NCBI GenBank assembly: GCA_949291375.1
Contig: CASEVI010000003.1
Location: 14,224 to 78,223 of the forward strand
Length of the DNA stretch: 64,000 nucleotides
DNA from: an uncultured bacterium
Lineage (GTDB): Bacteria; Bacillota_I; Bacilli_A; RFN20; CAG-826
Direction of reading: 5' to 3'
The notes under the pieces are model-generated. The model was not told the origin of the DNA. It did no database searches and saw nothing but the letters and a program-made list of their open reading frames with translations. Below, in pieces: positions 1 to 64,000 of this stretch. The translations under genes and the position numbers were made by a program. The stretch's first letter is position 1. Each line of letters begins with the position of its first letter.

Positions 1-9662: not shown

Positions 9663-9942
9663 ATGGAGTATAAAAAACTAGGTTCAAGCAATAATGATAT
9701 AATCCCTAATGTGTGGTATGGGGGGGGAGATTGTAGATAAGATATCGCAAAGAGTTGAGCAAGGTAGTTCTCAATGGATGCACCTATATTATTGGGTCAA
9801 TAATAACGACTTTGATGTTATATTTGCTAATTATATTAACAATAATTTGGAATTTAGAACAATGAAAGCAAAAAGTGAAGTATTCATAGGGGAATTAAGT
9901 TCATTACCTAAAGATATAAAAATGGCTATGAAAATAGAATAA
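9663..9942 (+). pseudogene. family member P4 (MEYKKLGSS...WYGGG), frameshifted (phase-OFF) at a G8 tract at 9720-9727
   Basis: RBS AAGGAG; the ORF stops at 9740 after G8; deleting one G fuses it in-frame to the 9709..9942 ORF, giving a roughly 92-aa protein. Confidence 0.65.
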
Positions 9943-9943
9943 A

Positions 9944-9968
9944 AAGAGACCGAAAAGTCTCTTTTTTT
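9944..9968 (+). terminator. rho-independent terminator
   Basis: AAAGAGAC-cgaaa-GTCTCTTTTTTT. Confidence 0.7.
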
Positions 9969-9974
9969 CTTGCA

Positions 9975-9994
9975 TATATATATATATATATATA
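9975..9994. repeat. (TA)10 dinucleotide repeat upstream of P5
   Basis: 20-nt alternating TA, 8 nt before the ATG at 10003. Confidence 0.9.
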
Positions 9995-10002
9995 CTATTC
10001 CT

Positions 10003-10392
10003 ATGGAATATAAAAAATTAGAGTTAGGTGGGAAAAAGTTATATCAACATAATTTATATTTTTCAGTTAGTCAATTTGCTACAGATAGAGCAAACATTTA
10101 TATGTCTTTTATAAACGAAGATAGTAGTGAAATAACTAATTTAGGTAGCATTATTCAATTTTTATATAATAATGGTTTTTATGATGATGACCATCCATAT
10201 CCAGTTAATGGTTTTTATTATAACAATACAAATGCTTCAAATAAAATAAGAGCTATTGCATTAAGTATAGAGTATTATATAGATAGATTAAGAGTAACGT
10301 CTTATATTCCAGATACAAATACCGCTCATATATCAAGTTACACCGAAAGTGATTGTAATTTTGTTTATGACACAGTCTTCAAAGTAAATTAA
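10003..10392 (+). CDS. small paralog family member P5 (MEYKKLELGGKKLYQHN..., 130 aa)
   Basis: Internal ATG of track ORF 9970..10392; the upstream MHIYIYIY is read-through of the TA repeat; shares LYQHN with P7. Confidence 0.65.
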   Translation: MEYKKLELGGKKLYQHNLYFSVSQFATDRANIYMSFINEDSSEITNLGSIIQFLYNNGFYDDDHPYPVNGFYYNNTNASNKIRAIALSIEYYIDRLRVTSYIPDTNTAHISSYTESDCNFVYDTVFKVN

Positions 10393-10419
10393 AAAGATAC
10401 CAATTAAGGTATCTTTTTT
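10391..10419. terminator. bidirectional terminator between convergent P5 and P6
   Basis: AAAAAGATACC-aatta-GGTATCTTTTTT. Confidence 0.7.
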
Positions 10420-10426
10420 ATTATAT

Positions 10427-10805
10427 TATGGTGCTGATGGACCACTACCTTGTGTAAGCGTGATTTTCAAATTGTTTGTTAATGGAATAATAGCAAAATT
10501 AGAAGATTGGTTTTTTTCAAAATTATCATCAATATCTTTCAAAGTAGTTGTTCCATTATCATCAATTAAAACAACTACATTATTATTATCGGTTGACGTA
10601 AGAATTATTTTGCATGAACCAGTTATTTTAAAAAAACTGCAATTATAATTTTTTTGTATCTGTGGCGTTAATCTTTCTTCATAGTATATTCCATTTTCTA
10701 CAATTGAAATAACTACGGCTACACCATTAATACTTTTAATATCTAGGAATACTTGTTTATCTGTGTTATTAATAACACCCCCCCCCCGAGTTTCTTGTAT
10801 TGCAT
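10427..10805 (-). pseudogene. family member P6 (MQYKKLGGG...), frameshifted (phase-OFF) at a G10 tract (plus-strand C10 at 10778-10787)
   Basis: RBS GGAGGT; ATG overlaps the P7 stop (TAATG); with G10 the ORF stops after 20 aa; with G11 or G8 it reads about 125 aa to the stop at 10427-10429. Confidence 0.6.
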
Positions 10806-11161
10806 TATTTTACCTCCTTGAAATAATCATAAATTTCAGTCACATTAGAAGCGATAACATTTGATGATCCATAACCACCACCATCACTATTCATAATAAT
10901 TTGAAATGTTAAAATATTATTACTCTGTGAAACTCTAACAGCTAAAATGTATTTTTCTTTACCTACATAATATCCATTAGCTAAAAAATAATTAGTTCCA
11001 ATGAAACCAGCATCATATAGCCGTTTTTTTATTTCATCTAAACTCATCGAATGATTTGTTTCATTAACGATAGAATTTAAACAAACAAAACCACTACTCA
11101 ATTTTATACATATATTGTGTTGATACAAATGTTGGGTGTTTTTTACTGAACTATAATTCAT
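10805..11161 (-). CDS. small paralog family member P7 (MNYSSVKNTQHLYQHN..., 118 aa)
   Basis: Second ATG, with GGAG 6 nt upstream; the track ORF starts 15 nt earlier, overlapping the fibre stop. Confidence 0.65.
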   Translation of the reverse strand: MNYSSVKNTQHLYQHNICIKLSSGFVCLNSIVNETNHSMSLDEIKKRLYDAGFIGTNYFLANGYYVGKEKYILAVRVSQSNNILTFQIIMNSDGGGYGSSNVIASNVTEIYDYFKEVK

Positions 11162-11175
11162 AAATTCTCCTTTCA

Positions 11176-13695
11176 TTAATCACTTAAGAAATATAATTCT
11201 CCGTTATACATTGCAAATCTAGGACTTGAAGAAGTTGGGTTATTAAATTCGCTTTCTGTAATTGTAGGAACTGATCCTAAATTTCCAGCCTCTCCGTTTG
11301 CTCCTGCTGGTCCTTGTGGTCCAGTTTGACCTATAGGACCTTTAATATTAACTGTATTTGGATTTGCTAGGTTTTTATCATTTGTCCAAGATAAATTACC
11401 ACTTGCGTCGACACTAGGTGTAAATGTTGCTCCGTTTGCTCCAGCAGGTCCTGTTGCTCCAGTATCTCCTTTTAAACCAGTCTCGCCTTGTGGACCTTGA
11501 GGACCTTGAATACCTCTAGGAAGTTTTAAATTCATATTGTAAATCCCACTTCCTTGGCTTGTTTCAGTGAATGTCGCAGTAGGACTTGCATCGCTATCTA
11601 ACATTTCAACTATAATTGATTGTAAAATAGGTGTTGATCCAGTATCACCTTTTGGTCCAGTTCCACCACGAGGCAATCCAAAATTTAAAATTAATGCTGT
11701 ATTAGTTCCGCTATTAGTAACCGTTGCATTGCTTCCACTTGCTAATGTAGTAATTTCACCAATATCAATTGTTGGTGTTTTGCCATCTTTACCAACAGCA
11801 CCATTAATAACTTCATAAGTAAATGTAGAACCATCCGTAAAAGTAATAAGATAAGTATCAACTAAACCACTTGTTCCTTGCTTTACAATAGAAGAAATTC
11901 CATTACCTTGTTCGCCCTTATCTCCTTTATCGCCTTTTGGACCAATATTTCCTTGTAAATTAGCAACAAATTGATAAGAACTATCACCTTTGATATAAAC
12001 CGAACCATTATCTTGAGACCCTTCAGTATTATCGTTAATAATTACTAAAGATCCAATTTCTAATCCATCAGTTGCGTAAGAATTATTCATTTCTTCGACG
12101 CTAGAATAGGTTTTACTGTAGGTTCCTGGTGCGCCTGGTTCGCCTCTAATACCTTTAAATTCAAAGTTAATAACTTTACCTTCACTTGGACCACTAACTG
12201 TAGCAGTGGCTGTAGGAGAAGCAAGATATTGATTATCGACCGATACATTTACTTGAGCAATATCTGCTGGATTACCAGTATCTCCTTTTTCTCCTTTTTC
12301 TCCCGTATCACCTTTAGCACCAGTGTCTCCTTTTGGTCCTTGAGGAATTTTTAATTTAAAATTAAATATTTTTGCTGTATCTGGTCCAGTTGCAGTAACT
12401 TCTCCTTCTGCTAATACCCCAGGAGCCAATGTTTCTACTTCAATTGTTGGAGTTCCAAATCCAGCTGGAAGACCAGTAGCACCAGTTTGACCAGTATCTC
12501 CTTTATCTCCCTTCATTCCTTTATAGATAACACCATTAACTTTCATTGAGAATAATCCAATGGCTGTTGTTTCACTATAATCATCTGGATTAGCAATAAA
12601 GTGATTTGTAATTCTATCTCCCAAGTTTTTGACGTCAGTTTGTCTATTCAAAACTTCATTGGCAATATCATCGGCGTTTTTTGTAATTTTTTCTGTTAAA
12701 GAATTATGTTCACTTAAAGCGTCATCTTTAGTTTGATAAGTTTCATCGATTTTTCTCCCTTTTGAATCATTTGTTGATCGATTTGAATCAGAAGCATATA
12801 TATTCTTGCCATTAATAGTTTTTACTCTATTAGATGTATCAATAGTTAAATCATCATCTAAAACACTTCTACTTTCTAAATCGGTTAAATCATTTTCCAA
12901 ATTTTCGATAGCGTTTTCGTTATTGCTTACTCTAGTAGTCAAAGAGGTTAATGATGTTTCTAAACTTTTTGCAAATTCAAATGAAGTTATAGATTTTGTA
13001 ATAGTTGAAGCATTAGGTTCGCCACCAGTTACTTTAATTAAAATGTTGCCTTCATTTAATTCATCATCAACTATTTCTATTTTTTGGATTGAATTAGTAA
13101 TTGAAGTTAAAGGAATATATGCTTTTGTCCCATCAGTTGATTCAAAAACTAATTGTTCATTTACGCTATCATAAGAAAGTTTAAGACCTAATTTTTCAGC
13201 ATTAGTATCGATAATTGTTGTTGTTCCGTTATTATGAGTGAATATATATGTTCCAATTTGAGAATTATAAGTAACGGATTTAATATCATTAGCAAGAACA
13301 CTCTTAATATCACTAACTGAAGTATCAAATTTTGTTTCTATTCTAGCTTCTTCTTCACTTGCTCTTTTTATTTCATTACTTAAAGAAGAACTTAAAGTGT
13401 TGTAATTTTTTTCTAATATTTCAATTCTTGACTTGTAATTAGCTAAAGATGTTTCTATTGCTGAAACTCTTGATTGCAAATCATCAATGTCTGCGTCTGT
13501 AATAGTATCTTTTGCTTTAATTGCTTCGATTTCATCTTGAGCATCTTCAAAAAGAGAATTAAGATTTTTCCCTTCAGTTGAAACTTCGACAATCAAGTCA
13601 TAAAGAGTAATATCTGGTTTATAATTTGTTTCCTTAATTACCTTTGCAGAAAAATTCTTTTCACTTGGATCATCTGGTAAAATCTTTTGAGTCAT
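11176..13695 (-). CDS. collagen-like tail fibre protein (839 aa)
   Basis: N-terminal coiled-coil, then multiple Gly-X-Y runs (GPKGDTGAKGDTGEKGEKGDTG, GIQGPQGPQGETGLKGDTGATGPAGANG). Confidence 0.8.
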   Translation of the reverse strand: MTQKILPDDPSEKNFSAKVIKETNYKPDITLYDLIVEVSTEGKNLNSLFEDAQDEIEAIKAKDTITDADIDDLQSRVSAIETSLANYKSRIEILEKNYNTLSSSLSNEIKRASEEEARIETKFDTSVSDIKSVLANDIKSVTYNSQIGTYIFTHNNGTTTIIDTNAEKLGLKLSYDSVNEQLVFESTDGTKAYIPLTSITNSIQKIEIVDDELNEGNILIKVTGGEPNASTITKSITSFEFAKSLETSLTSLTTRVSNNENAIENLENDLTDLESRSVLDDDLTIDTSNRVKTINGKNIYASDSNRSTNDSKGRKIDETYQTKDDALSEHNSLTEKITKNADDIANEVLNRQTDVKNLGDRITNHFIANPDDYSETTAIGLFSMKVNGVIYKGMKGDKGDTGQTGATGLPAGFGTPTIEVETLAPGVLAEGEVTATGPDTAKIFNFKLKIPQGPKGDTGAKGDTGEKGEKGDTGNPADIAQVNVSVDNQYLASPTATATVSGPSEGKVINFEFKGIRGEPGAPGTYSKTYSSVEEMNNSYATDGLEIGSLVIINDNTEGSQDNGSVYIKGDSSYQFVANLQGNIGPKGDKGDKGEQGNGISSIVKQGTSGLVDTYLITFTDGSTFTYEVINGAVGKDGKTPTIDIGEITTLASGSNATVTNSGTNTALILNFGLPRGGTGPKGDTGSTPILQSIIVEMLDSDASPTATFTETSQGSGIYNMNLKLPRGIQGPQGPQGETGLKGDTGATGPAGANGATFTPSVDASGNLSWTNDKNLANPNTVNIKGPIGQTGPQGPAGANGEAGNLGSVPTITESEFNNPTSSSPRFAMYNGELYFLSD

Positions 13696-13786
13696 TTGCT
13701 CAAATTGAGACTTATTTTGCGTAAGTCTATTTACTAAATCTTCAAATTTTACTTTAATTTGTTCATCTGCCGTTAACTATACCCCC

Positions 13787-14884
13787 TTATAATTTAATTG
13801 GTTCTTTATGCTCTATTTGAACTGGCTGATTTTCTTTTAATCTTTGATATTCTTCAAATTCTTCTTTGGTTAAAACTTGCTGTTCTGCTTTTCTTTTTTC
13901 TTCTTCCTTTTTAAACTCTTCCATTTGTTTAACAAATTTTTCGTGATTAGACATAGGAACCCAAGTTTTCAATTCGACTGCTTTTTTGAATATTGTTAAG
14001 AAAGTTGATTTTGTTTCTAAATCTTCTATCTCAAATCCATTAATACCATAAGCAATCATATAGCCAGTTCCTAATCCACTTATTGCAGTAAATATACGAG
14101 AAAACAAATTGTAATAGGCTTGCCAGTCTCCAGCATTCATAAAATCTTTAGTGGTTAAGGCAGCGAATAGGAATGAAAGAGATAAACCCATAACTACTCT
14201 TATTAATCTCCCACCCCATCTAAAATATTTCTTCTTCTTTTCAATTCGTTCTGGTAAATCTTGATCGGTTAATACATCATAGGTAGAATATTCACTTAAA
14301 TAATAAATTGCTGTAGTGATACCGATTTTTGTATGTTGCAAAACATCAAGAATAATATTCTTTTGTTCTTTAGTAATTGTAAAAAATTCTATTCCATGAA
14401 CTTCCATTGGTTGATGATCTAATATTTCAATTTGAGAAAGTTTTAAATTTTCAACAATATCTCTTGCTTGTGATATTCCAGCATTTGTAATTAAAGCAAT
14501 TTTTTTATCTTTTAATGTTTTTTCTCTATAGTCGATATGATAATCATTAAAGTAAGGAACAATATCATCAATGGAATTTCTAATTGTTCGATATTTTTTT
14601 AATGAAACTTGATATTTACCATTAGGTCTTTCCATTATTGTATTTTTGAAACTTTCGCCAATTACCATAAAGATAATTAAGATACCAGTAAGTAATAAAG
14701 CATTTGAGAGCCAATTGCCAAAATCAAAATTTTCAAAATCAAAACCAAATTGAGCAATTGAAAGAATAACAACAATAACTAAACCAATAATTAACATTGA
14801 TAAAGATAAAGTTGTTCGAGTAAATGCTTTTGTGATTATTTTTGATAATCTTCCTTGCTTAACTTCTGTTTTTACTTCTTCCAT
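13787..14884 (-). CDS. membrane protein (365 aa, multiple TM helices, charged C-terminal tail)
   Basis: Hydrophobic segments; EEFKKEEEKRKAEQQ tail. Confidence 0.6.
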   Translation of the reverse strand: MEEVKTEVKQGRLSKIITKAFTRTTLSLSMLIIGLVIVVILSIAQFGFDFENFDFGNWLSNALLLTGILIIFMVIGESFKNTIMERPNGKYQVSLKKYRTIRNSIDDIVPYFNDYHIDYREKTLKDKKIALITNAGISQARDIVENLKLSQIEILDHQPMEVHGIEFFTITKEQKNIILDVLQHTKIGITTAIYYLSEYSTYDVLTDQDLPERIEKKKKYFRWGGRLIRVVMGLSLSFLFAALTTKDFMNAGDWQAYYNLFSRIFTAISGLGTGYMIAYGINGFEIEDLETKSTFLTIFKKAVELKTWVPMSNHEKFVKQMEEFKKEEEKRKAEQQVLTKEEFEEYQRLKENQPVQIEHKEPIKL

Positions 14885-15148
14885 TTAAAACTTATCCTTT
14901 CCTTTATAGCAATAAATATAAATAATGAGCATAACGATAATAGGTATAACGACAAATAAACCGATAAAATAAAAGACTATTGCAGTAGGCGAGATTAAAT
15001 ATTCAAGCACATACCAACCACTAGCATAAGCACCAACTACGAAAACAATTAAGCCAACAACAAGAAAGATAATTGTTCCAATTACTGACCAAAATAATTT
15101 CTTGTTTTCATAAAATTTATGTAGTTTTTGCTTTAACTTTTCTAACAT
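14885..15148 (-). CDS. small 2-TM membrane protein (holin-like, 87 aa)
   Basis: Two long hydrophobic helices; basic C-terminus. Confidence 0.55.
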   Translation of the reverse strand: MLEKLKQKLHKFYENKKLFWSVIGTIIFLVVGLIVFVVGAYASGWYVLEYLISPTAIVFYFIGLFVVIPIIVMLIIYIYCYKGKDKF

Positions 15149-15669
15149 TAATCTACTACCTCAATATTCGTATCTTCTTTTGTTTTCTTTTCTTTTTTTA
15201 AGCCTCTCATTTCATTTCTCATTGTTCTAGCACTTGCTGTTCCACTCTTATAATCTTCAAGCCAAGACTTACGATTTTGAGAAAGAACATTTAATGTTGC
15301 ACAAATTAACATTCCAGCACCTAAACAAGCACAAATGATAGTTATATCTTGGAAAATATTAGTTAATAGATAAGTAATTCCAGCACCAGCGAACCAATAT
15401 AAAGAATTAAAAAATAAAATGATTTTTTTATCTTCAATTTTCTTTGCAACTTGAACGATTGCTAAACCTAAACAAATTGCGAGAAGAATAATTGAAATAG
15501 AAAAGTTTGTTTTACCTTTTTCAGTGTCCAAAGGAAAATATTTATTAAAATTACAAGCAACAAGGATTAAACAAGGAAGAATTAAGCCAATATAAGAAAA
15601 CATTTTTGAGAGGTAATATTGCCAACGATAATGTTTAATCCATTCATCATTAGTTCTTTCTTTCTTCAT
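15148..15669 (-). CDS. membrane protein (173 aa, 3-4 TM)
   Basis: Hydropathy; start overlaps the next gene. Confidence 0.55.
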   Translation of the reverse strand: MKKERTNDEWIKHYRWQYYLSKMFSYIGLILPCLILVACNFNKYFPLDTEKGKTNFSISIILLAICLGLAIVQVAKKIEDKKIILFFNSLYWFAGAGITYLLTNIFQDITIICACLGAGMLICATLNVLSQNRKSWLEDYKSGTASARTMRNEMRGLKKEKKTKEDTNIEVVD

Positions 15670-16126
15670 TTTCTTTTACCTCACTAACGCACATAGTTAA
15701 TTTTTTTGCAGTTCCATTAGCGACCATTTTTGAGTCATGTTGAGCAATTTGAACTTGATTATCTAAAACAATATCTAACTTTTTATTGGCTAATTCTGTT
15801 GTTTTTAAAGTCTCTTCATAATGCTTCCTTAAATCTTCCATTTTAGAGATTTCTTGATTATATTTTTCGATTAATAAATTCAAATTCTCTTTTAACTTTG
15901 CTACATCATCTGTAAATTGATTTGCACTTCTTGAAAACTTTAAAATTCCTAAATCTAAATTTGATTTACTAGCAAAATTAATTACTAATGTGATTAATGC
16001 TGAAGCACAAGCACCTATAGTTGCTCCACCTAAATATTTTGAAACATTTTCGTTCCACCATTCATTAACACCAGAAGATGTAAAGTAAGTAGAAACTATT
16101 AATGCTCCTATTGATAAAACAAGCAA
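15650..16126 (-). CDS. membrane-anchored coiled-coil protein (158 aa, TTG start in track)
   Basis: N-terminal TM helices then a helical segment; start codon uncertain. Confidence 0.5.
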   Translation of the reverse strand: MLVLSIGALIVSTYFTSSGVNEWWNENVSKYLGGATIGACASALITLVINFASKSNLDLGILKFSRSANQFTDDVAKLKENLNLLIEKYNQEISKMEDLRKHYEETLKTTELANKKLDIVLDNQVQIAQHDSKMVANGTAKKLTMCVSEVKENEERKN

Positions 16127-16173
16127 AACATATAAAACAACTTTAATAAATTTTTTCGTTATCTCATCCCCCT

Positions 16174-18786
16174 TTATCTAATGTTGCTTCCTAATGAATA
16201 AACAAAACTAATTCTTGAAAGGACTGAATTTGTATCGTTATTATTGCTAAACTTCAATACAACATAAGGTCTTTTAAGAATTTTTTTGTAAATTGTTTGA
16301 TATTTAATTGGAACCTTATTTTGTATCAAGTTATAAAGATTAAAATTAACATTTGCTAAATTTAAACCTTTGTTATCTTTCATTGACACAACATAAGGAC
16401 TATCGTTAATACTTATTGCGTTATCAATTTGTTCAATATCAGTTTCGTTTTGTTCATCACTATCATTTGCTATAGTAATAGACCAAATATTTTTGAAATA
16501 ACTCATTGTCGTATCATTAAATAAAATAGGCGAAGTAACATAAAAACAATTTATATTTTCTCTATGGAATAATCTTCCATAAGTATTTCCGTTTTCAGCA
16601 AAAGTAAAATCTTTAACAACTATTTTATTATTAGCAGTATCAATTGAGCCAATACTAAACTCATCTAATAATAAATATGCGTCTCCTTCAGCCATAAACA
16701 TTACTTCTGGAATATATGACGAAATATCAAATGTGTTAGTTGAAAGTCTATTTAAGATATATTCCTGACCCAAATATTCTATGATCAATTTGTCGTTCAA
16801 TTTTTCTAATAACTCAGTATTAAGGACAGTAAATAATCGATTTGTTAAATCAATTGTGTAATCTTCGTTTATTGTTCCAAGAATACATTTAATTCTCGAA
16901 TTTAATTTAAAAGTATCTCCAACATTAACTTTGCCAATTTTAGATGAAGGAATTGTGATATTACTTGTATCAATTTCAGTTAAAACTTCTCCTTCAGTAA
17001 AATCAAAATAAGTTTCATCATAATAAATATTTTTGTTCCTAAATAAGAAAATTTTCCCATTATCAGTAGAAAGATATAACTTATTTTCGAATTCAAACAT
17101 TGAAATAAAATTATGGTTAAAAGTTAGGTGATACCATTCATAATTATCTGTTGGGTCTTCACCATATTTATTAATAAACATTTCGTTATTATTAACAAAA
17201 TATAAACAATCACTATCTTGATAAATAAATGAATTAGAAATATCCAAATCGTGTAAATATTTATCAATATAATAACTTGCTGTATAGGCGTATCTTTGAT
17301 TATCGTATGATTTTGTTTCTTTAATTAAATGATCAATTTTTTTATCATTACCAATAAAAACAGTATCACCATTATAATTTGTGATTTTCATATAATCATT
17401 AAGTGAAACACCAATATTTCCAACTGTTAAAGAATATTCTGGCTCATATAAAGTTGCTCCTACTAAATCGGTTAATGTTTCTCCAATATCACTTTTCACA
17501 GCAACTAATTGACCAGTTCTAAAATAAATTGTTGGTTCGTATTTTTGATATTTCTTCATTACAAGCAAGTCGCCAGTTCCTAAAACATCATAACCTAAAA
17601 TAGGATTAGCATTATCTTCTCCATAATCACACCAACTATCATCTGGAAAATAAACTAAATCTTTAATTGTAATTCTTTCAGCTTCTTCTTCGCTTAAAGA
17701 TGAGGCATTAATCGTTTCGCTATGCCAGTCTCTACTAGGATAAGAAGGATTTCCACTAACAAAAAGTGAATTAATATTATTTGAGTTATAAACTTTGCCA
17801 ATAAAACAAGTATCTATGAAGTTATTTTCATAATTGTCTTCGTTATAGCAAGGAAAAGTAAATGTGCAGTTATTTTCGCTATTAGGATTGTTATAGTCGT
17901 TAAATAAAACTACTGAACCACTTAAATTAATATAACCATAAATTCTAAATGCTTGTTCATTTTCGCTTACGTCATTACAAGTGATAGTCATTGTTTTTAA
18001 ACTTTCTTTATAACTATCATTAAAATCGCCTTCATCATAATTGACTAAAATATAAAGCCCATCAATTGTAGGGTCTTGAATTAATTTATCTTCGACTTGG
18101 TCATTAACACCTCTTAAATTCAAACCTTTACAGAAAACTGCTTTTAAATGAGCGATACGAATTGATGAGTTTTGGTCAACTTCAAATTGTTCAGTATCGT
18201 TATCATAAAACTCAATATCAAGAGTCATTTGTTCTAATTCGTTTTGGTCTTTAAATGTAATTGGACTATCGAGTTGAAATTCTTGTGTAACATCAATAAT
18301 TACTTCACTTGTTTCTTCATTTCTATTTAAGCCAGTAATAAATTTATTTTTTCTCCAATAAGTAAGTAAATTAGCACCATCTAAACTTTGCCTATAACCA
18401 TTGACTGCACTATCAACTGGCGTAATTCCTATTGTGGTTGTTGGTGTATAAACATATTCACTTCCGACAACATTTTCGATTTTTAATTTATTGGTTGTTT
18501 CATCTAAAAAGCAAATAAGATATTTCTTACCACCTAAAATATAAAGTCTGTTATTAGTAGGAAAAGCACATACTTCTCTATCTAAAAGAGCATTATTTCC
18601 ATATGGTGGGTCAATTTCGCTAAATTCTAAATCTCCATTCTCTTTTTTTGTAATTTCATAAAGTGAGCCACTAACATTAGCAATATAATGCTTCTTATTA
18701 TTTGTATCATCAAAAGACCATACATTATGAACTTTTTGATTGCTTGAAAGTTGAGAAACTTGTTTAATTCCCCATCTTTTTTGCAA
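16174..18786 (-). CDS. large virion structural protein (870 aa), putative tail protein
   Basis: Size and position between head and fibre genes. Confidence 0.6.
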   Translation of the reverse strand: MQKRWGIKQVSQLSSNQKVHNVWSFDDTNNKKHYIANVSGSLYEITKKENGDLEFSEIDPPYGNNALLDREVCAFPTNNRLYILGGKKYLICFLDETTNKLKIENVVGSEYVYTPTTTIGITPVDSAVNGYRQSLDGANLLTYWRKNKFITGLNRNEETSEVIIDVTQEFQLDSPITFKDQNELEQMTLDIEFYDNDTEQFEVDQNSSIRIAHLKAVFCKGLNLRGVNDQVEDKLIQDPTIDGLYILVNYDEGDFNDSYKESLKTMTITCNDVSENEQAFRIYGYINLSGSVVLFNDYNNPNSENNCTFTFPCYNEDNYENNFIDTCFIGKVYNSNNINSLFVSGNPSYPSRDWHSETINASSLSEEEAERITIKDLVYFPDDSWCDYGEDNANPILGYDVLGTGDLLVMKKYQKYEPTIYFRTGQLVAVKSDIGETLTDLVGATLYEPEYSLTVGNIGVSLNDYMKITNYNGDTVFIGNDKKIDHLIKETKSYDNQRYAYTASYYIDKYLHDLDISNSFIYQDSDCLYFVNNNEMFINKYGEDPTDNYEWYHLTFNHNFISMFEFENKLYLSTDNGKIFLFRNKNIYYDETYFDFTEGEVLTEIDTSNITIPSSKIGKVNVGDTFKLNSRIKCILGTINEDYTIDLTNRLFTVLNTELLEKLNDKLIIEYLGQEYILNRLSTNTFDISSYIPEVMFMAEGDAYLLLDEFSIGSIDTANNKIVVKDFTFAENGNTYGRLFHRENINCFYVTSPILFNDTTMSYFKNIWSITIANDSDEQNETDIEQIDNAISINDSPYVVSMKDNKGLNLANVNFNLYNLIQNKVPIKYQTIYKKILKRPYVVLKFSNNNDTNSVLSRISFVYSLGSNIR

Positions 18787-18934
18787 AAGATTATTTCTAA
18801 TAATGTAATTTTCACTATCAATAGAGCGATAATCTTCTACTGTTAATTTTTTATTTGTATAATCGCAACCAAAAAAATAATCAATTTGATATGGATAACG
18901 TTTTTGGATTGTTGCAGTTGTTGGTAATACTAAT

Positions 18935-19567
18935 CTAGGCGTTAAAAATGTCCTCTACAAATTGTTGTGTATGAAAATCATAATTTCCATAATCTGGCAA
19001 AGTATTGATAATTGAAGTTGCTACATTTTCTCTTAAATAGGAAACATTTTGATCAATTCCACTATAAAGAAGAGCGCAAGCATATTGTGAGCAAGAGTAA
19101 GCAACTTGGTCGCTTATTCCATAATCTTTTAATTCGATTTCATTAGCTGTGCTGTCAAGAATAGGTATTTGTCTTATAACTTCGAAATTAACTTCGCTGT
19201 TAGTAATGCTTTTAACGAAATATTCTCCGTTAGATTGACCTTTAGTAAAATATAAATTCAAATAGCCTTTATATTTATTATTTCTATCGTAAATATTTTG
19301 ATAAGAATTAAAAACTTCATTTACATCAATTCCTAAATTGTAATAATTGTCCTCACTTTTTTCAAAAGTCATAACAACTGGAGAAACTTTATTTAAAGTA
19401 TAGACCAATGAAAATGCACGATTTAATGTTGTATAAACATTAAGAACAAAAGTTGCTAAATCAACATCAGTTAAATACGAGCCATCTTCAATTTTTTCTT
19501 TTGAGATTTCTCTATCAAACCACTCACAACTCTTAATTGTTTGATAAACCAAGTTAATTAATTTCAT
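18935..19567 (-). CDS. hypothetical structural protein (210 aa), possible head-tail adaptor
   Basis: Position after the capsid gene. Confidence 0.5.
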   Translation of the reverse strand: MKLINLVYQTIKSCEWFDREISKEKIEDGSYLTDVDLATFVLNVYTTLNRAFSLVYTLNKVSPVVMTFEKSEDNYYNLGIDVNEVFNSYQNIYDRNNKYKGYLNLYFTKGQSNGEYFVKSITNSEVNFEVIRQIPILDSTANEIELKDYGISDQVAYSCSQYACALLYSGIDQNVSYLRENVATSIINTLPDYGNYDFHTQQFVEDIFNA

Positions 19568-19582
19568 TGTCTTACTCCTTAT

Positions 19583-19657
19583 TTTTTAAACTGGTTGCAG
19601 AGGTTGGAATTGAACCAACGACCTTACGCTAACGAAACGCAAATGCTACCACTACAC
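19583..19657 (-). tRNA. phage-encoded tRNA, anticodon probably CGU (Thr), with a C1xA72 mismatch
   Basis: Hand-folded cloverleaf: acceptor CGCAGAG/CTCTGCA, D-loop AGTGGTA, anticodon stem TGCGT/GCGTA with loop TTCGTTA, T-arm GTTGG-TTCAATT-CCAAC, then ACCA. Confidence 0.6.
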
Positions 19658-19708
19658 CACTCTGCGATATGGTCCCCTTTTTGAATAGAAGGGGAAAACT
19701 ATTAATTA

Positions 19709-19897
19709 CTATCTTTCAGCAATTTTGGTAACTCTACCTTGTAAATTTCCTTTTTTGAGAACTTCGTAATGTTCTTCTGGAATCCAAACTGGTTGTCCAA
19801 CTTGGATAGTAATTCCTTTTAAATTGTGACTACAGAAAATTGTTTCTCTTTCATCACTTTCATCTTTTGTAATAATTACTTGAACTTCCTTTGCCAT
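19709..19897 (-). CDS. small protein (62 aa) downstream of the capsid gene
   Basis: ORF with start adjacent to the capsid stop. Confidence 0.45.
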   Translation of the reverse strand: MAKEVQVIITKDESDERETIFCSHNLKGITIQVGQPVWIPEEHYEVLKKGNLQGRVTKIAER

Positions 19898-19900
19898 TTA

Positions 19901-21208
19901 TTAATCTCCACCATCAGTAACGCCTTTAACTACAACAGTGAATGTTTGGTCAGTATAACCAGTCTTCTTTGCTGTAATTACAGATGTTCCATTAGCAACA
20001 CCAGTAACAACACCAGTTGAAGCGCCTACTGTTGCAACACCAGTTGTTCCAGATGACCAAGTAACAGAAGTTGTTACATCAGTTCCAGTTTCATCAAATG
20101 CTTTAAGATTTAATTTTGTTTTGCCTTTGATAACATTACCAGGAGCAACAATAGTTAACATCTTTGCACTTGATACTGGTGTTCCTCTAACACCATTTCT
20201 TTCAACTTTATTACCCATAGCAGTAATATTTCCGTAGTCATCATAACCACTATCAACAGTGTTAAATCCACTACCAGAAATTTCAACTCTAACTAAACAT
20301 TCTTCAGCAGTAAGCATTGCACCAATTCCTTTAAATTTAACACCAAATGAACCTATTTGATTTAATGGGTCGTCAGTTCCAGCAGAACCTAATGCTTTAG
20401 CAATAAATTCGCCATTTGAACCATCAGTCTTGATTAAACCAACTGGTGCTCTACCTTTACTATCAGCAATATAGAAAAGTGCATATCTTGCATTAGTTGA
20501 AATATCGCCAGTTGAACCATCAACTTGATACATATATTGAGAGTCATCTTCTTCAATTAAGACACCTTCAAATTTATGTAAGTTACCTTCCATAACAGAT
20601 TCGCCATTTGCTGGTAAATCTTGGAAGAGGTTAGCACCAGCAACATTGTATTTAAGTCTTAATGAAGCAATATCTTCTGGTGTTAAAATTGCTTTAACGA
20701 CAGCATTTTTATTGGTTGTAAATTTCTTTAAATTAATTCTAATTTTAATGAAATCTTCTCTTGTTAAACCAGTAGCGCAAGTAACAACATTGTTTCCATT
20801 GAACCAAGGTTTTGCAGCAACTTCATCTAAAACAAAGTTTGCTTGATGAACAATAGAATTTTTTAAATCATCTACAATGTTATCGAAACCAAAGGTCATA
20901 TCTTCATCAGTGTAATTTGAATAGAAACCTTTTGGTGTAACCTTTTGTGTTCTTTCAATGTAAGTTAATTTTCCAGTTGGATCTGGTTTAATACCTTCTA
21001 AAAGGTCGTATGCGTCTGCATTTTTTGGTTTTGGATAAACAACTGTTCTAAATGAAGCAGTTTTGTAAGGTGCTTGTAAATTTTTTGCATAACATCTACT
21101 TCTCCAAGAACCAATTTTTGGTTTAATTTCATTAAAAATTTGTCTTTCTACTAATTCTTTATTTTCAACAGTCCCAAAGTCTCCTAATAAGACTGTTCCT
21201 TTTGTCAT
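19901..21208 (-). CDS. major capsid protein with a C-terminal Ig-like (Big_2-type) domain
   Basis: Follows the scaffold gene; 435 aa; C-terminus TSVTWSSGTTGVATVGASTGVVTGVANGTSVITAKKTGYTDQTFTVVV is typical Big_2. Confidence 0.65.
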   Translation of the reverse strand: MTKGTVLLGDFGTVENKELVERQIFNEIKPKIGSWRSRCYAKNLQAPYKTASFRTVVYPKPKNADAYDLLEGIKPDPTGKLTYIERTQKVTPKGFYSNYTDEDMTFGFDNIVDDLKNSIVHQANFVLDEVAAKPWFNGNNVVTCATGLTREDFIKIRINLKKFTTNKNAVVKAILTPEDIASLRLKYNVAGANLFQDLPANGESVMEGNLHKFEGVLIEEDDSQYMYQVDGSTGDISTNARYALFYIADSKGRAPVGLIKTDGSNGEFIAKALGSAGTDDPLNQIGSFGVKFKGIGAMLTAEECLVRVEISGSGFNTVDSGYDDYGNITAMGNKVERNGVRGTPVSSAKMLTIVAPGNVIKGKTKLNLKAFDETGTDVTTSVTWSSGTTGVATVGASTGVVTGVANGTSVITAKKTGYTDQTFTVVVKGVTDGGD

Positions 21209-21237
21209 ATCTGTTGGCGTTCAATAATCTCCTTTAA

Positions 21238-21909
21238 CTATAAATTCTTTGGAAAGTGTTTTTCATATTCTTTTGCGACTTCTTCATCGCTCATATCTTT
21301 AACACTTTTCTTTGCTGTTTCTCCTTTTCCTTGAGATGTTGGTGTAGAAATATCTTGTGTTGGCTTATATTTGTTAGTTAATTTAACAAATCCTTCATAA
21401 ATTGAAATAATCGAACTTTTTCCCCATTTACCATTTGCATAATCTTTGAAATCTTCATCGTTTTTGCTCATTTCAACAATGTTAATATCTGGGTATTTTT
21501 TCTTAAAATCTGATAGGTCTTTATTAGCCTTGATTTTTTGTTCTTCTTGTTCTTTTTCTTCAATACCTTTTTTTCTACGCATTTCAGCTGATAATCTTGC
21601 GTAACCTTTAATTGGGTCTTCGCCTTTTTCATCAAGTTTTTTCATTTCTTGATAAACTTCTAAATCGAAATCATCAACCATTTCATCCCCAGTGTAAGGA
21701 TTTACCTTTAAAGTCTCTCGAATTCCATCTTCATAAGTCTTTTTTTCGTTCTCTCTTCTTTTGCTAGCGAAATAAGAGTTAACTTTAGGACTTTGAGGTT
21801 TCTTTTCTTGAGTGACTTTAGTTTGTTGCTCCGTTTCATTATGATTTTCCTCTTCAAATTCTGGATTATCATTTTGATTTTCAGCAACATTTGTTTTTGT
21901 TTCTTCCAT
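21238..21909 (-). CDS. scaffolding protein (223 aa, E/K-rich)
   Basis: Highly charged, low-complexity, between the portal and capsid genes. Confidence 0.6.
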   Translation of the reverse strand: MEETKTNVAENQNDNPEFEEENHNETEQQTKVTQEKKPQSPKVNSYFASKRRENEKKTYEDGIRETLKVNPYTGDEMVDDFDLEVYQEMKKLDEKGEDPIKGYARLSAEMRRKKGIEEKEQEEQKIKANKDLSDFKKKYPDINIVEMSKNDEDFKDYANGKWGKSSIISIYEGFVKLTNKYKPTQDISTPTSQGKGETAKKSVKDMSDEEVAKEYEKHFPKNL

Positions 21910-22000
21910 TTGTTCTCCTTTCTCTTGGTTATGGAACTACCAAGCTATTTTTTCGCTGTTAGTTGCGATGAGATTTTTACGCTATTCTCTTGCGATTTAT

Positions 22001-24031
22001 TTATTCGACATAATTACTAGCGGAAGGCATCGAGACATTAGCTGAACTTTTTGCACCACTAGGATTATTCGATATAACCTTGTTTTGTGCCTTAATAATA
22101 TCGTTTTGAGCATTAATCTTATTAGTAAATTCTTTCTCAAGGTTCTTTGTATATTCACTTTGAATACCAAGTTTATTCTCTAACGAAGCAGTATATTGCG
22201 TAATTTGTTGCAATTGCTGTTGTGCTTGTTCAATAACTCTTGTAAGTTGAGAAATTTCATCTTTCTTTTGTCTTTCAATAATCGACTTGAAATTTGTTTT
22301 GAATGATGGTGGGATTAATGGATAAAGTTCAAAGAATAATTCTTTTGTATGTGTATCCATATTTTGCAAGCCACCACCAATTACAAGTTGGTTCATCATA
22401 TCAGCGACAACAATTTCGCTATAACGAGTGCCTCTTCCAGCTTCAACTGCAATATCGAAACTATCATCTCTAATATCACTAGGATTAAATTCTCTAACTT
22501 GTTCTCTCTTTGCTTCTGGATATTCCATAGGGTTTATATTTAAGCCATTTGCCCTATCTTGTTTAATTCTTACTACTCTTGCTAATTGCTCTTTTTTGAG
22601 TTCATCATCACTTAATTCGATTGTATATTCGATTTTTTGATAATAGAACTTATAGAACATTAAGCGAATATATGCTTTATCAACACAGAAATCCCAGAAT
22701 CTTCTTTGTGCTTGTTCTATACGAGTGTTTTTCTCTTCGTTAATAAGTTGAATTGCAACACCACTTAAATTCTTTGTTGTTGCAACTGAAGGAGAAATCT
22801 CATCTACGCCACTAATATTTCGAGTTCTTTGAATAAATATGTCGTTATAATTAACAACACTTGTATTCATTGGACTTCCTTCAAGTCTTTTAATTCCAAA
22901 ATCATTACCTTTGTGATGATCAACAAGCATTTGTCTAGGGTCATTTGTGATTTTTTGTCCCTTCAACGAGTCATCTTTAACGATTGTTTTTCCCATTCCA
23001 GAATTCATTGCATCAAGTAAGACCATTGAGTCTAATTGGTTAATGTATTTTTGATTTGGTATCATCTCTTCAATATCGCTTTTACCATAAATTGACCTTC
23101 TTAATGGTTTTGGACAATAAATAGCAAAAGGGTAAAGAGCAAATTTTGATTTAATTTTTTTATAATTTTCACTTGTAAGTAATTTTCTATCGTGGATATT
23201 AGCAGTTGTATCTTCTTTATCCATTTCTTTGTAATCTTCGATATTACTTTCATCTCCATTGTTTTCATTGATTGTAAGTTTTTTAGTCCTCAATCTTGGG
23301 TTCATTGGAATTGGATCAGTAATATCAACATCACGAGTAGACATTTGGAAATAAACTTCTCCATCAATTCTAAAAAAACGAGTAAATAAGACACATCTTT
23401 TAGAAGCAATATCAACATCACTTAAATCTGATAATTCTTGATAAGTATAACCATCTGGAACAATCATTTCTTTTTTCTTTTTGTCTTCTACAAGATCTCT
23501 AATTGCTCCAACACTTTCACTAGAGAAGAACATTACCCATTCTTGTTTTTGAATATCGCCGATTGTTGGATTTGCTACTCTAAAGAATTCTGGTTCAATA
23601 TGTTCCCCAGCAAGACCACCACTATATCTTCCATCAACAGTGGTATTGTCTTTATCCCAACGATAGTAATAGATTTCAGTTCCATAAATTAAGCCGTTAG
23701 AACAAGAAACATAATTTGCTTCATCTTCTTTTAGTCTATTTAAGTTATATTTATCGAAATTCGATAAATTAATTGTGCTTTTTGTATTATCAAAAATTGT
23801 GAAATTTAATGCGAAAGGTGTTCCACAAATTTTACTTGCTTTACTATCGACACTAAAACCACAGATATTAGTTACTGGCTTAGGCATATTAATATCGTTT
23901 TTTGCAGATTTAGGATATTGATCGCCATTATAAAAATCATACATTTTCTTCCAGTATGCACTAAAACCTTTTGAGTCAATAAAGTTTTGACTTTGTAAAT
24001 AGCATTGGTAATTTAATGTTTCTCTATTCAT
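22001..24031 (-). CDS. portal protein (676 aa)
   Basis: Size and position immediately downstream of the large terminase. Confidence 0.65.
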   Translation of the reverse strand: MNRETLNYQCYLQSQNFIDSKGFSAYWKKMYDFYNGDQYPKSAKNDINMPKPVTNICGFSVDSKASKICGTPFALNFTIFDNTKSTINLSNFDKYNLNRLKEDEANYVSCSNGLIYGTEIYYYRWDKDNTTVDGRYSGGLAGEHIEPEFFRVANPTIGDIQKQEWVMFFSSESVGAIRDLVEDKKKKEMIVPDGYTYQELSDLSDVDIASKRCVLFTRFFRIDGEVYFQMSTRDVDITDPIPMNPRLRTKKLTINENNGDESNIEDYKEMDKEDTTANIHDRKLLTSENYKKIKSKFALYPFAIYCPKPLRRSIYGKSDIEEMIPNQKYINQLDSMVLLDAMNSGMGKTIVKDDSLKGQKITNDPRQMLVDHHKGNDFGIKRLEGSPMNTSVVNYNDIFIQRTRNISGVDEISPSVATTKNLSGVAIQLINEEKNTRIEQAQRRFWDFCVDKAYIRLMFYKFYYQKIEYTIELSDDELKKEQLARVVRIKQDRANGLNINPMEYPEAKREQVREFNPSDIRDDSFDIAVEAGRGTRYSEIVVADMMNQLVIGGGLQNMDTHTKELFFELYPLIPPSFKTNFKSIIERQKKDEISQLTRVIEQAQQQLQQITQYTASLENKLGIQSEYTKNLEKEFTNKINAQNDIIKAQNKVISNNPSGAKSSANVSMPSASNYVE

Positions 24032-24278
24032 CGTTTAAGTGTTCTCCGTCTTGTGGACTTAAATAGTCAACTGTTTCATTTCTTCTTTGCAAAATATAAT
24101 CAAGTCTTCCCTTACAAATATCTAAATCATTTCTCAACTTTTGGTTTTCTTCTTTTAAGGACTTAATTTCTTTAAGCAATAACAAATCATCTTCTTTTAA
24201 GTTTAAAAGTGCTAACACTCTACCTAGTGAATTAGCCATTTTAATATCTCTTCGCTTTAAACTTGTTAATCTGCCCAT
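24024..24278 (-). CDS. small coiled-coil protein (84 aa)
   Basis: Overlaps the terL stop; leucine-rich heptads. Confidence 0.4.
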   Translation of the reverse strand: MGRLTSLKRRDIKMANSLGRVLALLNLKEDDLLLLKEIKSLKEENQKLRNDLDICKGRLDYILQRRNETVDYLSPQDGEHLNDE

Positions 24279-25993
24279 GTATAAATGTCCTCAATTTGAT
24301 TTTCATCTTCGTAATCTTTATCTAAATCGAGAGGGTCAAAGCCAATTTTTTTAACTAACATTTTATGTAAGTTATCTTCAACATCGGCTCTTTGTTGCTC
24401 TCTACCATAATAAGCAATTAATAATGCCATAACGCAGTCATCATGGCTCTTACCACTGCCCTTTGCTTTAACTCTTTCGCTGTTGGAACTTTCTTCATAA
24501 ACGAAGCTTTCCATTTGCGTAAGAGTTTCGAAATCGTAAATGTTTGTATAAGTTTTCTCTCTACAGATACCTACTGCAATATCAACCATTGTTTTTTTGT
24601 TATATCCAGTCTTTACACCATAGAGTTCATATAATGCCCCGCTAAATGAACTATCTTGAGCCTCACGAATATAAACATGGTTATAATTTGCTTTCATAAA
24701 GAACTTAACCATTGCGTCTGTTGTATTCGTTTCTGGAACAAGTAAAGCGTCATTATATTTCTTTGCAAGCAATATTGCTTTTGCTGAACTTATATCATTG
24801 TCTTCACCTTTGACCATATAAGTTGCTACTTGTTTTAATGTTGCATTGTCTATTACTTGGAAAACTGTATAATCGATACCTTTTCCTCTTGCTGGGTCAA
24901 TTCCAATAACATAAGGGTGTCCTTCTATTGGTCTTTCATAAACCTTCAAATTTCCGACCTTCGTTTTTCTAAATTCCACATTTTCGATTTTATAATCTGT
25001 GAAACTACCTTTAATATCGAAATAGAAATCTCCTTGTAAATAATGAACATTTTCACTAACAAATTGCTTTCTAATTGCGATAGCCTCATTATCAAAAACC
25101 GAATTACCAGTAGAGATAAAGGCATCCATTGGAATTGTTGGATTTTCTTGCTTCATTAAGTTTAAATCTTTCTTTAACTCGACCCATTTAACTCTCCACC
25201 AAGCCATTTGCTCATCACTTAAGTGATAATCTTTTTGCAACTTTTCTTCATAAGGTGTTTTTGTAAAACCATCATAAGGAAGTTCATTTCCCTTTTTCAT
25301 AAACCAAGGATAAAAGAAAGATTTCCATATACCTTGTTTTGAAACTCCTAGATCGTAATAGTCTTTAAAACTATTAAAACCATTTGCTGTGGATTCTATA
25401 AACACCATATTTTCAAGGTTGCCCATATAGACCGATTGGAGAATTGCAGTTAAAGTTCCATCTAAATCATCATAGAAACCAGCCTCGGATAAATGCACAT
25501 AATTAATAGTCGCACCTCTACCAACACCATCGCCTTGAGTTAAAACTCTTATTGATGATCCAGTAGATTGAGATTGGATTTCTCTTCTATTATCAGCACT
25601 TAACTTTGTCTTTAATGCTTCTGGAAGGTTATCATAAAACCTCTTATACATCTTAAAGATTTCGCCAGTGCTTTCTGTTTTATGAGCAATAATAACCGCC
25701 TTACGATTTGATTGAAACATTGTTAAAACAAAAATTAAAGAAGCGATAAAGGTTGTAAATCCAAGTTGTCTAGCTTTTAAAATAACAAACCTAATAGGTT
25801 TCTTATTCTTAACACATTTACAAATTTCAAAGAGCAATTCATTTTGTGCTTCATTAAGTTCCAAGGTATGCGTGGCTGAAGTTTCATCAACAATGTAGAT
25901 AAAATTTTTCAGCCACTTTTTAAATGAATAAAGTTTGGAACCTAACGAGAAATATAAATCCGTGCAATCTTCGTTAGTCCTTATCATTTCCAA
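24266..25993 (-). CDS. terminase large subunit
   Basis: 575 aa; Walker-A-like VILKARQLGFTT; nuclease-type C-terminal half. Confidence 0.8.
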   Translation of the reverse strand: MEMIRTNEDCTDLYFSLGSKLYSFKKWLKNFIYIVDETSATHTLELNEAQNELLFEICKCVKNKKPIRFVILKARQLGFTTFIASLIFVLTMFQSNRKAVIIAHKTESTGEIFKMYKRFYDNLPEALKTKLSADNRREIQSQSTGSSIRVLTQGDGVGRGATINYVHLSEAGFYDDLDGTLTAILQSVYMGNLENMVFIESTANGFNSFKDYYDLGVSKQGIWKSFFYPWFMKKGNELPYDGFTKTPYEEKLQKDYHLSDEQMAWWRVKWVELKKDLNLMKQENPTIPMDAFISTGNSVFDNEAIAIRKQFVSENVHYLQGDFYFDIKGSFTDYKIENVEFRKTKVGNLKVYERPIEGHPYVIGIDPARGKGIDYTVFQVIDNATLKQVATYMVKGEDNDISSAKAILLAKKYNDALLVPETNTTDAMVKFFMKANYNHVYIREAQDSSFSGALYELYGVKTGYNKKTMVDIAVGICREKTYTNIYDFETLTQMESFVYEESSNSERVKAKGSGKSHDDCVMALLIAYYGREQQRADVEDNLHKMLVKKIGFDPLDLDKDYEDENQIEDIYTWAD

Positions 25994-26252
25994 CCTCTGC
26001 TTGTTTTAAAATAACTTCAAGAGAAAGTGTCCCACTGATTTCCTTCCTTTCGACATCTTCTCCAGCGATCTTTTGAAGTTCGATTAAAGATGATGTTTTA
26101 GGTCTCTCTAAAACTTTAGCAACACCAACACGAGCAATATATTCTGCCGTGGTATATTTGCTTAAGTCTTCATCTAAAGGAATCTCTCTTGTAGTATCTG
26201 CTGGTTGGGCTAATAATTCCTTGGTTGCTTCAGTGATAGTTTTATACTTCAT
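25974..26252 (-). CDS. candidate terminase small subunit (92 aa)
   Basis: Overlaps the terL start by 20 nt; first gene after the control region. Confidence 0.45.
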   Translation of the reverse strand: MKYKTITEATKELLAQPADTTREIPLDEDLSKYTTAEYIARVGVAKVLERPKTSSLIELQKIAGEDVERKEISGTLSLEVILKQAEVGNDKD

Positions 26253-27019
26253 ACTTTTGCACTAATACAAGAGAGTTTATTTGTCAAGTGGGAAATATTT
26301 TAAATTGACAACAGTAAGAATTGAAAAATTAGGAAAAATTGTAATGGGACTAAATTTATATAATTGTGCCCCCTAGTCATTTTAGGATAGGGGTGGGGGT
26401 GTATAAAGACATGATAAAAATCCCTATATTATGGGCTTAATAATCATTAATATTGACTATATTTTCACATAAAAATGGACATTAATATATAAAAAATGCG
26501 ATAAATACCGATATGTTGGTATTCTTAAAAGAATATTAACCACTAATTATAATTTTGATTTTTTATTTTAATTGTATTTATTTAACAATTGACTATTTAT
26601 TATAACAATAAAAATATAGTTTCTTTTTAATATAACTATTTTTTAATATAACTATAATTATTAATACATATTTTATTTTTATCTTAAATAAGAATATTTT
26701 CGTTTTAATTATATTTACATCTAATTTAACTAATTCATTTTATTAATTATATAAATTTAATTTATTAAATATGTCTTAATTATAACAATAATATATAAAA
26801 TAATTATTAGTTATAACTTATATTATTCGGTTTATTTATAATTTGATTGTTAATTATAACGTTTAGTAATGAGAAAAAATTTTTAATTGACTATTTTAAT
26901 ACCGAAAATTTTTACACTGTCAAAAAAGTAAAGAGTAATTAGTATAAGGGTGAAAGTTAAGTTTTCAAGCTTTCCTTACTTGGACACTTAGAGCCAAGAA
27001 GATTTGGGGGTTATAAACC
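26253..27019. promoter_or_regulatory. 767-bp AT-rich divergent control region with a G-rich palindrome and repeated TTATAAC / TAATATAACTAT motifs
   Basis: CCCCTA-12nt-TAGGGGTGGGGGTG at 26381-26403; direct repeat taatataactat x2 at 26626-26660; four ATTATAAC-like copies at 26598-26860. Confidence 0.6.
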
Positions 27020-27499
27020 ATGAAAGAAAACAAAAATGGCACAATTACATTAACAAAAGCCGAATTATTAGAATTTATTCAAGAGAGTATTAAAAAACAA
27101 ACTAGCAAACAACAACCACTTTTTAGCCAAGAAGACATAATCAAAAACGCTAAAAAAAATTACATCAAGTTTTTAACAAGTCAAAACTTTCAAGTAGCAA
27201 GTTATAACGACTTATTTACATTACTTGAAAATAAAGTCTTAAATAGCAAAAAGTTTTGCGGTGTTGAAAAAGACATGTTAGACATTGTTAATTATGCTTT
27301 AAAAAACGATTACAAAGCACTTTTAGATGGTGCAAAAAAAGATTTTGTTAAACATTGTCGCTATCAAGTTTCTTTTAAGAAACTAGATAAAGAGCAATGG
27401 TTAGCAATAGATAACAACAATGTTTGTTATATCAAGCAAGTTAAAGACAATAAAGTCAAAATCATCGAAAAATCAATAAATGATTTCTTAGGGGCTTAA
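27020..27499 (+). CDS. hypothetical early protein (159 aa)
   Basis: ORF with GGGGG RBS. Confidence 0.55.
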   Translation: MKENKNGTITLTKAELLEFIQESIKKQTSKQQPLFSQEDIIKNAKKNYIKFLTSQNFQVASYNDLFTLLENKVLNSKKFCGVEKDMLDIVNYALKNDYKALLDGAKKDFVKHCRYQVSFKKLDKEQWLAIDNNNVCYIKQVKDNKVKIIEKSINDFLGA

Positions 27500-27501
27500 C
27501 T

Positions 27502-27627
27502 ATGAAAAAATATTACATTACTTTACACGGCATAAAAATAGCCGTTTATGATACATATAATCAAGCAATTGAAAGTTTAAAATATTTTCAAGAGATTAAC
27601 AAAAATTATCAATTAAAAGCACTATAA
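27502..27627 (+). CDS. small ORF (41 aa) followed by a terminator
   Basis: ATG 2 nt after the upstream stop; terminator AAGCACT-ataaaa-AGTGCTTTTTTT at 27609-27636. Confidence 0.25.
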   Translation: MKKYYITLHGIKIAVYDTYNQAIESLKYFQEINKNYQLKAL

Positions 27628-27824
27628 AAAGTGCTTTTTTTATATGTTGTTTTAATTTTAAAGTGCTTGTTAAATTACAAGTGCTTTTTATTTAGCGTTT
27701 AAACGCTTAAATTTAAACGATTTTATTAATGGTGCTATATTTATACCATTTTTTAGTTTTTGTTTAAATATGAGCATTTAAAACGCATTTATGAACGTTT
27801 CTTAAAATTATGGGGGTTTAAAAA

Positions 27825-28802
27825 ATGAAAGACAAGAAACAACTAAAAATTTTTAACATGATTAATGACCAGATTTTAGAGTGCTTAAAAAATGATAGAT
27901 TTCCAGGCATTGCACCAAGTATCAAACTACAAGATAGTTATTTTGATTTTGCATTTAACTATTTTAGTGAAAGACCATACACGGGCGTGAATAAGATATT
28001 TTTAAAGCCTGGTGCTTATGTTTGTTTTAGTCAATTAAAAGAACACGGCTTAAAACTTAAAGAAACACACCAAACATATAGAGCTTTTCAATCATGGTTC
28101 AAGACATGGTTAAAAATAAAAACGGAAGATGGCGAGCAAATAATACCAAAAGACATCTATGAAAAAAACGGTATGCAAAACGAAATCATAGACACGTTAA
28201 TTAGTTGCACATATTCATACCAAATCGTTTTTAACATCGAAGATATTGAAAATCTTCCAGAAAGAAAACTAAAGACGGGCAAAAAGACACCATTCGTTTT
28301 AGTTGAAAGTAGCGAGAATAGAAATCCACTCTGCGATTTATTCTTAAATGCATACGTTAAACGAGAAAAGATAAACGTATATAAGGGCGAAAATTCTTAC
28401 TATGACCCTAAACACGATGAAATCACATTGAAAGATTTCACAACATTTAAAAATGCAAACGAATTTTATGAACAATACTTTCATGAGTGCGCTCATTCAA
28501 CAGGTGCTTATACACGACTTAATAGAAAGTCAATTGTTGAAAGTCAAGCACGATTTGGAAGTGGCGAATATAACCTAGAAGAAATTGTCGCAGAAACATG
28601 CGCAATGTATTCGCTTAAAGAAATGGGAATGCTCACAAATGCACAAGTAAATAATTGCATTGCTTATATCAAAGGCTATTGGCAAACCGAAGAGGCTCAA
28701 AAAGAAATCAAGAAAGACCCTAGCGTATTAGCAAAAGCATTAACAAATGCAGAAAGAGCATTTAATTACATTTTCAAAAAGGAGCGTTATGCAAAAGATT
28801 AA
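27825..28802 (+). CDS. ArdC-like anti-restriction protein (N-terminal ssDNA-binding region plus C-terminal zincin-like HExxH)
   Basis: C-terminus YFHECAHSTGAYTRLNRK...EYNLEEIVAETCAMYSLKEMGM matches the ArdC motif HE.AHSTGH..RLNR; N-terminus ERPYTGVNKIFL. Confidence 0.7.
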   Translation: MKDKKQLKIFNMINDQILECLKNDRFPGIAPSIKLQDSYFDFAFNYFSERPYTGVNKIFLKPGAYVCFSQLKEHGLKLKETHQTYRAFQSWFKTWLKIKTEDGEQIIPKDIYEKNGMQNEIIDTLISCTYSYQIVFNIEDIENLPERKLKTGKKTPFVLVESSENRNPLCDLFLNAYVKREKINVYKGENSYYDPKHDEITLKDFTTFKNANEFYEQYFHECAHSTGAYTRLNRKSIVESQARFGSGEYNLEEIVAETCAMYSLKEMGMLTNAQVNNCIAYIKGYWQTEEAQKEIKKDPSVLAKALTNAERAFNYIFKKERYAKD

Positions 28803-29013
28803 AGATGTGAAAAGAAAAATTCGTGTTTATTTATATAATCGCAAAAAGAAAAAATGTGAGTTAAATGATTTAACTCAAAGACAATACAAAAAATATTCAA
28901 AGCAAGGTGTCGTAATTAGTAAATACGAGCCTACTTGTGAAACTTTTTTAATGGATACAAACGATAAATTTTTACTAGATAATTACGACAAATATGGGAG
29001 GAAAAAACAATGA
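28789..29013 (+). CDS. small basic protein (74 aa)
   Basis: AAGGAG RBS before the ATG at 28789. Confidence 0.45.
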   Translation: MQKIKDVKRKIRVYLYNRKKKKCELNDLTQRQYKKYSKQGVVISKYEPTCETFLMDTNDKFLLDNYDKYGRKKQ

Positions 29014-29037
29014 ATATCGTAATGGTTTATAACAAGA

Positions 29038-29068
29038 AAACGGGCAAAAAAAAGCCCGTTTTAATTAA
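29038..29068 (+). terminator. rho-independent terminator
   Basis: AAACGGGC-aaaaaaaa-GCCCGTTT followed by TTAATT. Confidence 0.65.
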
Positions 29069-29133
29069 GTCTTTACACGATTATTTACGTGTTGAAAGAA
29101 ATAGAAATTTAATAATTTTAAGGGGCAATTAAT

Positions 29134-30165
29134 ATGGGAAAAATTAAAATTAACATTTACAACACAAACGCAATTGTTTTAAACGAATTAATGAAACAAA
29201 ACGCAGTCGAAACAACCGAACAATTCGATGAAGTTGAAGTTGATGAAGATACTTATAACGAAATAATGCAAGAACAAGAAGGCGAAAATAAACAAGAGCA
29301 AAAAGTTGAATCAAAAACTTCAAAAAAGAAAAAGCAAGAAAGTGAAGAAGAGCAACAAGAAGAAAAACCAAAACAAAAAATGGACACTTCTACTTCTCTT
29401 TACATCAAACCTAAATGTTACGACCACGTTAAGAATTTACTTAATGCTGGATTAATACCATTACTAGTAGGTCAAGCAGGTGTAGGCAAAACAGAAATGG
29501 CTATTAATTTAGCGAAAGATTTAGGGCTTAACTTTTATAGTGAAGCACAAATTACCGACCCATATACAATTAAGGGCTATATGGACGCAAACGGCAAATA
29601 TGTTGAAAGCAATTTCTTTAAGGCTTATACCGAAGGTGGTTTATTCTTACTTGATGAAATAGACGCATCTGATCCAAACGCTTTAGTTGCAATGAACCAA
29701 GCAATGGCTAATAGTTGTTATTCATTCCCACACGGTGTTTTTAAGAAGCATAAAGATTTCCATTGTATTGCAACAGCAAATACTTTTGGCGATGGTGCTT
29801 CAATGGAATATGTTGGAAGGAACCAACTCGACACAGCAACCTTGAATCGTATGTGGACAACTATTGTTGAACCAGATAGCAAAGTCGAGAAAAAACTTTC
29901 AAAAGATACTGATTTAATTGCTTTCTTGCAAGACATTAGAAAAGTATGCAACCAATTAGAAAATCACGTAATTATTTCTTATCGTTCATTTATTGCATTA
30001 AACAAAATGAATGAGATTGAACCAGACAACTTAGTTGTCAATATAAAAGAATGTTTGTTCCCAAATTTAAGCAAACAAGACATCGCTCAAATATTTAATA
30101 ATTGTTGCTTTAGCGATAATAAATATTATCAAGCATTAAAAAAATTAGGGGGTTATGCAAAATGA
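29134..30165 (+). CDS. AAA+ ATPase, MoxR / AAA_5-like, with an acidic low-complexity N-terminus
   Basis: Walker A LLVGQAGVGKTEMA; Walker B LFLLDEIDAS; sensor CIATANTFG. Confidence 0.75.
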   Translation: MGKIKINIYNTNAIVLNELMKQNAVETTEQFDEVEVDEDTYNEIMQEQEGENKQEQKVESKTSKKKKQESEEEQQEEKPKQKMDTSTSLYIKPKCYDHVKNLLNAGLIPLLVGQAGVGKTEMAINLAKDLGLNFYSEAQITDPYTIKGYMDANGKYVESNFFKAYTEGGLFLLDEIDASDPNALVAMNQAMANSCYSFPHGVFKKHKDFHCIATANTFGDGASMEYVGRNQLDTATLNRMWTTIVEPDSKVEKKLSKDTDLIAFLQDIRKVCNQLENHVIISYRSFIALNKMNEIEPDNLVVNIKECLFPNLSKQDIAQIFNNCCFSDNKYYQALKKLGGYAK

Positions 30166-30980
30166 GACAATTCAACGATATAAATAACAAATGCTCTTTA
30201 AGAATTTACGATAATATCGGCGATTTTATAGAAAACATTAATAAAAGCGAAACAAAAAATATATATTTTGACATGTATTGCACTATTCAAAATATTAGCA
30301 CTCAAGATATGATTAATAACTCATATCTTGGGGATAAAAACCTTGCTTCAAAAATTAATAAACAAGTTGATATTGCTTCAAAAGAATTATCTACTGGAAT
30401 TGTCAATAGAAACAAATTACAAAACAGTTTTTATGGGTCAAAAGTGAACGTTCCTAAATATACAATGGGTCTTCCAGATAGTATGTATCGCTTTAAAAAA
30501 CAAGAAATAAATCAAAAAATATTAAACGTGTTAATTGATATTGGCTATCCTTGGAAAGTCAGCAATGAAGATGCAGAAAGAAAAATGATAGAAATATTTT
30601 CTTACATTACTTCACTTGAACAAAAAGGTTATCGAATACAATTAAATGTATCACACTTGGTTTACACAAATAATCAAGTTATGTTTGATAAAATCGGTAT
30701 AATAATACCTCTCAAAAAACCAAGCGAAAGATTAAACCTTATGCGTTTTATAACTATCTGTTGTAATCCAAAATTCTTTAGAACATTAATGTTTGCAGAA
30801 CTTAGAGAATACTGGCAAAACAAAGTTGCGAATTTAGGTTATGCAATGTGGTTGAATGAAAACTATTACTCAAAGTTTTTAAATGAGCTAGTAGCACCAA
30901 AACTTTACTCAAAGGAAGACAACCTTATAGCTCTTAATTATCATTCTGATTTAAAACAAGCATTTAGTAAATACTTATAG
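30162..30980 (+). CDS. partner protein of the AAA+ ATPase (272 aa, unknown fold, no obvious MIDAS)
   Basis: ATGA start/stop overlap with the upstream gene (translational coupling). Confidence 0.6.
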   Translation: MRQFNDINNKCSLRIYDNIGDFIENINKSETKNIYFDMYCTIQNISTQDMINNSYLGDKNLASKINKQVDIASKELSTGIVNRNKLQNSFYGSKVNVPKYTMGLPDSMYRFKKQEINQKILNVLIDIGYPWKVSNEDAERKMIEIFSYITSLEQKGYRIQLNVSHLVYTNNQVMFDKIGIIIPLKKPSERLNLMRFITICCNPKFFRTLMFAELREYWQNKVANLGYAMWLNENYYSKFLNELVAPKLYSKEDNLIALNYHSDLKQAFSKYL

Positions 30981-30991
30981 GAGGCTTTTAA

Positions 30992-31240
30992 ATGAACAAC
31001 ACAAGAGAAAAGATTTTAATAATGAGAAATTATTTAAAAGGCTGGAGCGATAAATACTCTAGCCTTTTCATTAAGCGTAGAAAGAATATTATTTATTACA
31101 AAAATCCAAACGGCTTAATGAAATTAACAATTGCTGAATTTAACGAATTATTTAACGATTTAGCAAAAGAAATTTATCAAGAAGACTTATCAACCAAGTA
31201 TTTAAAAATATTTGAAAAAATAGGCTATAAAGCAAAATAA
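30992..31240 (+). CDS. small early protein (82 aa)
   Basis: GGAGG RBS. Confidence 0.55.
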   Translation: MNNTREKILIMRNYLKGWSDKYSSLFIKRRKNIIYYKNPNGLMKLTIAEFNELFNDLAKEIYQEDLSTKYLKIFEKIGYKAK

Positions 31241-31253
31241 AAAGGGAGAATTT

Positions 31254-31466
31254 ATGAAACAATTAACAATTAACGACTTATTTAAACTTTGCAGACAAGA
31301 AATTGCAAAAGGAAACGGAGATAGAAGAATTTATACTGCCGATGATGATGAAGGGAATGGCTATCATGGAATTTATTATGCGTTCACTGAATTTAGTCAA
31401 GAAGATTGCGAAAATTCTTATGGTCTTGAAGACGAAAATGCTAAAGAAATAATTATTTTAGATTAA
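31254..31466 (+). CDS. small acidic protein (70 aa)
   Basis: GGGAGA RBS; D/E-rich. Confidence 0.55.
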   Translation: MKQLTINDLFKLCRQEIAKGNGDRRIYTADDDEGNGYHGIYYAFTEFSQEDCENSYGLEDENAKEIIILD

Positions 31467-31481
31467 AAAGAGAGTTGATTT

Positions 31482-31727
31482 ATGAAATTTTTTGAAACAG
31501 ATTTACATTATAAGGAAATTGAAGAACTAGAAAAACAAGGCTACAAAGTTTATCAAAGAAGAGATAATTGGGGTTATGAAAATGACACAATAGAAAAATG
31601 GGTTTTAGTTAATCATTTTAGTGAAATTGTTACAAAAGAAAATATTGATTTTGGAAAAGATAGATATATTAACTATGCTCAATTTGTAAGAAATAACGAA
31701 GAAGTTTTTAGTTTAAACGACTTATAG
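31482..31727 (+). CDS. small protein (81 aa)
   Basis: AGAGAG RBS. Confidence 0.55.
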   Translation: MKFFETDLHYKEIEELEKQGYKVYQRRDNWGYENDTIEKWVLVNHFSEIVTKENIDFGKDRYINYAQFVRNNEEVFSLNDL

Positions 31728-31737
31728 TGGGGAAGAT

Positions 31738-31998
31738 ATGACAAAAAGAGATTTTAATAAAGAATTATGTGATGAACTTGTTGGAAGAGGAATTTTAACT
31801 ACTCGAGAAGAATTACTTGATTATGTTAAATATTGCATTGATGAAGATTTTTTACCTACTGCCAGTCACATTTTGGAAGAATTAAGTCTTTCAAGTGCAG
31901 ATTATTTTTTAACTGATTATTCAACTGGTTGTTGCTCAATCAATGATATACGCACAAAGGATGATATTCTTTCTTTTTGCGACATTGAATTATTTTAG
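31738..31998 (+). CDS. small acidic protein (86 aa)
   Basis: GGGGAAG RBS; D/E-rich. Confidence 0.55.
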   Translation: MTKRDFNKELCDELVGRGILTTREELLDYVKYCIDEDFLPTASHILEELSLSSADYFLTDYSTGCCSINDIRTKDDILSFCDIELF

Positions 31999-32011
31999 AA
32001 AGGAGATATAA

Positions 32012-32236
32012 ATGAAAGAACAATTATATAAATGTGTAGCTGATTTTGAAGATGGCAATTGGTGTGTTGGCACTACCCAAACAATTGAAGAGTGGCGAAC
32101 AAATGCTCTTATGTGGGCAGATAGTGATGGTTTTGATGGCGTGATTAAAACTCTAAAAAAACTAAACGGAAAAGAATTAATCGATTTTATTCAAGATTTT
32201 TGGCAAATTAGAATTGTCGAAGTTAAAGGAGAATAA
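32012..32236 (+). CDS. small acidic protein (74 aa)
   Basis: AAGGAGA RBS. Confidence 0.55.
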   Translation: MKEQLYKCVADFEDGNWCVGTTQTIEEWRTNALMWADSDGFDGVIKTLKKLNGKELIDFIQDFWQIRIVEVKGE

Positions 32237-32239
32237 GCT

Positions 32240-32530
32240 ATGGAAATTAAATTAATAAAAAAATACGATTTAGCAACTTATATAAGTAATATTGATTATT
32301 TTTACGATCGATATTGTGGAGAAAATAATCTTCCTTGTTATCAGTTATATTTAAACTTATTCAAAATAATATCAAAAAATTTGTTTAGAGAATTTATCGA
32401 ATATGTTGAAGATTTATTAAATAATAACTACCAACAAAAAAGTTTCGATGAAGATGATTTTATCGATTTTCTTATAAATGCATCTGATGATCTTATTGAT
32501 TTAAAAAAAAGCACCAACATTTTAAGTTAG
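32240..32530 (+). CDS. small acidic protein (96 aa)
   Basis: AAGGAGA RBS; D/E-rich C-terminus. Confidence 0.55.
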   Translation: MEIKLIKKYDLATYISNIDYFYDRYCGENNLPCYQLYLNLFKIISKNLFREFIEYVEDLLNNNYQQKSFDEDDFIDFLINASDDLIDLKKSTNILS

Positions 32531-32596
32531 TGCTTTTCTTGTTAGTGCTTATTTTAAGCATAATCATTATAGCACAATGGTTTATTCCGTTGTGCT
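32513..32596 (+). terminator. two consecutive plus-strand terminators ending the rightward early block
   Basis: AAGCAC-15nt-GTGCTTTTCTT, and ATAGCACAA-12nt-TTGTGCTAT followed by T8. Confidence 0.65.
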
Positions 32597-32779
32597 ATTT
32601 TTTTTGTCTAAAATTTCTATTAATTGACTAAACTCACTAATCAACGAACCTTGAAAATATTTTATTTGATTTTTGCTAACTGCCATATTTTCATTACTCG
32701 TATTCATAAATTCTAGTAAGTATAATAAATCGGTTTTAATTGCGTTTTTTAAACTTTCTAATCTTTCATCATCACTCAT
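32582..32779 (-). CDS. small acidic protein (65 aa)
   Basis: Last ORF of the leftward early operon. Confidence 0.45.
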   Translation of the reverse strand: MSDDERLESLKNAIKTDLLYLLEFMNTSNENMAVSKNQIKYFQGSLISEFSQLIEILDKKNSTTE

Positions 32780-33501
32780 AACAAAACACCTTTTTCTTTA
32801 AGATAATTTTTAATTTCTTCCAAGCGTTCTCTTTCTCGCTTATTTAACTTATTTTTAGCAATTAATACACTATATCGAACTTTTAATCGGTCTATCTTTT
32901 TTTGTTCAATATCACGCAAATGAGTAGCCTTTTTGAACTCGTTAATTTTTTCTCGTTGTTTCTTAATTAACTTTTGAGATTTTTTAACCTCTCCAAACTT
33001 CCACTCTTTCCATTCGCCATTGCTTGGAAGAACAACACGAAGATAGATATTTTTTTCTTTAAAGACTTTATCAAAAATCTTTTTTAAAGTAAGAAAATAT
33101 TCATCAATAAAATATGCACTGCCTTTTGTATCTTCAACTACTTTTATTCCGTTATCAAGATAACAAAAATCGCTTTCGTAATTAATCGCTGGTATTAAAT
33201 CGCCATTGCAATTAGTAAATTCATTTTGAACTCTTAAAACAAAGTGATATGTAAGATTACTTATCTTTCCTTCTTCTTGTAGTTTAGAAAGATACACGAA
33301 CCTATCTCTTTCTACTCGACTATCAAACTTAATTATGTCGTTTGGATTTAAGCTATTTTCAAGAGCGTAGTTTGTTGCTTTTGTTAAACCATCACGAGCA
33401 TTTTTGCTATTTTCAAAAGACACGCCATTTATATAAAATACTTGCTTTCCTTTTGCATAAACTAGATTTTGTTTATTCATATTCTTCTCCAAATGTTGCA
33501 C
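32776..33501 (-). CDS. PD-(D/E)xK nuclease-like protein (possible Holliday-junction resolvase, DUF1064-like)
   Basis: YESDFCYL...VVEDTKG motif; basic coiled-coil C-terminus. Confidence 0.45.
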   Translation of the reverse strand: MQHLEKNMNKQNLVYAKGKQVFYINGVSFENSKNARDGLTKATNYALENSLNPNDIIKFDSRVERDRFVYLSKLQEEGKISNLTYHFVLRVQNEFTNCNGDLIPAINYESDFCYLDNGIKVVEDTKGSAYFIDEYFLTLKKIFDKVFKEKNIYLRVVLPSNGEWKEWKFGEVKKSQKLIKKQREKINEFKKATHLRDIEQKKIDRLKVRYSVLIAKNKLNKRERERLEEIKNYLKEKGVLL

Positions 33502-33872
33502 ATCTCATCAACTGTGTAAGTGTTATTAAGTAATAAACGACAACCATTTTGCATATATCTTGAACAATGTTTGCAGTTAGGTATGGAACGAATTTTTAAG
33601 CAATCTTGAACGATATACGGAATTGATTTTCTGTTATTCAAACGACAATAATATTCATCGTATTTTTGAAAGAATGAAGTTATTTCTTTTTTAGTTTCAA
33701 CACTTGTATCGCCATCATTTTCGATTTTTGTTTTAATAATTTTTTTATTGTCTTTTAACTCTTCAAACAAAGCATTTCCACGAACTATATCATTGTGCGA
33801 CCTTGTTTTCTTATGCAATATTTTTTTGACTTCATTAATAGTCATTAACACAATATCTAAATAATTATTCAC
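33477..33872 (-). CDS. Cys-rich hypothetical protein (131 aa, CKHCSRYMQNGC)
   Basis: Possible zinc ribbon. Confidence 0.45.
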   Translation of the reverse strand: MNNYLDIVLMTINEVKKILHKKTRSHNDIVRGNALFEELKDNKKIIKTKIENDGDTSVETKKEITSFFQKYDEYYCRLNNRKSIPYIVQDCLKIRSIPNCKHCSRYMQNGCRLLLNNTYTVDEMCNIWRRI

Positions 33873-34257
33873 TTGTTATCTCTCCATCTTGATCAACATG
33901 CTCAACAACATCAACAGGCTCTTGATACACTGTTTGCTCTTTTGCTTCACCATATGCGTCCCAAGATTTTACTCTAATTGCTACTTGATTATTATTCTTT
34001 CCTCGACCTTTCATATTCGTTAAAGTGCCTTGAATAAATAACTTATTTCCACGATTTAAAAATCTTGAAAGAGTATTAATTTGAGTAGAATTTTCGCTAT
34101 CGGTATCAAAGAAGAAACACAAAAAATAATTTTTACTTTTCTTACCATTAGGAACTGCAAGAGTGAACATAAGATACTTCATACCACTTGCAGAAATCTT
34201 TATTTCATTACTTTTTAAAGAATAGACTTCCCCACTTAAACAAACTGAATTAACCAT
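33865..34257 (-). CDS. ssb: single-stranded DNA-binding protein (SSB)
   Basis: N-terminal MVNSVCLSGEV...FTLAV OB-fold pattern; acidic C-terminal tail DQDGEITSE. Confidence 0.6.
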   Translation of the reverse strand: MVNSVCLSGEVYSLKSNEIKISASGMKYLMFTLAVPNGKKSKNYFLCFFFDTDSENSTQINTLSRFLNRGNKLFIQGTLTNMKGRGKNNNQVAIRVKSWDAYGEAKEQTVYQEPVDVVEHVDQDGEITSE

Positions 34258-34388
34258 TGCTGTTCCTCACTTTATACAACTTGCTTAAATATTTTTGTCT
34301 ATCTCTTTTGCATTTCCAACTTGTAGTTGTAGCGATTATTTGTTTAGTATAGGCAATTTCTTTGTTTAATTCTTCCGCTGTATATGCT

Positions 34389-34646
34389 TTATTCATACTT
34401 CATACATTCCTCAAAATCTTGCTTTAAATTGTTAAAAGCAATTTGCAAGTTATCAATATCTTCTTGGTTATCTATTGAATCTGGGTAAAGATAGAAAACA
34501 GAATATTTTAAATCGATAAAACCGATAACTAAATATTTAATATTTCCATCTTTTTCAAAAGAAAAAACTTTTTTATAACAATGTTCTTCAGAATTATAAA
34601 TATAACCTTTACTTTCTAAATATTCTTGTTTAGTCATCGTCTTCAC
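34389..34646 (-). CDS. small protein, tandem paralog A (85 aa)
   Basis: Shares a T(K)xE.L...GY.YN...IDLK pattern with the adjacent ORF. Confidence 0.5.
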   Translation of the reverse strand: MKTMTKQEYLESKGYIYNSEEHCYKKVFSFEKDGNIKYLVIGFIDLKYSVFYLYPDSIDNQEDIDNLQIAFNNLKQDFEECMKYE

Positions 34647-34860
34647 ACTCCATTACTTCTTTAAAATCAAAATGCAAATCATCATAAATTTCTTTAGCAT
34701 CATCTAATCTATGTTTTAGATCAATAATTCCCACATTTAATTTGTAATTGTAACAATCTAAATTAATGATTTTGACGAAACCATTTTCTAATTTAAACCA
34801 CTCATATTTTTTATAATTATAGGTATAACCTAATTGCTTTAATTTTTCAGTTTTAGTCAT
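34630..34860 (-). CDS. small protein, tandem paralog B (76 aa)
   Basis: Paralog of 34389..34646. Confidence 0.5.
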   Translation of the reverse strand: MTKTEKLKQLGYTYNYKKYEWFKLENGFVKIINLDCYNYKLNVGIIDLKHRLDDAKEIYDDLHFDFKEVMECEDDD

Positions 34861-35554
34861 TATGTTTTCTCCTTTCTCTCATACAATCTCTTAAAACATC
34901 ATCGCTATAATTTTCTATTCTAAATTGTCTTTTTAATTTAGCAGGAAGTAAGTCCCATAAATTATTAATCTGAACAATGGTATCGTTTAACTCCTTGTTA
35001 GTCCTATTGTATAATTTTTTATTATTTAAAAATTTAGAACTATTATCTAATGTAGGTCGTTTAAAATCTTTTTTAAGACCCCAAGTATCTAAAATACTTC
35101 TCTTATTCATATTAAATCTTGATTCGCTATACTTATACCTAAAACCATCAAGTTTTTTATATTCGCTAAAAGTTATATCTGGATTACTTTTTAATACTTC
35201 TTTCAAGTCATTATGTAGGTCTCTATTCTTTCTATTTTTACCTAAAATACATAAGCGTTTATGATAATACCAACTAGCAGTTTTATACGGATATTTAGCA
35301 ATTTTTAAATAATCACCATACATAAGGTCATTATGCTTTTTTAATATCTCTTTTAGTTCAGTGTCCTGCAATACTGATAGATAATAGCGGTTATTTTCTT
35401 CCGAATCTACCCACTCAATTTTTCTTCTATATTCTTTCCTAACTTTATAAAAATTCCTTTTATCAGCAGGAGAATTAGTGAGTTTTAAATATTCGCTATA
35501 TTTAAGGTTAATATTTTTAGCAAGGAGCTTCCTTATTTCTTCACTCTTGCTCAT
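34853..35554 (-). CDS. basic protein with three internal repeats (233 aa)
   Basis: Repeats LKYSEYLKLTNSP / LMYGDYLKIAKYP / ITFSEYKKLDGFRY. Confidence 0.5.
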   Translation of the reverse strand: MSKSEEIRKLLAKNINLKYSEYLKLTNSPADKRNFYKVRKEYRRKIEWVDSEENNRYYLSVLQDTELKEILKKHNDLMYGDYLKIAKYPYKTASWYYHKRLCILGKNRKNRDLHNDLKEVLKSNPDITFSEYKKLDGFRYKYSESRFNMNKRSILDTWGLKKDFKRPTLDNSSKFLNNKKLYNRTNKELNDTIVQINNLWDLLPAKLKRQFRIENYSDDVLRDCMRERRKHND

Positions 35555-35750
35555 TTCCTAATAACCTCTTAACTCCATCTTGAAGTTGTAATTTAGAATA
35601 TCTTAATAAAACATCGGCATTGTTAATCATCTGCTTTGCCAAATTGCATATAATAATTGCCTTTTTAAAATCAGCAGCGGTAAGTCCTTCACCTTTGCTT
35701 AAATTTTCGATTTGTTTTCCTAATTCTTGTTGAAGATCAAATAATGTCAT
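35541..35750 (-). CDS. small protein (69 aa)
   Basis: ORF. Confidence 0.4.
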   Translation of the reverse strand: MTLFDLQQELGKQIENLSKGEGLTAADFKKAIIICNLAKQMINNADVLLRYSKLQLQDGVKRLLGNEQE

Positions 35751-35835
35751 AATATTTCTCCTTTAATTATTTTCCGTGTTTTAAATATAAAATTATTAAT
35801 TTCTTTTGCCTTTTCTTTCGTGATAATAATCTGTT

Positions 35836-36252
35836 TTAGTCATCTAACTCTAACTCCTTTAAAGTATAATAATGATTTAATTCAAGATTATTAAAAAGTT
35901 CTCTATCATTAAAAGAAAAACGACATTTAACTATATTCTTTTCACTCTCAAAACAAAGATAATATAAACGAGTCAATTCATCATATTCAATTTTAATAAG
36001 CTCTATTCCTCTATTTTTCATAAACTTTAAAACGCCCTTAATAAGTTCTTTTTCATCTTTCCTTAATAATGGTTCCTCATAAATTTCCCAATTATCACAA
36101 GTAAAATCATATCGATTAAAGTTATAATCTTTGCAGGTATCATTGTCGTAAATATGTATACCCTTTAATTCGATATAATGTTTTGGGTTCCAAAAAGTTC
36201 TTCTTATCTTTTTGCCTTCTCTTAATGCTGGTAATACTTCTTCAAATTTCAT
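35836..36252 (-). CDS. hypothetical protein (138 aa)
   Basis: ORF. Confidence 0.45.
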   Translation of the reverse strand: MKFEEVLPALREGKKIRRTFWNPKHYIELKGIHIYDNDTCKDYNFNRYDFTCDNWEIYEEPLLRKDEKELIKGVLKFMKNRGIELIKIEYDELTRLYYLCFESEKNIVKCRFSFNDRELFNNLELNHYYTLKELELDD

Positions 36253-36256
36253 TGTT

Positions 36257-36475
36257 TTACTCCTTTATAGATGGTGTTTCATAAAAATATAATGTTGCAA
36301 TAGTCATTTTACTTTTTAATGTTGCTCTTCCATAACCTTCGTGAAAACCATCATCATCTTCAATATATTCATAAAAATTAACTTTTTTATTAAAATTATG
36401 TTTTTCACTTTCTAAAATTTCATACTCATCACAATGTAAAAATTCTTTAATTTTTTCTAAATCATTCTTTGTCAT
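36257..36475 (-). CDS. small protein (72 aa)
   Basis: ORF. Confidence 0.4.
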   Translation of the reverse strand: MTKNDLEKIKEFLHCDEYEILESEKHNFNKKVNFYEYIEDDDGFHEGYGRATLKSKMTIATLYFYETPSIKE

Positions 36476-36695
36476 TTTGTTCCTTTCGATAATCTTCTTT
36501 GCGAATAATTTTTATTGATGTTGGTATTACACGAGTAAAAATCTTGTCGTCAATTCGTAAGATTACAAATCTACTTCGTGTAGCACATATCTCAACATAG
36601 TTCTCATACTCGAAAGCAAATTCTTCTTTCTTCGGTGCATAGCCAGTTGTCCGTTCATTTGAGAGGCTTAATCGCTGAAATTTTACGTAAGGCAT
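36462..36695 (-). CDS. small protein (77 aa)
   Basis: ORF. Confidence 0.4.
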   Translation of the reverse strand: MPYVKFQRLSLSNERTTGYAPKKEEFAFEYENYVEICATRSRFVILRIDDKIFTRVIPTSIKIIRKEDYRKEQNDKE

Positions 36696-37095
36696 TCAAA
36701 ATACCATCCATGTTTTCGATGTCAATTTGTGATGTTATCTCTCTTTTTAATTTGCTTACAACTTGCTTAACGTGATTGTATTCAACATTAAGTTTTTTAG
36801 CGATTTTATTGTAATCAGTTTCTCCACTAATAATTTCAGCCAAAACATCAGCCTCTGTGTCATTACAATAAACAGCAAAATCTTTTAATTTTCTTAGAAG
36901 CGAATTTAATTCATCTTTGATATTGTCTTCGAGTAATATCAATGCGTTTAAATTTCGCTCTTTGTTTTTAATATCCCTTAAAATAAATTCTTCGGTTAAC
37001 TGCTCTTCCTTAATCATTTTTTCTAACTCTTTAATCACGAAAATATGTTTTTTATATTCAGTAATTATTAAGTTTAAATAATGCTTTTGAGCCAT
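36655..37095 (-). CDS. ArpU/RinA-like phage late-gene transcriptional activator (sigma region-4-like HTH)
   Basis: 146 aa; C-terminal HTH ETDYNKIAKKLNVEYNHVKQVVSKLKREI. Confidence 0.5.
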   Translation of the reverse strand: MAQKHYLNLIITEYKKHIFVIKELEKMIKEEQLTEEFILRDIKNKERNLNALILLEDNIKDELNSLLRKLKDFAVYCNDTEADVLAEIISGETDYNKIAKKLNVEYNHVKQVVSKLKREITSQIDIENMDGILNALRKISAIKPLK

Positions 37096-37096
37096 G

Positions 37097-37519
37097 TTAT
37101 TTCCCTCCTATTGTTTCGAGAGCCAATAACTTTGATAAATATGTGCTTTGTATTACTCTTCCAGTTGTTGAACGAGAAATATAAGTAAAATCTTCAACTA
37201 TCGGTAGTAATCGCAATTGTTCTAACGACCTTTTCTTTGCTTCATAAGGCTTTTTTACAAATGTAATTACTCTACGACTATATAAATTGCCTTCGATAGT
37301 AATTACATCTCCAATATTTAATTTCGTATCAAGTGCCTTTTCTTTTTGCTTACTTCCAAAATAAATTGGCAATTCTTTATTTTGATTTTCTCCGTGCCTA
37401 ATAATAAACGCTAGATACTTTTCTCCTTCAATTTCTACGATGGTTGCTTTAGAGGTAATAGTCCCAGTTATTTTAAAATCAGTCATTATTTGCCTTCTTA
37501 ACGATGAACTCATCGCCAA
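37097..37519 (-). CDS. hypothetical protein (140 aa), possible OB-fold
   Basis: ORF. Confidence 0.4.
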   Translation of the reverse strand: MAMSSSLRRQIMTDFKITGTITSKATIVEIEGEKYLAFIIRHGENQNKELPIYFGSKQKEKALDTKLNIGDVITIEGNLYSRRVITFVKKPYEAKKRSLEQLRLLPIVEDFTYISRSTTGRVIQSTYLSKLLALETIGGK

Positions 37520-37620
37520 ATGGAATTACATAAACTTCAACAGATTTCCAATTAGGACCTAGCGACAATGCTCCATCTTGTTGCGTTTTCCTTTTAAACG
37601 GCTCTAATAATTTTCTTTCC

Positions 37621-38007
37621 TTATCTTCCATCTCTAATAAATACCTCCATAAATCTATCGTTTAGGAAGTCAAATTGACCATCTTTTTTAATCTTTTTGA
37701 CCTTTTGATAATACCTTGAAAGTTTAGGAACAATTCTATTCTTCCATTCATGATCAAGATATTTTTCAGCTTCTTCTTTTGTTGCAATTTTATATTTAAA
37801 ATTATCAATAATTACTATTTGCTCTACTTCATTGTTAATGTGATTAATAATTGTCCATAAATTACTACATTTGTCGTGCGAAGTAGTTTTGCATAATTTT
37901 AATTCGCTAAAATTATTCATTAATTCTTCTTGAGATACCCACGTAGAATTATCTTCTACATAGGCTCCCATTAGATAATCATAAATTCCCTTTTCGAGTG
38001 CTGTCAT
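37621..38007 (-). CDS. hypothetical protein (128 aa)
   Basis: ORF. Confidence 0.45.
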   Translation of the reverse strand: MTALEKGIYDYLMGAYVEDNSTWVSQEELMNNFSELKLCKTTSHDKCSNLWTIINHINNEVEQIVIIDNFKYKIATKEEAEKYLDHEWKNRIVPKLSRYYQKVKKIKKDGQFDFLNDRFMEVFIRDGR

Positions 38008-38011
38008 ATAT

Positions 38012-38836
38012 TTACTTATTGATTATTTCTAACGCTTTCTTTTCGGTCTCTTCATCCGTTTCCATATCTGGTAATGTATCAGCAACCGTTGAAGTAACTT
38101 CGCCACTATCATCTTCGTTATCGACATATTCGTAATTATCTTTGCCATTAATAACTGCTTGGTCAGCTTGAACTGCCGTTTGAAGTTCAATAGACATAAC
38201 CCCATATTTTGAAAGCAATTGTTTTAAAACTGTCTTTTGTGCCATTGTGTCAAAATCACTTTTCCATAATGAAGTGGTTGTTGAATTAGTAAATGCTTTT
38301 GAATATCTTTTAGCGTGTTCCATACATTGCTTTGTAGTCCAATAAAGTGTTTTCTTAAAGCCATTAAGTAATTCAAAATAAGCAAAGTAGCCAACTACTG
38401 GCTTATCATCGAACTCATGAGAAAATTTAAACTCATCATCGCCAAATTCATCCTGCCCTATGTATTCACCTTCATGAACTGGTCTAACACCTAGTCTTTT
38501 ATATTGACCTGTTCTTTCAGCAAGTTGAATCAAACCTTTATACATAAGTTGGAATTGTGCTTTATCGCCAGTTTTAGTTTTATAAGGAACTAACGCACAA
38601 TAACCTAATGAACTTGAAAGTGATAATTTAAGTGAATTAGCCATTAATCCACCCGCAATTATTGAACCTGCGTCGCAAGTTTTTAAAGCATAATTATTTG
38701 CAACAACTGAAGTAATATCAGCGACAAACTTTTCAGCTACTTTTTTATCGGTTAAAGTTCCGTTGATCATTTGCTTATATGCGTCTGTTTTAATTGCTAC
38801 GCTAAATGGCAATTGTTTTTTTGTAATTTCGTTCAT
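38012..38836 (-). CDS. recT: RecT-family single-strand annealing recombinase
   Basis: LPFSVAIKTDAYKQMINGTL ... LKTCDAGSIIAGGLMANSLKLSL ... QFQLMYKGLIQLAERTGQ. Confidence 0.75.
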   Translation of the reverse strand: MNEITKKQLPFSVAIKTDAYKQMINGTLTDKKVAEKFVADITSVVANNYALKTCDAGSIIAGGLMANSLKLSLSSSLGYCALVPYKTKTGDKAQFQLMYKGLIQLAERTGQYKRLGVRPVHEGEYIGQDEFGDDEFKFSHEFDDKPVVGYFAYFELLNGFKKTLYWTTKQCMEHAKRYSKAFTNSTTTSLWKSDFDTMAQKTVLKQLLSKYGVMSIELQTAVQADQAVINGKDNYEYVDNEDDSGEVTSTVADTLPDMETDEETEKKALEIINK

Positions 38837-38838
38837 CT

Positions 38839-39297
38839 TTATTTCTCCTCTAATTTGTAATCAACATTTGCTTTTGTAAGTAAGGTTGTAATTTTCTCAA
38901 TTAATTTTTGGTCGGTAATTGTATTGACCGTTAATTTCCAAGATTTATTTTTAACCTTACCTTCTTTTTCGATTTCATAATTTTCAATTTGCTTTCCAAT
39001 TTCTTTGTAAGCACTATCTAAAATCTTTTCGATTTCTTTACAGTTAGATTCAAAGTTGGCAGAAAATTTTTTAGTAATTAATAATCGACCATTTTTAATC
39101 TCGTCTCTTCTCTTACCAATTTGCGTTCTAACTTGTTTTTTGTTTTTCTTATCTTCTGCTGATAAGATTTCGCTTCTAATTGAAGGTTCATTAACAATTT
39201 CTTCGGCAACTTTTTTTATTTCATCAAAGTTAGTAATAGTTAATTCTCCATCGACTAATTTTGCTTGGAAAAGTGGTACTGTTTTTAATTCATCCAT
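38839..39297 (-). CDS. hypothetical protein (152 aa), K/E-rich
   Basis: ORF between the exonuclease and recT. Confidence 0.45.
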   Translation of the reverse strand: MDELKTVPLFQAKLVDGELTITNFDEIKKVAEEIVNEPSIRSEILSAEDKKNKKQVRTQIGKRRDEIKNGRLLITKKFSANFESNCKEIEKILDSAYKEIGKQIENYEIEKEGKVKNKSWKLTVNTITDQKLIEKITTLLTKANVDYKLEEK

Positions 39298-39307
39298 ATT
39301 ATTTCTC

Positions 39308-39493
39308 CTAAACTTTAAATGTAATTAAACCATTTTTATGATTTCTTTTTTTGTATGTTGGTGTTGAATAAAAGCGAATAGTATCTTTTCTCACATGATA
39401 TTTTTTACTCAAATATTCAAGTGTCCCCATATCAATAAATTCATCGCCTTTATACATAGCCCACCATTGATTAGTATCTTTCTTTCTTGACAT
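39308..39493 (-). CDS. small basic protein (61 aa)
   Basis: ORF. Confidence 0.4.
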   Translation of the reverse strand: MSRKKDTNQWWAMYKGDEFIDMGTLEYLSKKYHVRKDTIRFYSTPTYKKRNHKNGLITFKV

Positions 39494-39504
39494 AATCCCC
39501 CTTT

Positions 39505-40197
39505 TTAAAATGCTGGTATTTCATCCCCTTTTAAATATTTTTCATAAAATTCTGTTTCTTTCTTTTCGAGCCATTTGATACGTTCTTCAAAGTCTTTGCG
39601 ATCAATGTAGTAGTATCTAATCTCTTCATGGTCGAATGTCCATTTCTCATTAATTTCTTTTTCGAATCGTAATTTTGCAACCAATACAGCAAAGTTATAA
39701 TCGTTATAAACAAGTAAGTAATGAAGCACTTGGATCAAATAATTTTGTGGTAATTGACCATCCCATTCTTCTAAATCTTTTTGCGATTTAATAACCTTTG
39801 TCTTGATTTCTAAAATTCCTCGACCTTTATACCCAAATGGACTTTTGCCTTCTTCTTTTACTTCAATAGTTCCATCAATGGTGGCTGAGATAAAATGTTT
39901 GTCAGATTTTACAGCCATTTCAATATGTTTAAAATTTGGAGGAATCGTCTCCCAGCCCCATTGAAGAAAGTTTATTCTAGCGATTTCCCTTATAGGTCCT
40001 TCGCATAGATTTCCGTATTCTTGTGTTTCGTTTGGTGGTGTAATTTTTTTATTAAAGAAATTAGACCAAGTATCAATAGCACTCTGCCATTTATTTAAAC
40101 CAATGATAGACGATGCACTACTTCCACCTATTTTTCTCCCCTTTAATAACCACTCTTCACGATTTTTGAATTTTAATATCTTGTAATTTTTTTCCAT
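39505..40197 (-). CDS. YqaJ-like (lambda-exonuclease-type) recombination exonuclease
   Basis: KIGGSSASSIIGLNKWQSAIDTW motif; partner of RecT. Confidence 0.7.
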   Translation of the reverse strand: MEKNYKILKFKNREEWLLKGRKIGGSSASSIIGLNKWQSAIDTWSNFFNKKITPPNETQEYGNLCEGPIREIARINFLQWGWETIPPNFKHIEMAVKSDKHFISATIDGTIEVKEEGKSPFGYKGRGILEIKTKVIKSQKDLEEWDGQLPQNYLIQVLHYLLVYNDYNFAVLVAKLRFEKEINEKWTFDHEEIRYYYIDRKDFEERIKWLEKKETEFYEKYLKGDEIPAF

Positions 40198-40257
40198 ACG
40201 TTCTATACTCTTAACGATGTTATTTTGCGAGAGACCTTAACCATTTAAGGTCTTTTT

Positions 40258-40527
40258 TTATGCAATTTCATTTTCATCAGTTAAAATAAATTCTTTAAAA
40301 AGTTTGATACCGACATCACCCTCATAATCTTTTTCGACAATAATTCTGTTGTCTTGATAAGTGACTGACAATTCAAGGCGATGATTTTCGTAATTTTGAT
40401 AAATCAAATTTAATTTATCTCTTAAAGAATCCATATCAACTAAATATTCAGTTCTTTCAATTCTTTCCTCGTTTTGGTTATAAGTTTTTTCAATTAATTT
40501 CATTTTTGCTATGCTCCTTAATTTCAA
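40258..40527 (-). CDS. small protein (89 aa)
   Basis: ORF. Confidence 0.4.
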   Translation of the reverse strand: MKLRSIAKMKLIEKTYNQNEERIERTEYLVDMDSLRDKLNLIYQNYENHRLELSVTYQDNRIIVEKDYEGDVGIKLFKEFILTDENEIA

Positions 40528-40637
40528 TAATTTGATAGCCTTTTTTATTAACTATGATTTGTAAGTCGCTATCTTGTATTTGTAAAATCTTGCAAATCTT
40601 TTTTGCGTGGTATTGCACACTTAATGCGTCTCTTTCA

Positions 40638-40865
40638 CTATCTAAAATCTTCATTTCCTCCTTTCAAGAATTTCATTTCTTTTTCAACATTTGTTCCGAG
40701 TTCTTTTAAGAATTTATCTCTAAAAATTAAATCTCTAAAAGATGGATGTTGGCATTTTTTATACATTTTTGTTAAATAATTTCTGTTTAAGCCAGAATAT
40801 TCTCTAGCTTCTTTTTTTGTCCAAATTGAACGAACTAATAATTCTAACTTTTCTTCTCGTTCCAT
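40638..40865 (-). CDS. small protein (75 aa)
   Basis: ORF. Confidence 0.4.
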   Translation of the reverse strand: MEREEKLELLVRSIWTKKEAREYSGLNRNYLTKMYKKCQHPSFRDLIFRDKFLKELGTNVEKEMKFLKGGNEDFR

Positions 40866-41119
40866 TTTTCTAATATTTCCCTTGCTTTATCATTTCTAAA
40901 CTTATTCATTGCTTTTCCAAATCTCAAAAAAGTAACATAAACTTCAGCAATATCTTTACCAGCAAATTCTTTATTAGCCTTTAAGCATATATAAGCAATT
41001 TCTCGTATTGTTTTTTGCTTTTCTTCATTTATATCATCACTACATGATTCAGTAGCGACACACATAGAGACAATTCTTGCTAATTGGTTCTTTGTTAATT
41101 CAACTACATATTTTTCCAT
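40844..41119 (-). CDS. small protein (91 aa)
   Basis: ORF. Confidence 0.4.
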   Translation of the reverse strand: MEKYVVELTKNQLARIVSMCVATESCSDDINEEKQKTIREIAYICLKANKEFAGKDIAEVYVTFLRFGKAMNKFRNDKAREILEKWNEKKS

Positions 41120-41316
41120 TAAAACTTAACCTCCCTTCTAATAATGTCTAATTTCCTAATGCGAGTAATAAAACCTGCATTATTTTTAACTTCGAGAATA
41201 TGATCAGTTTCTTTAATAACTTCTCCTTCGACCACTAAAATTGAATTTCTAGTTGGTCGAAAAGATTTTCCATAAACATAATTTAATTTGCCTTTATAAG
41301 TTATTTTTTCTTTCAC
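41119..41316 (-). CDS. small protein (65 aa)
   Basis: ORF. Confidence 0.4.
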   Translation of the reverse strand: MKEKITYKGKLNYVYGKSFRPTRNSILVVEGEVIKETDHILEVKNNAGFITRIRKLDIIRREVKF

Positions 41317-41414
41317 AATTCCTCCTATCTAATATCTTGATAGACATTGTCTATTCTTTGTTAATTTTCTTCTTCCTGTTACTCTTTGCTTACAACTCCA
41401 TGGATGCGCCACGC

Positions 41415-41849
41415 TTATTGGTTTTCTATAAGAAAATCTGTCGCAAAACGATTAACAAGAGTTTTAAAATACTGAAAATTATTGCTTATATGGTTTTCTG
41501 TTGAAGATATAACCTCTACTGCTTTATGAATTGCATAATCATAAACAATCAAATTGTCTTCTTTTAATGTTTCATTAAGATAAGATTCGAATTCATTAAT
41601 ATTAGTATTATTTATATAATCGTTATCTATTAATACATCGATATAATTAGTTATATTAGTTTTATATATATTATTAGTATTATTAACAACATCAGTTATA
41701 TCTAATATCTTAACTCTAATATCTAATCTCTTATCTCTAGATAACATTGTTATCTCTTTGTTATCTTTTGTTATCTTTCTTCTTTCTCTCATGATAGAAG
41801 CCATGTTAGTTTCACTGCCAATTTCATAATTCAAAGTCCTCATCATCAA
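41415..41849 (-). CDS. hypothetical protein (144 aa, N-rich)
   Basis: ORF downstream of the rep gene. Confidence 0.45.
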   Translation of the reverse strand: MMMRTLNYEIGSETNMASIMRERRKITKDNKEITMLSRDKRLDIRVKILDITDVVNNTNNIYKTNITNYIDVLIDNDYINNTNINEFESYLNETLKEDNLIVYDYAIHKAVEVISSTENHISNNFQYFKTLVNRFATDFLIENQ

Positions 41850-42309
41850 TATCTTTAATATCTATAAAGTCTTTATTATTTGTTTTTTCTTTGCTTCTTT
41901 CTTTTTTATTTACAAACCCATTGCATTTTGACACTGGTGGTAGTGTCATTTTGCCACTGGTGGTAGTGTTGTTTTGCAACCAGTCCCATATTGCAACTAG
42001 TTCCATTTTGATACTGGTTAGTTTGTCAATATTTATTGAATACTCATTTATAAGACCTTGATTTTTTTTGGCGTCTATTAAATTTAATTCTTGAAGTTTT
42101 TTCAAAGATCTAATTATTTGGTTTCTTCCAAAGTTTGTTGCTCTTACGAAATCTTCTATACTTAATAAGCAATTGCCATTTAGTTTTTGAACAGTTAGAA
42201 TTAAAGAAAATAACTGTTGTTCAAGCCCTTTTATTCCGATTTTGTTTAACTCTAGAAATATAAAATAAAATTTAGGAATCGGGCTTTTTTTCTTTGTAAT
42301 TGTTTCCAT
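41824..42309 (-). CDS. phage replication initiator / replisome organizer (winged-HTH N-domain)
   Basis: FYFIFLELNKIGIKGLEQQLFSLILTVQKLNGNCLLSIEDFVRATNFGRNQIIRSLKKLQELNLI matches replisome-organizer N-domain architecture; iterons lie inside the gene. Confidence 0.6.
   Translation of the reverse strand: METITKKKSPIPKFYFIFLELNKIGIKGLEQQLFSLILTVQKLNGNCLLSIEDFVRATNFGRNQIIRSLKKLQELNLIDAKKNQGLINEYSINIDKLTSIKMELVAIWDWLQNNTTTSGKMTLPPVSKCNGFVNKKERSKEKTNNKDFIDIKDIDDEDFEL
41924..42027. repeat. iteron array (putative ori) inside the rep gene linker
   Basis: CATTTTG(A/C)CACTGGTGGTAGTGT twice in direct tandem, a third partial copy CCATTTTGATACTGGT, and TTGCAAC(C/T)AGT twice. Confidence 0.7.
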
Positions 42310-42350
42310 ATAACTTAATGGTTCAATTATTAAGTTATGTTTTCACAACT

Positions 42351-42581
42351 TTATAAATAAAAAAATAGATCACAAGTTTCTTTATCAGACAAATTAAACT
42401 CTTGCTTTGTTTTAGCAATTTGAGTTTGTGTAAAACGTGTCTTATTAGACAACTTATCTCTCAATGCTTGAGGTGTTATTCCTAAAAATTTTGCATAATT
42501 TTCTAATGTTTTAAGATTAGGATTGTCATTGATGAAACCTCTTAAATAAGAATAATTGAACTCCATTTTCCCTCCTTTCAT
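42351..42581 (-). CDS. Cro-like HTH regulator (76 aa)
   Basis: HTH YAKFLGITPQALRDKLS; divergent from the cI-like gene. Confidence 0.6.
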   Translation of the reverse strand: MKGGKMEFNYSYLRGFINDNPNLKTLENYAKFLGITPQALRDKLSNKTRFTQTQIAKTKQEFNLSDKETCDLFFYL

Positions 42582-42697
42582 GTTTTGTTTTCACAACATA
42601 ATTTTATTATAGTGCCTTTTTTTCGTTTTGCAAGAGTTTTTTTGTGAAAACGAAACTTTTTATTTGAAAATATTTTTTTCCTTAATATAATATAGAT
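42582..42697. promoter_or_regulatory. lysogeny-switch intergenic region with 11-mer operator GTTTTCACAAC
   Basis: GTTTTCACAAC at 42587-42597 and inverted TTGTGAAAAC at 42642-42651; a third copy lies downstream of cro at 42339-42349. Confidence 0.6.
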
Positions 42698-43039
42698 ATG
42701 AAAAACAAATATTTTGCAGTTAGATTAAAAGAAATTTTAGAGTTAAAAAAAGTTAAGCCTGCTGAATTATCAAGAAAAACAGGCATATCAAGAGGTAATA
42801 TTAGTCATTATTTGAATGGAGATTTTGTTCCAAAACAAGATTATTTATATTTGATTGCAACTACTCTTGATGTTAATCCGTTTTATTTAATGGGAGTTAG
42901 TGAAGATAAAAAACTTCCTTTAACATTGAGACAACAAGTTCTTTCAAAAATAGAAAGAATGAGCAATGCCCAGTTAAATAAATTAAATAATTTTATTGAC
43001 CAATTTATTTTTGACAGTGAAATTAAAAAGGAGAATTAA
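42698..43039 (+). CDS. XRE-family HTH repressor (cI-like, no peptidase domain)
   Basis: LSRKTGISRGNISHYLNG HTH; 113 aa. Confidence 0.7.
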   Translation: MKNKYFAVRLKEILELKKVKPAELSRKTGISRGNISHYLNGDFVPKQDYLYLIATTLDVNPFYLMGVSEDKKLPLTLRQQVLSKIERMSNAQLNKLNNFIDQFIFDSEIKKEN

Positions 43040-43041
43040 TT

Positions 43042-43239
43042 ATGGAAAACAAAAAGAAAGTTTGGAAGTTAGTAGTAGGAATTATATTACTTATACTCGG
43101 CTTTGCTGGATTCGTAGGAATGATTGGCAGCGGACAATCAAATGAAAGCGTAGAATATTACCTTGGTGCTTTTACTGCATTAGTTGCGTTCGTTGGTGGT
43201 GGAGTAGTTTTAATCTATCAATATGCAAAAGGCAAATAA
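43042..43239 (+). CDS. small 2-TM membrane protein (65 aa) in the lysogeny operon
   Basis: Two hydrophobic helices; co-oriented with the repressor (possible superinfection exclusion). Confidence 0.5.
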   Translation: MENKKKVWKLVVGIILLILGFAGFVGMIGSGQSNESVEYYLGAFTALVAFVGGGVVLIYQYAKGK

Positions 43240-43370
43240 AAAAGCCCAGCACACACAAATGCTAGGCTAGAAGATATAAACACTAAGCCACAAAACAAAA
43301 ATGGTTAAAAAAGGGCTCAATGCTATATATATAATATAGCATTTCCCTTAAAAATATAAAGGAGGAAAAT

Positions 43371-44480
43371 ATGGCTGTATTATTTGATAAAAAATCAAAA
43401 ACTTATTATGTAGACTCAAAAATTAAAAGAGCAGATGGAAGTTGGTATCATTTTAAGTATAAAGAAATTAACAACCAAGACTTCAAAAGTAAGCGATACG
43501 TTCAATCTATCGAAGCAGAAATTATTAGAAAAAAGAAAGTTGAAATTTGTTATCAACCATCATCAAAAGTTCAAAATGTTAGTGATTTAATCGAAAGTTA
43601 TATTAATTATCGAGAGAACGAACTTGCTTTCAACACAAAAGCAAACAATTTTTTAAGGGCTAAAAAATATATCGAGCCTTATTTTGAAAACTCTTTGTTA
43701 AAACTTTTTAATCCAGCTAATTTAGCCTCGTTTAGAATTTATCTTTCTAGCTTAAAGATTTGCGCTGAATATATGAATAATATAATTGCTATCACTCGTG
43801 ATTTAATTCGTTATGCAAGAATACTTGGTTTAATCAATAGCGATCAAAAAGATGATTGTCTTGTTCCTTTAATTCCTATCAAGAAAAAAGTTAATGAAGA
43901 AAAAGAAGCGAGGAATAAATATACTTCACTCAATGATTTAACGAAACTTCTTTCTGTAATCGATAATAAAAACGACTATGATATTTTAAAACTTTTATAT
44001 TTTAGTGGTCTTCGTCTTGGAGAGTTTTTAGGTATCGAAGTTAATGACATTGAGTTTAGTGATGATTTTGCAATTATCACAATTAAAAGACAAAGATTGA
44101 AAAATGGAGCATATACTAACCAATTAAAAACTTCTGCTTCTTATAAAAAAATAGCCTTTGCAAAAACAAATGCCGAAATTTTAAAAGAATATATTAAGCG
44201 AAACGATTTCAAAGAATACGATAAAATTTTCCCATTCAGTGGTGAGACTTTAAGAAAAAAATTAGATAAATATTCTAAACTCGCTAATCTTCCACACAAT
44301 ACTCTTCATGGCTATGGAAGAAAATCAATTAACACTGAACTTTATAAGGCTGGTGCTGACACAAAAGTTAGAACCACACTTTTAGGTCAAATTTCAATGT
44401 CGGTAAATGAGAACAATTATGTTGATAATCAAAGTGCTTTTGATAAGGGCTTAGATTTTATAAAATCAATTTCAGAGTAG
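43371..44480 (+). CDS. int: tyrosine-type site-specific integrase
   Basis: LLYFSGLRLGEFLGIEVNDIE (Arg box); C-terminal HTLHGYGRKS...LLGQ with Tyr; 369 aa. Confidence 0.75.
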   Translation: MAVLFDKKSKTYYVDSKIKRADGSWYHFKYKEINNQDFKSKRYVQSIEAEIIRKKKVEICYQPSSKVQNVSDLIESYINYRENELAFNTKANNFLRAKKYIEPYFENSLLKLFNPANLASFRIYLSSLKICAEYMNNIIAITRDLIRYARILGLINSDQKDDCLVPLIPIKKKVNEEKEARNKYTSLNDLTKLLSVIDNKNDYDILKLLYFSGLRLGEFLGIEVNDIEFSDDFAIITIKRQRLKNGAYTNQLKTSASYKKIAFAKTNAEILKEYIKRNDFKEYDKIFPFSGETLRKKLDKYSKLANLPHNTLHGYGRKSINTELYKAGADTKVRTTLLGQISMSVNENNYVDNQSAFDKGLDFIKSISE

Positions 44481-44987
44481 AAATTTCCCCCTTTTTTCCC
44501 CTTTCGATATTAAAAATACCGATAAATACACAATTTTGCCATTATAAATATAATGCCAAGTAAAAACGAATTTACATAAACCGACCCAACTGTCAACATT
44601 ATTAAAATAAACACTAAAAGTTCTATCGATACCCTCGTTCCTACTTTTTAAATATGAAACTTGATCAATTAAACGATCATCTTCATTATAAACATTGAAA
44701 GTAAAATTTAATGCTTGGGAAAAATCAGCTCCTTCATATGAAATTGTTACTTTTTTATAATCTGATAAATCCATACTAGATATGCGAAAATATTTAATCG
44801 AAAAGCGATATGGCGTAGAGTTATGTTCATATACTCTATGACAAGTATTTGTATAAAAATTTACCATTCTAGTATTAATTTCACCTTGTTTAGATAGAAA
44901 ATCTTTATTTCCTAGTCCAGAAGCAAATAATAAAACTGGTAAAAGTAAAAGTCCTTTAAACATATTTTTCCTCCTTTCACTATACAA
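44472..44987 (-). CDS. secreted protein with signal peptide (171 aa), at the prophage/host junction
   Basis: MFKGLLLLPVLLFASG signal peptide; overlaps the int 3' end. Confidence 0.5.
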   Translation of the reverse strand: MYSERRKNMFKGLLLLPVLLFASGLGNKDFLSKQGEINTRMVNFYTNTCHRVYEHNSTPYRFSIKYFRISSMDLSDYKKVTISYEGADFSQALNFTFNVYNEDDRLIDQVSYLKSRNEGIDRTFSVYFNNVDSWVGLCKFVFTWHYIYNGKIVYLSVFLISKGEKRGKFLL

Positions 44988-45081
44988 GAATGCTAGAAGA
45001 AGGAAAAAATATTCACAAAAAATGATTTTTATAAAAATTTTTCTTATTTTCTTTTTTTAAACCCTACCATATAATTTAAAT

Positions 45082-45615
45082 ATGATTATTCTTGTTGGAC
45101 CAAGTGCAAGTGGAAAAACAGAGATTGCTAAAATTCTCACCACTAAGTATGGCTTTAAAAAATTTGTTACTTCTACTACTAGAGCTCCTCGTGTAAATGA
45201 AATTAATGGCTTAGATTATAATTTCCTCACCGAGGATACTTTTATTAAGATGAGAAATAATAATGAATTTATTGAAACAACTTTTTATAACAATAATTAT
45301 TATGGAACTGAAAAAAAACTTATTGATGATAAGACTGTTTTAATTGTTGAAAGTAATGGATTAATCGCTTTTAAATTATCACAATATAAAAATATTTATT
45401 CCTACTTTTTAAATGCTGATGAAATTGAAAGAACTGAAAGAATGAGAAAAAGAGGGGATAGTGAAGAAGAAATTCATAAGCGTATTTATCATGATCGTTT
45501 TAAATTTGATACTTCCTTAAATAAATATATTGACAAATTTATTGATGAAAATAATAAAACTCCTGATGAAATAGCTAAAGAAATATATGATGATTATATT
45601 TCTCGTATAAAATAA
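45082..45615 (+). CDS. gmk: guanylate kinase-like P-loop kinase
   Basis: ILVGPSASGKTEIAKIL ... TSTTRAPRVNEINGLDYNFL. Confidence 0.6.
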   Translation: MIILVGPSASGKTEIAKILTTKYGFKKFVTSTTRAPRVNEINGLDYNFLTEDTFIKMRNNNEFIETTFYNNNYYGTEKKLIDDKTVLIVESNGLIAFKLSQYKNIYSYFLNADEIERTERMRKRGDSEEEIHKRIYHDRFKFDTSLNKYIDKFIDENNKTPDEIAKEIYDDYISRIK

Positions 45616-45660
45616 AAATTCTTCCTTCTTTAAATAAAGGAAGAATTTTTTATTTTATTA
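45616..45660. terminator. bidirectional terminator between gmk and tdk
   Basis: AATTCTTCCTT-ctttaaataa-AGGAAGAATTTTTT. Confidence 0.7.
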
Positions 45661-45661
45661 A

Positions 45662-46264
45662 TTATTTTCTATCTACTTGATGACAATGTCTACATCTAGG
45701 TTCATAACTTTCAGTAGCACCAACTAAAATAACTGGACCATCTGCTTTAGCAGGTTTCCCATCAATCAATCTTTGTGTTCTTGTTGCATCTTTTCCACAA
45801 ACCGCACAAATCGCAGTTAATTTATCAACTATTTCAGCTCTTGCTAAAAGATTTGCAACAACAGGAAAAGGATCACCTTTAAAATCAGTATCTAGCCCAG
45901 CACAAATAACTCTAATACCTCTATTTGCAAGTGTTTCAACAACATCAATTATTCCCTCATCAAAAAATTGAACTTCATCAATACAAACAACTTCTAAATC
46001 ACGAGTAATATATTTTAAAATATCCATTCCTTTAGAGATAGGGTGGGCTTTATATGACTTTTTTTCATGAGATACGACATCAGTATCACTATAACGATTA
46101 TCAATTTTAGGTTTAAAAACAATAAAATTCTTTTTAGCGTATTTTAAACGATTAATTCTTCTTAATAATTCTTCACTTTTTCCAGCAAACATTGGGCCGG
46201 TAATTACTTCAATCCAGCCTATACTTCTTTCTTCATTGCTCATATATTTTAAAATTCCTTTCAA
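45662..46264 (-). CDS. tdk: thymidine kinase
   Basis: [15 protein letters not shown]; C-terminal Zn ribbon CxxC...CRHCH. Confidence 0.85.
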
Positions 46265-46274
46265 TAATTATTTA

Positions 46275-47198
46275 TTAATTTAAATTTTTATTAACATATT
46301 TATCGCTATCTAAATCTAGTGCATCCATTAATAATAATGGGATAATGAATTCATTGGCATAAGAATCAAATACTTTTTTATTAAATTCTTTATAAATTCC
46401 TAATGGCATTTTAGCATTATATTCATGCATAAAAACATAAACCGCATTATCTAAAAAGCAAACAATTAAATCAGATTTAAATGCATTATCAAAATCAACG
46501 ATATTGCATTGAACTTGTGGTGTAATAATATAATTAGCTTTTAATGGATCACTTGCTTTAACAGTGAATTTATCATTAAATTCCATGAATTCAAACTCAA
46601 TTTTTTCTCCAAGTCGTGGATCTTTAATCATCTCATCAATACTATTTTTTTCCATAATAGATAAAAAGGCGTTTAAATTTCTTGGAAAAGTAAATTTAAT
46701 AAAACGGCCATTATAATGATTTACTTCTTTTCTGCTATTTCCTTTTGAATCAGTAGTATAGTGAATAAAATCAAAAACATAATTACTTGAAAGAAAACTA
46801 ACATTATTTCTTTTAGCTTCAAATAATTTTGATGAATGGTATTCATCAGGTCTATTTACACATCTAGATTCATTGATGGAGCCAAAATCAATACCCTTAT
46901 TTGAATTAAAGAAATAATCATTTCCATAATTTAATTCAATAGCTTTCTTTTCTAAATCTTTTTCAAATGTAGATAAATATTTTTTATTATAAATGCTATA
47001 TCCAATTCCATATATAATCGCAGCTAAAATTAAACTTAAAAAGAAAATTATAAATAAAGTTGATTCTAAAAAAATTAAACCAATAATAAGACAAATCAAA
47101 CCAACTCCTAGTAAAGATAAAGAAACTATTGAAACAATATTTAATTTCTTCTTAAAAAAGATACGATTCGATTCGATAGTGTTAATAAATTCATCCAT
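46275..47198 (-). CDS. membrane protein, LemA-associated (DUF3137-like)
   Basis: N-terminal 2 TM; adjacent to and co-oriented with lemA. Confidence 0.5.
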   Translation of the reverse strand: MDEFINTIESNRIFFKKKLNIVSIVSLSLLGVGLICLIIGLIFLESTLFIIFFLSLILAAIIYGIGYSIYNKKYLSTFEKDLEKKAIELNYGNDYFFNSNKGIDFGSINESRCVNRPDEYHSSKLFEAKRNNVSFLSSNYVFDFIHYTTDSKGNSRKEVNHYNGRFIKFTFPRNLNAFLSIMEKNSIDEMIKDPRLGEKIEFEFMEFNDKFTVKASDPLKANYIITPQVQCNIVDFDNAFKSDLIVCFLDNAVYVFMHEYNAKMPLGIYKEFNKKVFDSYANEFIIPLLLMDALDLDSDKYVNKNLN

Positions 47199-47212
47199 AA
47201 ATAACTCTAAAA

Positions 47213-47797
47213 TTAGAAGTCAAATTTAACATCTTCTTTTTTCGATTCTTCAGCTTCAAAGAAATCTAAATCTTCTTTAAAACCAATTTTATTAGCAATA
47301 ATTGAAGATGGCCAAACATTTCTTTTTTGATTAAACATAGATACATTTGAATTATAAATTCTTCTTGCTGCTTGAAGTTGTTCTTCACAATCTGCAGTTT
47401 GTCTTTGAAGTTCGACAAAAGTTGCATCGGCCTTTAAATTTGGATATTGCTCAACCAAAATATTTAAACCTTTACTTACTTCAGAAATCTCATTTGTTAA
47501 TGTATTTTTATCTTTCATTGACATTTCTTTAATGGAATTTCCACTTCTTAAATTGACTACTTTTTCTAAGGTTTCTACTTCGTGTTTTGCATACCCTTTA
47601 GTAGCAGCTAAAGATTTAGTTAAAAGATCAAACCTCTTTGTTAATGCAACATCTATACCACTCGCTGATTCATCGACCTTTACCTTCATAACATTAAAAG
47701 TATTTCGTGTTGAAATGCACCAAGCAACAATAGCAATGATTGCAATTAAAATAACAACAATAACGACAATCAAAATAATTAACCATGTATCAGTCAC
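47213..47797 (-). CDS. lemA: LemA family protein
   Basis: N-terminal TM then conserved LemA region NTFNVMKVKVDESASGIDVALTKRFDLL. Confidence 0.7.
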   Translation of the reverse strand: MTDTWLIILIVVIVVILIAIIAIVAWCISTRNTFNVMKVKVDESASGIDVALTKRFDLLTKSLAATKGYAKHEVETLEKVVNLRSGNSIKEMSMKDKNTLTNEISEVSKGLNILVEQYPNLKADATFVELQRQTADCEEQLQAARRIYNSNVSMFNQKRNVWPSSIIANKIGFKEDLDFFEAEESKKEDVKFDF

Positions 47798-48597
47798 AAA
47801 TAAAACCTCCTCAACTTTCTATAAACTTTTTTGTTCTTTATTATTATATCTATTTTTAACTAAAAAATTTAAACTAATTTATTATAAACAATGACAATTT
47901 ATTAAATTAATCATATTTAGTAGGATCTAAATAAATATTTTTAATAATAAAAAAGTCAAATTTTTAAGAATTAAAAGTAAAAAAATAGTCTAAAAAATTT
48001 TTTACTATATTTTTAATGTGTTATTTATTGCTAACAAACATAAAAAAATCGTCAATATAAAAGTTTAAATAATATTAATAATAAATTTATTTTAGTCATT
48101 TCATAAATATCATTTTTTTAATATTTACTATATTAATTAAAAAATATGAATTTAAATAGAGAAGCAACAGTATAAGAGGTATATACCAACTAAAAAACTA
48201 CTAAATGAGTATATATGTATTTTTTACATATACCATTTTATTACTAAAGTTTTAATTTTAAATAATAAAATTATAAAAAATTATAATCAATCTATATTAA
48301 TAGGAAGTTATGAAAAATATGCTAAGTTTCATATTTTATAAGCAAAAATAGGTTAGATTCCAATTTAAAAAGAACGGACTTGTCAATTTAAAAATATGAA
48401 AAAATTAACCTCTACTTTTGTCAAAAAAATGAGGTCTTTTTTTTAAATTTTTTGATCAAAAATTACATTGATTTATTTTAAAAATATTGTATAGATCACC
48501 ATAAAATTTTTATATTTTTTTTGCAGCTAAAAAATGTAAAATTAACTTGATTAAAAATAAATAGTAATTTTTACTTTATGCTCTTATAATATAAGTT

Positions 48598-48957
48598 ATG
48601 AAATTGCAAGACATGTTAAAAATATTAAGAACATCAAAAGGGCTAACCCAAAAACAAGTTGCTTCTACTCTTAATATTAATCAATATAATTTATCTGATT
48701 ATGAGACTGGTAGAGCTGAGCCTGACATCAATACACTTATAAAACTAGCTGATCTTTATGAAGTGACGATTGATGATATGCTCAGTCACAATGTCGATTA
48801 TTCTATCAAGAGTTCTTCTACTATTGCTGTTGAAGAATATATTAAAGATTTGCATACTTTAAAAATTATAAGGAGAATCCAATCATTAACCGACACTGAA
48901 AAAGAACAACTTTATACAATTATCGACTCGACTTGTAAAAGCTTTTTTAAGAAGTAA
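48598..48957 (+). CDS. XRE-family HTH transcriptional regulator
   Basis: LTQKQVASTLNINQYNLSDYETG. Confidence 0.65.
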   Translation: MKLQDMLKILRTSKGLTQKQVASTLNINQYNLSDYETGRAEPDINTLIKLADLYEVTIDDMLSHNVDYSIKSSSTIAVEEYIKDLHTLKIIRRIQSLTDTEKEQLYTIIDSTCKSFFKK

Positions 48958-48969
48958 TTTTATTTTTGA

Positions 48970-49590
48970 TTGACGAAATTTATTATTATGAAAAACTTTT
49001 TTAAACATTTAAAAATTATTAATTCTCATCGCTTTAAAGTAATGAAATTTTGTATTAAAGCAGGTATACCTATAAATGGCTTTAAGCATGATTTATCTAA
49101 ATATTCTAAAGCTGAATTTTTGTCTAGTTGTAAATATTTTCAAGGTACTTATTCTCCAATAGTTGAAGAAAGAAAACATAACTTTGGATATAGTGAAATA
49201 TCGATACATCATACAAATAAAAATAAACACCATTATGAATATTGGATCGATACTTATAAAGGAAGACTGCTAATTAAGCCAATGCCTTTTAAATATAATT
49301 TAGAGTATTGCTTAGATATGATTTCAGCTTCAATGACCTACCATAAAAAAGATTTTAAAAGAGATTTCGTTTTAAATTTTTTTATTGAAAGAGAATCTAA
49401 TTATTTGATGCATCCAGCAAGTAAAGAATTTGTTATTTATTGCTTAAATGAATATGCCAATAACAATTTTAAAAATATTAAAGCTAAAAAATTAAAACCT
49501 ATTTATGATGAAATAATTAAAAAATATGATCATACTTATTTTATTGAAACAGAGTTTGAAAAATTAAAAATTAAAAATGGAAAAGAATAA
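48970..49590 (+). CDS. hypothetical protein (206 aa)
   Basis: ORF overlapping the next gene by 14 nt. Confidence 0.5.
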   Translation: MTKFIIMKNFFKHLKIINSHRFKVMKFCIKAGIPINGFKHDLSKYSKAEFLSSCKYFQGTYSPIVEERKHNFGYSEISIHHTNKNKHHYEYWIDTYKGRLLIKPMPFKYNLEYCLDMISASMTYHKKDFKRDFVLNFFIERESNYLMHPASKEFVIYCLNEYANNNFKNIKAKKLKPIYDEIIKKYDHTYFIETEFEKLKIKNGKE

Positions 49591-50371
49591 TTATTTAATA
49601 TCTCGCATACATGATTTAGCTTTAAGAAGTAATAATAATTTTATAATTACATCTACTTCTTTTTTATCTTTAAGCGAACAATCTGTTTTTTTAAAAGAAC
49701 ATTCTTCTTTAAATAAAGAATTTAATAATGAATTAGTCTTTTTACTTTTTGGCGGAAATAAAGAAGAAAGCGACCGTAAAGTTCTTTTTATTTATAATAA
49801 AGAAATTACCCAAAAAGAACTTAATCAATATATAAATGAAGAAATTTCCTTATTATTAATAACTCCAAAAAATGAAAAATATTCTGATAAATTTACACAT
49901 CGTGATATTCTAGGTTCTTTGATGAACCTAGGAATTAAAAGAGAAACTATTGGTGATATTTTAATTGATTCAAACTCTATGAATACAAGCACTGTTTTTG
50001 TTTTATCTTCAATTAAAAACGAAATAATAAATAACTTAACGACTATTAAACATACATTGGTAAATGCTAAAGAAATACCATTAACTTCATCGCCATTTAA
50101 ATTAAATTTTAAAATCATCGATATTTATGTCTCTTCTCTTAGAATTGATAACATAATTAAAGAAGTTTTTAACCTTTCTAGAGAAGAAAGCAAAGAACTG
50201 ATTTTAAAAGAATGTGTATTTATTAATGGTGAAGCAAAATTAAACCCATCATACATATTAAAAAAAGATGAAAGAGTTTCTATTAAAGGAAAAGGAAAAT
50301 TTATCTTTCTTGATGACTCAATAATTAATAAAAAAGGGAGATATCATACAAAAATTAAAAAATATGCCTAA
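49577..50371 (+). CDS. S4-domain RNA-binding protein (YlmH-like)
   Basis: C-terminal S4 motif SSLRIDNIIKEVFNLSREESKELILKECVFINGE. Confidence 0.55.
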   Translation: MEKNNYLISRIHDLALRSNNNFIITSTSFLSLSEQSVFLKEHSSLNKEFNNELVFLLFGGNKEESDRKVLFIYNKEITQKELNQYINEEISLLLITPKNEKYSDKFTHRDILGSLMNLGIKRETIGDILIDSNSMNTSTVFVLSSIKNEIINNLTTIKHTLVNAKEIPLTSSPFKLNFKIIDIYVSSLRIDNIIKEVFNLSREESKELILKECVFINGEAKLNPSYILKKDERVSIKGKGKFIFLDDSIINKKGRYHTKIKKYA

Positions 50372-50448
50372 ATATATTTTTTTATTCATACATACTTACT
50401 TTAAAAAAATCCTTTAAATAGTAAAATAAACATAGCGAGGTTATAAAA

Positions 50449-52338
50449 ATGGAAACGGAGTTTAATGAAAATGTTCGTATACAGGATGATTTATATAATT
50501 ATGTAAATGGCAAATGGATTGAAAAGGCTAAGATCCCAGATGATTTACCAGCGACTGGTGGATTTATTGATTTAGATATTGATGTTGAAAAAACCATGCT
50601 TAAAGAATTTGATGAATTAAGTAAAAATAAAGTCGATGATAAATTATTAAACTACGCAATAACTCTTTATAAAAAAGTTTTAGATGAAGAAAATAGAAAA
50701 AAAGGATTAACTTCTTTATTAAAAGGTGTTCAAACTTTTGACAAGATTAAAACTAAAGATGACTTTTTAAATAATATTTATGAAATATGGAGTTTTTCTC
50801 AACCACTTCCTTTTGCAAGTTTTGTAAGCGAAGATATGAAAGAAGCAACAAAATATGCTCTTTACTTTAATGCACCTTCTTTGATTTTACCTGATAAAAC
50901 TATGTATTCTTCACCAAGTGCCGAAGCGTTATTAAATATTTATAAAAATATGGCTTTAGCAGTTTTAACTACATTAAAAATAGAAAATGCTGAAGAACTT
51001 CTTTCAAAAACTATTTATTTTGATGCAAAACTTTCAAAAATTGTAAAATCAAGTGAAGAAATGGCTGATTATATTAAATGCTATAATCCTTATTCATATA
51101 AAAAAGTATCTGAATTAATGGATTTAAATTTAGATGATTTTATGATTAAAAGATTTGGGCAAATACCAGAAACAATTGTTGTTTATGATCCAAATTTTTT
51201 AAAAAACTTTAAAACTTTAATGGAAAATAGTTATGAAGAATATGCTTCGTGGGCAAAAGTTAAATCAATTGTTGGAGATGTTCAACTTATTTCCGAAGAA
51301 TTAAGAGCTCTATCGAGTCAATATTCAAATGCTTTAAGAGGAACTAGCGAAGTTACAGCTTTAAATAAATATGCTTATCGAATAGTAAATTCTTTTTATG
51401 ATGAAGTTATTGGGATTTATTATGGTAAAAAATATTTTGGAGAAGAAGCTAAAAAAGATGTTATAGATTTAGTTAAAAATTTAATTCAAACATATAAAAA
51501 TAGATTATCTAATAACACTTGGCTATCAAAAGATACAATTAAAAAAGCAATTTTAAAACTTGATACAATGAAAATAAAAATTGGTTATCCTGATAAAATA
51601 AGCGAACTTTATACGAAACTAGAATTTGATGAAAATGAGTCTTTATTTGAAATCGTTACTAAATTAACAAAAATTAAAAACGAATATAATAGTTCACTTC
51701 TTTTTAAACCAGTTGATAAATCTTTATGGGTAATGAGTGGAAATACGGTCAATGCTTGTTATAATCCTTCTAGTAATGACATTACCTTCCCAGCAGCAAT
51801 TTTAAGAAAACCATTCTATTCTCTTTCTCAAAGTGTGGAAGAAAATTATGGAGGAATCGGCTGCGTTATTGGTCATGAAATTTCCCATGCCTTTGATAAT
51901 AATGGTGCTCAAATGGATGAAAACGGAAATATTAATAATTGGTGGAGTAAAGAAGATTATGATAACTTCAAAAATAAAACCGAATTAATGATTGAAGAAT
52001 TTGATGAACTTCCTTTAAATGGAGAAAAGGTAAATGGTAAACTTACCGTAAGTGAAAATATCGCTGATAATGGTGGAATTACCTCTTCTATTGAATCACT
52101 TAAAAGAATAAAAGAAAATCCAGATTTTCAAAAATTCTTTATTAACTATGCTCGTATTTGGTGTATCAAACAAAGAGAAGAATACACTAAATTACTCTTA
52201 ACTGTTGATGTTCATGGTCCAGCTTATTATCGAGCCAATATGCAAGTTAGAAACTTTAAAGAGTTTTATGATGCATTTAATGTAAAAGAAGCAGATAAAA
52301 TGTATTTAGAGCCTTCTAAACGTGTAATAATTTGGTAA
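50449..52338 (+). CDS. M13-family zinc endopeptidase (PepO/neprilysin-like)
   Basis: VIGHEISHAFD (HExxH) and GENIADNGG motifs. Confidence 0.85.
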   Translation: METEFNENVRIQDDLYNYVNGKWIEKAKIPDDLPATGGFIDLDIDVEKTMLKEFDELSKNKVDDKLLNYAITLYKKVLDEENRKKGLTSLLKGVQTFDKIKTKDDFLNNIYEIWSFSQPLPFASFVSEDMKEATKYALYFNAPSLILPDKTMYSSPSAEALLNIYKNMALAVLTTLKIENAEELLSKTIYFDAKLSKIVKSSEEMADYIKCYNPYSYKKVSELMDLNLDDFMIKRFGQIPETIVVYDPNFLKNFKTLMENSYEEYASWAKVKSIVGDVQLISEELRALSSQYSNALRGTSEVTALNKYAYRIVNSFYDEVIGIYYGKKYFGEEAKKDVIDLVKNLIQTYKNRLSNNTWLSKDTIKKAILKLDTMKIKIGYPDKISELYTKLEFDENESLFEIVTKLTKIKNEYNSSLLFKPVDKSLWVMSGNTVNACYNPSSNDITFPAAILRKPFYSLSQSVEENYGGIGCVIGHEISHAFDNNGAQMDENGNINNWWSKEDYDNFKNKTELMIEEFDELPLNGEKVNGKLTVSENIADNGGITSSIESLKRIKENPDFQKFFINYARIWCIKQREEYTKLLLTVDVHGPAYYRANMQVRNFKEFYDAFNVKEADKMYLEPSKRVIIW

Positions 52339-52379
52339 TAAAATAAAAAATTCGACTTCATTGTTAGAAGTTGAATTTT

Positions 52380-52870
52380 TTATTTAACAACAACATTAAT
52401 TTTATTAATAAAATAATCAATAATTACTTCTTTATCAAATGTAATCATGTTTTCTAAATTTATAGCATTTATTTTATAAAATTTCATCTCTAAACTTTCT
52501 AAATCATGCTGTTTAATGAAAATATCCTTACTATTTACTTTTATTAAAAAAACTATATCAGCGTAATAAGTAATATTCGTTATTTGTATAAATAAATTCC
52601 CATTTTCTCCACTATAAATACCAATGATTTAATGGTTTTTAACTATATTTAAATCTATTCCAGTTTCTTCTTTTATTTCTCAATATTAACCATCAATTAT
52701 CTTTTCACCAATATTTAAAGCTCCACCTGAAAAAAAGTTTATTATTATCACTCCTTGTTTTTAACAAAACTTCTTCTTTTTCATTTATTATTAAAGAAGA
52801 AACCGCAATAGCCTTAATTTCTTTATGACCTACTAAAGAATATATATTTAATACTTTAAAAACTTTTAGT
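52380..52870 (-). pseudogene. NUDIX hydrolase pseudogene (frameshift plus in-frame stops)
   Basis: Minus-strand fragments VGHKEIKAIAVSSLIINEKEEVLLKTRSDNNKLFF and GGALNIGEKIIDG*YWEIKEETGIDL (Nudix box) lie in different frames and are interrupted by stops. Confidence 0.5.
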
Positions 52871-52986
52871 GTTTAAATCAAAATAACAATTAAACTTAAT
52901 TATATACATGATGAGTCGAATACCGCCATCATTTATTAATATTAACCCATTAAAAAAACACGATAAATATCGTGCTAATGTAATAT

Positions 52987-53063
52987 TTGGCGCGCTAGGC
53001 AGGAGTCGAACCCGCAACCTCTTGGTTCGTAGCCAAACACTCTATCCAGTTGAGCTACTAGCG
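52987..53063 (-). tRNA. tRNA-Arg (anticodon ACG)
   Basis: Acceptor GCGCTAG/CTAGCGC, D-arm GCTC-AACTGGATA-GAGT, anticodon loop CTACGAA, T-arm GCGGG-TTCGACT-CCTGC, G-CCA. Confidence 0.8.
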
Positions 53064-53177
53064 CATTAATGCCTAATAATAATAAGATAAAATATCAAAA
53101 ATATCAATAAAATAAACAAAAACCTCTAATTTTTAAGGGGCTTAATAATAAACTAGAGGTTTGTTTATTTATTAAAG

Positions 53178-53558
53178 CTATTTAATTTCAATAGCTTTAA
53201 CACTCTTTTCAGTTTTCTTATGTAAAATGACTTTTAATACACCATCGCTATAAGAAGCTTCAATGTTATTAACATCAACATCATTGAACATATATGATCT
53301 TGAGTAAGAACCATAGAATCTTTCTTTTCTTAAATATTTCTTATTAGAATGTTCATTTTCACTTTCTTTATAAGAAACTTTTAAATAATTATCGTTATAA
53401 TCGAGGTGAATATTTTCCTTTTTAGCACCTGGCATATCAATAAAGAGAATATAACAATCAGGATCTTCGATTACATCAGTTTTCAAAAGATTTGATCTTG
53501 AATGTCTCCCATCATTGAAAAATGCATCATAGAAATCATCGTATAAATCGTAAGCCAT
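53178..53558 (-). CDS. Hsp20/alpha-crystallin small heat-shock protein
   Basis: Alpha-crystallin domain pattern ...GVLKVILHKK... Confidence 0.75.
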   Translation of the reverse strand: MAYDLYDDFYDAFFNDGRHSRSNLLKTDVIEDPDCYILFIDMPGAKKENIHLDYNDNYLKVSYKESENEHSNKKYLRKERFYGSYSRSYMFNDVDVNNIEASYSDGVLKVILHKKTEKSVKAIEIK

Positions 53559-53705
53559 AAATTAATCCTCCTAATAAATTAAATCTAATTTATTGTTTAG
53601 CACTCTTATTTCTCAAGTGCTAACTATATTATAAGAACCTTTTTAGCACTGTCAAGTGGTATCTGCTAAAAATTTAACTTTTCTTTTAGCCTCTCTTTTT
53701 TTCAA

Positions 53706-55487
53706 TTGCTTATACTTATATATAAGTATAAAATAATTTCAATGTTTAAATTATTGTTTAAATTCATTAAACCATATAAAAAAGATTTTATAGTTTCTGT
53801 AATTACAATCGTTATTGAATCGCTACTTGAAATTTCTTGTCCATATCTTATGTCAATGCTTTTAGAATATGGAATTATTCAAAGTGGAGAAACATATATC
53901 ATTGATAATGAGATAGTAATTTTATTATCCTGCTTAATGGTACTTTTTGGAATTTTAGCTTTTATAAGTGGATTATTTTTTGCAAAATACGTTGCTAGAT
54001 TTTCAAAGGGTGTCGGCTATGAAATTAGAAAAGAAGAATATTTAAAATTAAAAGAATATTCATTTCATAACTTGGACTCAGTTTCTGCTTCTTCTCTTTT
54101 AACAAGATTAACAAGTGATGTCAATATTATTGCAGATACCGTTTCAAATTCATTTAGACCTATGTTTAGAGCACCGGTTATGTTAGTTGCTACTTTAACA
54201 ATTTCTGCAATTACTTCTCCAATTCTTTCATGTGTATTTTTTATAACAGTTCCAATTTTAGCCATTATCATGGTTGTTATTGTTAAATATGTCAAACCAA
54301 GATTTTTAAAGATTCAAAAAATCGTCGATAGAATGAATAGAAATACAAAAGAATCAATTGTTGCTATAAAAACAATTAAGAGTTATGTAAAAGAAGATTT
54401 TGAAATTAATAAATTTAAAAAAATTAATGATGATTCGAGAAAATCTTCAAATGATGCAATGGGAGCAAATGGTTTAATGATGCCTGCTCAAGAATTAGTT
54501 TTATATTCTACAATCGTTGGAATTCTTTATCTAGGTGGATACTTGGCTCTTAAACCTGATTATGCAAATATTGTCGTTAATATTGCAATGTTTTTAACAT
54601 ATGTAACTCAACTTTTAGCCACGGTTCAAATGTTAACTAATGTTACATTAAATTTAAATAGGGCTGAAGCATCTGTTACACGTGTTGAAGAATTATTTAA
54701 AGTTAATAGTGAAATTAAAGAAAAATCATCAAAATTAAAAGTCTTGAATGGAGATATTGAATTTAAAAATGTATCTTTCTCGTATTTTAATGATAAAAAT
54801 TATGTTTTAAATAATGTTTCTTTAAAAATTAAAAGCGGCTCTTTTGTTGGAATTGTTGGTCAAACAGGTTCCTCTAAAACAACTTTAATCAATCTTTTAT
54901 TAAGATTTTATGATGTAAGTGAAGGAAATGTTTTAATTGGAGATCATGATGTAAGAGATTATCCAATTCATGAATTAAGAAGAAATATTTCTGTTTCCTT
55001 CCAAAATCCATTTCTTTTTAATGACACAGTTTTAAATAATATTAAATGGGGTAATAAAGAAGCAACTATGGACGAAGTTATAAACGCTGCAAAAATTGCT
55101 TGTGCTTATGATTTTATAACCAATGATTTAGAAAATGGATTTAATACCATGATTGCTGAAGGCGGAACCAATCTTTCTGGTGGACAAAGACAAAGAGTAT
55201 GTTTAGCAAGAGCAATTTTAATGCATCCTAAAGTTTTAATTTTAGATGATTCTTTCTCAGCTTTAGATAGAATTACAGAAGCTAAAGTTAAGGAAAATTT
55301 GAAAAATACTTTACCTGACGTTACAAAAATTGTTATCTCACAAAAAATTTCGACGATTAAAGATAGCGATGAAATTATAGTTTTAGAAAAAGGAAACATT
55401 TCTAATATTGGTAATCATAAATTCTTAGCTAAAAATGATCCAATCTATAAAGATATAAATAATATTCAAAACGAGGGGCTAGAATAA
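53706..55487 (+). CDS. ABC transporter permease/ATPase fusion (exporter subunit 1)
   Basis: Six TM plus NBD; Walker A GQTGSSKTT; signature LSGGQRQRVCLARA. Confidence 0.85.
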   Translation: MLILIYKYKIISMFKLLFKFIKPYKKDFIVSVITIVIESLLEISCPYLMSMLLEYGIIQSGETYIIDNEIVILLSCLMVLFGILAFISGLFFAKYVARFSKGVGYEIRKEEYLKLKEYSFHNLDSVSASSLLTRLTSDVNIIADTVSNSFRPMFRAPVMLVATLTISAITSPILSCVFFITVPILAIIMVVIVKYVKPRFLKIQKIVDRMNRNTKESIVAIKTIKSYVKEDFEINKFKKINDDSRKSSNDAMGANGLMMPAQELVLYSTIVGILYLGGYLALKPDYANIVVNIAMFLTYVTQLLATVQMLTNVTLNLNRAEASVTRVEELFKVNSEIKEKSSKLKVLNGDIEFKNVSFSYFNDKNYVLNNVSLKIKSGSFVGIVGQTGSSKTTLINLLLRFYDVSEGNVLIGDHDVRDYPIHELRRNISVSFQNPFLFNDTVLNNIKWGNKEATMDEVINAAKIACAYDFITNDLENGFNTMIAEGGTNLSGGQRQRVCLARAILMHPKVLILDDSFSALDRITEAKVKENLKNTLPDVTKIVISQKISTIKDSDEIIVLEKGNISNIGNHKFLAKNDPIYKDINNIQNEGLE

Positions 55488-55488
55488 T

Positions 55489-57297
55489 ATGGAAAAAAAT
55501 AAAAGATATAAAAACAGCTTCCAAACTTTATGGAGATTATTGGGTTATTTTAAAGGACATAGAATTTTATTCTTTTTTGTCATTATTCTAGTTATCTATA
55601 CTTCTTTTGCCCAAATTTATGGAACTTTTATGTTAAAAGATATAATCGCAAATGGAATTCAAGCAAAAGATTATAATTATTTAATCATTAACACATCTTA
55701 TATGGCCTTAGTTTATCTTTTTGGATGTTTGGCAAATTTAACTTACACCCAAATAATGATAAGACTTTCCCAAAGAGTTATTTTTAAAATAAGAGAAGAT
55801 TTAATTAAAAAAGTTTTAGCTCTTCCTGTCTCATATTTTGATTCAAGACAAGCCGGTGAAATTATGAGTTATTTCACAAACGATGTTGATTCAACAATAA
55901 ATGCTTTAAATCAATCATTAGCAAATATCATATTTTCATTATGTAATATTATCGGAACGCTTTTAGGAATGTATTTAATAAACTTATATTTAGCATTAAT
56001 TGCAACTGCTATTGTTGCAACAATCGTTATCTTTATCGTTGTTAATTCTAAAAAATGTCGTAAATATTATCGTAAGCAACAAGAATCATTATCAATATTA
56101 AATGGTTGTATCGAAGAAGATTTAAGAGGAATTAAAGTTAACAAAGCTTTTGAACATGAAGAAGATTCATATAAAACATTTTTAAAGAAAAACGCTGATT
56201 GGCGTGACTCATCAACATCAGCTTTCTTCCACACAATGTTAAATACTCCATTTATTGTTTCGTTATCTTATTTAAACTTTGCTATATGCTCTATTGTTGG
56301 AATTCTTTTTATTTCTAATGGTTTACTAAAAGAAGGGATTGCGGCTTTGTCACCATTTTTAATTTATGTTAGACAAAGCGCTCAACCATTTAACTTTTTT
56401 ACAGTTCATTTTAATACAATTTTAAATGCTTTAGCTGGTTCAGAAAGAATTTTTGAATTTTTAGATTTACCTGAAGAAAAAGAAAAAGATAAAGGATATA
56501 TTAAACTTGTTAAAATCAATGATTCTTATTATTGGGAAAAAAGTCAAACTGAACATCTTCCTTTAGAAGGAAATATCGTATTTGACCATGTAAAATTTGG
56601 ATATGAAAAAGATAAAATTGTTTTAGATGATATTTCTTTTTATGCAAAACAAGGCCAAAAAATTGCTTTTGTTGGTTCAACTGGGGCTGGAAAAACAACT
56701 ATTATTTCTTTAATTACAAGATTTTATGATATAAATGAAGGAACCATTACTTATGATGGTATAAATATCTTTGATATTAAACTTGAATCATTAAGAAGAG
56801 CTACTTCCATGGTTACTCAAGATACACATTTATTTAACGATACTATTTTAAATAACATTAAGTATCCTCGTATGCATTCAACAATTGATGAAGTTAAAGA
56901 AGCTGCTAGAATTGGTGGAGCAGATCATTTTATTTCAAAATTAAAAGATAATTATGAAACACTTTTATATGATGATGGTATTAATTTAAGCGAAGGCGAA
57001 AGACAACTTCTTTCTCTTGCCAGAGCAGCTATTTCTCATCCTCCATTATTAATCTTAGATGAAGCAACTTCTAACATTGATACACGTACTGAAAAAATTG
57101 TCGAAAAATCAATGGATAAATTAATGGAAAATAGAACAGTCTTAGTAATTGCGCATCGTCTTTCGACAGTTAGAGATGCTAATGCAATATTAGTTCTTGA
57201 TCATGGAAAGATTATAGAAAGAGGAAACCATGAACAATTATTAAAAATGAAAGGAAGATATTATTCATTATATAATGGAAGTATTGAATTAGAATAA
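55489..57297 (+). CDS. ABC transporter permease/ATPase fusion (exporter subunit 2)
   Basis: Walker A GSTGAGKTT; signature LSEGERQLLSLARA; heterodimer partner. Confidence 0.85.
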   Translation: MEKNKRYKNSFQTLWRLLGYFKGHRILFFFVIILVIYTSFAQIYGTFMLKDIIANGIQAKDYNYLIINTSYMALVYLFGCLANLTYTQIMIRLSQRVIFKIREDLIKKVLALPVSYFDSRQAGEIMSYFTNDVDSTINALNQSLANIIFSLCNIIGTLLGMYLINLYLALIATAIVATIVIFIVVNSKKCRKYYRKQQESLSILNGCIEEDLRGIKVNKAFEHEEDSYKTFLKKNADWRDSSTSAFFHTMLNTPFIVSLSYLNFAICSIVGILFISNGLLKEGIAALSPFLIYVRQSAQPFNFFTVHFNTILNALAGSERIFEFLDLPEEKEKDKGYIKLVKINDSYYWEKSQTEHLPLEGNIVFDHVKFGYEKDKIVLDDISFYAKQGQKIAFVGSTGAGKTTIISLITRFYDINEGTITYDGINIFDIKLESLRRATSMVTQDTHLFNDTILNNIKYPRMHSTIDEVKEAARIGGADHFISKLKDNYETLLYDDGINLSEGERQLLSLARAAISHPPLLILDEATSNIDTRTEKIVEKSMDKLMENRTVLVIAHRLSTVRDANAILVLDHGKIIERGNHEQLLKMKGRYYSLYNGSIELE

Positions 57298-57322
57298 AAA
57301 AGGCTAGGTCTTTCCTAGCCTT

Positions 57323-57964
57323 TTATTCATCTTTACTATCTCTTATATCAATAATGTCAGCATCGATAGCATTTTCTTTTCCTTTAAATCCGATAATTTT
57401 CTTTTCTTCATCTTTATCTATTTTATTTTTATCAATAAGTTTAACAATTATCTCTATTAATGAAGATACTCCAATAAGTAAGAGTAAAACTCCAAATAAT
57501 ATGGCAACTATTTCATTAAATTCATCAATAAAAAACATTAAAGTAATTCCTAAGGTTACAAAAATAATCCCAACTACTAAATTAATAATGTAATATTTAT
57601 CTTTATTAAATTTAGCAAAAGAGAATATTTTACTAAACCCACTTAATAATAGATAAATAATTAAAAGAATAGGTAAAATTGAAACAAGTAATGATGGATT
57701 AATTAAAAAAGTAATCCCAAAACATAAAGAAATTACAGAGATAATAATTGAGAAAATCGATGAAAATAAAAAACTTGAAGTAATTAAAGCTAATATAATT
57801 CCTAAAAGTCCAACAATAATTAAAATTGATCCAGCGATTATTCCTATAGAATTAACAAAAAATGATGGAAGAATTATAAATACCAACCCTAAAATAATTA
57901 AAATGGCATCAAAAATAATCTTTCCTAGATTATTTTTTAAAGTTTTCTTAAATGATTTATACAT
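57323..57964 (-). CDS. polytopic membrane protein (213 aa)
   Basis: Hydrophobic throughout; terminator AAAGGCTAGG-tcttt-CCTAGCCTTTT at 57300-57330. Confidence 0.55.
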   Translation of the reverse strand: MYKSFKKTLKNNLGKIIFDAILIILGLVFIILPSFFVNSIGIIAGSILIIVGLLGIILALITSSFLFSSIFSIIISVISLCFGITFLINPSLLVSILPILLIIYLLLSGFSKIFSFAKFNKDKYYIINLVVGIIFVTLGITLMFFIDEFNEIVAILFGVLLLLIGVSSLIEIIVKLIDKNKIDKDEEKKIIGFKGKENAIDADIIDIRDSKDE

Positions 57965-58410
57965 TTTCTTTTCTCCTTAACAATAAGTTTTATTTACAAA
58001 ATTTAAAAAATATCATTAATCCTTTTATAAATACCAAATTTTATTTTTAAATAAGCAAATTTAATTATTTTTATCTTATAAACTAATAATAGCTTCATCT
58101 AATAATTAAAACTTACACTAATATTATAAACCCAAAAGAGATTTATTAAAAAATTAACGCTAATAATAAAGTCAAAGTAAAAAATTAAACTCTTATTTCA
58201 TTTGAAAGTTCTTTTCTTTTATTCAAAATGATAAAAATATTTTTGCAATTTTTAAATCACTTTTTTAACTTTTATTGAATATTTTTTGAAACTTGAAGCA
58301 TTCTTGTATGTTACTAGGGATGGGATTCCAATTATTATAAAAATCCCATTTTTATAATATATATTTGTTATACTAATATATATTCTTTTAAAAAGATGCA
58401 AATTATCCTT

Positions 58411-59127
58411 TTATTCTTTAACTCGATTTACATCTAAATTTTCAAACGTTATGGAATCAGCAAATCTTTTGGCTAATTCCAAAGATTCTTCATTATTTAT
58501 CGTCCAAGTTAAAACTAATCTTTTTTTATTCATTTTTTTATACTTTTTGTCTTTAAAGAAAGTATATTCAACATCTAATCCTTCAAATAAGTGTCTCAAA
58601 CAATATAAATATTTTCTTTTATAAAGTAACAGAAGACAGCGAATATATTTTTCTTTTTTAAAAGGTAATAAACATTGCGGATAAAATGAAATTAAAATAA
58701 CATTCCTCTTATCTTTAATTTCATTTAAAGTAGAAACGACTTTTTTAGCCAATTCCTTATAATTCCTCTTATATGGTTTTAATTCAATAACCATTGGAAC
58801 TTTCTCTTCATTTAGTTCTAATACTTCATCTAATGTAGGAATATTAGTCTTATCACTTAGATGATAATTGTTTTTAATTTCTTCCAAAGTCAATTCTTCG
58901 ATTATACCTTCTTTTCCAGTAACTCTTTTTAATGTTGAATCGTGACAAACAATTAATTTTTTATCTTTTGAAAGATGAACATCTAATTCAAAAGCAAAAT
59001 CGTTATCAATAGCATTTTTAAAAGCTAAAATTGAATTTTCAGAGTAAACTTCATTATGAAGTCCTCGATGAGCAATGCCTTTTAAAAATTTAGGATTTAT
59101 AAGCGTTAAAACTTTATTCTTTTCCAT
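58411..59127 (-). CDS. glycerophosphodiester phosphodiesterase (GDPD)
   Basis: GIAHRG...ENS..AF...ELDVHLSKDKKLIVCHDSTL. Confidence 0.8.
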   Translation of the reverse strand: MEKNKVLTLINPKFLKGIAHRGLHNEVYSENSILAFKNAIDNDFAFELDVHLSKDKKLIVCHDSTLKRVTGKEGIIEELTLEEIKNNYHLSDKTNIPTLDEVLELNEEKVPMVIELKPYKRNYKELAKKVVSTLNEIKDKRNVILISFYPQCLLPFKKEKYIRCLLLLYKRKYLYCLRHLFEGLDVEYTFFKDKKYKKMNKKRLVLTWTINNEESLELAKRFADSITFENLDVNRVKE

Positions 59128-59129
59128 AA

Positions 59130-64000: not shown

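What the first reader, a model, noticed from the sequence alone, without database searches (positions are those of the whole stretch)
27825..32530. Early rightward block next to the packaging region: ArdC-like anti-restriction protein, coupled AAA+ (MoxR-like) ATPase with unknown partner, and six small acidic proteins
The protein at 27825-28802 has the ArdC-type zincin motif (HECAHSTGAYTRLNRK...EEIVAETCAMY). It is followed by an AAA_5/MoxR-like ATPase (29134-30165), translationally coupled through an ATGA overlap to a 272-aa protein with no recognisable VWA/MIDAS, which is unusual for MoxR partners. After that come six tightly packed 70-96 aa, mostly acidic, proteins with individual strong RBSs.

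This looks like an anti-defence (counter-restriction / DNA-mimic) island positioned beside the putative pac region. That placement would be analogous to plasmid leading regions or T5 pre-early genes. The ATPase pair could alternatively be a defence moron.
Basis: partly seen in the sequence, partly recalled or inferred. Interest (0 to 1): 0.7.

Follow-up and report, generated by a model that had tools for sequence, protein, structure and literature searches.

The report
Prophage ArdC operon with cryptic MoxR–VWA pair
A prophage operon combines a plasmid-type ArdC anti-restriction protein with a widespread phage ATPase, whose "unknown" partner looks like a stripped-down VWA protein; the parts are mostly of known kinds, and the small acidic proteins remain orphans of unknown function.

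Summary
The ATGA overlap is real, each small gene has an RBS, and five of the six small proteins are acidic.

The window is a bacterial chromosome with a roughly 44-kb prophage. The block is a separately terminated rightward operon lying between the leftward packaging genes and the leftward replication/recombination genes.

- **27825-28802: a true ArdC-family protein.** It matches MPTase-PolyVal at 4.8e-19, has HECAH220 and EEIVAE252, matches PDB ArdC at 3e-7, and aligns over its full length to about 2,400 plasmid records but only 52 phage records.
- **The ATPase belongs to the AAA_5 / MoxR / CobS / NorQ / midasin clade.**
- **The pair is an old, autonomous phage module.** The two genes are adjacent in 40 of 41 viral loci, in both orders. 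It occurs in Staphylococcus phage K, Listeria P100-like phages and mycobacteriophages. The family has at least 8,353 clusters and no PADLOC match, so it is not a defence moron.
- **One small protein is LPD28,** a domain reported to associate with MPTase.
- **The other small proteins are near-orphans,** and the set varies between sister prophages.

The anti-defence-island reading is partly supported.

The parts
27020..27627 (+). Upstream mini-unit: a 159-aa basic protein (27020-27499, PHROG 30107, function unknown) and a 41-aa ORF (27502-27627). It is separated from the ArdC operon by two hairpin terminators.
   Evidence: The L051 counterpart is only 31% identical.
27615..27687 (+). Two terminator-like hairpins (27615-27638 and 27660-27687), followed by a promoter-like site at 27712-27741 (TTTAAA-18-TATATT with a TG).
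   Evidence: consensus scans only
27825..28802 (+). ArdC-family protein: an N-terminal ArdC-N-like region plus a C-terminal zincin MPTase (HECAH at 220-224, EEIVAE at 252-257).
   Evidence: Pfam PF18818 at 4.8e-19 and ArdcN at 0.025. PHROG 7245 at 4e-34 over residues 9-319. PDB ArdC 6i89 at 3e-7. Full-length tblastn matches to plasmid ArdC/DUF1738 proteins. dN/dS 0.16 against L051.
28789..29132 (+). Two small, very basic ORFs: 74 aa (pI 9.8) and 40 aa (pI 10.8). The second contains the hairpin AAAACGGGC-N8-GCCCGTTTT at 29037-29062, so this stretch may be partly regulatory.
   Evidence: Both ORFs are conserved at 85-86% amino-acid identity in L051.
29134..30165 (+). AAA_5 (MoxR/CobS/NorQ/midasin-clade) ATPase. 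Residues 1-95 form a non-conserved charged extension. Walker A is at 113-120 and Walker B at 172-177.
   Evidence: Pfam AAA_5 at 3.8e-11. PHROG 249 at 2.6e-44. The family profile against the PDB hits midasin AAA domains (36 and 33 bits per domain), CobS (40.6 bits), CbbQ (37.3) and NorQ (34.6). dN/dS 0.07.
30162..30980 (+). DUF7192 protein, the translationally coupled partner (ATGA overlap). It has a VWA-like fold with a degenerate MIDAS position (D126-I-G-Y-P130). The conserved loop motif is G92..V97-P98..G103-L-P105-x-S-M108.
30992..31240 (+). 82-aa basic protein (pI 9.7), no family match. It is conserved at 82% in sister prophages.
   Evidence: dN/dS 0.26.
31254..31466 (+). 70-aa acidic protein (pI 4.3), near-orphan. 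It is absent from sister prophage L051.
   Evidence: One relative at 36% identity in IMG/VR.
31482..31727 (+). 81-aa acidic LPD28-domain protein (large polyvalent-protein-associated domain 28).
   Evidence: Pfam PF18843 at 2.3e-7, 30.8 bits against a cut-off of 27. No nonsynonymous change against L051 at dS 0.24. The LPD28-MPTase association is reported in PMC5512222.
31738..32530 (+). Three acidic orphan proteins: 86 aa (31738-31998, pI 4.2), 74 aa (32012-32236, pI 4.6) and 96 aa (32240-32530, pI 4.4). This is the variable tail of the operon.
   Evidence: The 86-aa and 74-aa genes are missing from L051, and the 96-aa protein is only 46% identical there.
32569..32598 (+). Strong hairpin terminator (12-bp stem followed by T8) between the convergent operons. 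It marks the end of the block.

Best explanation
The block is a self-contained rightward operon (about 27.7-32.6 kb) of a temperate tailed prophage in a low-GC bacterium; a sister copy lies in an uncultured Bacilli MAG. It strings together three things of different age and spread.

1. **A plasmid-type ArdC protein.** It has an ssDNA-binding ArdC-N head and a zincin metallopeptidase. By homology it protects incoming or replicating phage DNA from restriction. It probably works with the LPD28 protein encoded 2.7 kb downstream, because LPD28 is otherwise found fused to this peptidase in polyvalent invasion proteins.

2. **An ancient, autonomous phage two-gene machine.** It is an AAA_5 (MoxR/CobS/NorQ/midasin-class) ring ATPase plus DUF7192. 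DUF7192 is a shortened VWA-like protein whose metal-binding MIDAS site has decayed. By analogy with NorQ-NorD, CbbQ-CbbO, CobS-CobT and Rea1, the VWA-like subunit would dock on the ATPase ring and act as the adaptor that holds a target protein, which ATP hydrolysis then remodels. The target is not known. My best guess is a protein complex handled early to mid infection: replication/recombination set-up (about 0.4) or host take-over/counter-defence (about 0.3).

3. **A fast-turnover tail of small, mostly acidic orphan proteins.** These are plausible but unproven inhibitors of host proteins.

Shown: gene anatomy, family memberships, the fold similarity, strict gene linkage, and purifying selection. 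Inferred: ring-adaptor mechanics, timing in this phage, and any target.
For: **Anatomy and transcription-unit limits:**

**Prophage context:**

**ArdC**
- Profile, PHROG and PDB matches.
- Full-length matches in 2,439 plasmid records (1,345 of them conjugative) against 52 phage records.

**LPD28**
- Pfam match above threshold.
- Literature link to MPTase, PMC5512222.
- No nonsynonymous change at dS 0.24.

**The ATPase-DUF7192 pair**
- ATPase clade assignment.
- DUF7192 model: pLDDT 76.7, pTM 0.74.
- BFVD Foldseek hits phage CobT/VWFA proteins at E 7e-5 to 1e-2.
- The two genes are adjacent on the same strand in 40 of 41 IMG/VR loci, 16 in the order ATPase then DUF7192 and 25 in the reverse order; the one exception is a truncated locus.
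- The same pair occurs in Staphylococcus phage A3R/K, an Alteromonas podophage, Listeria LMTA-148 and Mycobacterium phage Lumos.
- The family has 8,353 50%-identity clusters at E<=1e-3.
- dN/dS is 0.07 for the ATPase and 0.15 for DUF7192.
- In phage K the pair is classed early/middle (PMC9241854 supplement).
- A canonical long VWA plus AAA pair sits in the replication module of Thermus phage P23-45.

**Mosaic tail:**
Against: **The VWA assignment rests on predicted structures only.**
- Pfam finds no VWA.
- The A2 family profile finds no VWA protein in PDB sequences.
- hhalign of the family against the P23-45 VWA protein finds nothing.
- Foldseek of a second family member's model (pLDDT 80) against the PDB gave no significant hit; the highest match probability was 0.23, for a TRAP VWA domain.

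**The fold is incomplete and the MIDAS site is lost.**
- Judging by the order of secondary-structure elements, only about the C-terminal 150 residues look VWA-like, and the last two beta-alpha units are missing.
- The MIDAS motif is lost here (DIGYP) and in most relatives, so a classical metal-mediated grip is unlikely.

**Context gives no target.** A census of 150 neighbouring proteins in 28 loci shows no dominant partner family: integrases, HTH regulators, SNF2, D5, lysins and ADP-ribosyl enzymes all appear.

**Expression and activity are untested.** Nothing shows when, or whether, the operon is expressed in this prophage. No activity was tested for ArdC, LPD28 or any small protein.
Confidence: 0.6

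Rival explanations
1. One reading: the whole block is a dedicated anti-defence island. ArdC blocks restriction, the ATPase pair dismantles a host immune complex, and the small acidic proteins are DNA mimics or Acr-like inhibitors. The island is placed so that it enters the cell and is expressed first.
For: - ArdC and LPD28 are both invasion-associated domains.
- The acidic small proteins are orphans and vary between sister prophages.
- In L055 the pair is also the first gene set of the early operon, next to the terminase genes.
- A 2025 preprint reports a phage MoxR ATPase (Bas54 gene 0063) that is required to overcome the defence system DS-28.
- Some neighbours of the pair in other phages are conflict-type enzymes, such as ADP-ribosyltransferase and SprT-like proteins.
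Against: - The pair is deeply conserved, strongly constrained (dN/dS 0.07-0.15) and present in thousands of clusters without ArdC or these small proteins. That is unusual for counter-defence genes.
- No small protein matches ArdA, Ocr or any Acr family.
- Acidity is only moderately above the local background.
- The packaging type, and therefore the first-entering DNA end, is unknown.
- A Tad2-like anti-defence gene lies outside the block.
Confidence: 0.25
2. The ATPase-DUF7192 pair is a replication/recombination accessory, for example a loader or remodeller of the replisome or of recombination proteins. It merely shares an operon with ArdC in this phage.
For: The pair sits among replication genes in several phages:
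- UvrD-like helicase and a primase-like protein in the Alteromonas phage.
- D5 primase-helicase, dUTPase and SNF2 in L046.
- AAA_24, DUF669 and D5 in L055.
- DUF1351 and Lactamase_B in L048.
- The canonical AAA plus VWA pair lies beside DnaB and primase in P23-45.
- Cyanophage CobS lies next to the sliding clamp and clamp loader.

Expression in phage K is early/middle.
Against: - The neighbourhood census shows no consistent replication partner.
- Early regions contain replication genes anyway, so the association is weak.
- In the window the pair is on the opposite strand from the replication operon.
Confidence: 0.3
3. The pair is a virion-assembly chaperone, like the MoxR-VWA pair needed for tail development in Acidianus two-tailed virus and the pair proposed for jumbo phages.
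For: There is literature precedent (PMC7824862). In the window and in L055 the pair lies next to the packaging module.
Against: - It is transcribed divergently from the structural genes.
- It is early/middle, not late, in phage K.
- In most loci it lies in early regions.
Confidence: 0.08
4. The pair is a prophage-encoded defence or superinfection-exclusion moron of the MoxR-vWA conflict-system type.
For: MoxR-vWA conflict systems exist in bacteria (PMC7159879, listed). The block is flanked by terminators, as a moron would be.
Against: - No PADLOC match.
- The same pair is carried by strictly virulent phages such as Kayvirus and Pecentumvirus.
- No effector domain is fused to it or adjacent to it.
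Confidence: 0.04
5. The pair is a viral CobS/CobT cobaltochelatase that boosts vitamin B12 synthesis; the PHROG label is 'porphyrin biosynthesis'.
For: PHROG 249 label. The cobST cluster is widespread in tailed viruses (PMC8651126). There is structural similarity to phage CobT models.
Against: - No NCBIfam CobS equivalog hit.
- The CobS match in the PDB is no better than those to NorQ, CbbQ or single midasin domains.
- The partner is 272 aa with a decayed MIDAS site, whereas phage CobT/VWFA models are about 430-860 aa.
Confidence: 0.03

Closest known systems
ArdC of IncW plasmids R388/pSa (PDB 6i89, 6sna)
   Same: Same two-part layout. The zincin HExxH and the downstream Glu align (HECAH/HEATH, EEIVAE/EELIAE). 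The length is similar (325 vs 297 aa). Thousands of plasmid homologues match over the full length.
   Different: It is encoded by a prophage, whereas ArdC-N is rare in phages (52 of 50,697 records; PMC5512222). Identity is only about 25-29%. The N-terminal domain falls below the Pfam threshold (E 0.025). There is no T4SS to deliver it.
MoxR-class AAA+ / VWA pairs: NorQ-NorD, CbbQ-CbbO, CobS-CobT, RavA-ViaA, and the fused Rea1/midasin (AAA_5 ring plus MIDAS domain)
   Same: An AAA_5 ATPase encoded next to, and translationally coupled with, a VWA-fold partner. The best structural matches of the partner are the VWA/MIDAS domains of exactly these systems.
   Different: The partner is short (about 270-290 aa) and lacks the last beta-alpha units. 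It has an N-terminal helical region and an invariant G..VPNAI.GLP.SM loop. The DxSxS MIDAS motif is lost (2 of 196 relatives). Sequence methods do not detect the similarity.
Phage cobST-like clusters and the Thermus phage P23-45 gp51/gp50 (AAA + VWA) pair
   Same: A two-gene ATPase plus VWA module in the early/replication regions of tailed viruses. The ATPases are homologous (hhalign E 2.5e-5). The same PHROG covers the ATPase.
   Different: Those partners are roughly 430-860 aa and are annotated as VWA/CobT proteins. DUF7192 is a separate, much shorter family.
Staphylococcus phage K / A3R ORF pair (AAA family ATPase plus ORF14-like hypothetical protein)
   Same: Direct homologues: ATPase about 38% and DUF7192 about 28% identical, same gene order, 11-nt spacing. 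Function is unknown there too.
   Different: That is a virulent myovirus of about 140 kb. No ArdC, LPD28 or these small proteins lie nearby.
Polyvalent proteins of phages and conjugative elements (Iyer et al. 2017)
   Same: MPTase-PolyVal, ArdC-N and LPD28 all belong to that domain repertoire, and LPD28 is reported to associate with MPTase.
   Different: Here the domains are separate small genes in one operon rather than one giant injected polypeptide.

Membership tests
ArdC anti-restriction family | C-terminal zincin metallopeptidase with HExxH plus a downstream Glu | tested here: met
   PF18818 at 4.8e-19. HECAH at 220 and EEIVAE at 252 align to ArdC HEATH/EELIAE.
ArdC anti-restriction family | N-terminal ArdC-N (DUF1738) ssDNA-binding domain | tested here: inconclusive
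   Pfam ArdcN scores only E 0.025, 15.2 bits against a cut-off of 22.6. However, PHROG 7245 covers residues 9-319, and tblastn matches cover residues 1-317 of plasmid proteins annotated as DUF1738 or ArdC-like ssDNA-binding.
ArdC anti-restriction family | Relieves restriction of incoming DNA | not testable with these tools
   Needs a restriction-relief assay.
MoxR-type AAA+ / VWA two-component remodellers | AAA+ ATPase of the AAA_5/MoxR clade with intact Walker A and B | tested here: met
   AAA_5 at 3.8e-11. GQAGVGKT at 113 and LLDEID at 172. The family profile hits midasin, CobS, CbbQ and NorQ.
MoxR-type AAA+ / VWA two-component remodellers | Adjacent partner with a VWA fold | tested here: inconclusive
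MoxR-type AAA+ / VWA two-component remodellers | MIDAS motif DxSxS (plus Thr and Asp) in the partner | tested here: not met
   The window protein has D126-I-G-Y-P130. Among 196 relatives, 2 have DxSxS, 15 have NxSxS and 49 have NxSxx.
Aerobic cobaltochelatase CobS/CobT | CobS equivalog and a long CobT with a C-terminal VWA/MIDAS | tested here: not met
   No NCBIfam CobS hit. The CobS match in the PDB is 40.6 bits over a partial region, no better than the matches to NorQ or CbbQ. The partner is 272 aa.
Known anti-phage defence systems (PADLOC) | Match to a defence-system protein model | tested here: not met
   Only a 13.8-bit P-loop match of the ATPase to PDC-S73; nothing for the other nine proteins.
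LPD28 (polyvalent-protein-associated domain 28) | Pfam PF18843 above the gathering score | tested here: met
   30.8 bits against a cut-off of 27, E 2.3e-7, residues 21-67 of the 81-aa protein.
DNA-mimic anti-restriction proteins (Ocr, ArdA) / Acr proteins | Sequence or fold match; dense surface negative charge | tested here: inconclusive
   No Pfam or PHROG match at E<=1 or 0.01. Net charge is -5 to -11 over 70-96 aa.
First-entering 'leading region' / T5 pre-early analogue | Location at the DNA end that enters the cell first | not testable with these tools
   TerL is at most 29% identical to any sequenced phage, so the packaging mode cannot be inferred. The 770-bp AT-rich spacer with repeats at 26253-27019 is only a candidate cos/pac region.

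The most novel reading that the evidence does not exclude
The AAA_5-DUF7192 pair could be a very widespread phage unfoldase. It has at least 8,000 sequence clusters and is carried by the therapeutic phages K and P100. Its pseudo-MIDAS VWA adaptor would capture a host protein complex, such as an immune sensor or effector or a nucleoid or replication factor, for ATP-driven disassembly early in infection. That would be a general, previously unrecognised host-takeover or counter-defence mechanism. Here it would be bundled with ArdC, LPD28 and orphan acidic inhibitors into one 'establishment' operon.
Probability: 0.2. Interest if true: 0.75.

Novelty: new variant of a known kind. Interest (0 to 1): 0.45.

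Why it matters
The ATPase/DUF7192 pair is carried by well-studied and therapeutically used phages (Kayvirus, P100-like Listeria phages, mycobacteriophages). There it is labelled 'porphyrin biosynthesis' plus 'hypothetical protein'.

If DUF7192 is indeed a MIDAS-less VWA-like adaptor, a DUF becomes a testable ring-plus-adaptor hypothesis. It would also argue against the cobalamin label, and it points to simple experiments: co-purification, substrate trapping with a Walker B mutant, and knock-outs.

No paper in the searched library mentions DUF7192.

The ArdC plus LPD28 pairing in a phage also gives a small, tractable version of the 'polyvalent protein' toolkit. The rest of the block is ordinary phage accessory content.

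Tried and rejected
- **DNA similarity of the block to known phages:** none.
- **A concatenate of eight small proteins run by tblastn against phages and plasmids:** no match.
- **IMG/VR scans with single proteins.** There were no relatives for the 86-, 81- and 96-aa proteins or for ArdC. The 70-aa protein had one weak relative, and the 74-aa protein had two partial ones.
- **Word-indexed homologue search for LPD28:** it returned only the 99% identical sister copy, so no useful alignment for structure prediction was available.
- **Cluster look-up:** it gave no names or accessions.
- **Genome-contig scans.** The single-protein scan returned one MAG contig.
- **afdb50 fold library:** unavailable.
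- **Sequence bridges from DUF7192 to VWA:** all three failed (HMM vs PDB, hhalign vs the P23-45 VWA, Pfam on longer family members).
- **The midasin E-value of 3e-33.** I discounted it because it is a sum over several AAA domains. Single domains score 33-36 bits, similar to CobS, CbbQ and NorQ.
- **Packaging type from TerL:** it could not be inferred.
- **Neighbour-domain census around the pair:** no dominant association.
- **Rfam:** no structured RNA in the block.

Full report
**Observation**

The ATPase stop and the start of the 272-aa gene overlap as ATGA at 30162-30165. Each of the six downstream ORFs has a GGAGG-type ribosome-binding site. Five of the six are acidic (pI 4.2-4.8) and the first is basic (pI 9.7). 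Acidic small proteins are also common next door: 5 of 12 in the neighbouring early operon and 7 of 29 elsewhere in the prophage. The run of acidic proteins is therefore suggestive, not exceptional.

**Setting**

The window is a bacterial chromosome (about 28% GC) carrying a prophage.
- A tyrosine integrase lies at 43371-44480, and host genes (M13 peptidase, ABC transporters, MFS, serine dehydratase) follow from about 45 kb.
- To the left of the block, running leftward, are a 92-aa gene at the small-terminase position (no family match), TerL, the portal and structural genes.
- To the right, also running leftward, are DUF1064, SSB, a Tad2-like protein, RecT, DUF1351 and a YqaJ exonuclease.
- The block is therefore an inverted unit between two leftward operons.
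- Terminator-like hairpins at 27615-27687 separate a small upstream unit (159-aa and 41-aa ORFs) from the ArdC gene. A strong hairpin at 32569-32598 closes the block.
- An 86%-identical DUF7192 copy lies in a MAG labelled uncultured Bacilli. Sister prophage copies with 82-100% amino-acid identity in the shared block genes occur in gut-type metagenome assemblies.
- All proteins of the block belong to clusters of only 1-5 members among 15 billion sequences.

**ArdC-like protein (27825-28802)**

- Pfam MPTase-PolyVal matches at 4.8e-19, and PHROG 7245 'anti-restriction protein' matches at 4e-34 over residues 9-319.
- The solved ArdC of plasmid R388 matches at 3e-7, with HECAH aligned to HEATH and EEIVAE to EELIAE.
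- The N-terminal ArdC-N Pfam match is sub-threshold (E 0.025). However, tblastn gives alignments covering 95-98% of the query to plasmid proteins annotated as DUF1738, ArdC-like ssDNA-binding, or ArdC.
- In total 2,439 plasmid records match, 1,345 of them conjugative, against only 52 of 50,697 phage records. This agrees with the published remark that ArdC-N is rare in phage-type systems (PMC5512222).
- dN/dS against the sister prophage is 0.16.

I accept this protein as an ArdC-family member. Its activity is inferred, not shown.

**The ATPase (29134-30165)**

- AAA_5 matches at 3.8e-11. Walker A is at residue 113 and Walker B at 172.
- PHROG 249 ('porphyrin biosynthesis', the CobS-like label) matches at 2.6e-44. 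No NCBIfam CobS model matches.
- A profile of 24 phage homologues hits midasin at 3e-33. That E-value sums several AAA domains, and single domains score 33-36 bits. These scores are comparable to CobS (40.6), CbbQ (37.3) and NorQ (34.6).
- The ATPase therefore belongs to the MoxR/CobS/NorQ/midasin clade without a finer placement.
- Its first 95 residues are a charged, non-conserved extension.

**The partner (30162-30980)**

By sequence it is only Pfam DUF7192 (2e-18) and PHROG 1909. No paper in the searched library mentions DUF7192.

Evidence for a VWA-like fold:
- I built a 37-sequence alignment and obtained an AlphaFold model with pLDDT 76.7 and pTM 0.74.
- Foldseek against predicted viral structures found other DUF7192 proteins first (Gordonia, Mycobacterium and Lactobacillus phages). 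Phage CobT and VWFA proteins followed at E 7e-5 to 1e-2.

Cautions:
- A second model, of a 20%-identical relative (pLDDT 80), gave no significant Foldseek hit in the PDB. The highest match probability was 0.23, for a VWA domain.
- No sequence method links the family to VWA.
- By the order of secondary-structure elements (my inference), only residues of about 120-271 follow the VWA pattern, and the last two beta-alpha units are missing.
- At the position of the MIDAS DxSxS motif the window protein reads D-I-G-Y-P. Among 196 relatives, 2 have DxSxS, 15 have NxSxS and 49 have NxSxx.
- The truly invariant residues lie elsewhere: a G..VPNAI.GLP.SM loop before strand 1, which is modelled with low confidence, and E153, K185, R207 and Y227.

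My reading is that DUF7192 is a shortened, MIDAS-less VWA derivative, with confidence of about 0.75-0.8.

**Linkage and spread of the pair**

- In 41 IMG/VR loci that encode a DUF7192 relative, 40 have the ATPase homologue immediately adjacent on the same strand. The order is ATPase then DUF7192 in 16 and the reverse in 25. The exception is a truncated locus.
- The pair is also present in Staphylococcus phage A3R/K, Alteromonas phage R22Y, Listeria phage LMTA-148 and Mycobacterium phage Lumos.
- An exhaustive profile search finds 8,353 50%-identity clusters at E<=1e-3. Nearly all of the listed top hits are stand-alone proteins of about 250-300 aa.
- ArdC and the small proteins never accompany the pair in those loci.
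- Nothing in PADLOC matches.
- dN/dS is 0.07 for the ATPase and 0.15 for DUF7192.
- In phage K the genes are classed early/middle (supplement of PMC9241854).

Contexts elsewhere are early regions. They lie next to D5 primase-helicases, SNF2, AAA_24, dUTPase, methyltransferases and DUF1351, or directly after the lysis genes or beside the terminase genes. A census of 150 neighbouring proteins shows no dominant partner family.

The pair is thus an old, autonomous phage module. It is not a defence moron, and it is not a bona fide cobalt chelatase.

**How the pair probably works (inference)**

The model is a ring ATPase with a VWA-like adaptor that presents a protein substrate for ATP-driven remodelling, as in NorQ/NorD, CbbQ/CbbO, CobS/CobT and Rea1. 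The target is unknown.

Published precedents point in different directions:
- a virion-assembly chaperone in Acidianus two-tailed virus and in jumbo phages (PMC7824862);
- hijacking of cobalamin synthesis (PMC8651126);
- a MoxR ATPase of phage Bas54 that is needed to overcome a defence system (bioRxiv 10.1101/2025.11.20.689424).

Early/middle timing and early-region location argue against virion assembly. Deep conservation argues against a narrow counter-defence role. I rank the possibilities as replication/establishment first, host take-over or counter-defence second, and virion assembly third.

**Small proteins**

- The 81-aa protein is an LPD28 domain (30.8 bits against a cut-off of 27). 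Iyer et al. report LPD28 as specifically associated with the MPTase domain in polyvalent proteins. Here it shares an operon with an MPTase protein and shows no amino-acid change against the sister prophage at dS 0.24. This is the best single argument that part of the block is an invasion or establishment toolkit.
- The 82-aa basic protein is conserved (82% identity, dN/dS 0.26).
- The 70-, 86- and 74-aa genes are absent from sister prophage L051, and the 96-aa protein is only 46% identical there.
- None of the small proteins has a relative in the phage or plasmid collections.
- Their function remains open, and I could not obtain structures for them.

**Verdict**

ArdC and LPD28 support an establishment or anti-restriction role. 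The 'unusual partner' is explained as a cryptic VWA-like protein. The ATPase pair is a widespread phage module rather than an island-specific or defence element. The pac/T5 analogy cannot be tested here.

The parts are of known kinds. The one new point is the VWA-like, MIDAS-less nature of DUF7192 and its obligate pairing with an AAA_5 ATPase across thousands of phage lineages.

Noticed in passing
window 35836-36252 (- strand): A 138-aa protein with an N-terminal Tad2-like (anti-Thoeris) domain, Pfam PF11195 at E 3.2e-7, 31.2 bits against a cut-off of 25. It lies in the leftward early operon among the SSB, RecT and YqaJ genes.
   Followed up: partly
window 19592-19666 (- strand): A tRNA-Thr(CGU) gene lies inside the prophage structural module.
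   Followed up: no
window 26253-27019: A 770-bp very AT-rich spacer between the divergent 92-aa gene at the small-terminase position and the 159-aa gene. It contains a G-rich island (ccccta...ggggtgggggtg, about 26369-26392), a tandem TTTTAATATAACTAT repeat at 26625-26658, and two copies of AATTGACTATTT 298 bp apart. It is a candidate cos/pac or divergent-promoter region.
   Followed up: partly
L022 about 6980-8040 and L023 about 6020-7080 (IMG/VR contigs): The ATPase homologue is split after ...AVTQEYTLVGQIN by an insert of about 1.05 kb. The insert encodes a LAGLIDADG-type homing endonuclease (YWLGFMYADGYV ... FFDGDGCL), so it is probably a group I intron inside the ATPase gene.
   Followed up: partly
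window 29037-29062: A perfect 9-bp hairpin, AAAACGGGC-N8-GCCCGTTTT, lies inside the 40-aa ORF between ArdC and the ATPase. That ORF may be a regulatory spacer rather than a gene.
   Followed up: no
L061 27112-29624 (Thermus phage P23-45 gp50/gp51): The gene annotated 'ATP-dependent protease' (gp51) is an AAA ATPase homologous to the window ATPase (hhalign E 2.5e-5). It sits directly upstream of a 563-aa VWA protein (gp50), in the same leftward gene block as the DnaB helicase and primase genes.
   Followed up: partly
L055 6862-8813 (ENA metagenome contig, 36 kb): An unrelated phage has the same layout as the window. The ATPase-DUF7192 pair is near the start of the rightward early operon (after two small ORFs), divergent from the terminase and portal genes.
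   Followed up: partly
28 IMG/VR loci around the pair (alignment A5): Neighbours of the pair include two loci each with ADP-ribosyltransferase, ADP-ribosylglycohydrolase, SprT-like zincin, and DUF2828/DUF7788 proteins. These are possible conflict-related companions and were not examined further.
   Followed up: no

Follow-up and report, generated by a model that had tools for sequence, protein, structure and literature searches.

A MoxR-class AAA+ ATPase and its DUF7192 partner, a predicted MIDAS-less VWA-type adaptor, form a conserved phage gene pair

We analyzed two adjacent plus-strand genes of a prophage within a 64,000-nucleotide stretch of DNA (the window) from an uncultured bacterium. 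The first encodes an ATPase and the second a smaller partner protein. The two ORFs overlap by 4 nt because a single ATGA serves as the stop of one and the start of the other (junction sequence GGGGGTTATGCAAAATGAGAC), in agreement with the overlap described in an earlier note on this DNA. Both start codons are preceded by a purine-rich ribosome-binding site. The products scored above the Pfam cut-offs for AAA_5 (43.6 bits; cut-off 22) and DUF7192 (67.2 bits; cut-off 27), and therefore both ORFs are real genes and not chance ORFs. The features of the locus are as follows.

27712..27741, plus strand: weak promoter-like site upstream of the ArdC-like gene, TTTAAA-18-TATATT plus TG extension; the operon may start here
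27825..28802, plus strand: ArdC-like protein, 325 aa, with a C-terminal zincin metallopeptidase domain (HECAH) and a weakly ArdC-N-like N-terminus (Pfam, PHROG)
29134..30165, plus strand: MoxR-class (AAA_5; NorQ/CbbQ/CobS-like) AAA+ ATPase, 343 aa (Pfam, PHROG, profile, AF2 model, motifs)
30162..30165, plus strand: ATGA stop/start overlap, consistent with translational coupling (ORF coordinates, junction sequence)
30162..30980, plus strand: DUF7192 protein, 272 aa, predicted MIDAS-less CobT_C/NorD-like adaptor (Pfam, PHROG, AF2, Foldseek, adjacency)
30992..32530, plus strand: six tightly packed small ORFs of 82, 70, 81, 86, 74 and 96 aa (ORF list)
32569..32598, plus strand: intrinsic terminator-like hairpin, 12-bp stem and T-run, closing the plus-strand gene block (sequence scan)

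The plus-strand block is transcribed in the other direction from the remaining prophage genes, and it ends with a terminator of its own. There were six terminator-like sites compared to 1.6 expected; promoter-like matches in the region were not above the shuffle expectation (26 found, 40.9 expected). An Rfam scan of the window detected three tRNAs only. The ArdC-like gene is the upstream neighbour of the pair and is probably part of the same operon. Like ArdC, its product has an MPTase-PolyVal zincin domain (Pfam, 4.8e-19), and it matches phrog_7245, "anti-restriction protein", over its full length (4.2e-34), but its match to the ssDNA-binding ArdC-N domain (ArdcN) was below the Pfam cut-off (15.2 bits; cut-off 22.6). 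This neighbour has been kept in three diverged variants of the phage lineage. Among the small ORFs downstream of the pair, the one encoding 81 aa (31482-31727) specifies an LPD28 domain protein (30.8 bits; cut-off 27), and LPD28 associates with an MPTase (Iyer et al. 2017). The likely sharing of one operon by the pair, the ArdC-like zincin and LPD28 suggests a function in host takeover or anti-defence.

The product of the first gene is an intact MoxR-class AAA+ ATPase of the helix-2-insert clade. Its internal features, all on the plus strand, are listed here.

29134..29418, plus strand: aa 1-95, E/K/Q-rich N-terminal extension, predicted to be disordered (pLDDT 39-62 for aa 1-90; composition)
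29470..29493, plus strand: Walker A, GQAGVGKT, aa 113-120 (G113, G116, G118 and K119 invariant in the alignment)
29554..29607, plus strand: helix-2 insert region, aa ~141-158, predicted beta-hairpin (DSSP of the AF2 model)
29641..29658, plus strand: Walker B, LFLLDE, aa 170-175 (D174 and E175 invariant)
29710..29751, plus strand: predicted pre-sensor-1 beta-hairpin, aa ~193-206 (strands at 195-198 and 201-204 in the AF2 model)

A profile of the ATPase matched PDB sequences of midasin (1e-32), CobS (5e-13, residues 59-282), NorQ and CbbQ. Together with the AAA_5 match, these hits bear out the earlier assignment of the protein as MoxR-like. It also matched phrog_249, labelled "porphyrin biosynthesis" (2.6e-44). 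The core of the AF2 model (aa 95-343) had 10-residue block means mostly above 85 pLDDT, and the closest folds to the model were NorQ (9qh8_C; E 6.8e-13, TM 0.71 on the target), CbbQ (6l1q/5c3c) and Rea1. In addition to the Walker motifs, we recognized sensor 1 (N216 of IATAN), GRN (R229), LNRM (R239) and SYR (R284), so that both the arginine finger (R229/R239) and sensor 2 (R284) are intact. The invariant columns among 36 homologues include the Walker residues listed above as well as R229 and R239, with N216 and R284 at least 90% conserved, in keeping with the earlier observation that the Walker A, Walker B and sensor motifs are intact. The N-terminal extension differs in length among homologues, which range from 298 to 599 aa.

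The AF2 model predicts both hairpins, at the helix-2 insert and ahead of sensor 1; by DSSP, short strand elements lie at aa ~149-157, between beta2 and alpha2. In NorQ and CobS, the helix-2 insert grips the finger or shaft of the adaptor (PMC13036017; bioRxiv 10.64898/2026.07.21.739949), and by analogy the insert of this ATPase may grip the DUF7192 partner.

The product of the second gene belongs to Pfam DUF7192 (PF23822; 2e-18, model positions 7-220 of 281) and to phrog_1909 (1e-19). The extent of this family became visible only with an exhaustive HMMER scan, which gave ~800 DUF7192 clusters at E<=1e-3; a word-indexed homologue search with the partner returned only four close relatives. A locus search with this single protein recovered one locus, in a metagenome-assembled genome of an uncultured member of the Bacilli. 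We distinguished three regions within the protein.

30390..30518, plus strand: candidate shaft/finger, aa 77-119, with a strand at 85-89, a short helix at 97-101 and a strand at 108-112 (secondary structure, pLDDT dip, conservation)
30537..30551, plus strand: degenerate MIDAS position, D126-I-G128-Y-P130 (family alignment; after the first core strand)
30714..30782, plus strand: segment between the family-invariant K185 and R207 (each 57/57)

The earlier note had called this protein a non-VWA partner, and had named a match to a VWA-type MoxR cofactor as evidence that would count against its reading. Such a match was found, at the structural level only. The AF2 model of the partner (pLDDT 91.8) had as its top four PDB matches in Foldseek the NorD chain G of NorQ-NorD complexes (E 2e-4 to 2.4e-3, probability 0.97-1.0), and VWA domains of TRAP, Rea1-MIDAS, Ku and factor B were frequent at the ranks that follow. 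In BFVD, the best matches were DUF7192 proteins (TM 0.5-0.69), directly followed by CobT-like/VWFA proteins (E 6e-6 to 1e-3); ranks 13-35 were mostly CobT-like or VWFA proteins, with 144-320 columns aligned. The order of elements in the model, beta0-alpha0'-alpha0-shaft-VWA, is the one published for CobT_C. Tests at the sequence level did not confirm a VWA link. There was no Pfam match to VWA, VWA_2 or CobT_C at E<=0.1, and a search of the PDB with the partner sequence gave no match even at E<=10. The hhalign comparisons of DUF7192 with a plasmid VWA protein (E=0.64) and with 28 CobT-like proteins (E=0.23) were not significant, although the latter alignment was in the register expected from the structure.

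These sequence results, and the low Foldseek TM-scores to VWA proteins (0.25-0.39), could indicate that the partner is an unrelated alpha/beta protein and that its structural matches reflect generic Rossmann-like similarity. We consider that unlikely. The matches are specific, with NorD in the first four places, VWA domains frequent next in the PDB and CobT-like or VWFA proteins making up most of the BFVD ranks given above, and the hhalign register, though non-significant, is the one that the structure predicts. Furthermore, beside a distant relative of the ATPase (locus L024), the gene position of DUF7192 is occupied by a canonical 626-aa VWA/CobT_C protein. The partner is thus predicted, from its model, to be a trimmed relative of the CobT C-terminal/NorD VWA module.

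The candidate shaft lies directly before the first core strand (beta1), which is where the CobT shaft lies, and it contains the most conserved DUF7192 motif (G92, P105, M108); we infer from the model that aa 77-119 could form a shaft or finger. The hhalign register, in an alignment that is not significant, places D126-P130 on the DxSGS of CobT-like proteins. The absence of a DxSxS MIDAS, pointed out earlier, was confirmed for the protein, which has D126, G128 and P130 at this position, and extends to the family, in which a Dx[ST]x[ST] triad was present in only 1 of 57 members. The most conserved DUF7192 stretches are aa ~92-108, 153-156, 185-207 and 226. Judged from this conservation, the K185-R207 segment is a candidate target-binding or structural site. 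The earlier note had described the C-terminal half as conserved-looking and quoted ITICCNPKFFRTLMFAELREYWQ, which corresponds to aa 197-219 and indeed includes the invariant R207. It had also described the N-terminal half as N-rich. That half does contain 14% N, compared to 8.8% in the C-terminal half, and is predicted by AF2 to be well folded; the N-richness of the protein is unremarkable because the genome has 27% GC.

Co-occurrence of the two genes across prophages had been proposed as a check, and we assessed it in viral loci. We selected 80 IMG/VR loci by the ATPase alone. DUF7192 was on the same strand in 78 of these and adjacent in 76, and the two loci that appeared to have no pair are at contig ends. 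Conversely, the ATPase was directly beside the DUF7192 gene in all of a set of 18 DUF7192-bearing loci. In phages, the ATPase and DUF7192 form an obligate module. The phrog_1909 and phrog_249 pairs of phage K (gp221+gp220), A3R (gp045+gp046), Listeria phage LP-083-2 (gp173+gp172) and Mycobacterium phage JoeDirt (gp130+gp131) share its gene order and adjacency, although the partner is only ~28% identical, and the ATPase 39% identical, to its counterpart in Staphylococcus phages. The pair is also conserved in Herelleviridae that infect Staphylococcus, Listeria and Lactobacillus and are strictly lytic. In phage K, gp221 and gp220/219 form one transcription unit, classed as middle/early. The occurrence in lytic phages and the early/middle expression argue against roles in defence and in virion assembly.

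The neighbours of the pair in other phages were mostly genes of DNA or nucleotide metabolism. The largest neighbour family, which directly precedes the ATPase in 9 of the 80 viral loci, was a HExxH zincin that is SprT-like and not ArdC-like. In canonical CobT-like partners, a HExxH domain is fused at the N-terminus. We looked for common descent of the various upstream zincins and the CobT-like N-domain and rejected it, with only the HExxH helix aligning. Adjacency to tRNA genes, considered as a clue to RNA repair, was seen in only 2 of 13 loci and was rejected. The ArdC-like neighbour was present in none of the 80 IMG/VR loci, which rules out ArdC as a general partner of the pair, and the loci of the Herelleviridae and of the Mycobacterium and Rhizobium phages lack it as well; the ArdC-like/LPD28 operon does not surround the pairs of phage K, A3R, LP-083-2 or JoeDirt. 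The anti-restriction setting is thus a peculiarity of this lineage. The literature searched did not connect ArdC with a MoxR pair.

Among characterized systems, both proteins best match the two subunit types of NorQ-NorD, the MoxR AAA+/VWA chaperone of nitric oxide reductase (PDB 9qh4-9qhg, PMC13036017). The two-gene layout of motor plus adaptor is the same, and the ATPase has the helix-2 insert and pre-sensor-1 hairpins. In contrast to NorD (~70 kDa), the partner has no MIDAS, N-terminal domain or disordered linker, is less than half the size and has no detectable sequence similarity, and the pair is phage-borne and has no nor genes around it. With the CobS-CobT cobaltochelatase motor (PDB 9ujv etc.; bioRxiv 10.64898/2026.07.21.739949), the pair has in common the CobS profile match and the predicted CobT_C element order, and phage CobT-like proteins are the nearest structural neighbours of the partner outside its own family. 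Unlike CobT, the partner has no MIDAS, no M48C-like N-terminal domain and no acidic linker; an E/K-rich disordered segment is instead at the N-terminus of the ATPase, and there was no sign of a CobN client. The AAA - DUF3150 - VWA triads of plasmids and ICEs (IncHI plasmids, Vibrio plasmid pVgang) are likewise on mobile elements and have a distant AAA_5-type ATPase (24-32% identity), followed by a VWA adaptor with a HExxH N-terminal domain. They differ from the pair in having a canonical long VWA partner, an additional DUF3150 gene and no DUF7192.

We propose, with a probability of about 0.6, that the pair is a dedicated two-component protein-remodelling machine of the MoxR/VWA type, with a probable accessory role in host takeover or counter-defence early in infection. 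The NorQ/CbbQ/CobS-like motor would form a hexameric ring. The DUF7192 adaptor would have retained the N-terminal strand, the tandem helices, a shaft of ~40 residues and the VWA-like alpha/beta core, whereas the MIDAS metal site and the peptidase-like domain at the N-terminus would have been lost. If the solved NorQ-NorD and CobS-CobT complexes are taken as a guide, a single adaptor may plug the ATPase ring, with its shaft (~aa 77-119) held by the helix-2-insert hairpins, and ATP hydrolysis may twist or pull the adaptor body. A target protein could be held through an adaptor surface other than the MIDAS, possibly one including the invariant K185 and R207.

Cooperation with the ArdC-like zincin protease of the same probable operon is possible in this prophage: the protease may act on a host protein that the motor and adaptor make accessible. 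A more elaborate version, a three-part counter-defence machine or "split CobT" in which the adaptor captures an immune or restriction protein, the motor unfolds or dislodges it through the shaft and the ArdC-like zincin cleaves it, is improbable but would explain why SprT-like zincins occur in some of the viral loci and why canonical CobT-like proteins of phages and plasmids have a fused HExxH domain. A MoxR ATPase of phage Bas54 is needed to overcome a defence system. The ATPase gp004 of phage rV5 has weak similarity to the family described here, confined to the P-loop and Walker B regions (E 0.0015), and no DUF7192 was found in the first 50 kb of rV5. That gp004 corresponds to the MoxR gene of Bas54 is a guess, and the Bas54 report therefore serves as analogy and not as evidence of homology.

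Alternatively, the pair could do the classical MoxR job (NorQD, CbbQO, CobST) and serve as activase or metal-insertion chaperone to a metalloenzyme, encoded by phage or host, that acts in DNA or nucleotide metabolism. All characterized close structural relatives are maturation factors or activases, and genes for nucleoside deoxyribosyltransferase (3-521, P106B), thymidine kinase, helicase, RuvC and glutaredoxin/thioredoxin adjoin the pair in several phages. However, no single enzyme gene co-occurs with it, the largest neighbour family being the zincin in 9 of 80 loci, and loss of the MIDAS removes the site by which NorD binds its client (PMC9976466). We consider this function unlikely.

Still less likely is a chaperone and co-chaperone pair for virion or tail assembly. 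The MoxR/VWA pair of Acidianus two-tailed virus is reported to act in this way, and the same has been suggested for jumbo phages (summarized in PMC7824862), and in Rhizobium phage P106B the pair lies between tail and head genes. Even there it is on the strand opposite to the flanking structural genes, and in the prophage analyzed here it is outside the structural block, again on the opposite strand. Nor do the DNA and nucleotide metabolism genes that mostly surround the pair in other phages, or a phage K transcription unit that is middle/early and not late, fit an assembly function.

A prophage-encoded defence or superinfection-exclusion module, expressed in the lysogen as a moron, would be in keeping with the opposite orientation of the plus-strand block and its own terminator, and MoxR-VWA pairs occur in bacterial conflict systems (PMC7159879). 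There was no PADLOC match better than E=0.004: in PADLOC-DB v2 the best hit of the ATPase was E 0.0044 (PDC-S73, P-loop region only) and the partner had no matches. The neighbours here are of the anti-restriction type, and conservation of the pair in the strictly lytic Herelleviridae makes a defence role very unlikely. The earlier note had left open whether the module serves defence or anti-defence; of these two, defence is unlikely, and anti-defence is suggested by the local context only. Its description of the module as functionally uncharacterized holds, since a literature search found no mention of DUF7192 and searches of PADLOC and NCBIfam with the pair gave no meaningful match.

Finally, we give little credence to a cobalt chelatase (CobS/CobT) auxiliary metabolic pair that raises host cobalamin synthesis, as implied by the PHROG label and many GenBank annotations, given that the partner lacks the CobT MIDAS motif, the M48C-like domain that in CobT binds the CobS small domain and a Pfam CobT_C match, that the ATPase structure is nearer to NorQ/CbbQ than to anything chelatase-specific, and that the Staphylococcus and Lactobacillus hosts of pair-bearing phages are not known to have the aerobic CobN pathway. 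In its favour are the phrog_249 and CobS profile matches, a proposal that phage cobST clusters hijack host CobN (PMC8651126), and the upregulation of the host cobalamin cluster during infection by P100-like Listeria phage, in a multi-omics study that gives no data on this gene (PMC12282133).

The pair is found in hundreds of sequenced phages, including the therapeutic Kayviruses of Staphylococcus and the P100/A511-like biocontrol phages of Listeria, and its ATPase half is routinely mislabelled "porphyrin biosynthesis". Recognizing DUF7192 as a predicted VWA-type adaptor would correct this annotation and would provide a concrete mechanism with elements that can be mutated, namely the shaft (aa 77-119), K185 and R207. 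It would also mean that MoxR motors are able to use adaptors that have no MIDAS; with the MIDAS dropped, target recognition must rely on a different surface. If the target is a host defence protein, the pair would represent a new class of ATP-driven anti-defence device.

The two genes of the pair had been placed exactly in the earlier note, including the 4-nt overlap of their ORFs, which is the tetranucleotide ATGA common to both. A purine-rich ribosome-binding site was found 5' of both starts. The motifs of the ATPase had been called intact, and every one was located in the sequence:

29134..30165, + strand: ATPase ORF, 343 aa
30162..30980, + strand: partner (DUF7192) ORF, 272 aa
ATPase aa 113-120: Walker A, GQAGVGKT
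ATPase aa 170-175: Walker B, LFLLDE
ATPase N216: sensor 1; also R229 and R239; R284: sensor 2

Across 36 aligned homologues, R229, R239 and the residues of Walker A and B were invariant, and N216 and R284 were at least 90% conserved. The ATPase matched Pfam AAA_5 (3.8e-11, over the cut-off) and phrog_249 (2.6e-44), which is labelled 'porphyrin biosynthesis'. Among solved structures, a 36-sequence profile of the ATPase matched the AAA modules of midasin (1e-32) and CobS (5e-13; residues 59-282), with NorQ and CbbQ as matches of the same type. In the AlphaFold model, a confident AAA+ module spans residues 95-343 and has both beta-hairpin insertions characteristic of the helix-2-insert clade; residues 1-90 are E/K-rich and predicted to be disordered. 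The top structural matches of the model were NorQ (E 7e-13, TM 0.71 normalised on NorQ), CbbQ and Rea1.

The partner matched Pfam DUF7192 (2e-18; 67 bits, cut-off 27 bits) and phrog_1909, labelled as of unknown function. An exhaustive HMMER scan found approximately 800 DUF7192 clusters (50% identity level) at E<=1e-3, and nearly all of the matches listed were single-domain proteins of 250-320 aa. Across 57 diverse members, G92, P105, K185 and R207 were invariant and G57, M108, E153, G156 and G226 near-invariant; the peptide singled out in the earlier note (aa 197-219) includes R207. The N-terminal half is N-rich, as had been noticed (14% N vs 8.8%), because the genome is 27% GC, and this half has a high-confidence predicted fold. 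The model of the whole partner, built on the family alignment, was confident (pLDDT 91.8, pTM 0.86). In a Foldseek search of the PDB, ranks 1-4 were taken by the NorD VWA domain (chain G in four cryo-EM structures of NorQ-NorD; E 2e-4 to 2.4e-3, probability 0.97-1.0), and VWA domains recurred lower in the list (TRAP, Rea1-MIDAS, Ku70/80, factor B). Among predicted viral structures, the top 12 matches were family members (TM 0.48-0.69), eight of them named as DUF7192 proteins (from phages of Mycobacterium, Gordonia and Lactobacillus and from uncultured phages) and the other four unnamed. The next matches, to about rank 35, were mostly phage proteins named 'CobT', 'cobalamin biosynthesis' or 'VWFA' (144-320 aligned columns, E 6e-6 to 1e-3). 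With NorQ the best match of the ATPase and NorD that of the partner, each protein matches one subunit type of the same complex.

We consider it about 85% probable that the partner is a VWA-derived adaptor, on the basis of predicted structure and gene context and not of sequence. The earlier note had read the partner as a non-VWA protein, and this becomes the minority view. In its favor, no Pfam VWA family matched the partner at E<=0.1, TM-scores of the partner to VWA proteins were low (0.25-0.39), and profile-profile comparison of DUF7192 (hhalign) was non-significant, with E=0.64 for three plasmid VWA proteins and E=0.23 for 28 phage CobT-like proteins. However, the structural match lists are specific, to NorD in the PDB and to CobT/VWFA proteins among viral structures, and the CobT-like alignment, though non-significant, keeps the expected register. 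The partner strand KILNVLID-IGYP lies on the CobT-like strand ending DxSGSM, and the conserved DUF7192 motif V.G..P.VP.YL.G.P..M lies on a motif conserved in CobT-like proteins, SG.YNI.RG..GTTAR.FDK, directly before that strand. In addition, the predicted order of elements in the partner agrees with the published order of the CobT C-terminal domain: strands at the N terminus (2-15) and helices (19-76) precede a strand-helix-strand segment of 40 residues (aa 77-119), which is followed by a strand (120-126), a helix (135-154) and strands (158-185). The match lists, the register and the element order all favor descent from a CobT/NorD-type adaptor. The absence of DxSxS from the partner, noted earlier, was borne out. 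At the MIDAS position, 42% of members have D, 44% have S/T at +2 and 32% have S at +4, and the full triad was retained in only 1 of 57; judged from these sequences, the MIDAS position of the family is decayed.

The ATPase and DUF7192 genes were adjacent and co-oriented in all 18 DUF7192-bearing loci of the first set fetched. These include three diverged variants of the window's prophage lineage, several metagenomic contigs, Staphylococcus phage A3R (gp046/gp045), Lactobacillus phage 3-521, Listeria phages LP-083-2 and LP-018, Rhizobium phage P106B and Mycobacterium phage JoeDirt. The co-occurrence check proposed in the earlier note gave the same picture in a partner-unbiased sample, 80 IMG/VR loci fetched by ATPase motifs only: DUF7192 was on the same strand in 78, and directly adjacent in 76 (65 downstream, 11 upstream). 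In the other two loci the ATPase was at a contig end or had too little downstream sequence. For a more distant ATPase (27% identity; locus L024), the overlapping downstream gene encodes a 626-aa protein of canonical type (VWA, VWA_2 and CobT_C domains), and ATPases at a still greater distance, from IncHI and Vibrio plasmids, belong to AAA-DUF3150-VWA triads. A VWA protein is next to these related ATPases, and DUF7192 is thus in the slot of their VWA adaptor.

Several of these loci have features of their own. The triads (L015 5728-9959, L016 5701-11413, L017 5710-9949), from IncHI-type Klebsiella and E. coli plasmids and one Vibrio plasmid, are conserved and functionally unannotated; their VWA protein has an HExxH motif, and they adjoin a toprim protein and the TrhI/TrhN transfer genes, with a lambda-type exonuclease as a further neighbor in Vibrio. 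In Mycobacterium phage DirkDirk (Bronvirus; L025 2026-2994) the ATPase is truncated (profile positions 55-200) and no DUF7192 gene was detectable; its relative JoeDirt has both genes, and the module appears to be decaying in DirkDirk. Lactobacillus phage 3-521 (L002 6885-7388) and Rhizobium phage P106B (L012 6462-6770), which are unrelated, both have a nucleoside 2-deoxyribosyltransferase gene just downstream of the pair; this may be coincidence or a nucleotide-salvage link. In phage K (NC_005880.2 20303-21422) the annotation of the reference record splits the ATPase into gp220 (585 nt) and gp219 (267 nt), separated by a gap (PMC9241854 supplement), unlike the single 1119-nt gene of phage A3R (L001 3586-4704); possible explanations are interruption of the gene, an intron and an artefact of annotation.

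The known complexes suggest how the pair could work. In NorQ-NorD, the VWA domain extends a finger into the hexamer pore, where it touches the helix-2 inserts; the proposed effect of ATP hydrolysis is to twist and stretch the adaptor, and NorD uses its MIDAS site for the client and not for the motor (PMC13036017, PMC9976466). In CobS-CobT, the part inserted into the ring is a shaft, with six helix-2-insert hairpins around it. By analogy, the ATPase would form a ring, one DUF7192 molecule would plug it via the aa 77-119 segment, and the VWA-like body would pass force to a bound client. Since the MIDAS is lost, client binding would need another surface, of which the invariant residues K185 and R207 may be part.

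The window is a prophage within a low-GC Firmicute, and the nearest public relative of the partner gene is in an 'uncultured Bacilli bacterium' metagenome-assembled genome. The pair is inside a + strand block (27020-32530) whose orientation is opposed to all its surroundings:

24266-25993, - strand: large terminase
minus strand: portal, major head protein and tail fibre genes
minus strand: RecT, YqaJ exonuclease, SSB and DUF1064/Holliday-junction resolvase genes
27615-27689: three copies of AAAGTGCTT(T/G)TT, which form two terminator-like hairpins in tandem (27615-27687) ahead of the ArdC-like gene
27712-27741: promoter-like site preceding the ArdC-like gene (27825)
31482-31727, + strand: LPD28 protein, 81 aa (30.8 bits vs 27 cut-off), in the same block
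32569-32598: strong terminator-like hairpin closing the block
43371-44480: integrase, with ordinary host genes beyond

Given the flanking hairpins and the promoter-like site, the ArdC-like gene, two tiny ORFs, the ATPase, the DUF7192 gene and six small ORFs are probably one transcription unit. An AT-rich gap of ~770 bp (~26250-27020) separates the terminase side from the block, and GC is 25% in 26001-28000. A tRNA-Thr (CGT; 19592-19666, - strand) is inside the structural module, next to the 3' end of the gene for the major head protein; the window's other two tRNAs (Arg-ACG, Leu-CAG) are in host DNA. A 138-aa early-region protein (35836-36252, - strand) has a Tad2-like (Thoeris anti-defence 2-like) domain at residues 1-43 (31.2 bits vs Pfam cut-off 25) and is a candidate anti-Thoeris sponge; the related prophage L006 also has a Tad2-like one.

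The earlier note had suggested either anti-defence or defence. Host takeover or anti-defence is the most plausible role that remains, and enzyme activation ranks next. The upstream ArdC-like gene (MPTase-PolyVal 4.8e-19; phrog_7245 'anti-restriction' 4e-34) and the LPD28 gene favor this role. LPD28, a domain of large polyvalent proteins, is reported by Iyer et al. to associate with MPTase domains, and in their interpretation such proteins help in the early phase of invasion; here the MPTase (ArdC-like) is a separate gene, 2.7 kb upstream. No ArdC-like gene was near the pair in the 80 IMG/VR loci, and this context is lineage-specific. A ~200-aa SprT-like HExxH zincin was immediately upstream of the ATPase, its ORF ending at or overlapping the ATPase start, in nine of the 80 (L026, L039, L043, L052, L057, L062, L076, L085, L090). 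The match to SprT-like was weak (E 0.0027), and cysteine pairs seen by eye at the C terminus of a representative suggest a zinc ribbon. HExxH was enriched among immediate neighbors of the pair (9/162 vs 4/643). Canonical CobT-like partners have an N-terminal domain with an invariant HExxH; only the active-site helix is common to it and the zincins, and thus the recurrence is of an enzyme class, not of orthologs; a metallopeptidase may be an optional third component. In a recent transposon screen, a MoxR ATPase of phage Bas54 was needed to overcome a predicted defence system. The rV5 ATPase, which might be its counterpart, is no close relative of the window's ATPase family, and no DUF7192 neighbor of it was found; the Bas54 result would bear on the pair as an analogy only.

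A virion assembly role has precedents (PMC7824862) and fits poorly: the pair is outside the structural block of the window's prophage, and in phage K the DUF7192 homologue, gp221, shares a transcription unit of the middle/early class with the ATPase, gp220/gp219 (PMC9241854 supplement). The defence half of the earlier suggestion is unlikely because the pair is conserved in strictly lytic Herelleviridae and had no matches to known defence systems in PADLOC. Cobalt chelation is unlikely for a partner with no MIDAS, CobT N-domain or CobT_C match. P100-like Listeria phages carry the 'CobS-like' ATPase-DUF7192 pair, and one P100-like phage strongly upregulates the host cobalamin/propanediol gene cluster on infection (PMC12282133); the authors of that study draw no connection.

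Both families are already catalogued (Pfam, PHROGs), and the genes of the pair are not new, since they are present in well-known phages. We found no mention of DUF7192 in the literature searched; its identification as a MIDAS-less, CobT_C/NorD-like adaptor of 'CobS-like' phage ATPases appears to be undescribed, as does the near-absolute coupling of the two genes. We class the pair among the MoxR/VWA systems, as a variant with a putative MIDAS-less adaptor.
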